Shown piece by piece: positions 1 through 64,000 of a stretch of 64,000 bases of DNA. The DNA comes from Candidatus Krumholzibacteriota bacterium (GTDB lineage: Bacteria > Krumholzibacteriota > Krumholzibacteriia > JAJRXK01), in assembly GCA_963764625.1 (NCBI GenBank), contig CAVXTH010000009.1:864001-928000 (forward strand), read 5' to 3'. Numbering within the stretch: the stretch's first letter is position 1; every line of letters starts with the position of its first letter. The position numbers and the translations under genes are program-made. The notes below the pieces were generated by a model. It was not told the DNA's origin. It made no database searches and worked only from the letters and a program-made list of their open reading frames with translations.

Positions 1-1513
1 GAACCACAAGTGGCCAGCGAGAGAGGGCCTCGTGCCGCGCCACGCGAATCGCGGCCTCGGGCTCCGCCCCGAAGCTGGGCCCGCTCAGGACCAGACAACC
101 GGGGCAGAATACGTTCGCCTGATCGAAGCCACGCGGAAGCTCGCCCTGAAAACTCTCGGGGAGATCGCGAATCGGCTTTCCCATCCCCAGAAGAACGCCC
201 TTGGATCCCTCGTTCAGGCGCGGGCCGTTGTAATCCAGAGTGTCCATCGCCAGATTGTCGAATACGTAGAGATCGGTCGCGGGGTTGAAGCGCCGCAACA
301 CGTGGCTCAGAGTACCCTTGAAATCCTTCAGATCCCGCTTCTCGTCCAATACGAGCAAGAACTTGGTCAACGAGAGCTGTCCCTCGCCGAGAATGCGAAA
401 CGCGCTCATCATCGCCTCGCGCTTGTAACGCTCCTTCACCACCGCAGCCGCCAAGCTGTGGAAACCGGTTTCTCCGTAGCTCCAGAGATCTTCGACCGAG
501 GGCATCACGAGAGGAAACACCGGAGAGAGAAGAGTCTGCAGATATTCGCCGATGTAGAAATCTTCCTGCCGCGGCTTTCCCACCACGGTCGCGGGATAGA
601 TCGCGTCCTTGCGGCGCAGAACGGCCGAGCAGTGGAACACCGGGAATGGATGCTCGAGGGAGTAATAGCCGTAGTGATCGCCGAACGGCCCTTCGGGACG
701 GCGCTCCTTGGGCCGCACTTCCCCCACCAGCGCGATCTCGCTGGTGGCGAGAATGGGGAGTGGACCGTAGGGGTTTTTTGCCATGGGCAATTTCTCTCCC
801 GCGAGCATCGAGGCGAGAATCAACTCGGGGAGGTTCTCCGGCAGGGGAGCGATCGCGGCCAGAATGGCCGCGGGGGGGCCTCCCAAAAAGACGTTGACCG
901 GAAGCGCTCTACCGCGCGACTCGGCCAGATGGTGGTGGAAGCCGCCTCCCTTGCCGATCTGCCAGTGGATCCCGCAGCGGTTCGAGTCGTGGCGCTGCAT
1001 CCGGTAGATTCCCAGATTGTGCGCCGCGGTTTCCGGATCTTCGGTGTAGACCAAAGGGAGGGTGAGGAAAGGTCCCCCGTCCTTCTTCCAGGTGGTGAGT
1101 ACGGGTAACTCGTCCAACCGGGCCGGACTCTGCTTCGACTGGAAGACCGGCCCCGTGCCACGCCGAAGCCCCAGCTTTCGCAGCTCACCGAAGAGCCCGC
1201 GCTGCGCCCAGAGCTTGCTCAGGGTCGGAGGCATGAGCTCCCCTGGGAGCTCGGCAATCCTCTCCACTAGACGACGGGGATGAGGACCGAAGGCCCGCTC
1301 GACGCGCTCGGCCGTGCCGAAAAGATTCGTCACCACCGGAAGTGTTCCCGAGGTGGGCCGGCGGAACAAGAGGACCGGTCCCTCCGCCGCGACGACTCTG
1401 CGATGGATCTCGGCCATCTCGAGATATGGGTCCACCGGCGCGTCGATCTCCACCACCTGTCCGTCGCTCGCGAGGGCGTCGAGAAAGGACCTGAGATCCA
1501 AATGAGAAGCCAT
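1..1513 (-). CDS. UbiD-family (prFMN-dependent) decarboxylase, 3' end runs off the window
   Basis: Translated by hand (absent from the ORF track because no stop lies in the window): MASHLDLRSFLDAL...EIDAPVDPYLEMAEIHRRV...NLGIYRMQ...EGPFGDHYGYYS...VVGKPRQED; GGAG RBS upstream. Confidence 0.9.
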   Translation of the reverse strand, partial: MASHLDLRSFLDALASDGQVVEIDAPVDPYLEMAEIHRRVVAAEGPVLLFRRPTSGTLPVVTNLFGTAERVERAFGPHPRRLVERIAELPGELMPPTLSKLWAQRGLFGELRKLGLRRGTGPVFQSKQSPARLDELPVLTTWKKDGGPFLTLPLVYTEDPETAAHNLGIYRMQRHDSNRCGIHWQIGKGGGFHHHLAESRGRALPVNVFLGGPPAAILAAIAPLPENLPELILASMLAGEKLPMAKNPYGPLPILATSEIALVGEVRPKERRPEGPFGDHYGYYSLEHPFPVFHCSAVLRRKDAIYPATVVGKPRQEDFYIGEYLQTLLSPVFPLVMPSVEDLWSYGETGFHSLAAAVVKERYKREAMMSAFRILGEGQLSLTKFLLVLDEKRDLKDFKGTLSHVLRRFNPATDLYVFDNLAMDTLDYNGPRLNEGSKGVLLGMGKPIRDLPESFQGELPRGFDQANVFCPGCLVLSGPSFGAEPEAAIRVARHEALSRWPLVV

Positions 1514-1647
1514 GCGCACTCCGCCAGCTAGAGGGAAGCGTCAGCCTAGAACGCAACCGGGCCACGGGCAAGCGTTAGGCGATTGCCACCTCCACCGTAG
1601 AGAGTGTAGTTTAGAGGCAAGGAAACTCCCCGCCCGGAGAATTCACC

Positions 1648-2184
1648 ATGGTGAACATCACTCGATGCGCGGTGTGTGGGCGCACCATCCCGGCCAACGG
1701 CGAGGCCTGCGCATACTGCGAGAGCGAGCGCGAGCCGAGTGCCGAGCGCGCCTATCTGCCTCTCACCATGAAGCTCCTGCTCGTCCTCTACGGGGTTGAC
1801 ATCGTCGCTACCGCCATCGTGGCCGGGATCGGTTTCTTTCGCGCGGTCCTGCGCCCGAGTCCGACCATCCTCCTGCCTCTCGTGCTACTGCGGCTCGCTC
1901 TCGCGGTCGCGGCCGGCTGCGGTCTCCTCATGCGCAAGCGCCTGGGGATCTGGCTCGGGCTGGCCTTTCTCTCTCTGGAGATCTTCGGGGTTCTCCTCGG
2001 GTTGGCGCGCGCGATCGATTCCACCTACTGGGGAGAGCCTGGAATCTCGATCCTCTGGAGCGCTCTCTTCTTCTTCCTCTTGCTGCGAGACGAGGTGCGC
2101 GCGTACTTCGATCCCAAGTTCGCCGACCGCCAGGAAGTGCTCCACCTCTTGCGGAGCACCAGGACTCCTCGCTCGTGGAAGTGA
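1648..2184 (+). CDS. Membrane protein of unknown function with N-terminal CxxC...CxxC and about 4 TM helices
   Basis: ORF with GGAG RBS, CAVC/CAYC motifs and hydrophobic segments. Confidence 0.7.
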   Translation: MVNITRCAVCGRTIPANGEACAYCESEREPSAERAYLPLTMKLLLVLYGVDIVATAIVAGIGFFRAVLRPSPTILLPLVLLRLALAVAAGCGLLMRKRLGIWLGLAFLSLEIFGVLLGLARAIDSTYWGEPGISILWSALFFFLLLRDEVRAYFDPKFADRQEVLHLLRSTRTPRSWK

Positions 2185-3780
2185 ACCGACGGGGCACTCT
2201 CCTCCGCGGCGGATTGCTGCGGACCATGGAGGAGACGATCGAAGGCGAGGCCCTTCTGGTTCGGGCGGGTCGCATCGAGGCCATCGGGAGCGAGAAGAGA
2301 CTTGCGCGCGCAGGCGCCCCATGCCGAGTTCGTCGATCTCGGCGGCGCCACGCTCATGCCAGGGTTCATCGATACCCACACCCACTTCTTCGAATGGGCG
2401 CGCAAGCTCTCGGGGATCGATCTGAGCGAGGCGACCACCCTCGAGCAGGTCGAGGCGCGGCTGAGAACCCACCAAGATCCGCATGCACCCCAGGGACTCT
2501 GGTTGGGGGGGAGCGGTTGGGATCCGCGGCTCTTGCGGGGCGAGAAGCGGCTCGATCGCGCGCTCCTGGACCAGATCTTCCCGCACCAGCCGGTGGCGCT
2601 GGAATCGCGCGACTTCCACACTCTGTGGTGCAATACCGCCGCTCTCAAGAGCGCGGGGATCTTCGACGGGGCCCAGGCTCCGGCTGGGGGAGAGATCGGG
2701 CGGAGAGAGGACGGCAGCCCCGACGGCCTCCTCTACGAGACCGCGTGGGAGCTCATCCTGGACGCTCGGCCCGCCGAGGCCGAGGAGATCAAAGAGCTTT
2801 GGTTGAAGAAGGCGATCGACACGGCTCACCGCTTCGGCCTCACCTCCTTTCATAGCATGGAGCCCCTTGGCGCCTTGAGGAGCTATCGCCGGCTCGCGCG
2901 CGAAGGCGAGCTCTGGATGCGCGTGGTCTACCATTCACCGGTGCGAAATCTCGACGAACGCATCGCCCAGAATCGACCCAGTTACCGCGATCGCGATCCG
3001 TGGCTGCGCTTTGGAGGAGTCAAGATCTTCGCCGACGGATCCTTGGGCTCGGCATCGGCTTACATGCTCGAGCCCTATCCCGATGGTAGCAAGGGCCGGC
3101 TCCTGGTGGACGAACCCACTCTGCGAGAGACCATCGTGCGAGCGGGCAGACACCAGATCGCGCCGTCCATTCACGCAATCGGAGACGCGGCGGTGCGGGT
3201 GGTGGTGAACGCGCTTGCCGGCGCGCGTGAGAGCCTGAGAAAAGAGGGTAAGGATCTTCCGCCACTGGCTCGCATCGAACACGCGCAGTGCGTGAGGCCA
3301 CAGGAACTGCGGCGCATGAAGGAGCTCGATCTCACCTGTGCGATGCAGCTGGTCCATCTCCTGGACGATTTTCCCCTGTTGCGCGAACTGTGGGGGGAGC
3401 AAGGACGCCACGCGTATCCCGCACGTGCCCTGCTGCAACAAGGCGTTCGCGTCGTTCTGGGAAGTGACGCTCCGGTGGCGAGCATCGATCCCAGGAAGGG
3501 GATCTGCACCGCGATGACACGACGCCTCCCGGGAATGAAACCCCAAGAGAGCTGGTTCGCCGAGGAGTCGCTGCGCGAGGAAGAAGCCCTTTTGGCCTAC
3601 ACCCGATGGGCCGCCGAATCGGCTGCTTGGGACGACGAATTGGGCTCCCTGAGGCCGGGGAAGCGAGCGGACCTCGTGGGGCTGGAGGCGCCGGCGCCGG
3701 ACGATGCCTTCGGCTGGCTAAAGGCGAGAATTCGCATGACGATGGTCGACGGGAGAATGGTCTACGAGGATCTGCCGTAG
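2181..3780 (+). CDS. Amidohydrolase_3 / YtcJ-like metal-dependent amidohydrolase (frameshift near 2300)
   Basis: [36 protein letters not shown] motifs; the N-terminal part ([13 protein letters not shown]) is in another frame. Confidence 0.88.
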
Positions 3781-4985
3781 CGCCGCTCCACGTACTCGGT
3801 GAGCAGTTTGGCGAAGTCGTCGGCGATGTGATCGCCCTGCAGAGTGGTGAAGAGTTCCCCATCGACGTACACCGGAGCCCGGGGTGATTCGCCGGTGCCC
3901 GGCAGAGAGATCCCGATGTCGGCGTGCTTGCTCTCTCCGGGTCCGTTGACCACGCAGCCCATTACCGCCACATTCATCGCCTCCACTCCGGGATATTCCT
4001 TTCTCCACTGGGCCATCTTCACGCGTAGCTCGCCCTCGATTCGCGCCGCCAGCTCCTGGAAGTAGGTCGAGGTCGTGCGTCCGCAGCCCGGACACGCCGC
4101 CACCTGAGGAGTGAAATTCGCGAGTCCCATCGACTGCAGGATCTGTTGGCAGACGAAAACCTCCTCCGCGCGATCGCCTCCCGGTTGTGGAGTGAGACTC
4201 ACGCGAATCGTGTCGCCGATTCCCTCTTGAAGGAGGATCGCGATGGCGGCGGTGGAGGCCACCATGCCTTTCATCCCCATGCCCGCTTCGGTCAGACCGA
4301 GGTGGAGAGGATAGTCGCACCGGGAGGCGAGTGACTCGTAGACCGCGACGAGGTCCTGCAACGCACTGGTCTTTACGCTGAGGACAATCTGGTCGTGGCG
4401 GAGTCCTTCCGCCTCGGCCGCTTCTGCGCTGTCGAGCGCACTGCGCACCATGGCTTCGCGATACACCGCTCTGAAGTCCAGAGAATCGTCCCTGCCGGCG
4501 TTCTCATCCATGAGGGAGGTGAGCAGGTTCTGATCGAGCGAGCCCCAGTTTACGCCGATGCGGATGGATTTTCCGTGCGCGATGGCGGTCTGGACCATGG
4601 CCTTGAAGTTGAGATCGTGCGTGCGCGAAGTGCCCACGTTTCCCGGATTGATCCGATACTTGTCGAGGGTCTCCGCGCAGCCGGGAAACTCGGCGAGAAG
4701 GCGATGGCCGTTGTAGTGGAAATCTCCGATCAGAGGTACCTGTAGTCCTCGGTCCAGGAGCTTTTTTCTTATGGCGGGAACCGCATTCGCGGCTTGTGGC
4801 GTGTTGACCGTCACCCGCACCAACTGGCTGCCGGCCACAACGAGCTGCGCGATCTGCGCGGCCGTCTGCTCGACGTCCTCGGTGGGCGTGTTCGTCATGC
4901 TCTGCACCACGATGGGGTGGCAGGAGCCGATCGGAACGGAGCCGATCCAACAGCTCGGGGTTTCCCTTCTCGCTCGCGTCATCAC
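3762..4985 (-). CDS. ispG: (E)-4-hydroxy-3-methylbut-2-enyl-diphosphate synthase
   Basis: [49 protein letters not shown]. Confidence 0.97.
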
Positions 4986-7900
4986 TCTCCCATTTCGTCG
5001 CTTTCGGCCGGGGGCTCGATCCCGGGGGGGAGGATGACCCCGCGGCCGCTCTGACCGTCGATGCGCACCCTCACGGGGGACTTCGTGCGAATGTGCCGCA
5101 CCTGTTCAGTATCGCGTACCGTCGGCTGCGCGGCAAACCAGTCCCAATCGACTCGGCCGTCTCCGAGGTACGGGTTGATGGTGAAGTAGCCGATCCGCAA
5201 GGAGGTGATATTCTGGAAGAAGTGGGTTCCCTGCGAGGGCGTGACGCGGAAATTCTCGATCCCCGCTTCCACGATGACCCGAGCTTGTGAAATTTGCTCC
5301 CAGCTCACCGGGATTCCCAGCCAGGGATCGGCGGACCCCCAGCGTCCCGGGCCGATGAGAATGCAGGGGCGGTTCTCCTCGCGCAGCTGCTCGTTCATTT
5401 CGGCGACCGTCTTGGCGATCTTCATGGTGTGGGCGCTGTCGAATATCGTGGGATCGACGTACACGATGTCACAGATTCCATCGATCACTCCGTTGCCCAG
5501 TGCCTTTTCGCAGTACAACACCGATTTTTCGATCGTAGGCGCGTCGAGTCGGACGTCATCAGGCTCGCCCCCCACCACGAGGCGCCGGATCTGCAGGAAT
5601 CCGAACCAGGCGGGATCGGAGTTGAGGTCGACCGCGAATTCCATCTCGACCGGCGAGCCCATCTCTCGCTTCCCGAGATCGAGGAGACTGCGCAGAATCG
5701 CCGCCAGGGGAAAGGTCTCCGCCTTGAGGATCGGCGCGAAGGTGATGACGGGAGTGGCTCCCGCTCGCATTCCGTCGTAGATGACGTCGTTCTCCAGCGA
5801 GTAGCTGGAACAAACCGGCGCCAGGGTGTTGTCCTCCTTCGCCTCCTTCAGGCCCAGGCAGAGCAGGTTGCTCTCGCCCTCCATCATGGCGGGCATCAAA
5901 TGCGTCCGCCCCAGATCCAGAGCGTAGAAGCGACGCTGCGACGCGCGAAGAGTGGTCTGGGTGCTTCCGAATTCGGGGATGTGCCGGGGATGCACGGGCG
6001 AAAACCTGAGGGCGTCGGCGCCGCTGACCACCTGACGGCCCAGTCCCAGAGCCACCACTGCCAGCCCGTCTTCGTGTTGCATGGGCGCGATGGGATAGAA
6101 GTTGTGGGAGCGAGCGACGCCCGAGAAACTGGGGTAGTAGCGATCGCCGTGCGGGAACCCCACCAATCGCTGCAGAATCACCGCCATCTTCTCGTCCTCG
6201 ACTCGATAGGGCGTGTTCTCCATGTACCGTTTCGAGGCGGTGGAAAAGGTGGACGCATAGACCAGTTTGATCGCCTTGGACAGCTGGGCGAGCCGAACCG
6301 TGGGGTGCGTGTGGTTGTTGGGCACCATGTAGGTGTCGTAGATCCCGGCGAAGGGCTGGAATTGGGAGTCCTCCAACAGGCTGGAAGAGCGCACCGCGAG
6401 TGGATAATCAACTTGCGAAAGGAAGGAGGCGAGGTCGTCCTGGGCCTCGCGCGGCAGGCGTGCCGCCAGGAACGCTCTGGCAATGCGCCGATCGTCTTGC
6501 GCGGTGTAGGCGATCTCGAAGAGATGGTTTTGAGACATGAAGTCGTCGAAGATGTCCGTTCCGATGACCGCGGTTGGCGGAACCTCGATTCGGACCCCGG
6601 GGAACGCTCGCGTCATGCCCTGATGCAGGATGAGGTGGCTGGCGAAAGCGAGACCGCGGCCCTTGCCTCCCAGAGATCCGTGGCCGATGCGGACGAAAGA
6701 GCTGTCCTCGTCGAAACGCCGTGGTGAAAAATCGGCGATCACGCCTCGTTGCGTCTCGAGCCGATGCTGGTTGAAGGTCTTCACCAGATAGCGCCGCAGA
6801 TCGGACATCGACTCGAATTCGCTGACGCGTCGGGGACGAATGAGCGAGGCCAACCCGAATTCGGTGCGCGCTCTCAACCAGTTCGAAAAGTCGTTGCGGC
6901 GCGCGTGATACTCCAACGACGCATCCGGAATCCTCTCCATCTGCTCCTGCAGCGAGCGCAGATCGTTCGCGCGAGCAACCTCGCTGCCGTTGGGAAGTCG
7001 GAAGACGAAATCGCCGAAACCGAAGTTCTTCTCGATGAACTGTTGCAGATCGGTGAGAAGGCTCTGCGAACGCTTGTTGATGTAGTGACCGTTGACCGAC
7101 TCAGCCAGTAGCTGTCCGTTGGCTTGGCTCGATTGCAAAACCACCGGAAGCGTCGGATCCTCGGCGCGGATCGCGCGCACGAAATCGACTCCTGCCTCCG
7201 GGTCGGGCTTGCCGTTGCGAGGAAAACGGACATCACTGATCACGCCCAGCATGTAGCGTTTGTACTTCTGGTACAGCGCCGCGGCCTCTTCGTAGTTTCG
7301 CGCCAGGAGGATCTTGGGGCGTGCGCGCATTCGGAGCAGCCGGTGCGTCACGTTGATGCCCTCGTCCATGAGCGACTGGGTCTGCTTCATGATCTCCGTG
7401 TAGAGCAGAGGCAGATAGAGCGAGGTGAAGCGGATGGAATCCTCGATGAGGAGAATGGTACGGACGCTGGCGACCGAGGTGTCGTGGTCGACGTTCCAAC
7501 GATCTTCGAAAAGTTTGATGACGGCCAGAAAGAGGCCCGTGTCACCCGACCAGGTGAAGATTTCATCGTAGCCCTGCGCCGCGCGGTCGAGCTGGAGGCG
7601 CCGCACTTCACGGGCGTCGAAGGCGAACATCACGACGGGCACGCGGGGGTCGATCTGCTTGATCCGTAGTCCGAAGTCGAAAGCCTCCGCCGAGCCCGAC
7701 CAGAGCATGCTGAGTATCAGATTGAAGTGCTTCTTCTCGATGAATTCGAGCGCCTCTTCCGCCGACGAGGCCCGGGTGATGCTCGGGGCATAGGTCAGAT
7801 TGAGGCTGACATACTCGTTCAGAATCAGTTCGGTGAGGCGTCCGCCTTCCTCGAGGATGAAGGCGTCGTAGGAACTCGCGACCACGAGGATGTCGTGAAC

Positions 7901-7996
7901 GCGGTGGGGCATGAGACTGTCGAATGCGGCGGTGAGGTTCCGGATGTTCGCCGGGCCCCCGCCAGGGAGTAGGTCGTGCATGCCGTCTCTCGCCAA
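4982..7996 (-). CDS. Receiver-like domains fused to a PPDK_N/PEP-synthase-type ATP-grasp domain (gdhA-associated protein)
   Basis: [62 protein letters not shown]. Confidence 0.85.
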
Positions 7997-8070
7997 TCGA
8001 GGGCTTCTACGAATCGAGGGGCACCCGGGGGCGCCCCTCGATCCACTCTAACCCAAGTGGCCGATTCCGA

Positions 8071-9429
<1,359 letters not shown>

Positions 9430-9698
9430 CTATGGGTTAGTGCGGGATGGTGGCTTTTGCGAAACACTTGGCGCAAGAGCCGCCCTCGACCACGTGTCAT
9501 GATGGCGCGGCAGCAGAATCACAAGGATCCGGGGATGGTCACCTCGGTCCCACCTGCCTCGCGGCAGCGGAAAAGGTATGTCCGCTCGGGGGGGAATCCA
9601 AGCTCCATCCGTCAGGAAATTGGCCTCAGGAGGAAAGCGAGCCGTGACACGAATTCACAGCTGGCGGGGTCGGGGTGAGCTTTCAAGATCAACGAGAA

Positions 9699-9730
9699 GA
9701 AAGGGCCATCGCGTCTGCGACGGCCCTTTC
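9699..9730 (-). terminator. Intrinsic terminator after tRNA-fMet
   Basis: Minus strand GAAAGGGCCGTCGC-AGAC-GCGATGGCCCTTTC followed by TTC. Confidence 0.7.
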
Positions 9731-9733
9731 AAA

Positions 9734-9810
<77 letters not shown>

Positions 9811-9851
9811 CCAATTCCAGGGCGGCAAGCTAGCGAGGAATCCCGGGAGTG

Positions 9852-11683
<1,832 letters not shown>

Positions 11684-11773
11684 TCAAGCAGAGCCCCGAG
11701 GCGGATCAAACGCTTGACCGCCATTGGTTTATCGCGATTCTGGAGAGGCGGGCCGCGGCAGCGTCCCAGGGTA

Positions 11774-11800
11774 TGAAACAAGCTCGAGCGCTCCGGCGTA
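11774..11800 (+). promoter_or_regulatory. ECF (SigW-like) promoter, probably autoregulatory
   Basis: TGAAAC-N17-CGTA upstream of the ECF sigma gene. Confidence 0.65.
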
Positions 11801-11915
11801 GGGAAAGTCTGCCGCTCAGCGGGCCCAGCTCCTTGCGCCACAGTTCTTTGGGAGCGTGGGGAGGGGTCGCGACTTCGCGAGTGGTGGAGTCGCCTGTCCG
11901 CCGGGGGTAGGCACC

Positions 11916-12500
11916 TTGGAGAAAGATCGCCTGGTGATCGTCCGGGCCCGGCGCGGAGAGCAGAGCGCGTTCGCCGAGCTGCTCCGTCGCTATCGAGCAC
12001 CTGTCTTCAACTTGTGTCTTCGCATGTTGAAGAACCGCGACGACGCGGAAGACTTGACTCAGGACGTCTTCATCAAGGTGTTCTCGATGCTCGAACGATA
12101 CGACGATCGGTACGCGTTTCGCAGCTGGGTGTTCAAGATCGCCGCGAACCAGTGTATCGACTTCATCCGGAAGAACCGGGTGAAGCTCTGCGTCTCGACG
12201 AGCCGGTCCACTATCGGGGAGAGGAGATCGAGCGGCAGCTCCCGGACGAAGCGCCAGCTCCCGATGAAGAACTCCATCGGCGTGAAGTGGGGAAGCTTGC
12301 TGAGAGAATTGACGGATGAGTTGCCTCCGCATTACCGCGCCATCATCGTGCTGCGGCATCAGGAGCAACTCAGCTACGAGGAGATCGCCGAAATGCTGGA
12401 GCTCCCCTTGGGTACGGTCAAGGCACGCATCCATCGGGCGAGAGCGATGATGAAGGAAAAGCTGATCAAGCGGAGGATGCTATCGCGTCTTCTCCACTGA
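11916..12500 (+). CDS. ECF sigma factor (SigW/RpoE-like); two compensating frameshifts at about 12187-12300
   Basis: DAEDLTQDVFIK, FRSWVFKIAANQCIDFIRK, LSYEEIAEMLELPLGTVKARIHRAR; the true linker LRLDEPVHYRGEEIERQLPD is in an alternative frame. Confidence 0.9.
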   Translation: MEKDRLVIVRARRGEQSAFAELLRRYRAPVFNLCLRMLKNRDDAEDLTQDVFIKVFSMLERYDDRYAFRSWVFKIAANQCIDFIRKNRVKLCVSTSRSTIGERRSSGSSRTKRQLPMKNSIGVKWGSLLRELTDELPPHYRAIIVLRHQEQLSYEEIAEMLELPLGTVKARIHRARAMMKEKLIKRRMLSRLLH

Positions 12501-12570
12501 AGGAGAGTCGGCATGAATGGTGCGACCAGGATGGAGCGGACGAGAGTTCGGACCAAGAGAAGGGCAAGGC

Positions 12571-13245
12571 ATGGCAGTGGAGGTCGTCATGAGTGACACT
12601 TACGAATTTGAGAGCAACCCGGATCGTTTGCTCCAGCGCTACCTCGATGGAGACCTCTCCAATCGCGAGGCCACGAGGATCTTCCTTCAGGCCGAGAAGG
12701 ATCCGAAGCTCGCGCGCGAACTCGCCGAGTACCGCCAGCTCTTCAAGCTTCTGGATCAGGATCCGCGCGACGAACCTTCGCCAGCGATGGATGCGAGAGT
12801 GATGCAGGCAGTTCCCTACGAGAGATACGCGAGCGCGCCGCGCCGAGCGCTGCCCGTGTTGATCCTGGGTTCGAAGATGCCGGGATTCCTGGTGAGAAGT
12901 CTGGGCCTGTTCCGTTCGGGAGTGGCTGCCCTCATGGTGGCCTACTCGCTGTTCTTGCTGGTCAGCCACAGCTTTCTCCAGCGGACGGTTGGGGGAGGAG
13001 CACTCGCGCTGCGGGACGCGCTCGACGGTTGGGCGGAGAATACGGTTCACGTACCGGTTTTCTCGCAGGTGGTGTCCTTCTTGGCTTCAGCCTACGACGC
13101 ATCGATCAGATTCGTCGCCCGCCTGAGCGAGACCTGGGGTACACCGGCGGTCACTCTCGCCCTGGGGCTCTTGCTCGCGGCCCTGGTTCTCGCGGTGGCA
13201 AGCAAGGGTCGGCGTGGTCTTCGGGACAAGGGGTCTCATGCCTGA
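12571..13245 (+). CDS. Putative membrane anti-sigma factor
   Basis: Follows the ECF sigma; LLQRYLDGDLS anti-sigma-like N-terminus; TM helices. Confidence 0.7.
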   Translation: MAVEVVMSDTYEFESNPDRLLQRYLDGDLSNREATRIFLQAEKDPKLARELAEYRQLFKLLDQDPRDEPSPAMDARVMQAVPYERYASAPRRALPVLILGSKMPGFLVRSLGLFRSGVAALMVAYSLFLLVSHSFLQRTVGGGALALRDALDGWAENTVHVPVFSQVVSFLASAYDASIRFVARLSETWGTPAVTLALGLLLAALVLAVASKGRRGLRDKGSHA

Positions 13246-14899
13246 AATCGAGCTCCGTGCTGAACGGAGTGGTCCTCGTTTCCCCAGCGGCCAAGTCGAT
13301 GGAGTTTTCCGCGAGAGAACTCTCGTGGGCATCGGTTTGTGCGTGCTGCTGGTTTCGTCGCTCTGGGGGAGCGCTCGGGCCACGTCGGCCCAGGCGGTGG
13401 CCGACAGTAGCGAGGGCTCCGCGTGGGCGGTGGCCGCCTCGCAAGCCGATTCCAGCACCACTCTGAGCGCCGCAGACCTCTATCGGCTCCTCTTCGAAAC
13501 CTCCACCCAGCTTTCACGCACCCAGGGGGCGGCGAAGCGCGATAGTCTGATTCGGGCGATTCACGAGCTCGAGGCCGAGGTTACCGCACTACGTGCAGCG
13601 CAACGCGCTCGCTCGTCCGTCGCGCCTGAACCAGACCCCAAACTGAATGATCTGGAAAAGCAAATCCACGATTCGGCCGCGCGAGGGGACTGGAAGAGCT
13701 TCAACCAGGATCTGGGAGAGTTCCTGGGACAGGTGGGAGAGGTGAGCGAGGAACTGGGGCAACAGTTGGGGCAAGTCCAGCTGGAGATAAGCTCCGAGCG
13801 CTTCCGCCTGGCCACCGAGGGTGGTGGCTACATCGACGTGCAGATCCCCGAGGAAGTTCGAGAAAATCTCAAGTCGGGCGTCATGGCGTTCAACGAAGGG
13901 CTGGGGCGAGTCCTGTCCGATTCGATGCTGCAGGAGTTGGGGCGCAGCATCGAGCAATACACGCAGAACGGAAAGGGACCGCGATTCATTTTGGGCAAGC
14001 TCGGGCATCGCGAAAAGGCCAAGCAGTGGAAGGTCATCGGACGCTCGGTCTTCAAGATGGGGTCCGACTTCGAGGTGGCCGACGACGAGTTGGTTCAGGG
14101 TGACGTCGTCGTCGTCGGGGGGACGCTCACCGTCTCGGGCAAGGTCTTGGGGAAAGCGGTTGCCGTCGCGGGCAATTTGAATATCGAAGACTCGGGGGAG
14201 GTCAAAGGCGACGCGGTGAGCATTGGCGGAAACGTGACGCGCAGCGGAAACGCGCAGATCTCGGGTCAGGAAATCGACTTCGGGCACTTGCTTCCCGGGG
14301 TGAGAGGAGTTCGGGAAGCGGCCCCGTATCTCAACATCGTCATGATCGCCCTGCGCCTTCTCATCATGGCAGTGCTGGCCTTGATTCTAATTGCTCTGAT
14401 GGGGGATCGCCTCGACCTCATGTGCGCTCAGTGCCATGAGGGCCTGCTCCGATCCTTCGCCATGGGCATGGTTTGGCTGTTGGTCACCCTCTTTCTCTTC
14501 ACGATCCTCTCATTCACTCTCGCGCTCACCATCATCGGAATTCCAGTGGTGATTCTGCTGGGCGCGATTCTCGCCGCGCTGATCCTTGCGGCCTATTTCG
14601 TCACCTGCCGCCTGCTCGGAGAACGCTTGCTGAAAGTACTGTGGCCCGAGAGGGAGGTTCTGAGCTGGCAGAGCATCCTCTTGGGAATGATCGTGCTCGA
14701 GGGTCCAGCCATCTTTCTGGTGATCTTCGCTCTGATCTTTGCTCCGGACGGAGCGAGCATGGCGCTGGCTCGAAACGTAGACCTCGGCCTCAAGTTCTTG
14801 GCCTTGAGCCTCGGCTTCGGTTGTGTGGTCCAGAGCCGCTTCGGTTCCTTCCGCCGACGCTCCATTCCCGTCGAGCTCGCGGCGGAGAGTCATTCCTGA
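13238..14899 (+). CDS. Secreted/membrane protein with bactofilin-like (polymer-forming cytoskeletal) beta-helix and multi-TM C-terminus
   Basis: Signal-like N-terminus; GDVVVVGGTLTVSGKVLGKAVAVAGNLNIEDSGEVKGDAVSIGG repeats; 5-6 TM helices. Confidence 0.75.
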   Translation: MPEIELRAERSGPRFPSGQVDGVFRERTLVGIGLCVLLVSSLWGSARATSAQAVADSSEGSAWAVAASQADSSTTLSAADLYRLLFETSTQLSRTQGAAKRDSLIRAIHELEAEVTALRAAQRARSSVAPEPDPKLNDLEKQIHDSAARGDWKSFNQDLGEFLGQVGEVSEELGQQLGQVQLEISSERFRLATEGGGYIDVQIPEEVRENLKSGVMAFNEGLGRVLSDSMLQELGRSIEQYTQNGKGPRFILGKLGHREKAKQWKVIGRSVFKMGSDFEVADDELVQGDVVVVGGTLTVSGKVLGKAVAVAGNLNIEDSGEVKGDAVSIGGNVTRSGNAQISGQEIDFGHLLPGVRGVREAAPYLNIVMIALRLLIMAVLALILIALMGDRLDLMCAQCHEGLLRSFAMGMVWLLVTLFLFTILSFTLALTIIGIPVVILLGAILAALILAAYFVTCRLLGERLLKVLWPEREVLSWQSILLGMIVLEGPAIFLVIFALIFAPDGASMALARNVDLGLKFLALSLGFGCVVQSRFGSFRRRSIPVELAAESHS

Positions 14900-14928
14900 T
14901 TCATTCTTTACTGGGGTTCGGCCCGCTC

Positions 14929-15997
14929 TCAGCCGCTCGATCGCGCGCGAGGCGAGGCCGAAGCGGAGCGATTTCGTCTCTGCACCAGCTGACCGCAGGC
15001 TGCCGCGACCTCACCGCCAGCGCTGTCTCTCACGGTGCAAACGATTCCCGCGGCCCACAGACGATCCGCGAAGCGCTTCACTCGTTCGGCGGAAGGCCGC
15101 TTGCCGCTGAAGCCCTCGATTTCGTTGAGGGGAATCAGATTTACCTTGAACAGACCTCCGCGCGCGAGAGCGGCGAGGCGCTCGGCCGCTTCCTCGTCGT
15201 CGTTGTCGCCGGCGATGAGGACGCACTCGAGGGTGAGCTTGCGGGCCGTGCGTCGCGCGTAAGCCGCGCCTAACTCGAGGACCTCATGCATCGCCTCCAC
15301 TCCGGCCACCGGCATCAGGCGGCGCCGGGCATCGGGCGAGGCGGTGGTCAGCGAAAGAGCCAGCCCGTAGGGCCGCTCTAGCTCGTGAAGTCGACGCATT
15401 CCCTCCAGCGGTCCGCTGGTCGAGATCGTGATGTGTCTGGCGCCGATGGCCAGCCCTTTGGGATGCGAGAGGATTCGCAGGGCCTTCTTCAGATTGTCGA
15501 AATTGTCGAGCGGCTCGCCCATTCCCATGAACACCAGATTCGCCTGGCGAGAAGTGGGATGAAGTCGCGAGAGATGGATCACCTGCGCCACGATCTCTCC
15601 CGGTTGCAGTTGGCGACGCAGGCCCATGCGCGCTGTCGCGCAGAACACACAGGCCATGCGACATCCCACCTGAGTGGAGAGGCAGAACGTCCGACGGCTC
15701 GTCTCCATCGCGATGGCCACCGACTCGATTCGCTGCTGATCTCGCGAGTTCGAAGAGGTGCTTCACCGTTCCATCCGCCGCTAGCTTCTGCCCGACCTGC
15801 CGGAGGCGAGTGAATCCGTACTCGCTCTCCAGTCGACTCCTCAAGCCCAGGGGCAGGGCGCTGAGTTCTTCGATCGACTTGGCTTTTCTCTGGTAGATTC
15901 CATGCGCGAGCTGTCGGCCGCGGTAGGGAGCCTCACCCAGCGAGACGAGGAGCTCTTCCAGCTCCTGGGGGTTGAGATCGTGCAGACGAGGAGGCAT
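14929..15997 (-). CDS. rlmN: Dual-specificity RNA methyltransferase RlmN (frameshift near 15730)
   Basis: CLSTQVGCRMACVFC, MGMGEPL, AACGQL; N-terminal half is in ORF 15284..15997. Confidence 0.93.
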
Positions 15998-16073
15998 GGT
16001 GAACTCGCGAGCCTTGACAGTCTCCGGGATGCAGGATCAAGTTGCTAGCAAACTCGAGGGAGAACTTTGGAAG

Positions 16074-16460
16074 ATGGCTAAGAGTATAGAAGGAACCAAG
16101 ACCAGCGGCGAGGACGGTCTGGCCCAGCTGCTGGCCGCGGCCGGAGACGATCTCCGCCTGAGGATCCTGGAATTCGTTGCCCGCGAGCCGAAGTCCGTCT
16201 CACAGATCTGCCAGGAGCTGGAGGCGGCGCAGCCGAGGGTCTCGCACCATCTGGGGATTCTGCGCCGCTGCGGCCTCTTGTCGGTAAAGACCAAGGGACG
16301 GCAACGAGTGTATCGGTGGGCGCAGCCGGGTGGCGGCTCGGCGGCGTTCGATCTACAGACTCTCTTGCGGCGATGGTTGGGCTTGCGCGAGGGCGCCCAT
16401 GCGAGGGCCGAAAAGCCCGGCGGGGCCGAGAGTCAGCAGCTCGAAGATTTTCTTCTCTGA
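16074..16460 (+). CDS. ArsR/SmtB-family HTH regulator
   Basis: LRLRILEF...SVSQICQELEAAQPRVSHHLGILRRCGLL...GRQRVYR. Confidence 0.88.
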   Translation: MAKSIEGTKTSGEDGLAQLLAAAGDDLRLRILEFVAREPKSVSQICQELEAAQPRVSHHLGILRRCGLLSVKTKGRQRVYRWAQPGGGSAAFDLQTLLRRWLGLREGAHARAEKPGGAESQQLEDFLL

Positions 16461-16475
16461 GAGTGGAGAGAGCGA

Positions 16476-17897
16476 ATGGATTCCAGGAAGGGACGGATCC
16501 TCATCGCGGATGACGACTCGGGACTGCGCGCGATGGTGCGGCAAGTCCTGGAATACGATGGCTTCGAAGTGGTCGAGGCCGAGGACGGTCCCCATGCGCT
16601 AAGGGAGCTGCGCAAGGGAATCTGCGAAGTCTTGTTGCTGGACGTCAAGATGCCGGGGATGGACGGCTTCGAGGTCATGAGCGCGATGCAGAGCGAAGGC
16701 CTCGATGTTCCGGTGGTGGTGATCTCCGCGCACGAGGCGGTCTCCAACGCAGTCGAAGCGATCCGGCGCGGGGCCTACGACTTCCTGGAAAAACCCTTCA
16801 AGCGGGAAGCGCTGAAGGTGCGGGTCCAGAAAGCGCAGGAGCACATGCGCCTGAAGCGGGCGAACCGGGAACTGGCCGAGTCTTCCGCCCGCGGCGGCGA
16901 GATCATCGGGGACGGCCCCTCCATTCGCCACGTGAAGGAACTGCTCGAGAAAGTCGCGCCAACTCCGGCCAGAGTTCTCATCACCGGAGAAAACGGAACC
17001 GGCAAGGAGCTCCTGGCCCGAGCGATCCACATGCGGTCCTCGCGCGCCAGTGGGCCGTTCGTGGAATTGAACTGCGCTGCGATTCCGGGCGATCTCATCG
17101 AGAGCGAACTCTTCGGTCACGAGCGCGGAGCCTTCACCGGAGCCGAACGCCGTCGGCTGGGCAAGTTCGAGAGGGCCGACCGCGGGACGATCTTCCTGGA
17201 TGAGATCGGGGACATGAGTCAGGCCGCGCAGGCGAAGGTCTTGCGCGCGTTGGAGACCTCGACCTTCGAGAGGGTCGGAGGGCAAGATCTGATCCACGTG
17301 GATGTCCGGGTGATCTCGGCCACGAATCGGGAGCTCCAGAATGAGAGCTCGGGTTTCAGGGAGGATCTGTTCTATCGACTCAACGTCATCCAGATCCACC
17401 TGCCTCCTCTGCGGGAACGCCCGGAGGACATCGAGGGTCTCTTCCTCCACTTCCTCAGGATCGCGGCACTGGAGATGGGACAGAGAGTGAAGGGGGTGGA
17501 CGATGGGGTGCTCGAGATCCTGAAGCGACAGCCGTGGCGGGGGAATATCCGTGAGTTGAGAAATCTGGCCGAGCGCCTGGCCATCGTGGCTCCGGACGAA
17601 AAGATCCACGAGGCGGATTTGAGCGTGCTGGCCGGGAGTGAGGCCACGAAAGGCGAACACGAGGACGTGTTCGCCAGCTCCACCTTCAACGAGTTCAAGG
17701 CGGCCAGCGAAGCCCTGTTTCTGCAGGGAAAGCTGCGGGAGTTCAGCTACAACGTGAGCCGAACCGCCGAGGAGCTGGAAATGCAGCGAAGCAATCTCTA
17801 TAAGAAGATCCAGCGCTACGACCTCGGACCTCCGGCTGAGCGATTTGTCCGGGGGCGCTTGACCCCGTGCACTGGAGCTACGTATTGTGTACACTAG
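16476..17897 (+). CDS. Sigma54-dependent response regulator (NtrC/NtrX family: REC-AAA+-HTH); true stop may be slightly earlier
   Basis: ILIADDD, LLDVKMPGMDG, GENGTGKE, ELFGHERGAFTGA, FLDEIGD, FREDLFYRLNV, HTH. Confidence 0.95.
   Translation: MDSRKGRILIADDDSGLRAMVRQVLEYDGFEVVEAEDGPHALRELRKGICEVLLLDVKMPGMDGFEVMSAMQSEGLDVPVVVISAHEAVSNAVEAIRRGAYDFLEKPFKREALKVRVQKAQEHMRLKRANRELAESSARGGEIIGDGPSIRHVKELLEKVAPTPARVLITGENGTGKELLARAIHMRSSRASGPFVELNCAAIPGDLIESELFGHERGAFTGAERRRLGKFERADRGTIFLDEIGDMSQAAQAKVLRALETSTFERVGGQDLIHVDVRVISATNRELQNESSGFREDLFYRLNVIQIHLPPLRERPEDIEGLFLHFLRIAALEMGQRVKGVDDGVLEILKRQPWRGNIRELRNLAERLAIVAPDEKIHEADLSVLAGSEATKGEHEDVFASSTFNEFKAASEALFLQGKLREFSYNVSRTAEELEMQRSNLYKKIQRYDLGPPAERFVRGRLTPCTGATYCVH
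17859..17888 (+). promoter_or_regulatory. Putative sigma70 promoter for the small secreted-protein gene
   Basis: TTGACC-N18-TATTGT about 105 nt upstream of ATG 17993. Confidence 0.45.
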
Positions 17898-17992
17898 ATT
17901 TGGGCAAGGGCCCGTGTGAGCGGAATTGGTCTGCCGTAGGCGATCGGGAGCTGTCGGCCAACGCCGACACGATTGCCTGAGGAGATTTGATC

Positions 17993-18343
17993 ATGATCAG
18001 CAATAGGAAAGCCCTGACGATCGTAAGCGCTCTCTTGATCTTCGCGACAGCGTGGCTGGTGACCCCGGCCAGCGCGAAGGAAATGAGTCTCCGAATCGAT
18101 GCGACCGACGGCGCTACATCCTACTCCGGCTCCGGGTAAGCACGACTGGGGGCGGCGGAAGTTTCATCAAGGGGACTCCGACGACGGAGAACGGAGATCC
18201 CGATGAGCTGACCGGAGGCAACCTGTCGGTCTGGGCTCCGACCAGCCCGAGCTTCGCAAGATTCGTCCGTGCTGGTGAGTCTTTGGCGGGGACTGGTTAG
18301 CTGGATCCAGGGCAGTGCAAACCGATTCGTGGAGGCACGCTAG
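17993..18343 (+). CDS. Small secreted protein / putative signalling-peptide precursor (48 aa to TAA 18139 as written; about 117 aa if homopolymer frameshifts are corrected)
   Basis: GAGGAG RBS; MISNRKALTIVSALLIFATAWLVTPASA signal peptide (ASA/K); continues across frames as VSTTGGGGSFIKGTPTTENGDPDELTGGNL...SVLVSLWRGLVSWIQGSANRFVEAR. Confidence 0.7.
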
Positions 18344-18419
18344 GACAGTACGAGTTCGAGGAATCTCGCTTTTCTCAAAGCGGTATCTCTAGTTGAACCC
18401 TTCTCGCCCAAGGGATGCC

Positions 18420-21400
18420 ATGCAGGAGTTTCGAGAGGGAGAAGAGGGCCACGGGCCTTCCTCCTCAAGTCCAAGCAATAGCGCTGAAAATCCCGCTCTG
18501 CTGCGGACCGAGCAGGTGGGGGATCTCCACTATGACGGCGCTGCTTACTCCTCAGCCATGGAGTATTACCGTTCTGCGCTCCGCAGCGGAGCGGAGTTGA
18601 GTAACGTGCCCGCCGAATCGGTCGCACGACTGCATCGCAAACTCGCCGATTGTTTTCTCCAACAGGGACTCCCCAGCGAAGCCGCGCGCGAACTGGGCCG
18701 GGCCGAGAGGCTTCTGCCCGACTCCGCCGGTCTCGCGCATGCCGTACTGCGGGTCCGTAGGGCCCTGGTGTGCTTTCGGCAAGGCCGGTACCGCAAGGCA
18801 CAGGCACTGGCCATGGAGGGGTTCAGGGAGCTGGCGACCTCCGACCGTCACCGCGAGGTCGGAAACGCCCAGATGATTCTGGGAAACTGCGCCATGCGGC
18901 TCGGGCGCCTGGAGAAAGCCGATGAGTTCTTTCAAGACGCGCTGGCCACCTTCCGGCGCGTGGACCTCCCGCTAGGACAGGCGCAGGCGCTCATCAACCT
19001 CGCGACTCTGGCCAAGAACGAATGCCGTTGGGCCAGCGCCCTGCAGCTCTTTTCCAAGGCGGAGGCCATCGTCAGAGATCGCGGACATTCTCACGAGCTC
19101 GCGGTGTTGCACAACAGCATGGCGGTGCTCTATCGCAAGATGGGACGCCGGGCCGAGGCCATGGCTCAGGTGGAACGCGGTCTCGAGTTGGGCCGCAATC
19201 TCGGCGATCAGAGTCGACTCACGCGCCTGCGCCTCTTGAAGGGGCAGATCCTGGTGGATGAGGGTCGCTTCGCCGAGGCCGAACAGAATTTGCTCGAGGC
19301 CCGGGTCCTGGCGGAGCGGAGACAGACCGGCCGTGATCTGGCACTTGCGGACGAGTTCTTGGGCGACCTCATGGCAGCGCAAGAGCGCTTCGAAGAGGCC
19401 GAACTCAACTACCGTCTGGCCGAAAAGCGCGCCCAGGCCATGGGTCCCGCCACCGACATCCAAGCCGAGGTTCTCAGACGCCGCGCCGAACTCGCGCTTC
19501 GTCAGGGCGACTCGAGCCGGGCCCTCTCCCTGGCGAACCAGGGCATCCGCGTCGCCGAGGCCTGTGGTGAACGCTTCGAGCTACCCTTCTTCGAAAGGGT
19601 GATCGGTCTCGCGCTCGCCGGGCGCGGGGAGTATCAGCCCGCCCGCGACGCGCTCGAATCGGCTCTGGCGCGCGTGAGTGAATACCGTCTTCCGGTGCAG
19701 ATGCGGAGGATCCTGCGGGACCTGGCCCATCTACACATGCGGCAGGAGGGCCGCGAGTCGCTGCTTCTGGCTCGCACCCGGTTGCGGGAAGTGTCGGAAA
19801 TCGCCGACGAGAACAGCGAGTACTCCCCCTGCCAGGTTCAGTTGGATCTCGCGCGCGTAGAGTTGAACCTGGGCGAGTTCGATGAAGCGCTCCTCGCGCT
19901 CTATGAGCTCGAGCGACTGTCTTGCATGGGAAGTCACGATGAACTCGCGCGGGACGTCCAGGCTCTGCGATCTGAGATCGAAGACGCCCTGTCCCAGGAC
20001 GCGGAGGACATCTCCTCGCACTATCAGGCTCTGGCGGATCTGCCCGAACTTCTGGATGGCGACAAACCGGACGCCGAGCGCAACTTGAGAACCATGCTGC
20101 TGGCTTTGGCCGATCGCCTCGCGGCGGATCGCGCGTTCTTGGCGATCCAGGAGGGCGACGGCGTCCCGCGGATTCTCTCGAGTCATCATCTGCCGCGCGG
20201 ACGGGCCGCGGGCATTGCGCGCCACGTGCTTTCTCTCTTGGATGCGGCCAGTGGTCCCAGAGTGTGGACGAATCCGCAGGCGGACGCGGCGTGGAGCGGG
20301 CTCGGCGCGGAGGAATTGCGCGAGATCCAGACCGCGGCGGCCCTCTCGCTGGGACGCTCCGGTACCCTTCAGGCCCTCATGTACTTCGACTGTCAGCCTC
20401 GCAAGGGGGCCCGGCGCGGCTTCAACAACGAAGCGCTCGCGGTGGCCGCGAGCTACGTCGAGCTCCTGCGCGCTCCGATCTTCGATCTCGCGCGCGGAGG
20501 ACGGGCCGCTACGGGCAACCGCGCGTTCCTGCTGGAAGAGGCCTTCGAGAACATCATTACCGAGAGCGACGCGATGGTGGAGGTCCTTCGTCTCTGCGCG
20601 AAAGTCGCGCCGACGCCGTACTCGGTTCTCTTCACCGGAGAGACGGGAACCGGCAAGGGCCTCTTGGCCTACGCGGTTCATCGCTTCAGCCCGCGCGGAC
20701 AGAAGCGCTTCGTCTCCTTGAACTGCGCGGCCATGCCGGAGAGCTTGCTCGAGAGCGAGCTGTTCGGACACGTGAAGGGCGCATTCACTGGAGCCAACCG
20801 GACCCACAAAGGGCTCATCCCGGGCGCCGACGGAGGTACGCTCTTCCTGGACGAGATCGGGAAGATGAGCTTGCCCATGCAAGCGAAGCTCCTGCATTTC
20901 CTCGACAGCAAGGAAGTGCGACCAGTCGGGGGCGGGGAGAGCCAGATCGTCGACGTGCGCGTGCTCAGCGCCAGCATGCGCGATCTGAAAGAGATGGTCC
21001 GGCAGGAACTCTTCCTGGAAGATCTCTACTATCGTCTTCTCGATTTCCCCATCGACGTGCCCCCGCTACGCGATCGCGCGGATGACATCCTCCTTTTGGC
21101 GCGGCATTACCTCGACCGCGTCTGTGGTGAGTTGGGCCGCCCGATTCCCCAGATGACGCGTGGGTTCGCGAGTGGCCTGAGGTCGTACTCGTGGCCGGGA
21201 AACGTTCGAGAGCTGGAGAAGGTGATTCGGCGCGCGGTCATTTTGAGCGTGGGCGAGGATCGCTTGCAGGCTAAGGATCTCCCCGACTCCTGCCGGGGCA
21301 AGCTCGCCGCCGAGGGAGAGGACCAGCCGGTCAATCCCATCCAGCCTCTGAAGGACGAAGTCGCCGAGTTCGAGAAAGTGCTGCTGGAGAGAGCACTCAC

Positions 21401-21503
21401 CAGTTGCGGGTGGAATCGCAGTGAGGCGGCGCGACGCTTGAAAATCAGCTATCCCACCATGCTGCAGAAGATCAAGCGCTACGGTCTGAGTATTCCCAAC
21501 TAG
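18420..21503 (+). CDS. TPR-repeat + GAF-like + sigma54 AAA+ + Fis-HTH enhancer-binding protein
   Basis: Many TPR-like helical repeats (e.g. AQMILGNCAMRLGRLEKADEFFQDAL); GETGTGKG, ELFGHVKGAFTGA, FLDEIG, WPGNVRELEKVI, WNRSEAARRLKISYPTMLQKIKRYGL. Confidence 0.92.
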   Translation: MQEFREGEEGHGPSSSSPSNSAENPALLRTEQVGDLHYDGAAYSSAMEYYRSALRSGAELSNVPAESVARLHRKLADCFLQQGLPSEAARELGRAERLLPDSAGLAHAVLRVRRALVCFRQGRYRKAQALAMEGFRELATSDRHREVGNAQMILGNCAMRLGRLEKADEFFQDALATFRRVDLPLGQAQALINLATLAKNECRWASALQLFSKAEAIVRDRGHSHELAVLHNSMAVLYRKMGRRAEAMAQVERGLELGRNLGDQSRLTRLRLLKGQILVDEGRFAEAEQNLLEARVLAERRQTGRDLALADEFLGDLMAAQERFEEAELNYRLAEKRAQAMGPATDIQAEVLRRRAELALRQGDSSRALSLANQGIRVAEACGERFELPFFERVIGLALAGRGEYQPARDALESALARVSEYRLPVQMRRILRDLAHLHMRQEGRESLLLARTRLREVSEIADENSEYSPCQVQLDLARVELNLGEFDEALLALYELERLSCMGSHDELARDVQALRSEIEDALSQDAEDISSHYQALADLPELLDGDKPDAERNLRTMLLALADRLAADRAFLAIQEGDGVPRILSSHHLPRGRAAGIARHVLSLLDAASGPRVWTNPQADAAWSGLGAEELREIQTAAALSLGRSGTLQALMYFDCQPRKGARRGFNNEALAVAASYVELLRAPIFDLARGGRAATGNRAFLLEEAFENIITESDAMVEVLRLCAKVAPTPYSVLFTGETGTGKGLLAYAVHRFSPRGQKRFVSLNCAAMPESLLESELFGHVKGAFTGANRTHKGLIPGADGGTLFLDEIGKMSLPMQAKLLHFLDSKEVRPVGGGESQIVDVRVLSASMRDLKEMVRQELFLEDLYYRLLDFPIDVPPLRDRADDILLLARHYLDRVCGELGRPIPQMTRGFASGLRSYSWPGNVRELEKVIRRAVILSVGEDRLQAKDLPDSCRGKLAAEGEDQPVNPIQPLKDEVAEFEKVLLERALTSCGWNRSEAARRLKISYPTMLQKIKRYGLSIPN

Positions 21504-21704
21504 CCTCGCCCTGACCCATCAATTCTCTTGATAGGCGTTAAGTCCACTGTTCATAGGGCCTTGGTTCCAAGGCTCTTCTCCATCCTATCAAAGAACTTTC
21601 CAACCGAATCCCCGGGCGCGAGGCACCGCGATCCGAGCTGCGGACAGAGCTTGCAACTCATTGAATTCCAATGAGATAGGAATGCCGCTGCACGGCGGAC
21701 TCGC

Positions 21705-21720
21705 TGGCACGGGGACTGCA
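21705..21720 (+). promoter_or_regulatory. Sigma54 (-24/-12) promoter 1
   Basis: TGGCACGGGGACTGCA = GG-N10-GC; AT-rich palindrome CTCATTG-AATTC-CAATGAG (21657-21675) and ATCAA-N5-TTGAT (21518-21532) upstream. Confidence 0.75.
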
Positions 21721-21730
21721 ATGGGGAATG

Positions 21731-22115
21731 GTGGCTGGAGTCACTTAGGCAATCGTGGTCCGGTCGTCCAGTTGGCCCTTGGGGCCGCAAAGCTATCGGA
21801 GGACGGGGTGGGAACGCTCCTCTCCGTCAACCGGCTGAAAGAGGTTGTTTTCCATCAATTCGGTCCGTCGGTTCGTCAGCACGAGGTGGGGTCGGGCTGA
21901 GGATTTCGGCGGAAGCTAGGAAGACAGCGCTTTCACACCGTCCTCCGAAACATCCCATGGGATGCAGTGAGAGAGGTCAAGGAGAGATCCGACACGAGAC
22001 TCCCCGGCATCCAGGACTGGCGAGATCCTGGAGCGGCCAATCAGGGGAATGGTCTGGTGAACCACTCACCGAGATCCTATGGTTGCGAGAGCCGTCCCTG
22101 TGGGACGGCTCTCGT
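21731..22115 (+). ncRNA. Putative sigma54-dependent structured non-coding RNA (about 385 nt)
   Basis: Starts just after the sigma54 promoter; no credible ORF; 23-nt long-range stem 21796-21818/21926-21948; ends in a perfect 13-bp hairpin at 22086-22114. Confidence 0.55.
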
Positions 22116-22354
22116 GCGTCCGGTCCCCACCTCGCGCCGACACCGCAAGCCCTCGGGTTGCGAGCTACCGCCAGCCCCTGAGTGTCTCCTCCCGGAGACG
22201 ATTCTATGTCCCGATGGCGACAACTTCCGCCCCGCAGTCTCCTGGTCTTCATCCTTTCGGAGGGGGGGGGCGGCGTGATTGAGGATTTGAAACCATTGAA
22301 CAACAAGGGCTTATGAGCCTATCCGGGGTTGCAGCCGAGCCGACTCAGAGGCGG

Positions 22355-22370
22355 TGGCATGGCGGCTGCG
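22355..22370 (+). promoter_or_regulatory. Sigma54 (-24/-12) promoter 2
   Basis: TGGCATGGCGGCTGCG = GG-N10-GC, 55 nt upstream of ATG 22425; IHF-like CAACAAGGGCTTA and TGTC...GAC palindromes upstream. Confidence 0.65.
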
Positions 22371-22424
22371 AGGCATGGGGCAAGGGACGGGGATGCGGAG
22401 GGCCTTCGGACGAAGGAGAGAGCC

Positions 22425-23363
22425 ATGAACAGAGCCAGCAACAGACAGTCTCGAGCCCGCCGGTGGCCGCTTTCGAGCGCGGTTCTGGTGCTCTCGCTCG
22501 CGCTCTTGGGCCTCCTCTTCGCGGGATGCGACGAGAACGACGATCTGGTGGACGTCACGCCTCCGGCCATTCCCAACGGGGTGAGTTCGATCACCGGGGA
22601 TTCGGTACTGTGGGTGATCTGGAACGCCAACCGCGAGCCCGATCTGGCCGGTTACCGGGTCTACTCCACCACCCAAGTCGACGGGAATTACGATCCGGTG
22701 AACTGGCAGCTGCTGCTCGAGGTGGGCAGCCCGTTTCCGGACATCCCCAACCTGGTCAGCTACGAACCCAATGCGAACGAGGGAAAGCCCTATCTGGTCT
22801 TCGAGGATCACACCGTCGACAACGGCTATGACTACTATTACGCGATCAGCGCCTTCGACGACGCGGGCAACGAGAGCGCTCTCTCCACCGACTACGTGGT
22901 GGACACTCCGCGGCCGGAGGGCGAGATCACCCTCAGCGCGGCCAGCGTGGATTCCTCGCGCGCCGGATTCGACTTCAGCGAGGAGACGAGACGGTATCCG
23001 GCCGACGTGTTCAGCGATTGCAGCTTCGATATCGTCAACGGAATCCCTCTCTTCACGGCCCAGGCCCCCTGGGTGAGGATGCAGGATTATGGGGACGTGG
23101 ACTTCGACACCGCCAGCTGGGCTCCCGAGTTCGGCTGGTCACAGGCCGGCGTGATGGAGGCGATCGAAGGTCACAGCTACTTCTTCGAGATCGTAGATGG
23201 GCAGCAGCTCAACTACGCCAAGGTTTTCGTGGAGACCATTTCGCAAAACAACGGCACGATTAAATTGATGTGGGGCTACCAGCCCGTCGAGGGTCTACCC
23301 GAGCTCAAGCGGCCTCAGGCGGCTCTTCCGCCGCGAGGTTCAGGGAAGGAGAGCTCACAATGA
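22425..23363 (+). CDS. Lipoprotein with FN3-like domain
   Basis: Lipobox FAG/C; PPAIPNGVSSITGD...WNANREPDLAGYRVY...YYYAISAFDDAGNESALS. Confidence 0.82.
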   Translation: MNRASNRQSRARRWPLSSAVLVLSLALLGLLFAGCDENDDLVDVTPPAIPNGVSSITGDSVLWVIWNANREPDLAGYRVYSTTQVDGNYDPVNWQLLLEVGSPFPDIPNLVSYEPNANEGKPYLVFEDHTVDNGYDYYYAISAFDDAGNESALSTDYVVDTPRPEGEITLSAASVDSSRAGFDFSEETRRYPADVFSDCSFDIVNGIPLFTAQAPWVRMQDYGDVDFDTASWAPEFGWSQAGVMEAIEGHSYFFEIVDGQQLNYAKVFVETISQNNGTIKLMWGYQPVEGLPELKRPQAALPPRGSGKESSQ

Positions 23364-25206
23364 AAACGCGAATCCAAACCATGCTTTCCCTTTTTCTGAC
23401 GCTGATCATTTGGGCGCGCTATGCCCTCGACTTCGGTCGCCACCATGGTCACTCCAACCACCGTTCTCTCGCTCCAGAATGAACCCAAGGCCGGCGATTC
23501 CTCGGCCGACGAGGTCCGCTACGCTTCGCGCGAACTGAGGGTGAGGGTGTGGCACGACAAGGACGACGACGCGGTCTACGCCCGCGGCGAAGCCCTTCAG
23601 TTGTACTTTCGTACCAACGACGACGCGTACGTGGTGCTCTACTACATCGACGCCGACGGTTACACGGAGATCCTCTGGCCGCAGAGTCGCTTTGACGACG
23701 GATTCGTGTTTGGCGGACACACCTACTCCATTCCGGGACGTTCCGCCGATCAGGGGCTGTGGGTTTCGCAGTCCAAGGGCGTGGAGTACGTGGAAGCGAT
23801 TGCCAGCCAGTATCCTTTCGATCTGCGCGAGCTGGCGATCGACTTCCGCTACGGGCCGGACGAAACCGGCGAGTACGCGCACCGGGTGTCGGGGGATCCG
23901 TTCCTGGCGGTGAACGACATCAACTACGCGATCACCGGCCTCGACGAAGACGTGGACTGGCTGGTCACGGACTGGACACACATCTACGTCGACCAGAAGG
24001 TGGATTACCCGCGCTACACCTGCACGCAGTGCCACGCGGGGAACGATCCAAAGTATGCTCCCTACACCAGCACCTGCACTCAGGTGAACATCTACGCCGA
24101 CTGGGGTTGGTACTCGCACTGGTACGCGAGCTTCGGGTACTACCCGCTGTACTGCGACGCGCCCTACTACTACTGGGACCGTTTCCTGTACCGGCCCTAC
24201 TACTACAGCTACTACCCGATCTATTACTCCTGGCCCGGCTGGAACTGCTACGTGCGGTCCTATCCGGTGTACGCCTGGAGAACCCACCCACGGTATCGGG
24301 GGGACTACGTGACGCTCTACCAGAGGGGCGTGGTCAAGGATCGCCCGCTCTACGATCCGCGCGTGCGCGAACCCTCGTCGGTGCGCGGCCGGGATCCGAG
24401 CCGGATCCCTCCCAGCATCGCGCGCCGTGGGCCCGAGGACTCACAGCGTCCTAGGCGGGTGGACCGCGATCAACTGACACGGAACGAGATGCCGGTGCGG
24501 CAGCCACGAGACCGTACGCTGACTCCCTCCTCGGGGGGAAGCGGACGCGAGCGCGCCGGAGTGCGGCCCTCGCGCGCAAGGCCGACGAGGACCGTGCGCA
24601 GCCTGGATCCGAACGGTTCCACCAGCGAACGCTCCCACCGTCCGCGATCGAAATGCCGGTAGTGACTCAGGCGCCGCGAGCACGAGTCACGGGCGCCGCT
24701 GGACGCGGCCGGTCGTGCGCAACGCTCCGGCCAATCGCGTATCTCCAGCACCGAGGCAGAGCGAGGGGTCCAGGGCGCGACCGCGCAAGGGTAGCAGCGG
24801 CAGTGTGCGCAAGCCCGATTCACCGCGGCAGGGAGAGCGGCAGAAAGTCTCTCCTCCGCCTCGCCAGTCACAGCCGCGAAAGAGCCAGGCCGCGCCAAGG
24901 CTGAAATCCCGTGATACGAAGCAACGCTCGGGCGGCCGAGATTCCAAAGGCGCGCCACACGCGTCTTCGGTCAGGGCCCCGCGTTCGGGCGGTTCGCCGA
25001 GCCAAGGAACTCAGGTGCGACGGAGTCCGTCCGGCGCTTCATCGAGGCAAGGGTACTCCGCAGCCTCGAGGAGTCCGTCGCAGGGCGCCTCGAGGGCGCG
25101 CGTCACTCCGTCGCGAACTCCCTCGGCTCCGCGCCCGTCCGGCGGCGCGCGTTCGGGTGGATCACGGGGATCCAGTGGCAACGGACGCAGGGGAGGTCGC
25201 GGATAG
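23360..25206 (+). CDS. Secreted DUF4384-like protein with CxxCH motif, Tyr/Trp-rich segment and long R/S/P/G-rich tail (frameshifts near 23415 and 24550-24720)
   Basis: Signal peptide MKTRIQTMLSLFLTLII; VYARGEALQLYFRTNDDAYVVLYYIDADG; CTQCH; Tyr-rich block; the low-complexity tail continues in ORF 24715..25206 (end uncertain). Confidence 0.7.
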
Positions 25207-25434
25207 CAACTCGCGATTGATTTGAGTGAGGGATTCCCACTCGGCCTGAATGGCGCGAGCGGGCCGCGAGTTCCTTCCCATCGATGGTTGGCAGCCGAAT
25301 GTGGGAGGGGGGAATCAGCGGACTTTGGGGGCCCTCTTGGGAGAGGGGCAAAAGGCCAAATTTGTCGATCAGGGGCGACGATGCAGGACCGGACGCTCCT
25401 CTCCCGCGACTTGGGGTGGTGGATGTGGTGAGAA

Positions 25435-25470
25435 GGGGCGGCGGTTGACCCTGCCGCCGTCTCCTTTTTA
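25435..25470 (+). terminator. Intrinsic terminator closing the sigma54 promoter-2 operon
   Basis: GGGGCGGCGGT-TGACCCT-GCCGCCGTCTCC-TTTTT. Confidence 0.65.
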
Positions 25471-25511
25471 TACTCCCGGCTCCAATTCTCTCTGACCAGG
25501 AACGAGCACGC

Positions 25512-28500
25512 ATGACCTTCAGCCGCGGGTCTTGGGCCGCTCTGGCGCTCCTCACCCTCCTCCAGCTTCCGCTCTCTCCCGAGGTGGCGGCAAGCACCGA
25601 AACCAGGCCGTGGTTTCAATCCTCATCCCCGGCTTCCGCGATAGCCACGCGTCAGCTTCTCGCACGGGCCTCTCGCCCCATGCGCTTCAGCGGCGCCAAG
25701 CTGAGTCAGATCGACGCCTTCCAGTCGCACAAAGCGCCCGCCCTACTACGCATGCTCGTAGTGGGGTGCGACTTCTCCGACAGTCTGCTCTGGGGGCGTG
25801 ACCGCTCGCAGTTCGTCGGTTGGCCGGCTCCCGCCCGCCAGGGAAACTTCCTGTTCAACGACGAAGGAAAGGCGATCACCGACGCACAGGGGAATCCCAT
25901 CTACGAATTCGCCGCGCACGATTCCACCTACTTCGACCTCCAGATGCGCAAGACGGCGGACTACTTCACGACCGTCTCGCAAGGGACGTTCGACTTGCAG
26001 TGGCAGGCCCTGTCGACGCTGGTGAACCTGCCCGAGCCGATGGGTTACTACGGCGCCGACCAGGACAACAACGATCGGTTGGTGGAGATGGCCAAGGCGG
26101 TCGTGGAGGCGGTCGATTCCGAAGTGGATTTCAGCAGCTTCGACACCCTCGTACTCGTCCACGCCGGGGCGGGACGCGAGACGGATATCAACAACGACAG
26201 CCCCCAACAGCTCTTCTCGAACTATCTCGACCGTCGTGATTTCGAACAGGCCATGGCGGACACCGTATTGTCCGAGCCGGGAATCCCCACTCAAGACGGC
26301 GTGTTGATCCGCCACGTTCTCATTCTGCCTGAGTCGGAAACCCAGGACCCGGTCGTCTCCCTGGGTCTCAACGGTTTCTTCGGGATGCGTGGGGTCTATT
26401 GCTTCGAGGTGGGTCTGCGACTGGGGATGCTCAGCCTGGCCGATTTCACTCCCTCGGGCCGTCCCGACAGCCAGGGCATCGGGAACTACGGCCTGATGGG
26501 GTATGGGCTGTTCACCGGCTTGGGGATCGTGCCGGCCGAGCCGTGCGCCATGAATCGCATGCTCATGGGTTGGGTGGATGCGGTCGAGATCGACTCGGAC
26601 AGCGCGCGTCGAATTGCCTCCCATCGAAACCGGAGTGGGCGACACGCTTCTGGTCAAGGTGCCCATCACCGACCGCGAGTATTTCCTCCTCGAGTATCGC
26701 CTGCAGGATCCCGACGGGAGCTTCACCTTCACTTTCGACGACCTCAACGGAAATCGGGTGCCCGATTTCTACGACGCGGACAGCGACAGTCGATCGGAAT
26801 TTTCTCAATGGACAGCCGAGCTCGACCTTCGATCCCGCCACCGACACCTGGGAGAGCACCCAGGGGGCGGAGTGGGATTTCTTCATGAGCGAGTTTCCGG
26901 TGGAGGACTCGGATGGTCCGGGTAGGGGACCGGGGCGGGGCAACGGACTCTACGTGTGGCACATCGACGAGCGGGTCATTCTGGAATCGTCTACTCGCCG
27001 GCACGAACGACATCAACTCCGATCCCCATCGGAAGGGAGTCGATCTCGAAGAGGCGGATGGAGTCCAGGATCTCGACACTCTCAAGGCCTCTCGCTTTCT
27101 CTTGGGATGGGATCGCGACTGTTTTCGTGGGGAGGGAGTGCTGATCGGAGATGAGCTCTTCGGCACTCGCTTCGCGGACGACACGCTTCCCAACGCCCTG
27201 AGCGCCGACGGCGCCTCGATCGGGTTCTCCATCAGCGAAATCGACAGCGTGCAGTTGGGGGTCGAAGGCTGCGCCGTGGGACCTGACTGTCCTTTGGGCG
27301 GACGCTTTACCTGTACCGCGATCGCCTGGGCTTCACTCTCGGCTTCGCCCGGCCCTGCACGCTCCGGGGGTAACCCTCGCCGCGGCACAAAAGCTCGACG
27401 CGGACGGACCTCGCTACGAGGTGCGTCTGGCCGACCTCGACGGAGACGGGCGGCCCGAGATCCTGCTCGCCGGCGATCAGGGTGCGCTGCTCGCCTTCCA
27501 CGGCGATCTCACTCCCTGGCAGGCCGGGGCCGATCCTCAAAACCCTACGTGCTCGCGCGCGCCATGGGGCAAGACGGCCCCCCGCAGTGGCTGGGGGCCC
27601 CCGTGATCGGAGACCTGGATGGCAATGGCACTCCGGAGATCTTTCTCAGTGCGCGCGACGGGGTCTACGCGTTCGATCCCCAGGGGAATGAACTGCGGGA
27701 TGGCGACGCGAATCCCTCGACTCTCGGTCTGTTCTTGCTCCCGCCCGCACTCGACGCCGAGCCCACCGAGCTCTCCCACCCCTGCCTTCTCGCTCCTCAC
27801 GACGGTGACCTCGCGGTCTTCTCCCCGGTCGCGCGTGCGGACCTGGTCGTGATCGCGCGCGGCAAGCAGGAGGGGGCCAAGGTGGGCGCGAGTCTGGTGG
27901 AATGGGACGGCGTGAGCCAGCCCACCGTGCTCACCTCCTCGGACCGCTCGGACGGGACGGCACGCCGTGGCGTCCTGAGCCAAGGATCCACCGGGGCACT
28001 CTATCTGTCGGTGGGTGGGGGGATCCCGCAGAACTTCTCGGGGCGGATCCTGCTGCGCCCCCCCGCAAAAGCGGCCAAGGCAGCGTTCACTCCTCCGCCC
28101 CCGCCGATCGTGGAGACGCCTTCGGTGCTCTTGAGCATTCGTCTCCGCGGCGACGGGATCTACGATCTGGTGATGGTCGACACCCTGGGAGTCCCCCGAG
28201 TGCCGCTGGCGACGCACGGAAGCTCACTTCCCTCTCCCTGGTCGGCTCTGGTGGGAGGGCCGGAGCGGCAGAACGGCGCTCCTGTCCTGGCGCTGGCGGC
28301 GGGGGATGCGCTCTGGCTCCTGGACCGGAATCTCTCACAAAGGTCCGACGGCCCCTACCGGCCATCCTATTCCACCGCGCAACTGCAGGGCGGAGTTCCC
28401 GCCGCTCCTCTCCTGGTGGATCTCGATGGCGACGGGACGGTGGAGGCGATCTGGCACGATCGGGTCGGGCGGGTGCACGCGGTCGACCTGAACTCCCGGA

Positions 28501-29069
28501 GTCTGCCCGGATGGCCGTGGCAGGGTCCCGGCGAACCCTCGGGGTCGCCCGCGGTGGGCGATGTGAACGGCGATGGCAGCCTCGAGCTCGTTCTGGCGTC
28601 CGGATTCGACGCTCTTTTGGGGACGGACGCGGATGAGCGACTTCCGCTCACTCGGCGCATCGGTGAGCTGCGGGTGTATGCACTCCAGATTCCGAGCACG
28701 CGTTTCGCTCCCTGGACTCAGGGAGGCGCCAACGCCTGGGGCACGGGCCATCAGGCTCTCGCTTCGAGCGCCAGCGCGGCCGTCTCCGGCGGCGAGGCGT
28801 TCAGCAACGGGGATCTCTTCGTCTATCCCAATCCAGTAGATGGTCCTAAGGTCCATCTGCGCGTCCGGCTGAGTCGTACGGCCCTGGTGAGTTCGAGCAT
28901 TTTCGATCTCCAGGGACAGGTCGTCCGGCAGACCGGAATCATCCGCGGCGAAGGACCCGGCCAGTTGGAGTTCGAGTTTTCAGTGACCGGTCTCGCGGCC
29001 GGTCTGTATGTGGCCAAAGTGGAAACGGAGGGCAGCGTGGCCCTCAAGCCCTTTGCTCTCGTGCGATGA
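25512..29069 (+). CDS. Secreted M6/immune-inhibitor-A-like protein with degenerate Zn motif, FG-GAP repeats and T9SS/FlgD-like C-terminal domain (multiple frameshifts)
   Basis: LVLVHAGAG, GIGNYGLMGYG, EYFLLEYR, GLYVWHIDE, GVDLEEADG, GDLDGNGTPEI/DLDGDG/GDVNGDG repeats, YPNPV...GLAAGLYVAKV. Confidence 0.75.
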
Positions 29070-29161
29070 GCTGGTGGACTTTGCCAAGGTCCGCGCGAGA
29101 GCTGTATACTCAATGCTCGAATCCGTGCCGCGCAATCGGCCTGAACGGTTGGGAGAGCTTC

Positions 29162-30094
29162 ATGCGCAATTCCTCGTGTATCGCCCTCGCGGCGCTTTTC
29201 ATTTTCCTGGCGAGCGTGCCTCCCTCGTGGGCAGGGAATCCAGGAGATGCCGGCTTTCTGTCCTTGAGGATGGGAATCGGCGCGCGCAACGGCGCGATGG
29301 GCGACGTTGGGGTGGCCGAATCGACCGGCGCCACCGCGATGTACTACAACCCGGCCAATCTCGTGTACACCTCAGGTACGGACGTCACTCTCCAGCACGT
29401 CGAGCACTTCAGCCTCTTTCGCCAGGAGGCGGCCGCGATCAGCCACCGGCTGCCCCGGGGCGCCGTAGGGCTCATCTTCAGCGGCTTTTACGTAAATGAT
29501 GCCATCCCCTTGACCACTCTGGATCGCATCGGGGTTTCCCAGGGCGATTTCCAACCCTACCAGCTCGCGGTGGGTCTGGGTTACGCCTACCAGTTCCACG
29601 ATTTCTCGCTGGGATTGGTGGGAAAGTTCCTCTACGAGCGCATCGAGTCCTACGGCGCGGCGGGCCTGGCGCTCGACTTCGGGATCAGCCATCGCAGCAA
29701 GATTCCAGGTCTCACCCTGGCCGCCGCGGTCGCCAATCTCGGCGGCCAGATGACGGTGAAAGAGGAGCCCTACGATCTTCCGTTCACCACGCGTCTGGGG
29801 GCCAGCTATACCCCCCACACCGAAGGGAAGGGACTCGCCCAGAACCTCACCCTGGCCACTGACCTGGTCCTGCCCAACGACGGAAACGGGCGGCTCCACG
29901 TGGGAGGAGAACTCCGCCTCCATTCCAGTTTCGCGGTGCGGGCCGGATATCGCTTCAACTACGATACCTACGGGCTCACCGCCGGCTTGGGCTTTCACAC
30001 GGGGAATTTGACGGTGGACTACGCGTTCATGGACAACGGAAACGAGCTCTCGGACGACCACCGCATCTCGCTGTCCTTCGCGTTCTTGCCGTAG
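29162..30094 (+). CDS. PorV/PorQ-family outer-membrane beta-barrel (T9SS shuttle-like)
   Basis: FLSLRMGIGARNGAMG, AMYYNPANL, alternating beta strands, C-terminal HRISLSFAF. Confidence 0.85.
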   Translation: MRNSSCIALAALFIFLASVPPSWAGNPGDAGFLSLRMGIGARNGAMGDVGVAESTGATAMYYNPANLVYTSGTDVTLQHVEHFSLFRQEAAAISHRLPRGAVGLIFSGFYVNDAIPLTTLDRIGVSQGDFQPYQLAVGLGYAYQFHDFSLGLVGKFLYERIESYGAAGLALDFGISHRSKIPGLTLAAAVANLGGQMTVKEEPYDLPFTTRLGASYTPHTEGKGLAQNLTLATDLVLPNDGNGRLHVGGELRLHSSFAVRAGYRFNYDTYGLTAGLGFHTGNLTVDYAFMDNGNELSDDHRISLSFAFLP

Positions 30095-30108
30095 GCAAAG
30101 CGCTTGGC

Positions 30109-30852
30109 TCAGGCGCTTCTCCCCTCTGATCCCGTGACGGGCAGAACCTCCAGGCGTCCTTCGCGCAGACGTCCGTAGGTGAAGTGCTGCACCCAGTCTC
30201 CCAGACAGACCAGACGCCACGAATCGAAGGGCGTGTTGCACGGGTGGTGGATGTGGCCGATCACCAGGTAGTCGACGTCCGAATGATCGTGGCGTCGCCC
30301 GTAGCTTTGGATCGCCTCGTCGAGCTGGGCGCCGTAGTTGCGCCCCTTCTTTCGTGAGGCATCGGAAATCCGGCTGGCCAGCCAATTCAGGATTTCCGGA
30401 TGAAGGGACTTGGCCAAGAACACCAGGACAGGGTTGCGCACCGCAGCGCGGAAGCCGCGGTAGAAGACGTCACCGGTGAGGATGCCGTCTCCGTGATCGA
30501 GCCGCAGGCGGCGCCCCTGTCGTTCGATCACCGTAGCATTGGGGAGCGAAGGGATGCCGAGCTCGTCGCGCAGGAACTCCGCGCACCAGATGTCGTGGTT
30601 TCCGCCCACGAAGGAGATCCGGACGCCCCGGTCCTGGAGCTTGCGGAGCCCGTAGAGAATCTCCAGGTGCGTCTTGGGCATGAAGGTGGGATAGTCCAGC
30701 CAGAAATCGAAAATGTCTCCCAGGAGAATCAGCTCGCACTCATCCTCTAGCCCTTGCAGCCAGAGGAGGAAGCGCTGGATCCGCTCCTGTTCCCTCTCCC
30801 GGGTGAGAGCGCCGAAGTGCGTATCACTGGCGAAATAGACGGTTTCTGTCAT
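30109..30852 (-). CDS. lpxH: UDP-2,3-diacylglucosamine diphosphatase
   Basis: FASDTHFG, LLGDIFDFW, GNHD, DHGD, GHIHHP, LGDW. Confidence 0.85.
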   Translation of the reverse strand: MTETVYFASDTHFGALTREREQERIQRFLLWLQGLEDECELILLGDIFDFWLDYPTFMPKTHLEILYGLRKLQDRGVRISFVGGNHDIWCAEFLRDELGIPSLPNATVIERQGRRLRLDHGDGILTGDVFYRGFRAAVRNPVLVFLAKSLHPEILNWLASRISDASRKKGRNYGAQLDEAIQSYGRRHDHSDVDYLVIGHIHHPCNTPFDSWRLVCLGDWVQHFTYGRLREGRLEVLPVTGSEGRSA

Positions 30853-30955
30853 TATGAGATTCCTGGCTCGCGCCGAACGGCCGATTCCCTCACGCGCGGC
30901 GTGAACGCAGGGTAGACGAAGGCCCGGTGGCGGGCAACCGCGAGCGGGAAGGAGA

Positions 30956-31369
30956 TTGCCGATGAATTCGTGGGACGACGTCAAACAGAACATGGGGAAT
31001 TGGTTCCAGGGGGCGGCGCAGGGAACCGATCGACTGGCACGCCTCGGAATGCGGGCCTACGACCGGCATGGGATCGCGCGAGACCTCGAGCGGGACTACG
31101 CCCGTCTGGGACGGGTGGTTCACCGCCTCATGAGCGAGGACGAGAACGCGGTGCTCAGAGCTGACGCCACGGTACGGGCGGAAATGGGCCGGATCGCGCG
31201 CCACCGAGAGGAGCTGCACCAGGCCGAGCAGGAGATGGACGAGCTGCGCCGCGCCAAGTCGAAAGCCGCGGATGCCGAAGAGAGCGCCGGCGAGGCTGCT
31301 CCCGAAGAGGCGGCGACAGAGCCCACCCAGGCGTCCACCGAGAATTCAGGTGCCGAGCGTCCGGATTGA
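30956..31369 (+). CDS. Hypothetical coiled-coil protein
   Basis: GAAGGAG RBS; helical coiled coil with acidic tail. Confidence 0.65.
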   Translation: MPMNSWDDVKQNMGNWFQGAAQGTDRLARLGMRAYDRHGIARDLERDYARLGRVVHRLMSEDENAVLRADATVRAEMGRIARHREELHQAEQEMDELRRAKSKAADAEESAGEAAPEEAATEPTQASTENSGAERPD

Positions 31370-31529
31370 CCGCTGACGCCTAAGCTGCTATTGTGAATGC
31401 AGAACGGGCTTGCCAGGAGTGTTCCCACCCTCCTCCGTTCCGCGACTGGACGATCGATCCGAGCTGCTTTTGCCCCCGGGCTTGGGATCAGGCCGAGGAT
31501 CAGGGTTTGCAGTAGGATGGTCGTGTTCG

Positions 31530-33092
31530 ATGCAATCTGAAGGCACGAGGAAGCAGCATACTTCCACCTCTCCGCCCTCGCGGCGGACCGGGGTGGTGCG
31601 TCGGGCTGGACTGCTCTGTTGTAGTCTGGTGGTGGCCTCGAGTTCCCTGCTCTTTTTGGCCCGTGCCGCTTCGAGCGCCGAAGGACCCGACTCCGGGCGC
31701 GAAGAACTCCACTCTCCTTTCGTCAAGGTCGCCGAACTGGTGACTCCAGCCGTGGTCGCGATTCGGACCGTCCATAGTTCGAGCGGGGACAGTGGCCTCC
31801 GCGAGATGTTCCGCGAGTTCTTTCCCAAAGGTCGCGACTTCCATCACCCCGATTTCGACGTACCCGGCGCGGGCTCGGGCTTCGTCGTCTCGGCGGATGG
31901 CTACATCGTCACCAATAATCACGTCGTCGCGAACGCCGATAACATCCACGTCAAATTGGCCGGGGTGAGCGAACCCCTGAGGGCTACCGTGGTCGGAACC
32001 GACCCCGCCACCGATCTGGCGGTGATCAAGGTCGAGGTGGATCACGAACTCAAGTTCTTGCGTTTCGGGGACAGTGAGGGAATTCGCGTGGGCGACTGGG
32101 CCATCGCCATCGGCAATCCCCTGGGTGAGTTGGAAGGGAGCCTGACGGTAGGGGTCATCAGCGCCAAGGGCCGCGCCAACCTGGCGATCCAGGGCGCGGA
32201 TCTCCTACGCTACCAGAACTTCCTGCAGACCGACGCTGCCATCAATCCGGGGAATAGTGGCGGACCCTTGGTGGATATCCGCGGCGACGTCATCGGCGTG
32301 AACACCGCCATCAATCGGGCCGGACAGGGGATCGGCTTCGCGATCCCCGCGCGTTTGACGAGCTATGTTTACAACCAGATCCGCAACTTCGGGCGCGTGC
32401 GGCGTGGATATCTGGGAATCACCATGGCGGAAATCGACAACATGCGTGAGCAGGGACACCAGATCCCGGTGGATCAAGGAGTGGTAATCACTGCCGTCTT
32501 GCCCAATACCCCGAGCGCGCGGGCCGGGCTGAAGACCGGAGATATTCTCACCGAGTTCAACGGAGAAGCGGTGGAGCACATTCCCACGCTGCGATTCAAG
32601 GTGGCCGAATCCGAAGTGGGTTCCACCGCTCACCTGCGCGTGATCCGGGATGGCAAGCCACTCAACTTCGATGTGGTTCTGGACGAATACGACGAAACGG
32701 CTGCGCTCGCGGCGGCGGGGGAGAACTCGCAGGAGGCACAGCCCTGGCTCGGATTCTCGGCGGCTCCTCTGAACAGTCCCGACCCGCAGGTCCAGAGCCT
32801 CAAGGACGAGTTCGGGCTGGAAGGCGAGGATAAAATCGTGGTGGTGCGGGTGTGGGCCGACAGTCCCGCCGACAGGGCCAGATTGCGCCCCGGTGATCTG
32901 ATCGTCGAGTTCGACGGGGTTTCCCTGGAAGGAAATCTCGATTCCTACGCCGTCTTTCAAACCCAATTGCAGATCCGCCAGCAAGCCCAGGATGAGAGCC
33001 CCATTCGACTTCTGGTTCGCCGTGGCGACATGAACAGTTACATCGAGCTCGACCCGAAGCCCTCGAAGGAGGAGACTGAGGATCGACCCTGA
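31530..33092 (+). CDS. DegP/HtrA (Do-family) serine protease with two PDZ domains
   Basis: GSGFVV, TNNHVV, TDLAVIK, QTDAAINPGNSGGPL, PDZ domains. Confidence 0.95.
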   Translation: MQSEGTRKQHTSTSPPSRRTGVVRRAGLLCCSLVVASSSLLFLARAASSAEGPDSGREELHSPFVKVAELVTPAVVAIRTVHSSSGDSGLREMFREFFPKGRDFHHPDFDVPGAGSGFVVSADGYIVTNNHVVANADNIHVKLAGVSEPLRATVVGTDPATDLAVIKVEVDHELKFLRFGDSEGIRVGDWAIAIGNPLGELEGSLTVGVISAKGRANLAIQGADLLRYQNFLQTDAAINPGNSGGPLVDIRGDVIGVNTAINRAGQGIGFAIPARLTSYVYNQIRNFGRVRRGYLGITMAEIDNMREQGHQIPVDQGVVITAVLPNTPSARAGLKTGDILTEFNGEAVEHIPTLRFKVAESEVGSTAHLRVIRDGKPLNFDVVLDEYDETAALAAAGENSQEAQPWLGFSAAPLNSPDPQVQSLKDEFGLEGEDKIVVVRVWADSPADRARLRPGDLIVEFDGVSLEGNLDSYAVFQTQLQIRQQAQDESPIRLLVRRGDMNSYIELDPKPSKEETEDRP

Positions 33093-33240
33093 AGGAAGAT
33101 GCTTGCGGCGCTCCATCTCGCCGGAAGGAGCGCTGCGGTGAGGGCGGGCTTGCCACCGCCTGTTTTGGAGAAGGGGAGGTGAACTCAACCGATCAGCGAG
33201 CCGGTCGCTGGTATCCGTACCCCAGGTCAGGAACCTTGTC

Positions 33241-34107
33241 ATGATCCGCCATCACGCACGAGGTGGAGGAAGGAACGAACGAAGTCTCGAACAATACCTG
33301 CGCGAGATCGGACGCTATCCGCTTCTCGCTCGAGAGGACGAGATCCGTCTCGCTCGCAGGATTCACCAGGGTGACGAGGAGGCCGTGCACGAGATGGTGC
33401 GCGCCAACCTCCGCTTCGTCGTCACCGTGGCCAAGCAGTACATGAATCAGGGACTCTCGCTGCAGGACCTGATCAACGAGGGCAACCTCGGTCTGATGAA
33501 AGCGGCGCATCGTTTCGACGAGAAGCGCGGCTTCAAATTCATTTCCTACGCCGTGTGGTGGATTCGACAGTCCATCCTCCAGGCGCTATCCGATCAATCC
33601 CGAGTTGTCCGGTTGCCCCAGAATCGCACCGCGGTTCTGCACCGCGTGACCAAGGCGCAAGCCGTCTCCAGCAGGTTCTGGGTAGAGATCCCCGACCCGA
33701 CGAGATCGCGGACGATTGCGGGTACAGTGAACCCGAGGTGCGCGAGGCGCTCTGCGTGGGCCAATCGGAGGCATATCTCGACGATCTACTCTCCGACGAG
33801 GACGGCCGTAGCTACGTCGAGACCCTGGCCGACCGACCCTGAGAGGGGGGCGGAGATTCCGCTCTTGGAGCGGAGCCGCCGCGACGACATCGCGAAGGCC
33901 CTGGAAGTACTCCCCGCGCGCGAGGCGGAGATTCTCCTGCTCTACTACGGAATGGGAGAGGTACGCTCATTGACCTTAGAGGAAATCGGCCAGCGCATGA
34001 GCCTCACCCGCGAGCGAATTCGCCAGCTCAAGGAGCGGGCCCTGCGACGTCTCCGCGAGGCCGACCAGGGGCTCGAAGTGCTGCGAATGCACTACGACGA
34101 GGGCTGA
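33241..34107 (+). CDS. Sigma70-family factor lacking region 1.1 (compensating frameshifts at about 33660-33840)
   Basis: SLEQYLREIG, ANLRFVVTVAKQY, DLINEGNLGL, FISYAVWWIRQSILQAL, TLEEIG...LTRERIRQ. Confidence 0.92.
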   Translation: MIRHHARGGGRNERSLEQYLREIGRYPLLAREDEIRLARRIHQGDEEAVHEMVRANLRFVVTVAKQYMNQGLSLQDLINEGNLGLMKAAHRFDEKRGFKFISYAVWWIRQSILQALSDQSRVVRLPQNRTAVLHRVTKAQAVSSRFWVEIPDPTRSRTIAGTVNPRCARRSAWANRRHISTIYSPTRTAVATSRPWPTDPERGAEIPLLERSRRDDIAKALEVLPAREAEILLLYYGMGEVRSLTLEEIGQRMSLTRERIRQLKERALRRLREADQGLEVLRMHYDEG

Positions 34108-34160
34108 GCAGGGGCGGATTGGGACCTCGGGCCCCCGACGAAGCCCGAGACTCCCTATCT

Positions 34161-34232
34161 TGGAACATCTTTTGCACTGCGGCGGTGCATGCGAGGGGCC
34201 AGCTTGACAAGCCCTGAGGGGCTGCGTAATGT
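34161..34232 (+). promoter_or_regulatory. Tandem sigma54 and sigma70 promoter candidates upstream of the M23 peptidase
   Basis: TGGAACATCTTTTGCA (34161-34176, GG-N10-GC) and TTGACA-N17-TAATGT (34204-34232). Confidence 0.6.
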
Positions 34233-34306
34233 AGCGCGGCTCTTTGGACAGTACCCCGAAGGAACCCAGAACCGCCAGCGAGCTCGAGAATACTGATCAC
34301 GAACCC

Positions 34307-35221
34307 ATGAAGAATCGCCACTGGACATTTCTCTACGTTCCGACCGGGGAAGGTGGAGTGCGCACTCTCCGGCTCAGCAAGCGGCTCGCCGCGGCTTTGG
34401 CCGGAGCGCTTCTGCTCCTTTTCCTGATGGTCGCGATGATGGCGGTCGCATTCGTGCGCCAGGGAGTGGCCCTCCACGAAGAAGGACGCCGCACGCGGGA
34501 AATCGGGGCTCTCGAGACCAAGATCACCCAGCTGCAGGAAAAGTCGGCCGGCTACGAGGCGCAGATGAACCGGAATTTCGAGCTGCTCGAGAGGGCCAAA
34601 CTGCTGGCCGGGCTGGGCACCCTCGACAAGACAGTGATCCAGATGGGGGTGGGGGGACCCGGGCCCGCTCCAGATCCTGTGGCCGAGAGCTTGCCTCCCT
34701 TGAGCCGGGAGAGGATGAGCGAGGTCTCCGACCAACTCGACAAGTTGCTCCGCCAGGCCCGGTTCCAAGAGGAGAGCTACCAACAAGTCTTGCGGGTACT
34801 CCAGGATGATCAGCTCGCTCGCGAGGCGACCCCGAGTATTCGTCCCATCCAAATGGGCTACCTCTCGAGCCGCTATGGACGCCGGATCGACCCCTTCACC
34901 GGTCGTCCCGCGTTCCACCGCGGTGTCGATTTTTCAGCCCCCCTGGGCACGCCGGTACATGCCACGGCCGAAGGAGTGGTGGTGCGAGCCTCGCGCCGCG
35001 GCCGCATGGGCAAGATGGTGGAGCTGGACCACGGCAACGGCCTGCACACGCGCTACGGCCACCTGAACGGCTTCACGGTGCACAAGGGACAGCGCATCCA
35101 CCGCGGTGATCTCATCGGTTACGTGGGGAACACCGGGCGCAGTACCGGACCGCACGTTCACTACGAAGTGGTGGAAAACGGCAAGACGGAGAATCCCTTC
35201 CTGTTCATCATTCGCGATTGA
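34307..35221 (+). CDS. M23-family metallopeptidase with TM anchor and coiled coil
   Basis: HRGVDF, TRYGHL, GNTGRSTGPHVHYEV. Confidence 0.93.
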   Translation: MKNRHWTFLYVPTGEGGVRTLRLSKRLAAALAGALLLLFLMVAMMAVAFVRQGVALHEEGRRTREIGALETKITQLQEKSAGYEAQMNRNFELLERAKLLAGLGTLDKTVIQMGVGGPGPAPDPVAESLPPLSRERMSEVSDQLDKLLRQARFQEESYQQVLRVLQDDQLAREATPSIRPIQMGYLSSRYGRRIDPFTGRPAFHRGVDFSAPLGTPVHATAEGVVVRASRRGRMGKMVELDHGNGLHTRYGHLNGFTVHKGQRIHRGDLIGYVGNTGRSTGPHVHYEVVENGKTENPFLFIIRD

Positions 35222-35272
35222 GCGGACGAAGCCAGTCTAGTTCTCTAATTGACTTTAATCCGCGTCTCGACG

Positions 35273-35301
35273 TTGACAGGTTCCGGTCGCGAATCTAGGC
35301 T
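35273..35301 (+). promoter_or_regulatory. Sigma70 promoter candidate
   Basis: TTGACA-N17-TAGGCT. Confidence 0.55.
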
Positions 35302-35335
35302 GCCGCCGAGAGGATCCACCCATCCTCGGCAAAGC

Positions 35336-36698
35336 ATGACCAAAAAACGTTCTCTCTTCTTGCTCGCTCTCCTCTGGGGACTGTGCGCGTGGCTCGATGC
35401 CTCTGCGGCGCAGCTTCTGCGCGTGCGCCATTCGAGCACGGCGCAGCGCACCCGGATCGTGCTCGACTTGAGTAAAGAGAGCGGCTATCGCATTCGTCGC
35501 GTGGCGAATCCGGAGAGGATCGTTCTGGAGTTCCCGAGAGGGGCGATGCCGAATTCATCCGCGGTGGCGGTCGACCAAGCTCGCGTGAAGCGGGTCCGCT
35601 TCAATGAACTAGGCAACCGTCTGCAGGTGGTGCTGGACTTGACGGGGCATCTTCCCTTCGAGCATTTCAGCCTCGACGCCTCCGCTGCGAAACCCCCACG
35701 CGTCGTCATCGACGTGACAGACGAGCCCGTCTCCACCCTCGCAGCGAGCCAGCCCGAGACCTCGGGTTTGTCGAGCCCTTCGAGCGCGCAGCTCGTCCGG
35801 GCGGTCGCGCCCTCGCCTCCCCCCGCACTTCATGCCCCGGGTGAGGGTCGTCCCTACGTGATCGTCATCGACCCCGGTCACGGAGGAAAGGACCCGGGCA
35901 CCCGCGGCTGCGGTGTGATTCGCGAGAAGGATCTCGTCTTGAGCATCGCGAAGATCATGGCCGAGGAACTCCGCGCGCGGACGGATTTCAAAGTCGTTCT
36001 GACCCGAGGCGACGACCGCTATGTCGATTTGCACGGAAGAGTGCACATCGCGCGCATGCAGCAGGGAGATCTCTTTCTGAGCATCCACGCGAACAGCGCG
36101 CGTTCTTCGAGCGCGCAGGGCGCGGAAGTCTATTTCCTCTCTCCCCGGGGTGCGACGGACCAGGCGGCCTCGGAGCTCGCGAATCGGGAGAACGCGGCGC
36201 ACATGGTGGGAATGGGAGACGGGGAAGAAGTCGACGACACCATGATGTCGATTCTCATGGATCTGCAGTCTTCGGGGATTCTCAGGCGCAGCGGTCAATT
36301 CGCCGAACTGACTCTGGAGCATCTGGGCGCGGTACCGAGCATGGACATCCGCTTCATCAAGCAGGCGCGTTTCGCGGTCTTGCGCACCCTCTCCATGCCC
36401 TCGATTCTGGTCGAGGTCGGGTATCTGAGCAACCGGAGCGAGGCGAGGCGTCTGCGAAGGCAAGCGACCCAGGCCGAAATCGGACGGGCCATGGCGAACG
36501 CCGTCATCGCGTACTGTGAGCACTACGGTGAGAAAGGGCAGCCCAAGATCGTGCAGTCAGCGCACCCATAAAGTTCGACGGGGTGACACCCTGTGGGACC
36601 TCGCGCGCGTCTACGATACGAGCGTGGTGACGATCCGAGAGCTCAACCATCTCAAGACGAGCAGTCTCCGGGTGGGGCAGGACTTGATCCTCCCTTGA
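35336..36698 (+). CDS. N-acetylmuramoyl-L-alanine amidase (AMIN + Amidase_3 + C-terminal LysM; frameshift near 36555)
   Basis: IVIDPGHGGKDPG, FLSIHANS, SILVEVGYLSN; LysM HKVRRGDTLWDLARVY...LRVGQDLILP in the next frame. Confidence 0.9.
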
Positions 36699-36729
36699 AG
36701 GACGGCTCTCGACTCGAGGCCATGCAGAC

Positions 36730-37653
36730 GTGACCCGTAATCTCAGCGTCAAGATTGTTTGCGTGCTTCTCGCACTGGTTCTATGGGCCCAGGCCGCGGC
36801 ACAACAAGACGTCGAGAAAGTAGTGGAGCTCCCCCTGACTCTCACTGGTCTGCCCGATAGCCTGGCCGTCCGCGCTTCCAAGGCGCCTGAGACGATCTGG
36901 GTCAGATTGCGTGAGTCGAAACTGGAACGCCTCCTCCACGACCTCTTGAAGAAGGGTCGGGGCAGGGTGGACGTCGATCTCTCCGCCGTGAGCGTGGGAG
37001 AATTCCATCACGACATCTCGGTGCGGGAAGTGATCGATGGCGGCACCGCTCTCTCGGTCGAGAGCCCCACCGCGCTCCATCTGCGGATCTACCCCAAGGC
37101 GCAGGCTGAAGTGGGGGTGAGGGTGATCCTCGAGAGTCAGTTGGACGAGGGTCTGATTTTGGCCGGCCGGCCCGAAGTGACCCCCGCGCAGGTGCGGGTG
37201 GAAGGCGCCGCGCCGCTGGTGAGTTCTCTCGATCACGTCAATACACTGCCGCTGAAGATCTCGAAACACCATCGCTCGTTCCGCGAGACCGTCCGCCTGG
37301 CCAGCCCGGATCCCGACCTCGTTTTGCGGCCGGTGGAGGTGGATGTCTCCGTCGGCATCGACGAGATCGTGGACCGCAGCTTCGAGAACATTCCAGCCTC
37401 GGTTCAGAGCGACCAGGTGGATTCCTCGCGCGTATACGTTCAGCCCAAATTCGCCAAAGTGCGGCTGAAAGGTCCGGCGCACGTGCTCGCGGCCATCGGG
37501 CCCAACGACGTTTCCGTGATCTTGCACCTCGGAGGAGGAAAGGGCGGTGTGTATCAGATCGAACCGGAGGTCAAAGTGCCGGACGGCGTCATTTCCACCA
37601 CGGTCGATCCTCCCAGCTTCCAGGTCATCGTCGACGGCGGGGCTGACAAGTGA
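36730..37653 (+). CDS. YbbR/CdaR-like protein
   Basis: N-terminal TM (NLSVKIVCVLLALVLW); repeated P..V.V.G YbbR-like domains. Confidence 0.8.
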   Translation: MTRNLSVKIVCVLLALVLWAQAAAQQDVEKVVELPLTLTGLPDSLAVRASKAPETIWVRLRESKLERLLHDLLKKGRGRVDVDLSAVSVGEFHHDISVREVIDGGTALSVESPTALHLRIYPKAQAEVGVRVILESQLDEGLILAGRPEVTPAQVRVEGAAPLVSSLDHVNTLPLKISKHHRSFRETVRLASPDPDLVLRPVEVDVSVGIDEIVDRSFENIPASVQSDQVDSSRVYVQPKFAKVRLKGPAHVLAAIGPNDVSVILHLGGGKGGVYQIEPEVKVPDGVISTTVDPPSFQVIVDGGADK

Positions 37654-38516
37654 TGAGGCGAATCGGGGAAGGCGGTACCTGGATCCTTTTCGGTCTCGTG
37701 GTCGCCGCGGCGCTCTCCACCTTCTTGCCCTGGCACGATCCGGAACTGCCAGGCTCCCTTCAACTCACGGTGTTGGAGGGCGGCGGCAAGATGAAGACGG
37801 CGCGAGCCGTGAGACCTCTCTGCGAGTACCTCTCCCAGCAATTGCGACGCAGCGTCGTTCCCAAGGTCGTGACCGCTTCCGAACTGCAGGAGGAGCTCGC
37901 CAAGGCTAGGCTGTTTCTTCTGCCGGCGTCGCTGCTGGCCGACTCCAGTCGCTTCAGCATTCTCGCGCGCGCGAAGGGTCCCGGACTCGACGCCGCCTAC
38001 GATCGTCCCTACCTGCTGTTTCCCCGGGGCAAGCGCTGGTTCGAGATGGAAAAGCCCCGACTCATCCTGGGCGACTCCTGGTCGTGGATGGGAGGAAAGG
38101 GAGCAAAGGAGTATCTCGCGGCGCACGGCCATACTCTGGAAGCCGGGTTCTCCGTGGTCGACGCCGGTCACAACGTCTACGACCACGAGGAGGCGATCTG
38201 CGCGGTGGTCCACGGAGCCTACGATCTGGCCGTGGTGCGCGAGAGCGATCTCCGCCTAGCCATCGAGGAAGGCATCATCGATCCGCGGCGCTTCGGGTTC
38301 GGGCCGGCTGGCCCAGCCGGCGGAGGGATCGTCCTGGCTGCGGCTCCCTCGCTGTCACTTTCCGCGCAACGGAGTTTGCGCTCGGCCGCCCTCAATCTCG
38401 ATACTTTTCGTTTCGACAACAAGCACCTGCCCGCCGCGCTTGCCTTGAGCGGGCTGGCGCTCGTGGGCATCGAAGGATTCGTACCCGATCACCCTTTCCC
38501 GAACCTACGTCCTTGA
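37650..38516 (+). CDS. Membrane-anchored protein, weakly PhnD/solute-binding-like
   Basis: N-terminal TM; PLCEYLSQQL and HEEAICAVVHGAYDLAVV resemble PhnD-type binding proteins. Confidence 0.55.
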   Translation: MMRRIGEGGTWILFGLVVAAALSTFLPWHDPELPGSLQLTVLEGGGKMKTARAVRPLCEYLSQQLRRSVVPKVVTASELQEELAKARLFLLPASLLADSSRFSILARAKGPGLDAAYDRPYLLFPRGKRWFEMEKPRLILGDSWSWMGGKGAKEYLAAHGHTLEAGFSVVDAGHNVYDHEEAICAVVHGAYDLAVVRESDLRLAIEEGIIDPRRFGFGPAGPAGGGIVLAAAPSLSLSAQRSLRSAALNLDTFRFDNKHLPAALALSGLALVGIEGFVPDHPFPNLRP

Positions 38517-38534
38517 GCGAGTCGGCGGGTCATC

Positions 38535-38969
38535 TTGACACCAGTGAGCACCACTTCTACTCTCGACTACCGGATCCCGTTTTTCATCTGGATGGCGGTG
38601 ATTCTGTCCGTCTCATCGATTCCCGAGCCGACCCTGCAAAAGGTCGGTTTTTCCGTGAAGGACTATCTGGCCCACGGGGTCGAGTATTCGATTTTGGGTT
38701 TTCTCTCCCTGCGCCTCGTCCGGGCCGAGGGGAAAAAGTTGCCCTGGTCCTGGTTGCTGGTGGTGCTCGTGGCGTTCTGCATGGGAGCGGTCGACGAGAC
38801 CTATCAGCGGCTGATCCCCGGCCGCACTCCCTCCTGGTCGGACTTCGCCGCCGACCTCGTAGGTAGTTTGGCGGGAGCTTGGATCGCCATCGTGTACTAT
38901 GCACTGACCGCGCGGCTGAGGACGCCGAGCGGCGGAACGATCGAAACGGATCGAGGAGTGGATTCATGA
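38535..38969 (+). CDS. VanZ-family membrane protein
   Basis: DYLAHGVEYSILG, DETYQRLIPGRTPSWSDFAAD. Confidence 0.85.
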   Translation: MTPVSTTSTLDYRIPFFIWMAVILSVSSIPEPTLQKVGFSVKDYLAHGVEYSILGFLSLRLVRAEGKKLPWSWLLVVLVAFCMGAVDETYQRLIPGRTPSWSDFAADLVGSLAGAWIAIVYYALTARLRTPSGGTIETDRGVDS

Positions 38970-40768
38970 AAGGGTTTCGACGCAGCCATAGCTGTGGAGA
39001 ACTGACTCCGGCTCAAGCCGGAAGCGAAGTCACTCTCAATGGTTGGGTGTCCTCACGCCGCGATCACGGGGGCCTCGTGTTCGTGGATCTGAGGGACCGC
39101 TACGGGGTGACACAGGTCGTCTTCGGTCCCCAGGACGAGGAAACGCACGATCGAGCCCAATCTCTCAGGCAGGAAGACGTGGTTGCGGTGAAGGGGACGG
39201 TACGCGCGCGTCCGGCGGACATGGTCAATCCCGACATGCATACCGGAGGCATCGAGATCGCTGCGGAGCAGTTGGTGATTCTGAACCGATGCGAGGTCTT
39301 GCCCTTCCAACCCGAACAAATCGAAGGCGCTGGCGAAGAACTCCTCCTGAAGTATCGCTACCTTCACCTGCGCACTCCCGATATGCAGCGCAACCTGAGA
39401 ATCCGCCACGAAGTCGCCAGAGCGACACGGGAGTTTCTCTCCGACGAGGGTTTCCTGGAAGTCGAGACTCCACTTCTCATTCAGACCACGCCCGAAGGAG
39501 CCCGCGACTATGTCGTTCCCAGCCGGGTTCATCCCGGGAAGTTCTACGCTCTCCCGCAGAGTCCCCAGCTCTACAAACAGACCCTCATGATCAGTGGATT
39601 CGATCGCTATTTCCAACTCGCGCGCTGTCTGCGGGATGAAGATCTGCGCGCGGACCGGCAGCCAGAGCACACGCAGATCGATCTCGAGATGAGCTTCATC
39701 GACGAAGAGGCGATCTACGCGCTGGTGGAAGGACTGATGACCGCGATCGTGGAGCGCGCTCTCGGAAAGGAACTGCAAACTCCGTTTCCGCGGCTGTCCT
39801 TCGACGAGGCGATGGACGCCTATGGCTCGGACAAACCCGACTTGCGATTCGAGCTCCAGCTCGTCGATCTCAGCGAAGAGGCAGCGGCCGGGGAATTCAA
39901 GGTCTTCTCGAGCGTGGTGGCTGAAGGCGGCAGGGTGAAGGCGGTCGTCGCCCCGGGCTTGGCCTCGATCTCCCGCAAGGGGATCGGCGAGTTCGAGGAG
40001 ATCGCCCGCAAATACGGTGCGAGGGGTCTCGCCTACTTGAAGTGGAGCGAGGAAGGCCTCAGCGGTTCGTTCGCCAAGTTCTTCTCCGACGAGGCCCTGC
40101 GGAAGTTGGCGGAGGCCGCTGGCGCGCGACCGGGAGATCTGATCCTCTTGGTGGCCGATGCGCGCATGCGCGCGAATCAGGTCCTGGGGCAGCTGCGCCT
40201 GGAGATCGGGCGGAGGCTCGATCTGCTCAGCGGCGACGAGTTCGAATTCTGCTGGATCCACGATTTCCCCCTCTTCGAGAAAGACGAAGAGCAGGGGGGC
40301 TGGACCGCCATGCATCACATGTTCACCATGCCGCGTGAGCAGGATCTTTCGCGCATCGAGAGCGATCCGGGGAGCGTGTCCGCCAGACTCTACGATCTGG
40401 TTTGCAACGGCGTGGAACTGGGTAGCGGGAGCATTCGAATCCACCAGCGCGAACTCCAAGAACGCGTTCTCGCCGTGTGTGGGATCCAGCCGGAGGAGGC
40501 CGATCGCAAGTTCGGTTGGTTCCTGCGGGCCCTGCAGTACGGCGCGCCCCCACACGGGGGAATTGCGCTCGGGCTCGACCGAATCGTCACCATGCTGGTC
40601 GCCGGAAAGAGCATCCGCGAGGTCATCGCCTTCCCCAAAACCACCATCGCGGTCAATCCTCTGGACGGCGCGCCGTCCGCGATCTCGCCGCGCCAATTGG
40701 TGGAACTGGGCCTGGAACTGACTCTAAATGAAGATAATAGCCACGAAAACGGCACCAATAGTGCTTGA
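38966..40768 (+). CDS. aspS: Aspartate--tRNA ligase
   Basis: RSHSCGEL, RRDHGGLVFVDLRD, PEGARDY, LPQSPQ, RDEDLRADRQPE, GAPPHGGIALGLDR. Confidence 0.97.
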   Translation: MKGFRRSHSCGELTPAQAGSEVTLNGWVSSRRDHGGLVFVDLRDRYGVTQVVFGPQDEETHDRAQSLRQEDVVAVKGTVRARPADMVNPDMHTGGIEIAAEQLVILNRCEVLPFQPEQIEGAGEELLLKYRYLHLRTPDMQRNLRIRHEVARATREFLSDEGFLEVETPLLIQTTPEGARDYVVPSRVHPGKFYALPQSPQLYKQTLMISGFDRYFQLARCLRDEDLRADRQPEHTQIDLEMSFIDEEAIYALVEGLMTAIVERALGKELQTPFPRLSFDEAMDAYGSDKPDLRFELQLVDLSEEAAAGEFKVFSSVVAEGGRVKAVVAPGLASISRKGIGEFEEIARKYGARGLAYLKWSEEGLSGSFAKFFSDEALRKLAEAAGARPGDLILLVADARMRANQVLGQLRLEIGRRLDLLSGDEFEFCWIHDFPLFEKDEEQGGWTAMHHMFTMPREQDLSRIESDPGSVSARLYDLVCNGVELGSGSIRIHQRELQERVLAVCGIQPEEADRKFGWFLRALQYGAPPHGGIALGLDRIVTMLVAGKSIREVIAFPKTTIAVNPLDGAPSAISPRQLVELGLELTLNEDNSHENGTNSA

Positions 40769-40792
40769 CACTCTCCAGCCTGAGGTTATGTT
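40765..40792 (+). promoter_or_regulatory. Sigma70 promoter candidate
   Basis: TTGACA-N16-TATGTT upstream of the lipoprotein pair. Confidence 0.5.
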
Positions 40793-40901
40793 GGCGAGGA
40801 TATCGTGAAGAACGATCGCCGTCAGGACGCAAGGGGCGTTTTGCCGGGATCCAACGTTTGCGCCCCCGAATTGGGATGGCGCGAGAGGAGGTGCAGCGGG
40901 C

Positions 40902-41180
40902 TTGAAGAACTTCATCAGGCTCGTCACCGTTTGCACGTTCGGTTTGGCGCTCTTCGCCATGGGTTGCTCGAAGAATCAACCCTGTGCAACGGATCCGGCC
41001 CAAATCGAAAGCGCCCGTACGGAGTTGCAAACGGCACAGGGACAGTTGGACTCCGCGAAGGCCCAGCTGGAGACGGAAAAAACAAAGCAAGCAGATCTTC
41101 AGAAGAAGCTCGCCAATCTCTCCGACAAAGGTGAGATGGAAGAGCACCTGAATACTCTCAAGAAGGGCAGCGGCCGCTAG
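40902..41180 (+). CDS. Small coiled-coil lipoprotein
   Basis: GAGGAGG RBS; lipobox AMG/C; heptad pattern. Confidence 0.8.
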   Translation: MKNFIRLVTVCTFGLALFAMGCSKNQPCATDPAQIESARTELQTAQGQLDSAKAQLETEKTKQADLQKKLANLSDKGEMEEHLNTLKKGSGR

Positions 41181-41198
41181 GCCCCAAGCCGGAAAGGA

Positions 41199-41906
41199 AT
41201 GATCAATATGAAGCAGCAGATCATCCGCCGCGCTGGGCTCTCCCTGGTCGCTGTCGGTCTTCTCGCGCTCACGGCCTGCTCCTCGGGCGTCGATCGTCAA
41301 GTGGATGTCAGCGGGGGCGATTACTACACCCCGGAAGAAGTGCAGAAGCTGAGCAAGGATCAGTACGCTGACTACTGCGCTTCCCTGGATCAACAACTGG
41401 CCACTCTGGGACAGCAATCCGACGAGACGAACAGCCAGATGAAGACGGTCAAGGCTGAAACCGCTTCGCTGGACGGCGACATCAAGAAGCTCGAGAGCGA
41501 GTACGATGCGAAGAAGAAGGACCTCGATGCGGTCCAGAGCGAGATCGATTACTACGAGAATTTACCCAAGTCTTGGACCGTACAGGACGGCGATTTCCTC
41601 TACGGCATCTCCGCCAAGGAAGAGATCTACGCCGATGCTCTGAAGTGGCCGCGGATCTACCGCGCGAACAAGGACAAGATCGAGGATCCCAATCTCATCT
41701 ACCCTGGCTGGGAATTGACCATTCCCCGCGACTGGCCGACCAGCTGGGTGGTACAGCCGGACGAGTATCTGGGCAAGATCGCCTGGTATTGGGAGGTTTA
41801 CAACGATCCCGCGCAGTGGACCAAGCTCTACGAGGCCAACAAGGACCAGATCAGCGATCCTGACATCATCTGGCCCGGTTGGAATCTGCGGATTCCCCGC
41901 GACTAG
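41199..41906 (+). CDS. Lipoprotein with coiled coil and two LysM domains
   Basis: Lipobox LTA/C; WTVQDGDFLYGIS...IYRANKDKIEDPNLIYPGWELTIP, repeated twice. Confidence 0.9.
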   Translation: MINMKQQIIRRAGLSLVAVGLLALTACSSGVDRQVDVSGGDYYTPEEVQKLSKDQYADYCASLDQQLATLGQQSDETNSQMKTVKAETASLDGDIKKLESEYDAKKKDLDAVQSEIDYYENLPKSWTVQDGDFLYGISAKEEIYADALKWPRIYRANKDKIEDPNLIYPGWELTIPRDWPTSWVVQPDEYLGKIAWYWEVYNDPAQWTKLYEANKDQISDPDIIWPGWNLRIPRD

Positions 41907-41935
41907 CCCTCAGCGCGATCGTTTCACCCGATAAG

Positions 41936-41965
41936 AGCGCCCCCGGCCCAAGCCGGGGGCGTTTC
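41936..41965 (+). terminator. Intrinsic terminator
   Basis: GCGCCCCCGGC-CCAA-GCCGGGGGCGT-TTC. Confidence 0.7.
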
Positions 41966-42133
41966 GTCGTCTTTGAGCCCAAAGAGGGGTCTTCCCGGCA
42001 CGTACCCTGCTTTCTCGTGGCTTGCAGGGCCCTGAGAACTGGGATAACTTTCAGCCAGGGACTCCGCTTTCTGAATGCACGAGCCCAATCCAGTGGCTTG
42101 GGGAGTTCCCCTTTTCCCGCGGCACCGCCCTCG

Positions 42134-43123
42134 ATGAACGAGAAGCGAACCACCATTTCCCTGAAGGGCCTGGACCTCCTCGATTTCCTGGGCCAACAGG
42201 ATGCTAATCTGCGCCGTCTGGAAGAACGCTTCGAGGGCACTCTAGTCGTTCGCGGCGACTCCCTGATCCTCAAAGGCGAAGCCTCGCGCGTCGATGCCAT
42301 GGAGAGGGCAATGGCCGAGGTTCTGCGTTGGGCCCACGAGGGTCGCCGGATCGACCCGGAGAGCATCGACCGGATCCTGGCCGGGGAGGCTCCTCGGCTG
42401 AAGGGGGAGGCGGCGGAAGGTCTTCACCTGCACGGGAATCGCCGGGTGACGATCCATCCCCGCACGCAGGGACAGGCGCGCTACCTCGAGGCGGTCCGGC
42501 ATCACGACGTGGTGTTCGCGGTGGGTCCGGCGGGCACGGGAAAGACCTACCTCGCGGTGGTTCTCGCCCTCTCTGCACTGCAGAACCGCGAGGTGGAGAG
42601 GATCTTCCTGGTGCGTCCCGCAGTTGAGGCGGGCGAGCAGCTCGGGTTCTTGCCCGGAGATCTCCAGGAGAAAGTGGATCCCTACCTTCGCCCGCTTCAC
42701 GACGCCCTCAACGAGTGTCTGGGCGCCTCCCGCCTGGCGCGGATCCTCGCCAACGGAACCATCGAGGTGGCGCCGCTCGCCTACATGAGAGGTCGTACTC
42801 TGAATCACGCGTTCGTCATTCTGGATGAGGGTCAGAATACGACACTGGGTCAAATGAAGATGTTTCTCACTCGCATCGGCGAGGGCACTCGTGCCATCGT
42901 CACCGGTGACATCACCCAGATCGACATCACGCAACCGCAGGACAGCGGACTGGTGCGGGTGCGATCGATCATCAAGGACGTGCCGGGAGTGAGCTTCATC
43001 GATCTCGACGAGAGAGACGTGGTCCGTCACCCGCTCGTCCGCCGCATCGTGGCGGCGTTCGAGGAGAATGCCAACTCGAACGGACGTGGGGGCAACCAGC
43101 TTGGCTCGGAGGCTTCGCAATGA
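42134..43123 (+). CDS. phoH: PhoH-family ATPase (YbeZ-like)
   Basis: GPAGTGKTYLA, RPAVEAGEQLGFLPGD, APLAYMRGRTL, GDITQID. Confidence 0.93.
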   Translation: MNEKRTTISLKGLDLLDFLGQQDANLRRLEERFEGTLVVRGDSLILKGEASRVDAMERAMAEVLRWAHEGRRIDPESIDRILAGEAPRLKGEAAEGLHLHGNRRVTIHPRTQGQARYLEAVRHHDVVFAVGPAGTGKTYLAVVLALSALQNREVERIFLVRPAVEAGEQLGFLPGDLQEKVDPYLRPLHDALNECLGASRLARILANGTIEVAPLAYMRGRTLNHAFVILDEGQNTTLGQMKMFLTRIGEGTRAIVTGDITQIDITQPQDSGLVRVRSIIKDVPGVSFIDLDERDVVRHPLVRRIVAAFEENANSNGRGGNQLGSEASQ

Positions 43124-45414
43124 GATCGTGGAGGAAAGCCATCCGCATGTCTTCCCAGGGCGAGAGGGAGGATGCGAACGCACGTTGGTGGAGAGCGGGG
43201 CTGAACTTCCGTGCGATCCTGACCTATGGTCTGCCGCTCTTGGCGATCATGGCGCTTCATATGTTGCTCTTTCCTCCGATCCGCACCGCTCCCAGCCTCA
43301 AGCTGGAAGTGGGAGACATCACCGAACACGAGATTCGCGCCCCCTTCCGCTTCAGTGCGCCCCGGCCGCGGCGGGAATTGGAGGCGGCTCGCCTGGAGGC
43401 TTCGCGCCGGGTCGAGCCGGTCTACCTCCACGAGACGGAGGCGGAGAAGCACTCCAAGGACGAAGTTGCGCGCTTCTTGAGCCGCGTCAAATTGCTGGCT
43501 ACATCGGACAGCCTCAGCCTCGCGAAGAAAGTGGATGCGCTTCAGTCCGATTTCCGCGGGATCTCGTCCGAAGATCTGCGGTGGCTATTGACCGGAGGCA
43601 ACGCCGAGCGGAAATCGAATGCGATCGCGAGCCTGGCCGAGAAACTTCTCGACCGTGGTATCGTCGACACCACTCCGAGAGGCAACTACAGCCTCGTTCA
43701 CGTCATCGATCCGGATAGTCTGGAGGACAGGGTGGAAGAGGTCGATGATCTGGTGCTCGGCTATCGGCAGGGGGAGGCAGCGCGCAAGGAAGCGGGCGAG
43801 TATTTCCGCCGGGCCGACGAGAGAGTCGCCGTGGCCGCGATCCTGGCATACCTGCTCACACCCAATCTCTCGTACGACGACGCGCGCACCGAAGATCAGA
43901 GGAGTATGGCGGTGGCGGCGGTGCCCACGACTCGCGAATTCGCTCGTAACGAGCGCATTCTCGACAGCGGGGTGCGGGTCAATCGGGAAGACCTCGCCGT
44001 CTTGACCGCGCTGGAGGAAGCACGTCGTGAACGCGCCTTCGCCTCGAACAAGGGCGTCGCGCTGCGCCTTCGCACCGGCAGGGCGATCCTAGTGCTCTCT
44101 CTCCTGCTCGGACTCTGTCTCAGCTTGAGCGGGAGGCATCGCCGGCAACTGAGCGAATACCGGCGCTTCCTCGCGCTATGCGTGCTACTGGCCCTATACC
44201 TTTTGGTGAGTTGGGTCGCGTTGGGTCGCGGCGCGTACGGCCCCATCGTCATTCCCATCGTGATGCTGGTGATGCTGTCCACGATTCTCCAGGGGGAAGG
44301 CCCGGCCGCGCGCATGCTCCTGCTCTCGGTTCTTCTCATCGCGCTGCTCCCCAGCATTCCCTCTTCGATGCTCCTGGTGTGGATCGTGGCCGGTGCAACC
44401 GCCATGCGTATGGTGCGGAGGGTTCGCAACCGGAATCAGTTCTACAAGGCCATCGGCGTGGTCTCCATCGCCTATCTCGTCGCGGTCGGCGCGCTGCAGC
44501 TCGGCCAAGCGAACAGCCTACGGGAGTGGATCCGGCCGGTGCTGTGGGGAGTCGGGAGTGGAATCGTCAGCACCGCGCTCGCGCTCTTCCTCTTGCCGGT
44601 GTTCGAGAGCATCTTCGAAATCACGACGGATCTCACTTTGCTCGAATTGAGTGACCTCAATCATCCCCTCTTGCGAAGGATGGCGCTGGAGTCACCCGGG
44701 ACTTTCCATCACAGCCAGGTGGTGGGCACCCTGGCCGAGGCGGCCGGTCGCGCGATCGACGCCAATTGTTTGCGCACCAGGGTGGGCGCGAACTACCACG
44801 ACATCGGTAAGCTGCTGAAGCCGAGATATTACGTGGAGAATCAAAAGGGCGGACCCAACGCCCACGACGATCTGTCTCCGCGGATGAGTGCATTGGTCAT
44901 CGCGGCGCACGTGAAGGATGGAGTGGAATTGGGCCGGCAGTGGGGTTTGCCCCAGGACGTCACCGATTTCATCCCCCAACACCATGGCACGAGCGTGATG
45001 CGTTACTTCTACCACAAAGCACTCGAACGGGATGACGGCGGAGCGGTGAAAGTGGAGGACTTCCGCTACCCCGGACCCAAGCCGCAATCGAAGGAAACCG
45101 CTATCGTCATGCTCGCCGACGGAGTCGAGGCCGGAACGCGCTCGCTTCGTCGTCCCACTCCCAGCCGGATCCGGGAAATGGTCAAGGGAATCATCGAGCG
45201 CAGAATGGAAGAAGGAGAACTCGACGATTGCACTCTGACCATGCGAGACATCTCGCGAATCCGAGAGGCATTCGTGCCGATTCTGGTGGGCATTCACCAC
45301 CAGCGCGTCGCCTATCCGGGCCAGAAAGAGCATGAGGACAAGAAGGAGAAGGAAAGCGTTGAAACTCGAGCTCGCGGTCGACGGGGACAGGACTCCGTGG
45401 CGACCAGACGCTGA
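43120..45414 (+). CDS. 7TM-HD phosphohydrolase (PgpH-like)
   Basis: Extracytoplasmic domain, 7 TM helices, PGTFHHS, YHDIGK, QHHGT, FRYPGPKP, MLADGVEA. Confidence 0.9.
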   Translation: MRSWRKAIRMSSQGEREDANARWWRAGLNFRAILTYGLPLLAIMALHMLLFPPIRTAPSLKLEVGDITEHEIRAPFRFSAPRPRRELEAARLEASRRVEPVYLHETEAEKHSKDEVARFLSRVKLLATSDSLSLAKKVDALQSDFRGISSEDLRWLLTGGNAERKSNAIASLAEKLLDRGIVDTTPRGNYSLVHVIDPDSLEDRVEEVDDLVLGYRQGEAARKEAGEYFRRADERVAVAAILAYLLTPNLSYDDARTEDQRSMAVAAVPTTREFARNERILDSGVRVNREDLAVLTALEEARRERAFASNKGVALRLRTGRAILVLSLLLGLCLSLSGRHRRQLSEYRRFLALCVLLALYLLVSWVALGRGAYGPIVIPIVMLVMLSTILQGEGPAARMLLLSVLLIALLPSIPSSMLLVWIVAGATAMRMVRRVRNRNQFYKAIGVVSIAYLVAVGALQLGQANSLREWIRPVLWGVGSGIVSTALALFLLPVFESIFEITTDLTLLELSDLNHPLLRRMALESPGTFHHSQVVGTLAEAAGRAIDANCLRTRVGANYHDIGKLLKPRYYVENQKGGPNAHDDLSPRMSALVIAAHVKDGVELGRQWGLPQDVTDFIPQHHGTSVMRYFYHKALERDDGGAVKVEDFRYPGPKPQSKETAIVMLADGVEAGTRSLRRPTPSRIREMVKGIIERRMEEGELDDCTLTMRDISRIREAFVPILVGIHHQRVAYPGQKEHEDKKEKESVETRARGRRGQDSVATRR

Positions 45415-45889
45415 GACGGAGAGCGATCTCCGCGAGATGCTGGCTGCCTGGGGCCCCACCGACGGGATTCTCGAAGTCGTGCTCACCGACGACCGGGTGA
45501 TCCGCGAGCTCAATCGTCGGTATCGGCAGAAGGACCGAGCGACCGACGTTCTCTCGTTTTCCTATCTGGAAGGCCATGAATCCTCCCGGGAAGAATTGCT
45601 TAAAGCCGACCGTCTGGCTCGTGACTTCTGCTCCGAATCGCTGGATGGCGAGGTTCTGGTCGGTCAAGTTCTCATCAGCGTGGAAACGATGAGAGGACGA
45701 GATGTTCGGCCCGAGCACACCGACGGGGAAGAATTCCATTTTCTCGCGGTCCACGGGATGCTTCATACTCTGGGGTACGATCACGCCCGTGAGGAGGACG
45801 CACGGGAGATGGAGAGGGCACAGGAAGCCATTCTCTCTTCACATCGAATTCCCAGTCCCGGAGAGTCAAAAGGAGGCGCGAGTACGTGA
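45359..45889 (+). CDS. ybeY: rRNA maturation RNase YbeY
   Basis: LNRRYRQKDRATDVLSF, HGMLHTLGYDH. Confidence 0.92.
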   Translation: MKLELAVDGDRTPWRPDAETESDLREMLAAWGPTDGILEVVLTDDRVIRELNRRYRQKDRATDVLSFSYLEGHESSREELLKADRLARDFCSESLDGEVLVGQVLISVETMRGRDVRPEHTDGEEFHFLAVHGMLHTLGYDHAREEDAREMERAQEAILSSHRIPSPGESKGGAST

Positions 45890-47196
45890 ACGAAGGCGAT
45901 CTGGATCGCGGGCTCATCGGATCGGATCTCTTGCTCTTTTTGAGTGGGCTCCTGCTCTGTTTCTTGGTGGCCGGAATGATCAGCAGCTACGTCACGCTCT
46001 TGCGCATGCGGCGTGAGGGATTGATCGGCGATTCGGATCTTCCCCGCGCGGTTCGTGGTCTCATGGGGCGTTCCAAGGACTTGCTCCTGGCGCTCGCGAC
46101 GGCCCACCTCGTCGCCGCCTGTCTCGCGGCCGGCCTGCTCCTGCGGGGCATGAACGCCCTCGGGTGGCCGTCTCTCTTGGTGGTCCTGGGCTGGATCGCG
46201 TTCTTCGCCGTCTTGATCCTGGGCAGTCTTCTCTTCAAGTCGGCCGCGCTCACAAAGCCCGTCGCGTTCGCGCGCGCCACCCTCGCTCTGGCTTCTCTGC
46301 TGCTCTGGATCTTCATGCCTTTTACCCGGCTGCTTTGGTTCCTGGTGGCCAGGCGTGCCCCCGAACTGGGAGCGATGGACATCTCTCCTCCCCTGAGCGG
46401 AGGGGAGCTGCGCGCGATATTGGCCGACGAAGACGCTGAGGTCGAAATGGAGGAGGAGGAGCGCGATCTGGTGCGCTCCATCTTTGATCTGAGAGATACC
46501 GAGATTCGCGAGATCATGGTTCCGCGGGTGGACGTGAAAGGGCTCGACGTGAACACGAGCTTCGCCGACGCGGAGAGTTTCGCGGTGAACCAGCCCTACA
46601 CTCGCCTGCCGGTCTGGGAGCAGAATCAGGATACGATCCTGGGCATCCTGCACACGAAGGATCTACTGGTGGCGCGGGTGAGGAGCGAGACCCCGACTCT
46701 GAGGCAGCTGCTTCGCCCCGTTCACTTCCTGCCCGAGAGCAAGAGCGTCGACGAGGCTCTGCGGGAGTTTCGCGAACAGAGGGTGCACCTCGCGGTGGTG
46801 GTGGACGAGTACGGCGGCACGGCGGGGATCGTGACGATGGAGGACATTCTGGAGGAGATCGTCGGCGAGATCCGGGACGAATTCGATCAAGAGGGCGAAC
46901 GCATCCGAGTGCTCGACGACCACCACGTGGTCCTCGACCCTCGCGTCGATCTGGACGATCTGAACGAGGAGTTGGGAATTACTCTACCCACCCAGGACAG
47001 TGACACCTTGGGCGGGTTCCTCTACGCGGAATTGGGAAAAGTTCCCAGTCGGGGTGACAGCGTGGAGTACGAAGGGCTGCGCTTCACCATCGACCGGGTG
47101 GAACGACAGCGCATGCTCCAGGTAACCCTCGTGAGCAAGCGAATCCTCGCTCCCCGCGAGGAGGGCAACGGCTCGACCGCGGAGCAGGAATCATGA
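45886..47196 (+). CDS. HlyC/CorC-family (CNNM + CBS + CorC) transporter
   Basis: TM region, [40 protein letters not shown]. Confidence 0.92.
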
Positions 47197-47864
47197 GGTC
47201 CCCTTTCCGCGGATTCCGCCGGGCCTTTCTCACCGGACTCGTGGTGATCATTCCGGTCGTAGTCACGTTTTGGGTGATCTGGATCATCGTTCGCACCGCG
47301 GATGGATGGCTTGGACCGTCGATCGCGCGCACCCCCTGGCTCCATGGACATTTGCCGCAGATCGGGGGCACCGCCCTCGGGTTGATCGCGGCCATATTAC
47401 TCATCAGTGCGGTGGGGGCGATGGCGAACAGCCTCTTCGGAAGAGCCGTACTGGGGGCCTTCGATCGTCTGGTCACGAGGATCCCTTTTCTCAAGGGCAT
47501 CTATACCGCGACAAAAGAACTCACCAGCGTTCTCTTCTCCGCACAGAGCCGTGCCTTTCGCAAGGTCGTCCTCTTCGAATACCCTCGGCGTGGCTCGTGG
47601 AGCCTCGGTTTCGTAACCAACGAACTTCCCGATTCCCAGGGAGGAGGACTCTATCACCTCTTCCTACCCACCACACCGAACCCCACCAGTGGCTATTTCT
47701 TGCTGATTCCGTACGAAGATGCTATTCAGCTTGACATCTCCATCGAAGAGGGCCTCAAGATGGTGATCTCGGGTGGCGCGGTAGTTTCTCCTCGAGGCCG
47801 TGAGCTGGTACTCGAGGGAATCACCTCTCATCCGCGTCGTGCTGGCGGCGCCAGCGATGTTTAG
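47193..47864 (+). CDS. DUF502 membrane protein
   Basis: FLTGLVVIIP, EYPRRG, FLPTTPNPTSG. Confidence 0.9.
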   Translation: MRSPFRGFRRAFLTGLVVIIPVVVTFWVIWIIVRTADGWLGPSIARTPWLHGHLPQIGGTALGLIAAILLISAVGAMANSLFGRAVLGAFDRLVTRIPFLKGIYTATKELTSVLFSAQSRAFRKVVLFEYPRRGSWSLGFVTNELPDSQGGGLYHLFLPTTPNPTSGYFLLIPYEDAIQLDISIEEGLKMVISGGAVVSPRGRELVLEGITSHPRRAGGASDV

Positions 47865-47886
47865 ACCCTAGCTCTAGAAAAGAGAA

Positions 47887-49245
47887 ATGCTCGAAGATCT
47901 TGAAGCTCTTTTCCAGCAGATCCTCGAGCGCTTCGAGGCGGACGACGTTGCCGGAGCGGCCCGTCTCCTCCTGGACCTCACGCCCGCCGATGTCGCCGAC
48001 GTACTCCGCGGCTTCGAACATGAACGCAAAGTCGCGGTCCTCAGAGTGCTTCCCGCGGAAGTCGCTGCCGCGATCCTCACCGAACTCGATGAACGCAGTC
48101 TGCCCGATCTCCTGGATCTGCTCAAAGACCGGGAAATCGTGGAAATGCTCGATGAACTCGACAGCGACGACGCGGCCGACGTCGTGGCACAGATGGAAGA
48201 CGACCAGGCCGTACGCGTCGTCGACTTGCTGGACAAGGTCGACCATCAGGACGCGGTCGAGCTCTCCGAGCTCTTGCGCTACCCCGAAGACTCCGCCGGT
48301 GGAGTTATGGCCAAGGAGTTCCTCTCGGCGGGAGAGGGCCAGACGATTGGGAAGATCGCCGAAGGTCTTCGTCGCCTGGGAGAAGAGGAGCTTCTCACGC
48401 ATCAGTTCGTCTTCGTCGTCGACGACAAAGGACGCCTCCTGGGTCAGATTCCCATCGTCAAGATTTTCATTCTCAGACCGGACGAACGCGCCTCGGAGGC
48501 CATGAACCCTAATCCGGTCTCCATCGAAGTGATGGAGGATCAGGAGAAAGTGGCCCAGGTGTTTCGCAGGCGCGATTTGCTGTCGTTGGCGGTCGTCGAC
48601 GCCAACGGACGACTCGTGGGGCGAATCACCGTCGACGATGTGATCGACGTCATGACCGAGGAAGCGACCGAAGACATGGCGCGCTTCGCCGGCTCCAGCG
48701 AGGACGAGTTCGGAGAGACCTCGGTGAAGGCCATCTCGCGGGCCCGGCTTCCCTGGCTACTGATGGGTTTGGGGGGCGAACTGATCTCGGCCCTGGTGAT
48801 TTCCCGCTTTCAGTCTGGCCTGCAGACAAAAGTCATTCTGGCCTTCTTCATTCCTCTGGTCATGGCAACCGGCGGAAATTCCGGAGTGCAGACTTCCTCG
48901 AATCTCATTCGAGCCCTGGCCACCGGCGATTTCGATCGCTTCCGTGCGCGCCGGCACATTGCGCGTGAGGTATTCGTCGGATTGCTCAATGGTTTTCTGC
49001 TCGGGGCCATCCTGGTCGTGACTTTGGTCCTCTTCCGGCAGGATCCGGCCGTGGGCTTCGTGATCGGCCTGGCTCTGATGTGTGTCGTGGTCGTTGCCAG
49101 TTCGATTGGCACCATCGTGCCTCTGGTCCTGAACTGGGCGGGAATCGACCCGGCTCTCGCCACCGGACCCTTCATCACGACGAGCAACGACGTGCTGGGA
49201 CTCTTGGTCTACCTGAGCCTCGCCCACAAGTTTCTCGGACTGTAG
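47887..49245 (+). CDS. mgtE: Magnesium transporter MgtE
   Basis: YPEDSAGGVM, GRITVDD, RLPWL, GGNSG, DPALATGPFITTSND. Confidence 0.95.
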   Translation: MLEDLEALFQQILERFEADDVAGAARLLLDLTPADVADVLRGFEHERKVAVLRVLPAEVAAAILTELDERSLPDLLDLLKDREIVEMLDELDSDDAADVVAQMEDDQAVRVVDLLDKVDHQDAVELSELLRYPEDSAGGVMAKEFLSAGEGQTIGKIAEGLRRLGEEELLTHQFVFVVDDKGRLLGQIPIVKIFILRPDERASEAMNPNPVSIEVMEDQEKVAQVFRRRDLLSLAVVDANGRLVGRITVDDVIDVMTEEATEDMARFAGSSEDEFGETSVKAISRARLPWLLMGLGGELISALVISRFQSGLQTKVILAFFIPLVMATGGNSGVQTSSNLIRALATGDFDRFRARRHIAREVFVGLLNGFLLGAILVVTLVLFRQDPAVGFVIGLALMCVVVVASSIGTIVPLVLNWAGIDPALATGPFITTSNDVLGLLVYLSLAHKFLGL

Positions 49246-49271
49246 AGCCCTCGGGTTTGGGGGAAGAGCTC

Positions 49272-50054
49272 ATGCGTGGCGCAGCCTGCCGGGACGAGGG
49301 CGTCATCCTTCGAACTCTCAAGTTGGGGGAGACCTCCCGCATCGTGAGTGTGCTCAGTCACGAGCATGGCAAGGTCAAACTGGTGGCGAAGGGTGTGCGC
49401 CGGCCGAACTCTCCTCTGGCCGGCATCCTCGAACCCGGCAACGAAGTCGAGCTCTTGTTCTACCCGCGCAAGGACCGCGAACTCTGGACGATGAGCGAGG
49501 CGAGTCTGCTGCGGGCCAGCTTGACGGGAGAAAGCAGCCTCGATAAGCTCTCGTACTTGCTCGCCGCTTTGGAGCTCGCGGATCGTCTGCTTCCCGAGAG
49601 GGAGCCCGATGCGCAGATCGCGGCTGTCTTTCGCGGCTATCTGGATCGCTGGCATCTCGAGGGGCCTCAGGCCATGGCGGCCCTGTTCTTCGCGTTGGAA
49701 GCGCGACTCTTGTGGAACCTGGGGTTGGGTTTAAATCTTCACTCCTGCGGGGTCTGCGGCGCTTCGCTCGAGGAATCCGAAGCGGCGTTCTTTCGTCCTT
49801 CGGAGGGCGATCTGAGTTGTACGCGCTGCGCCATGGGAACGGGCAAGAGAGTGAGCGCGGAGGAACTTGGGGTCTGGCGCGGGCTGGACGAGGTGCTGGA
49901 CGGAAACGAGGCCATCGCATTGAGTGAGTCGCAACGGAGACAGATCGGTAAGTGCCTTCATCTGCACATGAGCTACCACCTGTCCCACTACAAGATTCCC
50001 AAGGCTCTGTACTGGCTCAGCGATCTCCGCGGCGAAGAAGGAGCAGAGCGGTGA
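49272..50054 (+). CDS. recO: DNA repair protein RecO
   Basis: LGETSRIV...[12 protein letters not shown]; CGVC...CTRC zinc finger. Confidence 0.9.
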
Positions 50055-50935
50055 CGAGCTACCAGTCGATGATCCACGACCTTCAGAAATACTGGATGGC
50101 GCATGGCTGCATCATCGTGCAGCCCTACAATTCCGAAGTCGGAGCGGGAACCTTCAACCCGAACACCTTCCTTCGTTGTCTGGGCCCAGAGCCCTGGAGC
50201 TGCGCCTATCTCGAACCGTCCAAGCGACCCAAAGACGGACGCTACGGGGAGAATCCGAATCGAGTGCAACAATTCCTTCAGTACCAGGTGCTACTCAAGC
50301 CGGCTCCACAGGACGTGCAGGACCTCTATTTGAAGAGCCTACAAACCATCGGAATCGATCCTCGCGACCACGACATCCGCTTCGTGGAGGACGACTGGGA
50401 GAGCCCGACTCTGGGAGCATCGGGTCTGGGGTGGGAGGTCTGGTTGGACGGGATGGAGGTGACCCAGTTCACCTACTTCCAGCAGTGCGGTGGACTCGAG
50501 CTGGAACCGGTGAGCTGCGAACTCACCTATGGCCTCCTCCGTTTGGCGATGTACATCCAGGATTGTGATCACGTCATGGATCTAGATTGGGGCGCGGGCG
50601 TCAGCTGGGGAGAGGTGAACGGTCAAGCCGAACGGGAGTTCAGCGAATTCAATTTCAAGTGCGTTGATGCACAACTCTACTTTCGCTGGTTCGAGGAGCG
50701 GGAGAAGGAGGCTGAGATCCTCCTGGAGAAGGGGCTGGTCTTTCCCGGTTACGACGCGGTGACGAAATGCAGTCACTATTTCAACCTGCTGGAGGCAAGC
50801 GGAGCCATCAGCGTGACCGAGCGCACGGGTTACATCGCTCGTGTGCGCAGACTCGCCCGGCTCGCGGCGAAGGCCTATGTGGCCAAGCGAGAGGAAATGG
50901 GATTTCCTCTGCTGAAGAAGGTGCGTCATGGATAG
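50051..50935 (+). CDS. glyQ: Glycine--tRNA ligase alpha subunit
   Basis: [44 protein letters not shown]. Confidence 0.97.
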
Positions 50936-53115
50936 AAACGACCTTCTGCTCGAAATCGGTAGCGAGGAAATTCCGGCCGGCTATCTCGATGCCGCCCGGC
51001 GCCGTCTGGAAAAGAACGTGGGTTCCTTCCTGAAGGAGAAGGGGATCGAGTTCGAAAGTCGTGAGGTGCAAAGCTTCGCCACTCCGCGAAGAATCGCGGT
51101 CCTGATCCGTGGGGTCGCACTTCAGACGCCCCGCCAGAAGAGTCTGAAACTCGGTCCCGCCGTGAGCGCCGCGTTCGATGGCGAAGGAAATCCGACCAAA
51201 GCGGTGCTGGGATTTCGCGCGTAGTGCAGGCGTGAGCGTGGAGGAGCTCAGCGTTTCGCCGGCGACAAAGGCGAGCGGCTCGGGATCGAGCAAGAGGTGG
51301 GAGGGGAGAGAACTTTCGATCTTCTCCAGGAGGAAGGTCTGCTCGCGCGCTGGATTAACCTCGGCTTTCCCAAGACCATGCGCTGGATTCCAGGAAGTGA
51401 CCTGGCCTACGCGCGGCCCATCCGTTGGTTGGTCTGCCTCTTGGGCGAGGAGGTCGTGCCGCTACGCTTGGGCGAGCTCGTGGCCGGCCGTGAAAGCCGG
51501 GGGCATCGAACCCTTCACCGCGGCGCAATCGACTTGCCCGATGCCGCGTCGTACGAAGCCACACTCGCCGAAGCTTCGGTCGTGGTACGTCCCGACCAGC
51601 GCCGTGAAATCATCGAATCACAGGCACGGCGTCTGGCCGGGGAGATCGATGGGCGGGTGTGCGAAGACAGCGAGCTACTTGGAAGAAATCGTCTACCTCG
51701 CCGAGCATCCGCACGGTTTGCGCGGGGACTATGACTCCTCCATGACCGAGGTGCTTCCGCGGGAAGTCATCGTCACCGCGATGCGGGCCCACCAGAGATA
51801 CTTCAGCGTCGAGTCCCTCCAAGGCGCGCTGATTCCCTGCTTTCTGACCTTTCGGGACGGGGGAGGCCATGGGCTGAAGAACGTCAAGGCGGGGAACGAG
51901 CGCGTACTACGGGCTCGTCTCGAGGACGCCGTCTTCTACTGGAACGAAGATCGCGCCGTCAGCAGTGAGGAAAAACTCCGACGCCTGGATTCGGTGGTTT
52001 GGATCGAAGGCTTCGGATCGGTGGGAGACAAGTGCCGACGAGTGGCCGCGCTCGCGTGCGAGCTCGGCCGAGTCATCATGCCAGATCTGGCGGAGGAAAC
52101 CGTCCGGCGCGCGGGCCTTCTTTCCAAGAGCGATCTGGCCACGGAGATGATCAAGGACGGTAAGGAGTTCACCAAACTGCAGGGGATCATGGGACGGTAC
52201 TACGCACTGGCCGCCGGCGAGAACAAAGAGGTGGCGGATGCGATCGCCGAGCATCTGCAACCGCGCTTCGCCGAGGACAGGTTGCCCGAAGGGAGATTGG
52301 GAAGTCTGGTGGCGCTCGCCGATCGCCTCGACACCATCGCGGGCTGTGTACTTGCGGGGTTCATTCCCACCGGCAGCCAGGATCCCTATGCGCTCCGGCG
52401 TCAGGCCCTGGCGGTTTTGCGCATCCTGAGCCAAAGCGAATTGAAGTGCGATCTCACCCACTGGATTCACGCGAGCCTTTCGAGCTACGGGCAAACCGAG
52501 AATCGGATGGAGGAAGCAGCCACCGTGATCACCGCCCTTTTCTGGAGCCGTCTGGAAACTCTTCTGCAGGAATTGCCGGTGGAGATCGTCCAGGCTGTGC
52601 TGTCCGTTTTCCCTCTCGATCCGGTGGAAAACGCGCGCGCGTGCAGAGACCTGGCTCGCCTGCAGGGGAGTGAGACCTTTCAAATGCTCATCGAGGGAGC
52701 TCGTCGCTGCCGGAACATCCTGGTGAAGGCGCAGCGCCTGCCGGAGGAATCCCTTCCCCCACAGGCGCGGGCCCAGGCGCTGCAAAATGAGTCCCGGGCG
52801 CGCTGGGAGGCGGCCAATCTGAAGTCCTACGATCCGGTGGAGGCGACGGAGCCGGCCGAGCAGAATCTGGTTCGGGCGGCCCAGCAAATCCTGCCGCGCC
52901 TCGCCAAGGCCCTGAAGGAAAGCACCTACACTCCCGCCTACGAGGCTCTGGCCGAATTGGCGCAGCCGATCGACCGCTACTTCGAGGAAGTCCTGGTTAA
53001 CGCCCCCGAACCCGCGGTTCGGGCGCGGCGTCTGGACTGGTTGGAATCTCTGCACTATCTTTTCGCGCGATTCGCTGATCTCAGTCGCCTTCCCTCGCTC
53101 GGAAAGGGGAGCTGA
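50928..53115 (+). CDS. glyS: Glycine--tRNA ligase beta subunit (several frameshifts at 51220-51680)
   Basis: [22 protein letters not shown]...[36 protein letters not shown]. Confidence 0.93.
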
Positions 53116-53203
53116 GTAGCCCCCCGCCGCCCCGAGGGGTCGCACTGGGCTAAGCCACTGTCATCAAAGTAGTTTATCGTCCTTTGTCCGCCGGATGGAG
53201 GTA

Positions 53204-53233
53204 TTGACAGTGGCGCGGGCGAAGCCCTATATT
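53204..53233 (+). promoter_or_regulatory. Sigma70 promoter candidate for the lipoprotein cluster
   Basis: TTGACA-N18-TATATT. Confidence 0.55.
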
Positions 53234-53362
53234 TCCAGCGGCTTAAGCCGGAAGTTCGCGAATTGAACGGACCCCGTCCCCACCGGGTGTCGGATTGGTG
53301 AGCTGAAGATCCTAGAATCGCTCCCTTTGCTGGGTTTGAAGCCGAGGGGCTCGGGGAAGTCT

Positions 53363-55601
53363 ATGGTACGCCGAAACGAGTCGAGATTTGCCTCCGCGGC
53401 ACTCGTGTTGTTGCTCTTTCTCGTGGTTTTCTACGGATGCCGAGCTTTCGACCCAGAACCGATCATCGTCAACATCCCGCCTGACACCTTCGTCACGGGA
53501 GCGCCGGCGGAGACCACGGGCACCGTGTTCAACCGCCACATGTATTGGTACGGCAAGGACGTGGACGGAGAAGTCGTGAAGTTCATCTTCGCGATCACCG
53601 ACTCCACGGTACGGGACCGAAGCCAGCCGAGGGTCGACGAAGAGGATGCGCGCTTCGATCCCGCCGACGACGCCTCTGACTCTCAGGCAGACCGACGGGA
53701 AGGTGGTGGGCTATACCTCCAAGACGGACTCGAGCTTCGTCTTCACCATTGATCGTGATCGAACACCTCGAAGGACATCACCTTCCATATCGTCGCGGTC
53801 GACGACCGAGGCTGCCATCGATCCGACGCCGGCCCGTCTCCATTTCTTCAACAACAGTCTGGGAAATCCGATCATTCGCTTTCGTGTCACTACCATCGAC
53901 GATTCAGGGCAGGAAACCGAGCGCTGGGTCGGAACCCCGAACGGTCCGAAGCTGGCTGGGGACGTCATTTGGCCCTGGGCCCCCGATCCCGACACGATCT
54001 CCGCGGAGAACACCGAGGAGCCCTTCGTGGGCTTCTCCAATCACTTCCGCATCTGCTGGGAGGCTTCCTCGCCCAACGGCGCCATCGCGGGCTACCGCTA
54101 CAAGGCTTCGGCCCTGCAAGCTGCCCCGTTCTATCCCACGAACTACGATGAGCAGTTGGGAGGCGAGGTCGAGAGTTGGTCGCTCGACACCACCTGCTTC
54201 GACTACGCGAACAACGAGGAGATCGACCTCAACAACCTACCTTCCGGCTGCAATTCGGGGTGGGGCGATTGTCCTGAGCTGCTCTTGTGGGGCTCCGGAT
54301 TCCACTTGCTCAAGGTAGTGGCCCTGGATGAGGCCGAGGTCCAGAGTACGGCCTTTGCGGGAGAATTGCGCTTCAATGTGAACTACCCGCCTGAGACCGA
54401 GTTGATCAAGGACTCCCAGTGGCCACGGTACACGGCGGACGGGGTCAATTGGATCAACTTCAGCGAAGGGGACACGATCCCGGACAAGGCGTATGTGCAG
54501 TTCAAGCAGCGCGGAGTGGATCGTTTCGAGCGCAATCGCAACGATCCCTTGCTCGCAGGACTGCCCTGCTGCGATTTCCCGAGCCTGAGCTCCAATCCCG
54601 ACAGCGAGGTCAGCTACCAAACCCGAATCGAAGACGCCCGTGCCATCAACGATCGCGGAGCGAGTTATTTCTGGAAGACCTCGTTCAGTCCGGCAGAGCG
54701 CGCGGACACCTTGGGTTTCCACGTGGGTCCCTTCGGCTACTCGATGTCCTTCCGAGCCGAGGACGAGCTTCTCCGGAAGGATCCGACGCCGCCCACCTTC
54801 AGTTTCGTGGGCGGGTTCATTCCCGTCTTGACCTCGGTTTCACCCTCCGGCTCCGACAGCCTTGTGGTCAAGGACCCAGCCTTCGGGACGCAGCGCTGGC
54901 CTTCGAACACCATCGAGTACACGATCAACAGCCGACAATCCGCCGGCGGGGACGAGGCGCTACTGGGATGGAGGGAAGTACGTGTTCGCCGATTCGTCAG
55001 GAGATCCGTCGTGGTTTCGCGGTACCGGGGAAGATCATCCGCTATACCGTCCGCTTCGAGGGCCGTGCCGACGCACGGGAGCCGGAGGGTTCCTTGAGAT
55101 CCTGGTCCTACGAGCTGGCGAGTGAGTACGATCCCTTGAACCAAGTGAAAGAGGGCGCAGGCCGCGACGTATTCGGCCGCTGGGATTCCCCGACGACCAA
55201 CGATCTGTGGGAGATGCGTGCGGGTGTAGCGGGAGAAGGCGTCGAGGTCTTCGTCCCCGATCTGCTGTGGCGATTTCCCAACCTGTACGCGCGCGTCAAT
55301 CCGGACACGGGAGAAGAAGGACCCTACTACAAGCTGGGAGTTGTTCTGGCTCGCCAGCTCGGACACATCCATCTGAAAGTGCAGGGGAAGACGGCCAAGG
55401 ATGGTCAGGAATTCCCCTACTGCTTCCTCACGGTCCGAGAGAGCTGCGGCTCAGAATACCACGAAGGTCCCGATGTCCGACAAGGGCAGGCGCACCGCCG
55501 TCGTCCAATCGAACTTTGTCGGGTCCCTAGGGCTCGATCCGGGAGGCACGGGAGTCATCACCGAGCTCTGGCCTCCGGACGGGTACATCCAGCAGCAATA
55601 G
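53363..55601 (+). CDS. Large lipoprotein of unknown function (multiple frameshifts)
   Basis: Lipobox FYG/C; PPDTFVTGAP...MYWYGKDVDGEV; pieces in ORFs 53327, 53646, 54419 and 55401. Confidence 0.65.
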
Positions 55602-55693
55602 AGCTTGGAATCGAGCGGTGGTTTGTCCACTCGCAAGAGTTACGGTCCGACCCCATGGAATCGATCATGCCTGCCGAGTGCGGGAGGGGTGCA

Positions 55694-58034
55694 ATGAAGA
55701 GACTAGTCTGGCTTGCTCTGTCGCTTGTGGTGACGATCGGGTTCACCGCGTGCCAGAGCGGCTTCAAAGGCGAAGTAACGGCGAATCAAGCGCCTGATAC
55801 TCGCGTGACGGCGACCCCGCCGGCGCTCGAGCAGACCTCGTTCACGGTGCAGTTCTACTGGACCGGTCTGGACAACGACGGTTGGATCGATCACTTCGAG
55901 TGGCGGATCAGTGACAATGGCCAGGATGGCATCATCGACCAGGGAGACACTCTCGGACTGCCTTGGCACTCCACGGTCGTGACCGATTCCACTTTCGAGG
56001 TGTCAGCAGACATCGCACTGTACCAGAACGACGTGAACAATCCGCAGATCACCGACCCGAAGGACTTCCGCTACTGGCAGACGCACACCTTCTTCGTGCG
56101 CTCGGTCGACAATTTGGGGGTGGCGGACGCCACTCCGGCGATGGTCTCCTTCACCGCCACCACTCTCTCGCCGACGATCACGATCACTCTTCCCAAGTCG
56201 AAGGGGAAGATCGACTGCGTCTCTTCCGCGCGCGCTCTCACCTTCGGCTGGGAGGGAAACGATCCGGACAACGTGGATCCCGATCCCGCAGCGATACGCT
56301 ACGCGCTGGTCAATACCCGTGAAGTCCTCGACCCGGCGCTGGGAGCGGACACCTGCCTCACGAAGTTCATCTACCAGGCCATCGATCCGGCCAAGATTTT
56401 CAACGGACACTGGAGCGAATGGATTTCCTACGACGCGCCGGAGGACAGCGGACGAGTGGTCACCTTTCCCGTCAAGGACATTAGCGAGTCGTTCTTCTTC
56501 GCGGTTCAAGCGAAGGACGTGGCCGGGGCGGTCACCCCTACTCTGGAATGGAATACGAACGTCAGGCACGTGCGAATTTCTCCCGGGAAAGCACCCCTCT
56601 TGAGCGTCACCGAGAAGTTTCTGGGGAATTCCAATTTCGTCGGACCCAATTCGATCAAGGCCTACGAAATCGCTGCTGGTCAGCCCCTGAATTTCAGTTG
56701 GAAGGCGGATGCATCCGACTACGCGGGGATCATCGACGCCTACCGCTTCGGCTGGGAGATTCAGGACGTGAACGATGCCGACGACCCAGGGTGGGCCGTG
56801 CCATGGGGAAGTGGTACCAGCTATCTGCGAGCTCCGGTTCGCACCTTCCAGCAGGGGAGCCCGAACTTCGTCATCCAGTGCCGTGACAACTCTGGCGCCA
56901 TCAGCAGGGGAACAGTCCAATTCGAAGTGGTTCAGGTCACCCCGCGCGCGCAGCAATTCGACCTGCTGTTCATCGATGACTACGACCTCCCGCCGGACCA
57001 GGAGCCCTCACGCACCTGGCGTGAGGAATGGGAGGAGATGCTGGTGGGAAGGGTCTCGAACTTCGACCCGGCGGTGGATTTCATCAGCGGCCGGGACGTC
57101 GACTTCCGCCTCGTCAACCGCTATAAGTCCGTGATCTGGTTCGTGCAGGGAAAGAGCGCGCTCACCGGATTCGCCACGAAACTCAGGCCGACCCTCACGG
57201 GCCCGCGCTACAACTGGCTCGAAGTCTACCAGTCAAAGATCGGCAATGTCCTCTTCATCGGCCCGTACGCCAGCCTCGGGATGATCGAAGCTGCGACCTT
57301 GGAGTTTCCCGTGGTGTACAACACCGTGGAGAGGCCCCCCCTCGGCTTGGGTTGCACCAGTTTTTCGACGGAAGGGTCCTGTTCGCCCGCCGGCACCGAA
57401 CGCTGGACCTACAGCGGGTGGTGTCTGGAGGCCAGCGATTGGGTGAGACCGGTGAGCGACGGCCGAACCGGCGAGGGTGGAGGCGCTGAGTCGACCACTA
57501 CCCTGCGCTGCGACTATCTGTTCCGAGCGCAGGTGGACTCCGGACTTCCTCACCCAGTATCCCAGCGCGGAAGGGGTGGTACAGGACCTGGTGACCAAGG
57601 CGGATTCGCCGCGGCTCCCCGGGTCCGACGGATATCCCGATGGTGTGGCGTTCTATCGCTATCAGTGGGAAGAGTTCTACAATCGAAACATCGCGCCCAC
57701 GCGTGAGGTCACGCTGATCCCCCGCGATTGCCAGAGGCCGATGTTTCTGCACCGTGCGGTTCGAGACGAAGTTTGGCCTTCGGGCACTCCCAACGCGGGG
57801 GATCCCATCATCCCCAACGCCAAGACGAGCTGCGCACCGGTCGGCCGGGATGACTCGCCCCTCGATGGCGCCGCGGTCGGCCTCGTCAGCAGCGTCTATT
57901 CGCCCTTCAAGCAACTGCCAGGGTCACAGGACTTCCTCTGGGGATTCAATCCCCTGGCTTTCGATCTGGATCACGTAGAGTCGGCTCTGCTTTGGATCAT
58001 CGGGCAGAACTGGGATATCGACGTCACGAACTAA
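55694..58034 (+). CDS. Large lipoprotein related to the upstream one (frameshift near 57540)
   Basis: GGAGG RBS; lipobox FTA/C; APDTRVTATP...FYWTGLDNDGWIDHF; C-terminus in ORF 57477..58034. Confidence 0.75.
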
Positions 58035-58053
58035 ACCCGAGGAAGATGGATCG

Positions 58054-60475
58054 GTGAAGAGAACCAAGTACCTCACGTTCTTGCGTCCGCAACTTGTAGC
58101 AGTCGGCCTGCTTGAGCGCGCTCTGCGCGGGGCTGTGGCCTGTTTCCGCAATCGCGCAGAACGATTGCGGAGACTTTTTGAAGTTGTATTCCCCCGCGGA
58201 TCTCACGATCAACTTCCAGGCTGCCCCGGTGGAGGGAAATCGGCTCAGTTGGCAGCCTCAGTCCGCCGATAGCACTGCGTGCTATGTTCTCGGCGGTACT
58301 GAAGGTCTGACCGAGTTTGAACCCTCGGTGGAGGGCACCTACAAGCTGGACTCCGATCGCGATATCGACTTCATCGTGGTGGGCAGAGGAGTCGTCGGCG
58401 ATACGACCATCGGACAGCTCTCCGTCCTGTGGTCGAGCAAGTCGGTAAGCGAAGGCTACGTCGCCGGCTCCATGAACCTGTCGAATTCCGGCGGTATCTT
58501 TCAAGTCGATCTGGCTTCAGGTGTCGCAAGCCAGTCGAATACGGGGGTTCCCAAGTCCCTGAGCCGAACCAACATCATGAGTCTCGCGTCGTGGTCGGAC
58601 GGCCAGGGTACCACCAGAGTCTATGCTCTGGTCCCCGGCGTCCCCGTGCTGCTGAGCGAAAACGGCGGGGCGACCTGGGTGCCAACCCTGAGTTCGAAAA
58701 GCGACCCCATCCTCGATCAGTTGAGCAACCCCAGCGCCACCGGCGCTTCGATCACGGTGGATCCGACCGATCCCACGCGAATCCTGGTGGGTACTGCCGA
58801 TGGACTCTACCGCTCCACGGACTCGGCGGCGAGTTTCCTGCGGATCGCCCTGGAGATCTCGAGCGGAAAGCAAGAGGTCCTCGTGGTCAGGTACGACAAG
58901 ATCACCCGGCGTCTCTTCCTCTGCATCAACGGTCTCGGCTTGTTCGAAAGCCCGGACAACGGAGACTCGTGGAGCCCCATTTCGACTCTGAGAGTGCCCC
59001 GACCGACGGACACGAGCCCCGATTCAGCCCAGGTTGCATTGCCCCAGGTCTACGACATCCTCACTTCGCCCAACGACCCCAATCTCATCTACGTGGCTCT
59101 CCAGAGTTGGGGCGTGTATGCCACGACCGATGGCGGCACAAGTTGGGATCGCCGGGATGGCGGCATGGTGTTCGGCCCCGCCGCCGGGTACCCCTCAGGC
59201 CGGAAAGTGAGCGTTCGGGGCCTGTCCTTCGACAGTCGGAATACCCAGCGAATATTCGCCGCTTCCTCCTCACGTGGTCTCTTCATCAGTGACGACGGCG
59301 GAGTGAGCTGGTCGGACTCCACCGCCTTCTTGCCTGCCGGAAGCAATGGCGCAGTGCCGAGCTTGAAGAAGATCCTGCAGAATCCGACGAGCCCCGACGA
59401 ATTCTTCCTGACCACGCCCGAAAGCGGAATCCTCCACTCCGTCGATGGAGGCGTTCTCTACACGAAGCTCTACGACGAGCTCAACGTTGCCCCGGTGATC
59501 TCGCAGGTCGGGGACTTAATCTTCAATCCCAGCGACCCGGGTAAGCTGCTCCTCGCCAGCAGAGGTGGCGGAATCTACGAGCCTGGCGAACCGATTCCGC
59601 TCTCGGACACCATCGATCTCGCAGCCAGCGACGAAGAGTTTCGCAATGCGGACATTGGCCTTACCGTGAGATTCATGGTGGCGGCTACCGCGGACAGCAA
59701 TGGGCTCCTGCGTCCCGGCGACAGCTTCAACATTAGGACACAGACCTTCCAAGGGTACGCGGTCTGGCGTTCCGTCAAGTTCATGCCGAATAGTCAGGAA
59801 CCCGAGTGGGAACTCATCGGTCTCTACGATCTCAACAACCCCGAGTTCTGCTATTCGACCCCGTGCGATGCGTTAAACCCGCGGATCATCTCGGGCTGCT
59901 TCGCCGACAAGCGGTCGAACTGCTTCTCGTTTGACGATGCGACCGGGCGGGTGGCTTTCTTCGATCGCGATATCTACGATGGCTTTACCTATCACTACGC
60001 CGTCAGCACCTTCGACTACGGATTCACGGGCGATGTCGACCCCCGTGGTCTTGACCGCGACATGGAGTTCTCGCCGCGTTCGGCCTACGAAACGTCCCTT
60101 CAGGCGCAGAACCACATCTCCCCGGGCAACTACAACGATCAAGTCTTCACCGTGAGCAAGAAGGCCGCGCCGGACCTTTCAGGCATCTGGGTCGTCCCGA
60201 ATCCTCTCCGGCGAAGCGCAGGTTGGGACGAAACCGGCGGGTCCTCCATTCACTTCGTAAACGTTTCTCTGGACTCGAAGGCGGAGATCTACACCCTGGC
60301 CGGAGACCTGGTCACCGAGCTGCGCAACGAGATCGTGAGCGGGGAACAACGAGGGACCATTGTCTGGGACACGACAAATTCCAAGGGGCGAGAAGTCTCC
60401 AGCGGCGTGTATATCTGGAGGATCTCGAATGCCAAGGGGGGAGAGCGCGTCGGCAAGCTGACGATCATCCGCTGA
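58054..60475 (+). CDS. Secreted BNR/Asp-box beta-propeller protein with FlgD/T9SS-like C-terminal domain (frameshift in the signal peptide)
   Basis: SENGGATW, STDSAASF, SPDNGDSW, TTDGGTSW, SDDGGVSW repeats; VVPNP...IYTLAGDLV...WD...SSGVYIW. Confidence 0.82.
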
Positions 60476-60647
60476 TCGAAGGCATCCCCAAACCAAAGCG
60501 CCCCCTCCTGCCAATGTCGTCGATGATTTTGACAGTGCGCGACCTGCAACCTATCATGCGCTGACACCTGAACTGATGGGCGCAAAGAGAACGGACCTCT
60601 CTCTCACGCCCGCCTGAATTCTACGAGATCAATCCAGGAGGAGAGCA

Positions 60648-63308
60648 GTGAGCCAGATGTTGTATTTCTTTGGGGAGGGGAAGGCGGACGGCAATGCTCA
60701 ACTGCGCGATCTTCTCGGAGGTAAGGGCGCCAACCTGGCCGAGATGACGAATCTGGGCCTTCCCGTGCCCCCTGGCTTCACGATCAGCACCGAAGTCTGC
60801 GCCGCCTACTACGCCTCGAAGGACAGGAGCTTCCCCCCAAAGCTCGACGAACTCGTTCGCGGTGCGATAGGAAGGATGGAGAGCATCCTCTCCGGTCGCT
60901 TCGGGGGCAGCGAGAATCCCCTCCTGGTCTCAGTGCGTTCGGGCGCCCGGGTGTCCATGCCGGGCATGATGGACACGGTGCTCAATCTGGGCCTGAACGA
61001 TCTAACCGTGAAAGCTCTGGCCCAAGCCACCGAGAATCCGCGCTTCGCGAACGACAGCTACCGGCGCTTCATCCAGATGTTCGGCAACGTGGTGTTGGGT
61101 ATCGATAGCGCGAATTTCGAAAACAAGCTGGAGGCGCTCAAGGAGAGGAAGGGAGTCGAGCTCGATACCGATCTCGATGCCGACGATCTGAGCGGACTCA
61201 TCGAGAGCTACAAGGAGATCGTGCGCAAAGAACACGGAAGCGATTTCCCGCAGAACCCGTGGGACCAGCTCTGGCAAGCCATCACGGCGGTGTTCCGTTC
61301 CTGGAACAACGACCGTGCCATCGCCTATCGCTCGATGCACAACTACTCCGACGAGTGGGGCACCGCGGTGAGCGTGCAGTCGATGGTGTTCGGAAACATG
61401 GGGAACGACTGCGCCACTGGCGTTGCGTTCACGCGCGATCCTTCCACCGGCGAGCACACTTTCTACGGCGAATACCTGCCCAACGCTCAGGGGGAAGACG
61501 TGGTGGCGGGGGTGAGAACTCCCCACCATCTTGCGGCTCGGAAAGGCGAGAGCGGCTCGCTCCAGGAACTGATGCCGGAAATCTACGATGAACTTCTGGA
61601 GATCGTGCGGAAGTTGGAGGATCACTACCGCGACATGCTGGACATCGAGTTCACCATCCAGAGGAATCGTCTTTGGATGTTGCAGGTGCGTGCCGGCAAA
61701 CGGACTGGCGCCGCGGCGGTGAGAATCGCGGTGGAGATGGTTCAGGAGAAGTTCATCGATCCCAAGGTCGCTATAAATAGAGTCACCCCCGATCAGCTCG
61801 AGCAGCTGCTTCATCCCACCATCGACGCCTCGGCCCAGTACACCGTGCTGGCCAAGGGCCTCCCCGCGAGTCCCGGAGCGGCGAGCGGAGAGCTGGTCTT
61901 CAGCGCGGAGGAGGCGGTAGAGGCCGCCGAGGACAAGCGAGCCGTGATTCTGGTGCGCAAGGAGACCAGCCCGGAGGACATCCGCGGAATGGCAGCGGCC
62001 CGCGCCATCCTCACCCAACGGGGCGGAATGACCAGCCACGCGGCCGTCGTGGCCCGCGGGATGGGAAAGTGTTGCGTGGCGGGTTGTGGTGAGATCTCCC
62101 TCGACGAATCGGCGGGAACGATGAAGGTGGCGGGCAGGAGCTTCTCGCGAGGGGACATCATCACCCTCAACGGAACTACCGGCGAAGTCATCGAGGGCGA
62201 GGTCCCCACGGTTCCCCCGAAGCAAGACGAGAACTTCCGCACCCTCATGGGGTGGGCCGATGAGTTCCGGCGCCTGGGGATCCGCACCAACGCGGATACG
62301 CCTCAGGACAGCAAGCTCGCCCGAGAGTTCGGAGCCGAGGGAATTGGACTCTGTCGGACCGAGCACATGTTCTTCGGCGAGGAGCGGATCGGTGCGGTTC
62401 GCGAGATGATCGTGGCGCAGAACGAAGAACAGAGGAGCAAAGCGCTCGCGAAGCTCCTTCCCTATCAGATGGAAGACTTCAAGGGGATCTTCGAGGCCAT
62501 GGACGGGCTTCCCGTCACCATCCGTCTGCTCGATCCGCCCCTGCACGAGTTCCTTCCCCACGATACCGAAGAGATCGAGCGTCTCGCGCACGAGCTCTCC
62601 CTGGATGTCAGCGAGATGCGGCGCATCGTGGATTCTCTGCAGGAGTTCAATCCGATGCTGGGACACCGCGGATGCCGTCTGGGGATCACTTATCCGCAGA
62701 TCTATCTAATGCAGGTGGAGGCGATCATCCGCGCCGCTCTTCAAGTGCAGAAGTCGGGCAAGGTGCCCAAGCCGGAGATCATGATTCCCCTGGTGGGGGT
62801 CGACCAGGAACTGAGGATCCTACGCCAGGAAGCGGTCGCGAAAGCGGATGAGCTGATCGCACAGAGCGGCCAAACTCTCTCCTACCTGGTGGGGACGATG
62901 ATCGAGATCCCCCGCGCCGCGCTGACTGCGGACGCAGTGGCCAAGGAGGCGGACTTCTTCTCCTTCGGAACGAACGATCTCACCCAGATGTGCTTCGGAT
63001 TCAGCCGCGACGATGCCGGCTCCTTCCTCCCCAGCTACGTAGGGCGTGGAATCCTGCCCCAGGACCCCTTCCAGAGTCTGGATCAAGAGGGGGTAGGTCA
63101 ATTGGTGACCATAGCCTGTCAGAAGGGACGCCAGGTAAAGCCGGGCCTGAAACTTGGAGTCTGCGGCGAGCACGGCGGAGACCCCGCATCGGTGGCCTTC
63201 TTCCACCGAGTTGGCCTGGATTATGTTAGTTGTTCGCCCTACCGGGTCCCAATTGCCCGGCTGGCCGCCGCTCAGGCTCGTCTGGCGGACGAAACGAGCG
63301 CTGGATGA
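60648..63308 (+). CDS. ppdK: Pyruvate, phosphate dikinase
   Basis: LGGKGANLAEM, SMPGMMDTVLN, GGMTSHAAVVARG, GIGLCRTEHMF, FSFGTNDLTQ, CGEHGGDP. Confidence 0.98.
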   Translation: MSQMLYFFGEGKADGNAQLRDLLGGKGANLAEMTNLGLPVPPGFTISTEVCAAYYASKDRSFPPKLDELVRGAIGRMESILSGRFGGSENPLLVSVRSGARVSMPGMMDTVLNLGLNDLTVKALAQATENPRFANDSYRRFIQMFGNVVLGIDSANFENKLEALKERKGVELDTDLDADDLSGLIESYKEIVRKEHGSDFPQNPWDQLWQAITAVFRSWNNDRAIAYRSMHNYSDEWGTAVSVQSMVFGNMGNDCATGVAFTRDPSTGEHTFYGEYLPNAQGEDVVAGVRTPHHLAARKGESGSLQELMPEIYDELLEIVRKLEDHYRDMLDIEFTIQRNRLWMLQVRAGKRTGAAAVRIAVEMVQEKFIDPKVAINRVTPDQLEQLLHPTIDASAQYTVLAKGLPASPGAASGELVFSAEEAVEAAEDKRAVILVRKETSPEDIRGMAAARAILTQRGGMTSHAAVVARGMGKCCVAGCGEISLDESAGTMKVAGRSFSRGDIITLNGTTGEVIEGEVPTVPPKQDENFRTLMGWADEFRRLGIRTNADTPQDSKLAREFGAEGIGLCRTEHMFFGEERIGAVREMIVAQNEEQRSKALAKLLPYQMEDFKGIFEAMDGLPVTIRLLDPPLHEFLPHDTEEIERLAHELSLDVSEMRRIVDSLQEFNPMLGHRGCRLGITYPQIYLMQVEAIIRAALQVQKSGKVPKPEIMIPLVGVDQELRILRQEAVAKADELIAQSGQTLSYLVGTMIEIPRAALTADAVAKEADFFSFGTNDLTQMCFGFSRDDAGSFLPSYVGRGILPQDPFQSLDQEGVGQLVTIACQKGRQVKPGLKLGVCGEHGGDPASVAFFHRVGLDYVSCSPYRVPIARLAAAQARLADETSAG

Positions 63309-63372
63309 GCGAGGGGGTGCACGAGCCCCCGACGCTCAGAGGAACTGGACCGCGTCCAGGGGGGAGAGAATC

Positions 63373-63867
63373 TTGGATTTGCGGGGCCGAATCGAACTCT
63401 TCGGAGTGGCGAACATCTTTCAGCTCCTGCATCTCGCGCAGGCCACGGGCAAGCTCGTGCTCCATGGCTGTCAGCAGCGCGCCCGGGTCTATTTCCACCA
63501 AGGACGGTTGATCTACGCCCGCACCGACGCCCGCACTGAGCGTCTCGGCGACTACCTCGTGCGCAGCGGCATGCTGGAACGCTCTCAACTCGAGGGCGCC
63601 AAGATGAAGGCAGGCCTCGCCGGCGGAAAGAGGATCGGCACGATCCTGGTCGAGGTGGGGAGCATCAGCGATCAACAGCTCAAGGAAGCCGTTCGCAACC
63701 AGATCGAGGAGATCGTCTTCCAGCTGGTCACGATCGAAGAGGGCACTTTTGCCTTCTACTCGCAGATCTACCCCGAGAACGAGGACATCCTGCTCGACGT
63801 GAGTCTCGACTATCTGATGCTGGAGGGGATGCGCAAGCTCGACGAATTGGGCAAGGACGCGTCCTGA
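63373..63867 (+). CDS. DUF4388 (PATAN-like) domain protein
   Basis: MDLRGRIELFGVANIFQLL...TGKL...VYFHQGRLIYA...RLGDYLV...EGTFAF...LMLEGMRKLDE. Confidence 0.85.
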   Translation: MDLRGRIELFGVANIFQLLHLAQATGKLVLHGCQQRARVYFHQGRLIYARTDARTERLGDYLVRSGMLERSQLEGAKMKAGLAGGKRIGTILVEVGSISDQQLKEAVRNQIEEIVFQLVTIEEGTFAFYSQIYPENEDILLDVSLDYLMLEGMRKLDELGKDAS

Positions 63868-63895
63868 GAGGGCGAAGAAAAGCCGATGCGTGAAT

Positions 63896-63923
63896 GAGGC
63901 GCCCCTAAGGCGCCTCTTTTTTT
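63896..63923 (+). terminator. Possible intrinsic terminator
   Basis: GAGGCGCC-CCTAA-GGCGCCTC-TTTTTTT; could overlap the start of a following gene. Confidence 0.55.
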
Positions 63924-64000
63924 GCTGGCTCTGGCTGGTTCTCTTGCGCTGCCGGCCGGGGATCGCTCGCCGCGCCCGCCGGTCGTCGCCCACCCGGGCG

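Follow-up and report, generated by a model that had tools for sequence, protein, structure and literature searches.

The locus described here is a conserved switch of an uncultured bacterial lineage that combines a small protein bearing an export signal, a sigma-54 activator of unusual build, a structured RNA not described before and an operon for the cell surface. Taken as a whole, it seems best explained as a class-wide sigma-54 regulatory module of the Krumholzibacteriia, a reading that we hold to be rather probable. Positions (Table 1) are those of the whole stretch of 64,000 nucleotides that was analysed, called the window. Across the fetched loci the same order recurs, namely a response-regulator (RR) activator, the small ORF, the TPR activator, a gap of ~900 nt, a lipoprotein, a DUF4384 protein and an M6-like protein, and an orthologue of the TPR activator is present in 41/41 genomes of the class sample. 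The window's genome, itself one of the Krumholzibacteriia, contains rpoN and 17 strong matches to sigma-54 activators. A preliminary description of this DNA had pointed to a small signal-peptide gene adjoining the activator, to an activator of about 1000 aa with a TPR and GAF-like sensor, no receiver domain and an intact GAFTGA motif, to two GG-N10-GC promoters 3' of it, the second before exported proteins, and to a structured non-coding region after the first; all four features were recovered where it had placed them or close by. The co-occurrence check that it had proposed was also run, and throughout the class the TPR activator is accompanied by the small ORF, with its signal peptide and GDPD motif, and by a -24/-12 promoter.

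Table 1. Features of the module and its surroundings, in window positions
Feature	Position	Strand	Evidence
NtrC-type response-regulator sigma-54 activator (REC + AAA+ + HTH_8)	16476..17897	+	Pfam Response_reg 7e-30, Sigma54_activat 6e-67
TTGACC-18-TATTGT, candidate sigma-70-like promoter of the operon formed by small ORF and activator	17859..17888	+	consensus scan; promoter inferred
Gene of the small exported protein, with signal peptide, GDPDE motif and an amphipathic helix at the C-terminus	17993..18343	+	reading frame, relatives' alignment
Leader hairpin CCCUU-CUCGCCC-AAGGG of activator mRNA; 3' arm is the Shine-Dalgarno sequence (SD)	18398..18414	+	leader comparison
TPR-GAF-AAA+-HTH sigma-54 activator, 1027 aa from ATG 18420	18420..21503	+	Pfam, AlphaFold2, orthologues
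A/T-rich inverted repeat AACTCATTG-N5-CAATGAGAT, candidate activator or IHF site	21655..21677	+	start 50 nt 5' of P1 TGGCA
P1, sigma-54 -24/-12 promoter TGGCACGGGGACTGCA	21705..21720	+	motif, conserved position
Structured ncRNA, ~320 nt; 5' end predicted from P1	21731..22050	+	covariation, folding, RNA contigs
Long G+C-rich hairpin 3' of the RNA	22085..22116	+	compensatory changes in window's own family
Inverted repeat, second copy AAACCATTG-N5-CAAGGGCTT	22290..22312	+	start 65 nt 5' of P2
P2, sigma-54 -24/-12 promoter TGGCATGGCGGCTGCG, 71 nt 5' of lipoprotein start codon	22355..22370	+	motif, conserved position
Lipoprotein, 312 aa, lipobox LFAGC, ATG 22425	22425..23363	+	no Pfam or NCBIfam match
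DUF4384 protein	23421..24662	+	Pfam DUF4384 5.1e-17
Type IX secretion (T9SS)-dependent M6-like inactivated metalloprotease, FG-GAP repeats, T9SS sorting tail	25512..29069	+	NF052323, Por_Secre_tail
PorV/PorQ-family outer-membrane protein (T9SS)	29066..30094	+	NCBIfam NF033709 1.3e-43, above cut-off

The longest reading frame of the TPR activator begins at TTG 18393. In the numbering of the 1027-aa protein, a sensor of 12 TPR repeats (aa 25-501) is followed by a GAF-like domain (aa 552-690), an AAA+ domain (about aa 712-878), whose GAFTGA is intact in the translation, and HTH_8 (about aa 981-1021). Pfam recognizes TPR_12 (8.4e-23), TPR_MalT (7e-18), Sigma54_activat (1.3e-62), AAA_lid_14 and HTH_8 and finds no receiver domain, and the AlphaFold2 model (pLDDT 87.6) places TPR-like hairpins and a GAF-like alpha/beta fold in the same two segments of the sensory part. 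None of the sequence features expected of the activator family is missing. Among the Foldseek matches listed for the sensor (36, from ranks 1-50), all are eukaryotic TPR superhelices. By sequence, its nearest solved relatives are the peptide-binding TPRs of kinesin light chain and Pins/LGN, with kinesin light chain at 2e-18 in the profile search versus only 2e-5 to 2e-4 for Rap and NprR-type proteins. Invariant basic residues, including K74, R179, R180, K240, R305 and R354, are abundant in the sensor.

The small exported protein has 90-120 aa (about 117 aa) and starts at ATG 17993, with AGGAG 8 nt 5' of it, reading MISNRKALTIVSALLIFATAWLVTPASA|KE... As assembled, its ORF covers 17993-18139 and ends after 48 aa (stop codon 18137-18139); the GDPDE part lies in another frame (18139-18300) and the C-terminal helix in the first frame again, up to the stop codon at 18341-18343. 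Compared with the relatives G002 and G003, the window lacks one nucleotide near 18113 and has one extra near 18254, differences that are probably assembly errors, and the relatives' ORF is intact at 117-119 aa. The gene stands directly 5' of the activator in 20/20 and 43/43 loci, that is, in all of 52 distinct loci as well as in the window. The protein matches no recognized family, and an Atlas search returned leads only (scores <0.9); in the alignment of relatives, GD[PA]D is near-invariant amid a mean column identity of 22%. The intergenic gap of ~0-90 nt and an RNA-library contig (run X16) that spans 17922-18474, across the small ORF and into the activator gene, suggest co-transcription. 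The small protein and the cytoplasmic enhancer-binding protein would be encoded as one unit that forms the input side. For the small protein, a signalling or envelope-reporting input is more likely than a structural role.

As judged from their conservation, P1 and P2 are sigma-54 promoters. The 64-kb window holds 14 matches to TGGC-N8-TGC, and P1 and P2 are the only ones of the TGGCA[CT] type. P1 recurs in 21/21 loci, of which 18 fit the strict pattern and 3 a relaxed one, and in 29/35 additional loci, P2 in all 15 loci that have the lipoprotein gene adjacent, and both keep their positions in relatives; a sigma-54 motif in the gap between the RR gene and the activator gene was found in 0/21 loci. 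The inverted repeat 5' of P1 has its best match beginning at -47 to -50 in 15/21 loci, with a degenerate sequence. When up to five mismatches are allowed, the repeat occurs in only 6/21 P1 regions versus 2/420 control windows and in only 4/15 P2 regions versus 2/300, and a third site, accompanied by a sigma-54 motif, lies upstream of a paralogous lipoprotein gene (C5:104535). Since its centre is ~65 nt 5' of the predicted transcription start, the repeat could be an IHF site. From adjacency and the common inverted repeat, we infer that the TPR activator is the user of both promoters: once its sensor is switched on, it would remodel sigma-54 RNA polymerase at P1 and P2, just 3' of its own gene, alone or jointly with the adjacent NtrC-type activator.

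Alternatively, the neighbouring RR could itself activate or co-activate P1 and P2, with the TPR activator acting elsewhere or only modulating, which seems somewhat unlikely. The RR gene lies directly 5' of the module, its synteny (20/20 fetched loci) is as tight as that of the TPR activator, its AAA+ and HTH_8 domains are intact, P1 is preceded by two different inverted repeats, both conserved, and two activators can act at one Qrr promoter, as described for LuxO and SypG at qrr1 (PMC10162802). Nevertheless, P1 is directly 3' of the TPR activator gene and not of the RR gene, and it stays with the former in five loci (L033-L036, L039) where additional genes open a gap of 2.5-3.3 kb between the RR and small-ORF genes; moreover, the proposed RNA feedback site sits on the leader of the TPR activator.

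P1 would make a discrete, highly structured RNA of ~320 nt, which is a new RNA family. In the RNA core, 85.7% of cells are in standard pairs versus 66.2% in shuffles, with 0/500 shuffles reaching the observed value, and versus 36-51% when the partner is slid; both sides have changed in 16/18 pairs. For the whole RNA, pairing is 83.7% versus 39-53% with the partner slid, with both-sided change in 49/60 pairs, and the fold of the window's RNA has z = -6.09. Three loops are invariant: ACCGGC (21830-21835), GGUGGGG (21885-21891) and GGCGAG(A) (22019-22025). Rfam gave no family match. Model R1 of the RNA has one match in the window's genome, one match per genome in 63/151 genomes of the phylum sample, and zero matches in the 81 genomes that belong to the other seven families; class-wide conservation therefore does not extend to the RNA body. 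RNA contigs from three runs of salt-marsh metatranscriptomes cover 21747-22046, 21748-22050 and 21750-21982 at ~98% identity, contigs of this kind carrying neither strand nor true ends and possibly including DNA carry-over; a DNA contig over the same region runs from 20931 to 22350, past the ends of the RNA contigs. The last hairpin lies within a T-run terminator in 17/19 aligned loci outside the window's family. The window's own family has no T-run at the RNA end; the hairpin at 22085-22116, behind which only G006 and G007 have a T-run, may serve as another 3' end or as a terminator.

Within the RNA, the hairpin with the highest conservation presents the GGCGAG(A) loop, which is complementary to the (U)CUCGCC loop (18402-18408) of the SD-sequestering hairpin in the activator leader and thereby suggests a kissing-loop feedback; this complementarity is the new element here. 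In 43/51 leaders CTCGCC immediately precedes the SD, in 31/35 distinct leader sequences it is part of a hairpin loop, and the GGCGAG hairpin is found in 36/38 distinct RNA regions. Among the 41 loci with both regions, both motifs occur in 34 and neither in 2, the GGCGAG hairpin stands without CTCGCC in 4 and CTCGCC without the hairpin in 1. Both sides are invariant, so the pairing comes without compensatory changes. The two loops would thus kiss and tune translation of the activator, with repression perhaps more likely than activation, and the RNA may, on this complementarity, feed back on the synthesis of its own activator.

It is unlikely that the RNA is not trans-acting, that is, that it is a cis leader of the operon, transcribed through from P1, or else an RNA that binds protein or serves as a scaffold, with a coincidental loop match. 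Such a role would suit a multi-branched molecule of this length with three invariant loops, which exceeds what a seed-type sRNA needs; searches of the window's 96%-complete genome found no Hfq and no CsrA, the window's family lacks the terminal T-run, and the complementarity is only 6-7 nt. However, the T-run terminator seen outside the window's family, the operon's own promoter P2 in 15/15 loci and the RNA contigs of two runs that end at 22046 and 22050, where the DNA contig continues, speak against a leader, and the placement of the CUCGCC loop beside the SD in most distinct leaders, with a hexamer frequency of only ~0.76 per kb per strand genome-wide, against coincidence.

Two further readings concern the small protein. 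As an envelope accessory resembling QseG, it could modulate an unlinked kinase that feeds the RR activator, or report envelope or T9SS status. The Sec signal peptide, a lipobox-like LAAC in G030, the envelope- and T9SS-related output operon and the control of kinase QseE by lipoprotein QseG in the periplasm, as described in PMC6075780, fit this role, and since it lacks a T9SS tail the protein probably stays in the envelope. Nevertheless, the cluster contains no kinase gene, the protein has no recognized family and its Atlas leads are low, and we regard this role as distinctly unlikely. The other reading, RRNPP-like, had been put forward in the preliminary description, and none of the tests run supported it: the exported protein would be processed and a fragment, for example its GDPD core or C-terminal helix, would re-enter and bind the TPR groove, giving a density-dependent sigma-54 switch. 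A cytoplasmic TPR sensor beside a small signal-peptide gene is indeed the layout of Rap/Phr, NprR, PlcR and AimR, and the linkage in all 52 distinct loci, the near-invariant GD[PA]D, the peptide-binding relatives of the sensor and its basic residues favour a peptide signal, but this is highly improbable, given that the sensor has no specific similarity to RRNPP receptors by Foldseek or profile search, that the output is an AAA+ sigma-54 activator, that the partner is a 90-120-aa protein encoded upstream instead of a short pro-peptide encoded downstream, that in this diderm, with no import system in the cluster, a peptide must get back across the inner membrane, and that the GAF-like domain could take a small-molecule signal instead.

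The LuxO/Qrr-like part of the earlier proposal fared better, since the circuit is a conserved sigma-54 one with an activator gene followed by a sigma-54-driven ncRNA. As in Vibrio, the activator gene adjoins the gene of a sigma-54-dependent regulatory RNA. Qrr RNAs are ~100 nt and Hfq-dependent, whereas the RNA here is about three times that length and multi-branched in a genome where Hfq was not found, is present in one copy per genome, and has a predicted mRNA pairing; LuxO is a phospho-receiver protein, in contrast to TPR and GAF sensing. The proposed feedback has the circuit logic of Qrr on luxO mRNA and of OxyS on the mRNA of FhlA, itself a sigma-54 activator. Qrr RNA is described as pairing with the activator's own (luxO) mRNA (PMC3262071), and OxyS of E. 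coli as meeting the fhlA leader through paired loops close to the ribosome-binding site (PMC2946933, PMC4344510), a kissing contact on an activator's leader such as is proposed here. However, OxyS is Hfq-assisted, unlinked to fhlA and not made from a sigma-54 promoter, and here a single loop pair of 6-7 nt is proposed. The claim that such a combination was undescribed was overstated, since the enterobacterial glmY-qseE(glrK)-qseG-qseF(glrR) locus, according to accounts in PMC6075780 and PMC8745638, is comparable in that an exported lipoprotein of small size, a sigma-54 activator and an sRNA driven by sigma-54 occur together, with an output at the cell envelope. Its signal passes from a histidine kinase, on which QseG acts, to a receiver domain, whereas here the sensor is the cytoplasmic TPR-GAF part and no kinase lies in the cluster; the glmY RNA is unrelated in sequence and fold to this RNA. 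Pxr of Myxococcus is a lineage-specific developmental sRNA; its gene follows that of an NtrC-like activator and has a promoter of the sigma-54 type. Pxr is a short RNA of three stem-loops (PMC5684412), unrelated in sequence to the RNA here.

On the output side, P2 would drive the lipoprotein, the DUF4384 protein, the T9SS-secreted inactive M6-like protease and the PorV/PorQ-like protein, together a cell-surface output. The lipoprotein gene, for which no family was found in Pfam or NCBIfam, is the first after P2, in agreement with the earlier proposal of exported proteins there. The DUF4384 gene is probably cut short by an assembly frameshift, since its orthologue in G007 has 612 aa. The M6-like gene is split in the window (25512-26888 and 26913-29069), each piece has a match to NF052323 (7.7e-29 and 3e-20), and in G007 it is a single ORF of 1169 aa.

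Conservation among relatives establishes, at the level of sequence, the gene set around the TPR activator (a TPR-GAF-AAA+-HTH protein), its two sigma-54 promoters of the -24/-12 type (P1 and P2), and the structured RNA of ~320 nt that follows P1, together with the structure of this RNA. An orthologue of the TPR activator, one of ~1000-1100 aa, was found in all 41 same-class genomes, covering eight families, in a search with the sensor part. In the 20 loci fetched from relatives, the order RR-activator, small ORF, and TPR activator is kept, although in five of them extra genes separate the RR gene from its small-ORF neighbour, and every one (20/20) has an ORF of 91-119 aa whose end is 0-90 nt away from the start of the TPR activator gene. 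A second, independent scan recovered the small ORF in 43 of 43 loci, 41 by filter and two (L077 and L079) by inspection; since 11 of these duplicate the first set, the two scans amount to 52 distinct loci. The scan of distant loci was built on an alignment of seven sequences. The orthologues share a signal peptide and an acidic motif, G-D-[P/A]-[D/E/G/H], and end in a helix that is hydrophobic or amphipathic. Mean column identity within the family is 22%, and nearly invariant positions are limited to the G and D of this motif. The preliminary description had paired a small secreted ORF with the TPR activator and a downstream sigma-54 promoter, and this pairing is borne out by the signal-peptide ORF with its GD[PA]D motif in the 52 distinct loci and by the conservation of P1. 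In the window, as in nine of the 20 fetched loci, the RR-activator is preceded by the gene of an ArsR/SmtB-type regulator.

Features of the locus, in window coordinates
Feature	Position	Remarks
rlmN	14929-15997 (-)	two overlapping ORFs in the window
ArsR/SmtB-type regulator	15972-16460	between rlmN and RR-activator
RR-activator	16476-17897	NtrC-type response-regulator sigma-54 activator
Small ORF	17993-18343	ATG at 17993; signal peptide
TPR activator	18420 or 18393 to 21503	1027 or 1036 aa
Gap, TPR activator to lipoprotein		~920 nt
P1	21705	TGGCAC-N5-CTGCA; ~200 nt past the TPR activator stop codon
Long-range helix of RNA	21789-21803 with 21941-21954	encloses three inner helices
Inner-helix loops of RNA		invariant ACCGGC and GGUGGGG
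Variable region of RNA		3' of the helix-enclosed part, before the last hairpin
Last hairpin of RNA	22006-22036	invariant loop GGCGAG(A)
P2	22355	before the lipoprotein gene
Lipoprotein	22425-23363	
DUF4384 protein	23421-24662	split gene extends over 23421-25400
M6-like inactivated metalloprotease	25512-29069	T9SS-dependent; two pieces in the window
PorV/PorQ-family protein	29066-30094	

The window genome (3.57 Mb in nine contigs, 96.4% complete, G+C ~62%), of which the window is contig 9, positions 864001-928000, presents the small ORF in a broken form. As assembled, it covers 48 aa; the GDPDE motif is read in another frame, whereas the C-terminal helix falls back into the first, and alignment with two relatives (G002 and G003) shows the window to have lost 1 nt at one point and gained 1 nt at another. 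Contigs of a related strain deviate at the same two sites, with 73 letters against the 75 of the window between 18070 and 18146 and one letter fewer at 18254, length differences that by frame arithmetic leave the small ORF open in that strain. Moreover, frameshifts split rlmN, the DUF4384 gene, and the M6-like gene in the window as well, all of them whole in relatives: in the genome G007, the M6-like gene is a single ORF of 1169 aa and the DUF4384 gene encodes 612 aa, versus 413 aa in the window. Because other conserved genes are split alike, assembly indels are the likeliest cause of the broken small ORF, and a real pseudogene in the window genome is the less likely reading. Probable indel errors of this kind in a nine-contig assembly call for caution with ORF calls elsewhere in this genome.

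The TPR activator has the features of an enhancer-binding protein lacking a receiver domain, as had been described from the sequence. Pfam recognizes a Sigma54_activat domain (1.3e-62, profile positions 1-167 of 168), AAA_lid_14 (6.8e-21), a C-terminal Fis-type HTH (HTH_8, 4.5e-12), and the TPR_12 and TPR_MalT domains, and no receiver domain; the GAFTGA loop that contacts sigma-54 is intact in the translation (...ELFGHVKGAFTGANR...). Sigma-54 itself is encoded in the window genome (Sigma54_DBD, 1.3e-64, at G000:C9:980674), which also contains 17 strong sigma-54 activator matches. In an AlphaFold2 model calculated from a 39-row alignment (mean pLDDT 87.6), ~12 helical hairpins at aa 25-501 are followed by a long helix at aa 507-539 and a GAF-like alpha/beta domain at aa 552-690. 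The database relatives of this protein bear generic names only, such as 'transcriptional regulator with GAF, ATPase, and Fis domain/TPR repeat protein', and among the titles listed for enhancer binding proteins, tetratricopeptide repeats, sigma54, and small RNAs, none describes a TPR-sensor sigma-54 activator. With its TPR-GAF sensor, the protein represents a new subfamily of sigma-54 activators.

The preliminary description had also likened the small exported protein and the TPR sensor to the RRNPP layout, a parallel that may still hold but that none of the tests supports. The 36 matches listed by Foldseek for the sensor (ranks 1-50) are long TPR superhelices, including OGT, SPINDLY, APC/C, and LGN, with no RRNPP chain among them. 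A profile of the sensor scores best with kinesin light chain (2e-18) and Pins/LGN (~1e-14), and more weakly with AfsR (3e-8), MalT (3e-5), and Rap proteins and an NprR-type entry (2e-5 to 2e-4). Both results point to a TPR of the generic, peptide-binding kind that is not specifically related to Rap, NprR, PlcR, or AimR, and this resemblance to generic TPR proteins is not diagnostic of function. On the side of the peptide, a small exported protein always adjoins the sensor gene; it measures 90-120 aa, lies upstream, and carries a conserved internal motif. It has no family in Pfam (six small proteins, E up to 1) or in NCBIfam (one protein), and the ESM Atlas returned only hypothetical proteins of 109-112 aa with scores of 0.81-0.83, which lie under the 0.9 level and serve as leads only. 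Co-folding of the mature small protein of G002 (residues 30-117) with the sensor of the same genome (residues 1-691), both with alignments, gave a score of 0.01 against a mark of 0.32, which speaks neither for nor against binding. The small exported protein could be the input of the circuit; if it is, the known range of peptide and protein signalling in diderm bacteria would be widened.

Two GG-N10-GC promoters, one before a non-coding region and the other before secreted proteins, had been reported downstream of the activator, and both turn out to be conserved in position among relatives. A TGG[CT]A-N7-[TC]GC motif occurs 190-305 nt past the activator stop codon in 18 of 21 loci, the other three having CGG..GC versions, and P1 was recovered in 29 of the 35 second-set loci with enough sequence; two of the six misses are due to a broken activator frame that misplaced the search window. 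Wherever the lipoprotein gene is adjacent (15 of 15 loci), P2 precedes its start codon by 33-112 nt. In none of 21 loci does such a motif occur in the stretch that separates the RR gene from the TPR activator. Adjacency and the conservation of both promoters suggest that the TPR activator drives P1 and P2.

No conserved reading frame exists between P1 and P2, where the conserved blocks carry indels of 1-2 nt. In an alignment of 26 sequences, 85.7% of the cells in the RNA core pair, versus 66.2% in shuffles (0 of 500 reach the observed value) and 36-51% when the partner is slid, and 16 of 18 pairs change on both sides. For the whole RNA, an anchored alignment of 28 sequences gives 83.7% pairing against 39-53% in slid controls, with 49 of 60 pairs changing on both sides against 20-34. 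G-U pairs are seen when the RNA is read on the + strand, in agreement with the direction of the promoter. The window segment 21731-22125 folds at -188.4 kcal/mol (z = -6.09), a value as good as which was not reached by any of 100 shuffles. Outside the window's own family, an AAGAGCC...GGCTC helix encloses the last hairpin and precedes a T-run in 17 of 19 aligned loci, this T-run ending 302-357 nt past the promoter. At gathering score, Rfam 15 matches nothing in the window except one tRNA; when the cut-off is relaxed to E 10 for 21504-22430, the search brings up just mir-149 (E 1.3) and MEG8_2 (E 4.9), both scoring far below their gathering thresholds. A covariance model of 114 positions (R1) matches the window genome once and, in a sample of 151 genomes of the phylum, gives a single hit in each of 63; by family, the counts are 8/8 in f1, 54/61 in f2, and, under strict filters, 0/81 in the other seven. 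In family f3, the last hairpin is still recognizable. The RNA is thus a new structured family that Rfam lacks and whose sequence is conserved in two Krumholzibacteriia families; its promoter and terminator are defined, and there is evidence that it is expressed. Both the RNA family and the activator subfamily belong to a phylum known only from metagenomes.

The presence of the RNA and of the small-ORF region in RNA libraries is supported by contigs of salt-marsh runs. Three RNA-library runs, with three different study codes and possibly from one campaign, yielded contigs over the RNA at 21747-22046, 21748-22050, and 21750-21982, with 3-6 differences each, whereas in another run a DNA contig extends over the whole of 20931-22350. 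The RNA contigs begin 16-19 nt past the predicted start site and end at the terminator position of other families; as library contigs, they are devoid of strand and true ends, and DNA carry-over is possible. One RNA run also contains a 551-nt contig over 17922-18474, which takes in the small ORF together with the first part of the activator gene and has a depth of 7.7; the activator gene body is represented by 151-nt pieces only, at a depth of ~2. Library cover over the activator body and P2 is sparse or absent and carries no information on their expression. Sequence nearly identical to positions 17900-22450 of the window was seen in runs X1-X20, mainly salt-marsh metagenomes, with 20-33% of sampled words in six runs, and the strain in run X1 is ~94-97% identical to the window over long contigs.

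The likeness to the LuxO/Qrr logic of the preliminary description stands in one part: as there, a sigma-54 promoter lies directly upstream of a ncRNA gene adjoining the activator gene, as indicated by the conserved P1, the covariation of the RNA, and the RNA-library contigs. Another part differs: Qrr are short, Hfq-dependent, seed-type sRNAs, often in several copies, whereas the RNA of this locus measures ~320 nt, exists in one copy per genome, and belongs to a 96.4%-complete genome in which neither Hfq nor CsrA was found. In its working, the locus resembles LuxO-Qrr and also QseEGF-GlmY (PMC6075780 and PMC8745638), but it belongs to neither. In many loci outside the window's own family, among them L031, L037, L051, L052, L059, and L060, UACAGGGAU is located in the loop of the 5' hairpin of the RNA, ~25-45 nt after P1, and fits the CsrA SELEX consensus. 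A role of the RNA as a CsrA sponge was dropped, as no CsrA was found in the genome and UACAGGGAU is absent from the window's own family.

A further parallel may lie in feedback on the activator. CTCGCC stands directly 5' of the Shine-Dalgarno sequence (SD) of the activator (AAGGGA, GAGGGA, or GGGGG) in 43 of 51 leaders, and in 31 of 35 distinct leader sequences it occupies the loop of a hairpin that has the SD as its 3' arm, with stems that vary by lineage (CCCUU/AAGGG, CCCG/CGGG, and AUCC-CUU/AAG-GGAU). This motif is the exact complement of the invariant RNA loop GGCGAG, whose hairpin is present in 36 of 38 distinct RNA regions, and in the window the match extends to 7 nt (UCUCGCC at 18402-18408 with GGCGAGA at 22019-22025). 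Both regions are available for 41 loci, of which 34 carry the two motifs together, two carry neither, four just the hairpin, and one just the leader motif; these counts are not independent because of the shared ancestry of the relatives. Compensatory changes are absent from the loop pair since both motifs are invariant. Genome-wide, CTCGCC occurs ~0.76 times per kb per strand, and a search for CUCGCC next to an SD returned 28 ORFs, mostly implausible targets; duplex folding of the RNA and leader hairpins paired the stems too and is hence uninformative. By loop-loop contact, the GGCGAG loop of the RNA could pair with the CUCGCC loop of the leader and would then tune translation of the TPR activator, a precise hypothesis that is testable in E. 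coli. Comparable contacts are described in the literature: Qrr sRNAs pair with luxO mRNA (PMC3262071), OxyS acts as a translational repressor on fhlA, the mRNA of a transcriptional activator (PMC4344510), and papers on OxyS-fhlA use the term 'kissing'.

Taken jointly, a fragment of the exported protein bearing GD[PA]D would be sensed in the cytoplasm by the TPR groove of the sigma-54 activator, which would switch on the RNA and the T9SS operon, and the RNA would in turn kiss the SD hairpin of the activator. This complete chain is improbable as a whole; if true, it would be a self-signalling peptide-receptor-sigma-54-RNA circuit of diderm bacteria with no described counterpart, present throughout an uncultured phylum. 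No paper joining Krumholzibacteria and sigma-54 was found in the literature, supplementary files lying outside the search.

The promoters are accompanied by inverted repeats. One is an A/T-rich repeat with the approximate consensus AAGTCATTG-N5-CAATGACTT; in 15 of 21 loci its start is found 47-50 nt upstream of P1, and in 10 of 15 loci 64-94 nt upstream of P2. It is degenerate, with up to five mismatches in 6/21 P1 regions versus 2/420 control windows and in 4/15 P2 regions versus 2/300. A second repeat, of the CTATCAA-N6-TTGATAG type, is situated ~115 nt upstream of P1. Allowing up to four mismatches, the whole genome contains 33 sites of the A/T-rich repeat, four of them with a sigma-54 motif 30-65 nt downstream: P1, P2, C5:104535 (before a paralogous lipoprotein gene), and C7:178687. 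In G000:C5:104373-105178, the third sigma-54 motif, TGGCATTTCCTTTGCT, has two inverted-repeat copies 61 and 223 nt upstream and is followed by a gene for a 144-aa lipoprotein, similar in its N-terminal part to the P2 lipoprotein; this unit is probably a further member of the regulon. C7:178687 was set aside from this regulon as NorR-type: in G000:C7:177546-179423, a sigma-54 activator gene is divergent from the motif TGGCATCGAAGCTGCA, the ORF after this motif, starting MESIHTNLAQLAIQNPAASRVF..., is taken to be YtfE/RIC-like, and the layout looks like a NorR-type nitrosative-stress unit.

The locus also ties sigma-54 control to type IX secretion cargo, a link that fits the proposal that sigma-54 governs the cell exterior (PMC3162934). 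At 25435-25474, just 5' of the M6-like gene, a sigma-70-like promoter (TTGACC-18-TATACT) overlaps a hairpin that resembles a terminator and carries a T-run, so that the T9SS cargo and PorV-like genes may form a transcription unit separate from the P2 lipoprotein-DUF4384 pair. Finally, a second, larger TPR-containing sigma-54 activator is encoded at G000:C5:55124-57499 (-), with an open frame of 1458 aa, and has counterparts of ~1410-1570 aa in most genomes of the class sample.

Follow-up and report, generated by a model that had tools for sequence, protein, structure and literature searches.

Introduction

Sigma-54-dependent small RNAs that are encoded beside the gene of their activating bEBP include Qrr (LuxO), GlmY (GlrR), NrsZ (NtrC) and Pxr (Nla19). 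These RNAs are about 100-230 nt in length and consist of simple stem-loops, and most of them need Hfq or a known protein partner. It is rare for a bacterial RNA to be large and to have a complex, conserved fold, and past cases have been ribozymes, riboswitch-like sensors or RNP scaffolds. OLE, GOLLD, ROOL, raiA and HEARO are several hundred nt in length and possess covarying multi-helix folds with invariant nucleotides in loops or junctions; they are lineage-restricted, and their functions were not deducible from sequence. To our knowledge, none of these five classes is defined by a conserved sigma-54 promoter combined with a fixed bEBP synteny.

Here we analysed a locus in a 64,000-nt stretch of DNA from a Candidatus Krumholzibacteriota bacterium (the window), for which a sigma-54-dependent structured ncRNA of about 385 nt had been predicted. 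That prediction appears to be well supported by the conservation of the promoter, by covariation, by the lack of a coding frame and by the lack of an Rfam match. The Krumholzibacteriia RNA is larger than Qrr, GlmY, NrsZ and Pxr and has a more intricate fold, with no homology to them (Rfam negative), and unlike their genes it is flanked by two bEBP genes on one side and by a second sigma-54 promoter on the other. In size, architecture and lineage restriction it resembles OLE, GOLLD, ROOL, raiA and HEARO, with no Rfam match to any of them. It is a new family within a known kind, that of bEBP-linked sigma-54-dependent regulatory RNAs, with a fold far more elaborate than those of its analogues.

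A similar arrangement is found in Pseudomonas, in which, according to the published account, the gene of the CbrB- and sigma-54-dependent CrcZ/CrcY RNAs lies immediately 3' of the activating bEBP gene, as it does here (PMC5113210). The likeness extends to a sigma-54 promoter, to a size of several hundred nt, to an own terminator, which in the Krumholzibacteriia RNA is a presumed one, and to a probable place as the regulatory output of a bEBP circuit. By contrast, CrcZ works through several A-rich AANAANAA motifs that bind Hfq/Crc, whereas the median number of such motifs in the Krumholzibacteriia RNA is 0 and no Hfq was found in the genome. The Krumholzibacteriia RNA further differs from CrcZ in its lack of an Rfam match, its heavy covariation, its long-range helices and its single-copy invariant loops, and the resemblance is one of layout only.

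Results

The RNA gene occupies part of an intergenic span of about 920 nt, reaching from the stop codon of a TPR-bEBP gene to the next credible ATG at 22425 (Table 1). The claim that some 900 nt at this place hold no credible CDS was borne out: although the RNA region of the window genome has room for ORFs of 74-103 aa, every frame is stop-free in at most 9 of 63 sequences and interrupted in 54 or more of them.

Table 1. Features of the locus, in window coordinates
Feature	Position	Strand	Remarks
Response-regulator bEBP gene	16476-17897		Upstream of the TPR-bEBP gene
TPR-bEBP gene, 1036 aa	18393..21503	+	N-terminal TPR, AAA+ sigma-54 interaction domain, Fis-type HTH (Pfam, NCBIfam)
Terminator-like hairpin GCCTTGG-TT-CCAAGGC with T-rich stretch	21558..21573	+	3' of the bEBP stop codon; presumed function
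AT-rich inverted-repeat-like element	21585..21602	.	About 115 nt 5' of the -24 GG; candidate P1 enhancer (UAS)
Palindromic element TAACTCATTG..CAATGAG	21655..21680	.	Between candidate UAS and P1; conserved in the nine-sequence alignment and in relatives
Promoter P1, sigma-54 -24/-12 element TGGCACGGGGACTGCA	21705..21720	+	
Structured ncRNA gene	21731..22115	+	Start predicted from promoter geometry, end from terminal hairpin
Variable 5' leader of the RNA	up to ~21795	+	
5' domain	21746..21951	+	Stretch modelled by covariance model R1; helix map
Long-range helix	21797-21817/21927-21947	+	Outer helix of a junction that has three inner elements
CCUC/GAGG hairpin	21819-21828/21833-21844	+	Contains invariant ACCGGC at 21830-21835
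Inner helix of the junction	21848-21853/21919-21924	+	Helix map
Stacked hairpin	21864-21871/21906-21913 + 21876-21884/21892-21900	+	Caps invariant 7-nt loop GGUGGGG, 21885-21891
Linker	21949-22004	+	Specific to the window's own family
3'-domain hairpin	22005..22037	+	9-nt loop with invariant GGCGAGA, 22019-22025
Terminal 13-bp hairpin	22086..22114	+	Presumed intrinsic terminator; covaries within the family
GC-rich palindrome TGTCTCC-N4-GGAGACG, then TGTC	22183..22210	.	Conserved; 3' of the presumed RNA terminator; palindrome proper at 22183-22200; candidate P2 enhancer (UAS)
Promoter P2, second sigma-54 -24/-12 element (TGGCATGGCGGCTGCG)	22355..22370	+	Some 55 nt 5' of the next gene's ATG
First operon gene, 312-aa lipoprotein-like protein	22425..23363	+	No Pfam or NCBIfam family

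The TGGCAC-N5-CTGCA element named in the original prediction was found in front of the RNA as promoter P1 and is kept in 69 of 70 homologues. Its spacing is that of the canonical TGGCAC-N5-TTGCW. In terms of a GGYAY-N6-7-YGC pattern, it lies 108-131 nt 5' of the ACCGGC anchor in these 69 sequences, the single exception (G083) having TTGA in place of TTGC. Strict sigma-54 motifs are scarce, with only 24 occurrences on both strands of the 3.57-Mb genome, P1 and P2 among them, and the genome encodes RpoN (Sigma54_DBD, 217.9 bits, at C9:980674). Transcription of the RNA would thus be sigma-54-dependent, with a predicted start at 21731, which is 12 nt past the C of the -12 GC at 21719. Upstream of P1, relatives carry hairpins with T runs 3' of the bEBP gene that are equivalent to the terminator-like hairpin of the window, as revealed by an inverted-repeat scan, and CTATNAA..TTNATAG or TGTAAA..TTTACA elements were recognized by eye at about -105 to -125 in relatives. 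The palindromic element between the candidate UAS and P1 is a putative IHF-site-like element. With its own promoter P1, presumed terminators on both sides and a separate sigma-54 promoter for the downstream operon, the RNA looks like a separate transcription unit.

No known RNA family accounts for this region. A scan of the whole window against Rfam release 15 at gathering thresholds gave only a tRNA (9737-9810), a search of 21450-22500 at E values up to 10 gave chance rows only (mir-149, E 1.5; MEG8, E 5.6), and the loci of eight relatives gave nothing at E values up to 1; the Rfam scan called for by the original prediction therefore found no matching family, either in the window or in these eight loci. 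The prediction had also seen no tmRNA, RNase P or SRP hallmarks, in agreement with the finding that those RNAs are located elsewhere in the same genome. A divergent RNase P, tmRNA, 6S or SRP RNA was rejected on the same ground, as these score 301, 158, 55.7 and 77.8 bits, respectively, at other places, above their cut-offs. A reading as a riboswitch or as the leader of the operon's transcript does not fit, with P2 and a conserved palindrome intervening before the gene. By titles and term matches, no description of the RNA was found in the literature, and a main-text term search of a 2026 language-model preprint on non-coding space gave no sigma-54, RpoN or Krumholz.

The plus strand of the RNA region folds with -182.5 kcal/mol (z = -4.77), and none of 100 shuffled sequences was as stable. 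The minus strand comes close to this (z = -4.35), and stability alone therefore gives no choice of strand. Evidence for a conserved structure came from RNAalifold on a plain MAFFT alignment of nine family members, which predicted 83 pairs and showed compensatory changes at 38; these pairs include the long-range helix and the terminal hairpin. The same helices were found in alignments fitted to the covariance model, which are biased toward the modelled structure. In such an alignment of the 5' domain from 30 sequences (A4), both-side changes were present in 47 of 54 pairs and 88.7% of cells were paired, as compared to 41.5-54.5% with slid partners, a control that also favours a structure derived from these same sequences. 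Enlarging the set to 72 sequences, 65 of them distinct (A6), gave 49 of 54 pairs and 88.2% (slid 42.5-53.8%), and for the 3' hairpin (A5; 63 sequences, 59 distinct) the values were 11 of 11 pairs and 87.4% (slid 20.8-51.6%). With A4 and A6, none of 500 shuffles attained any of five measures; with A5, the count of varying pairs was attained by 22 of 500 shuffles and the other four measures by none. Covariation is strong in both the 5' domain and the 3' hairpin and supports the original prediction. Because the invariant loops never vary, covariation cannot probe tertiary or intermolecular pairing there.

The helices named in advance mostly stood up to these alignments. The 23-nt strands of the long-range helix were found at 21796-21818 and 21926-21948, and the helix is kept by compensatory changes among relatives. 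Compensatory changes likewise maintain the CCAGGA-N9-TCCTGG hairpin, found at 22011-22031, and the terminal 13-bp hairpin without a U-tract, which is located as predicted. The CATCCC/GGGATG hairpin fared less well: its sequence, CATCCCATGGGATG, is present at 21951-21964, but it is common only to the two closest relatives. As for the strand, G-U pairs are abundant in the 30-sequence alignment of the 5' domain and the covariance model gives 213.9 bits for the plus strand versus 17.7 bits for the minus strand. Together with the direction of the promoter and the T-rich tails after the last hairpin in relatives, they place the RNA on the plus strand, and the feature at 21731-22115 is best described as a plus-strand structured non-coding RNA, judging from these comparisons.

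The predicted RNA consists of a 5' domain closed by the long-range helix and a 3' hairpin, and it would display three invariant unpaired motifs, ACCGGC, GGUGGGG and GGCGAGA; the most conserved unpaired bases are located in hairpin loops. A variable stretch separates the 3' hairpin from the terminal hairpin. The length is about 385 nt in the window and about 310-385 nt among relatives, with shorter RNAs in the sister family (median of 320 nt from predicted start to T-tract), in which a closing helix (AAAGAGCC/GGCUCUUUC) also serves as terminator. In the window genome and its genus, the terminal hairpin is not followed by a U-tract, leaving read-through toward P2 possible in this genome. A crude scan found a hairpin with a T-rich tail in 55 of 63 sequences, the window genome not among them, and at least 3 of these 55 matches (G002, G003, L105) are not true terminators.

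Sixty relatives were searched at the DNA level; of the 9 other family members among them, 8 gave a match to the region, with similarity beginning at query position 205-206, which corresponds to the TGGCAC of P1. The resulting nine-sequence alignment contains invariant blocks, indels of 1-2 nt and a conserved -24/-12 element. For wider searches we used a covariance model of the 5' domain only (R1; 205 positions, 54 pairs) under stricter Infernal filters. In a class-wide sample of Krumholzibacteriia, R1 gave one match per genome in 9 of 9 genomes of the window's own family (f1) and in 20 of 43 of a sister family (f2), and no match in 98 genomes of seven other families. A phylum-wide sample gave a similar picture, with matches in 8 of 8 genomes of f1, in 25 of 61 of f2 and in none of 81 of other families. 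When the filters were switched off, weak syntenic matches of 31.9, 18.4 and 12.4 bits appeared in each of three f2 genomes examined from among those scored as misses (G025, G010 and G015, respectively), indicating that the misses of the strict filters in f2 reflect, at least partly, sensitivity and not absence.

Scanning one genome per species for an exact pattern gave nine records, six of them named Candidatus Krumholzibacteriota or Krumholzibacteriia, two 'uncultured bacterium' and one Streptomyces. The Streptomyces record (L023) does not match the covariance model and was rejected as a chance hit. A pattern scan of metagenomes added 50 further loci, 41 of which match R1 at E <= 0.001; loci with E > 0.001 (L081, L089, L096, L104, L106, L115, L116, L120, L121) were left out of the alignments. 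These searches suggest a new RNA family that has so far been found only in two families of Krumholzibacteriia. A genome of another family (f3) keeps P2 and the downstream gene, with no bEBP gene and no RNA in the preceding 1.3 kb, and the RNA appears to be an addition specific to the two families.

Sequencing runs were inspected for traces of the RNA. A small share (0.10-0.20) of the sampled words was present in 20 runs, 10 of them RNA runs, and contigs were examined in four of these 10. Each of the four RNA libraries contained one whole contig of 227-303 nt on the locus, with 2-6 differences, spanning 21750-21982, 21751-21986, 21748-22050 and 21750-21976, so that contig cover in the four runs is confined to 21748-22050, with nothing on 21500-21747 or past 22050, though a gap in cover is no evidence of absence; such contigs cannot reveal start, end or strand, and an RNA library may contain DNA. 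They give a weak hint that the RNA is made.

The neighbours of the RNA were compared across 30 loci. A TPR-bEBP homologue lies directly 5' of the RNA in 29 of them, the 30th being cut by a contig end, and a homologue of the 312-aa gene lies 3' of the RNA in 28, the other two being cut by contig ends. Both neighbours are thus present in 27 of the 30 loci and the remaining 3 are cut by contig ends. In all 10 further genomes examined, the TPR-bEBP gene has a response-regulator bEBP gene in front of it. On the downstream side, a sigma-54-like motif stands between the RNA and the next gene in 59 of 63 sequences, about 55-100 nt from the ATG. A palindrome related to the GC-rich palindrome of the window, which may be an enhancer for P2, is found in 47 of 59 sequences at 135-253 nt 5' of P2 and not 5' of P1. 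Homologues of the lipoprotein-like first gene of the operon are widespread in candidate phyla (WOR-3, Latescibacteria, Eisenbacteria), where they are named 'hypothetical' or 'fibronectin type III'. In the window, the genes after this first one encode a DUF4384 protein, two partial matches to an M6-like inactive metalloprotease that depends on T9SS, along with a T9SS sorting domain, and a PorV/PorQ-like protein. From these comparisons, the order of bEBP gene, RNA, P2 and T9SS-linked operon is fixed.

Discussion

Comparison of sequences establishes the promoter, fold and strand of the RNA, as well as its presence in one copy per genome and the fixed order of the genes around it. It is very probable that the locus holds a genuine gene for a structured RNA, transcribed on its own from a promoter of the sigma-54 type. 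We propose that sigma-54 RNA polymerase would transcribe the RNA from P1, most likely upon activation by one of the two bEBPs encoded just upstream, and that transcription would stop at the RNA's own terminal hairpin. The RNA would then act in trans, being co-induced with the adjacent sigma-54-driven envelope operon, and would present its invariant loops to a partner. Such a trans-acting regulatory output of the locus, switched on together with the T9SS-linked operon, is what we infer from the arrangement of the two promoters and the genes around them. Taken as a whole, from stand-alone RNA gene, sigma-54 promoter P1 and bEBP activation to own terminator and trans-acting output, this proposal is the one we favour with moderate confidence. 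As to the partner, a protein, for which the RNA would serve as decoy or form an RNP, is our tentative first choice; something else altogether has a slightly smaller chance, and pairing of the loops with mRNA a smaller one still.

Loop-mediated pairing is known for large Gram-positive regulatory RNAs, and the sigma-54-dependent Qrr and NrsZ also pair with their targets. The Krumholzibacteriia RNA could accordingly be a base-pairing sRNA whose invariant G-rich loops, GGUGGGG and GGCGAGA, are seeds for C/U-rich sites in mRNAs, and the location of its most conserved unpaired bases in hairpin loops agrees with this. Pairing would have to proceed without a chaperone, as neither Hfq (PF17209) nor ProQ was found in the 96.4%-complete genome. 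However, no target was found. When the 5' UTR of the adjacent operon was taken as target, the predicted duplexes scored at the level of those with shuffled targets (median z = -0.04 in 57 sequences) and contained unrealistically long loops, and pairing with this 5' UTR was rejected for lack of a signal. The full GAGGTGGGGTC motif itself occurs only 3 times in the genome, and long-range helices around a multi-helix junction exceed what is needed for the presentation of a seed. We therefore regard a base-pairing sRNA as unlikely, even though it is the alternative that best survives.

A role in cis would be suggested by the position of the RNA, which is always on the same strand as, and directly 5' of, the same operon. 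It could be a leader or attenuator with a terminator that decides on read-through, or transcription from P1 could cross the P2 enhancer and act by interference or insulation. The terminal hairpin of the window's genus is followed by no U-tract, which speaks for such a role, and the candidate P2 enhancer is located just past this hairpin. On the other hand, the operon has its own sigma-54 promoter, with the motif present in nearly all sequences (59 of 63), and T-rich tails stand behind the last hairpin in most relatives. The f3 genome, which keeps P2 and the gene with no RNA in the 1.3 kb upstream, also argues against the RNA being a part of the operon's control in cis, and interference alone would need no such covarying structure with invariant loops. 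In view of these points we consider a cis-acting element improbable.

The original prediction had gone one step further and named Csr/Rsm sponging as possible but unproven, on account of many GGA triplets. The 13 triplets observed are at the level expected by chance (12.6 +/- 3.2), ANGGA is rare (median of 3 per RNA), and CsrA (PF02599) was not found in the 96.4%-complete genome, with control genomes giving matches. The Csr/Rsm sponge idea is largely refuted by these observations. In a broader form, the RNA would be a sponge with several protein-binding sites, as CsrB/RsmZ and CrcZ are, in line with a layout like that of crcZ 3' of cbrB, namely a bEBP gene, a sigma-54 promoter and an RNA of about 400 nt (PMC5113210). 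Such a sponge is very improbable: among 63 sequences the AANAANAA motif has a median of 0 and a maximum of 2 per RNA, no motif is repeated, each invariant motif being present once, and the CsrB, Rsm and CrcZ families gave no match in the Rfam searches. A Y RNA in a Ro RNP or a ProQ-dependent sRNA was rejected as well, as searches of the same 96.4%-complete genome gave neither Ro/TROVE (PF05731) nor ProQ/FinO (PF04352).

That there is no RNA gene at all, and that the region with its several palindromes between two sigma-54 promoters merely holds DNA-level binding sites for regulators, or a small protein-coding gene among the ORFs that can be drawn, is scarcely credible in the face of compensatory changes that hold together helix strands up to about 130 nt apart, strand-asymmetric G-U pairs and model scores, stops in every frame in most sequences, indels that are not multiples of three, and contigs from RNA libraries that cover the region.

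Returning to the trans-acting RNA gene that we prefer, the fixed order of response-regulator bEBP, secreted-protein gene, TPR-bEBP, RNA and T9SS operon suggests a peptide-sensing reading; TPR regulators of Gram-positive bacteria sense peptides. If the TPR domain senses the secreted product, the RNA could be the effector of a new type of signalling circuit in an uncultured phylum, similar to the LuxO/Qrr quorum circuit. In place of a simple sRNA, the output of such a circuit would be a large, intricately folded RNA that forms part of an RNP, senses a ligand or acts as a catalyst. We put this forward as a speculation with little probability of being right.

For uncultured organisms, the candidate is unusually well anchored by its promoter type, its presumed terminator, its single copy, the strict gene order and 65 distinct covarying sequences. 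It would extend the recurring layout of a bEBP gene beside a sigma-54-dependent RNA gene beyond Proteobacteria, and it connects this layout to a T9SS-linked envelope operon. Since the RNA seems to require sigma-54 and a bEBP for its transcription, the inducing signal and the regulon could be studied in a heterologous host without culturing Krumholzibacterium.

A small gene sits in the gap between the two bEBP genes; its product, a secreted protein, measures about 100-120 aa and has a signal peptide and a GDPDD-x3-GN motif. In the ORF listing of the window, an apparent frameshift places the part with the signal peptide (17987-18139) and the part with the motif (within 18052-18300) in different frames.

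A predicted second sigma-54 promoter and the downstream operon

Judged from its sequence, the T9SS-linked envelope operon downstream of the structured RNA is driven by a predicted second sigma-54 promoter (P2), and a conserved GC-rich palindrome, which in relatives lies 135-253 nt upstream of P2, is a candidate enhancer for this promoter. The spacer between the two carries a G-run and a small hairpin for which the alignment of relatives revealed no conservation outside the genus, and an Rfam row for mir-149 over the same stretch was rejected as a chance match. The sole Rfam gathering-level match within the 64-kb window was a tRNA gene.

The 312-aa lipoprotein-like protein encoded by the first gene of the operon has 255 homologues (E <= 1e-5), which occur across several candidate phyla and are nearly devoid of Pfam domains (PF00041 in one row). 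It is a member of a widespread uncharacterised family, and its gene appears to be under sigma-54 control in the window. Further downstream, two neighbouring ORFs cover separate parts of one NCBIfam model (positions 75-328 and 838-1027 of 1043, respectively), with both scoring far under the cut-off of the model; the pair may represent a split gene, or only a distant relative of the model family.

Features of the window outside the structured RNA
Feature	Position	Strand	Remark
tRNA gene	9737-9810	-	Rfam gathering-level match
Second bEBP (sigma-54 enhancer-binding protein) gene	16476-17897		response-regulator type; receiver, sigma-54 AAA+ and HTH_8 domains
Terminator-like hairpin	21558-21573		directly 3' of TPR-bEBP stop codon
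GC-rich palindrome, conserved	22183-22210		upstream of P2
G-run (GGAGGGGGGGGGCGGCG) and small hairpin	22226-22288		spacer, palindrome to P2
P2, sigma-54 promoter (predicted)	22355-22370	+	TGGCATGGCGGCTGCG
312-aa lipoprotein-like protein gene	22425-23363	+	
Two neighbouring ORFs	25512-26888 and 26913-29069		T9SS-dependent M6-like inactivated metalloprotease model
PorV/PorQ-like gene	29066-30094		next after metalloprotease-like ORFs

The region around the two bEBP genes

The response-regulator bEBP gene lies upstream of the TPR-bEBP gene in a syntenic arrangement found in 10 of the 10 relatives examined. All ten relatives also code, in the gap between the two bEBP genes, for a small secreted protein of ~100-120 aa with a signal peptide and a GDPDD-x3-GN motif. 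In the window itself (17987-18300), the ORF with the signal peptide and the one with the GDPDD motif are in separate frames; the gene could be frameshifted or a pseudogene, or the assembly could be wrong at this point. At the position of the terminator-like hairpin behind the TPR-bEBP gene, relatives possess clearer hairpins with T runs.
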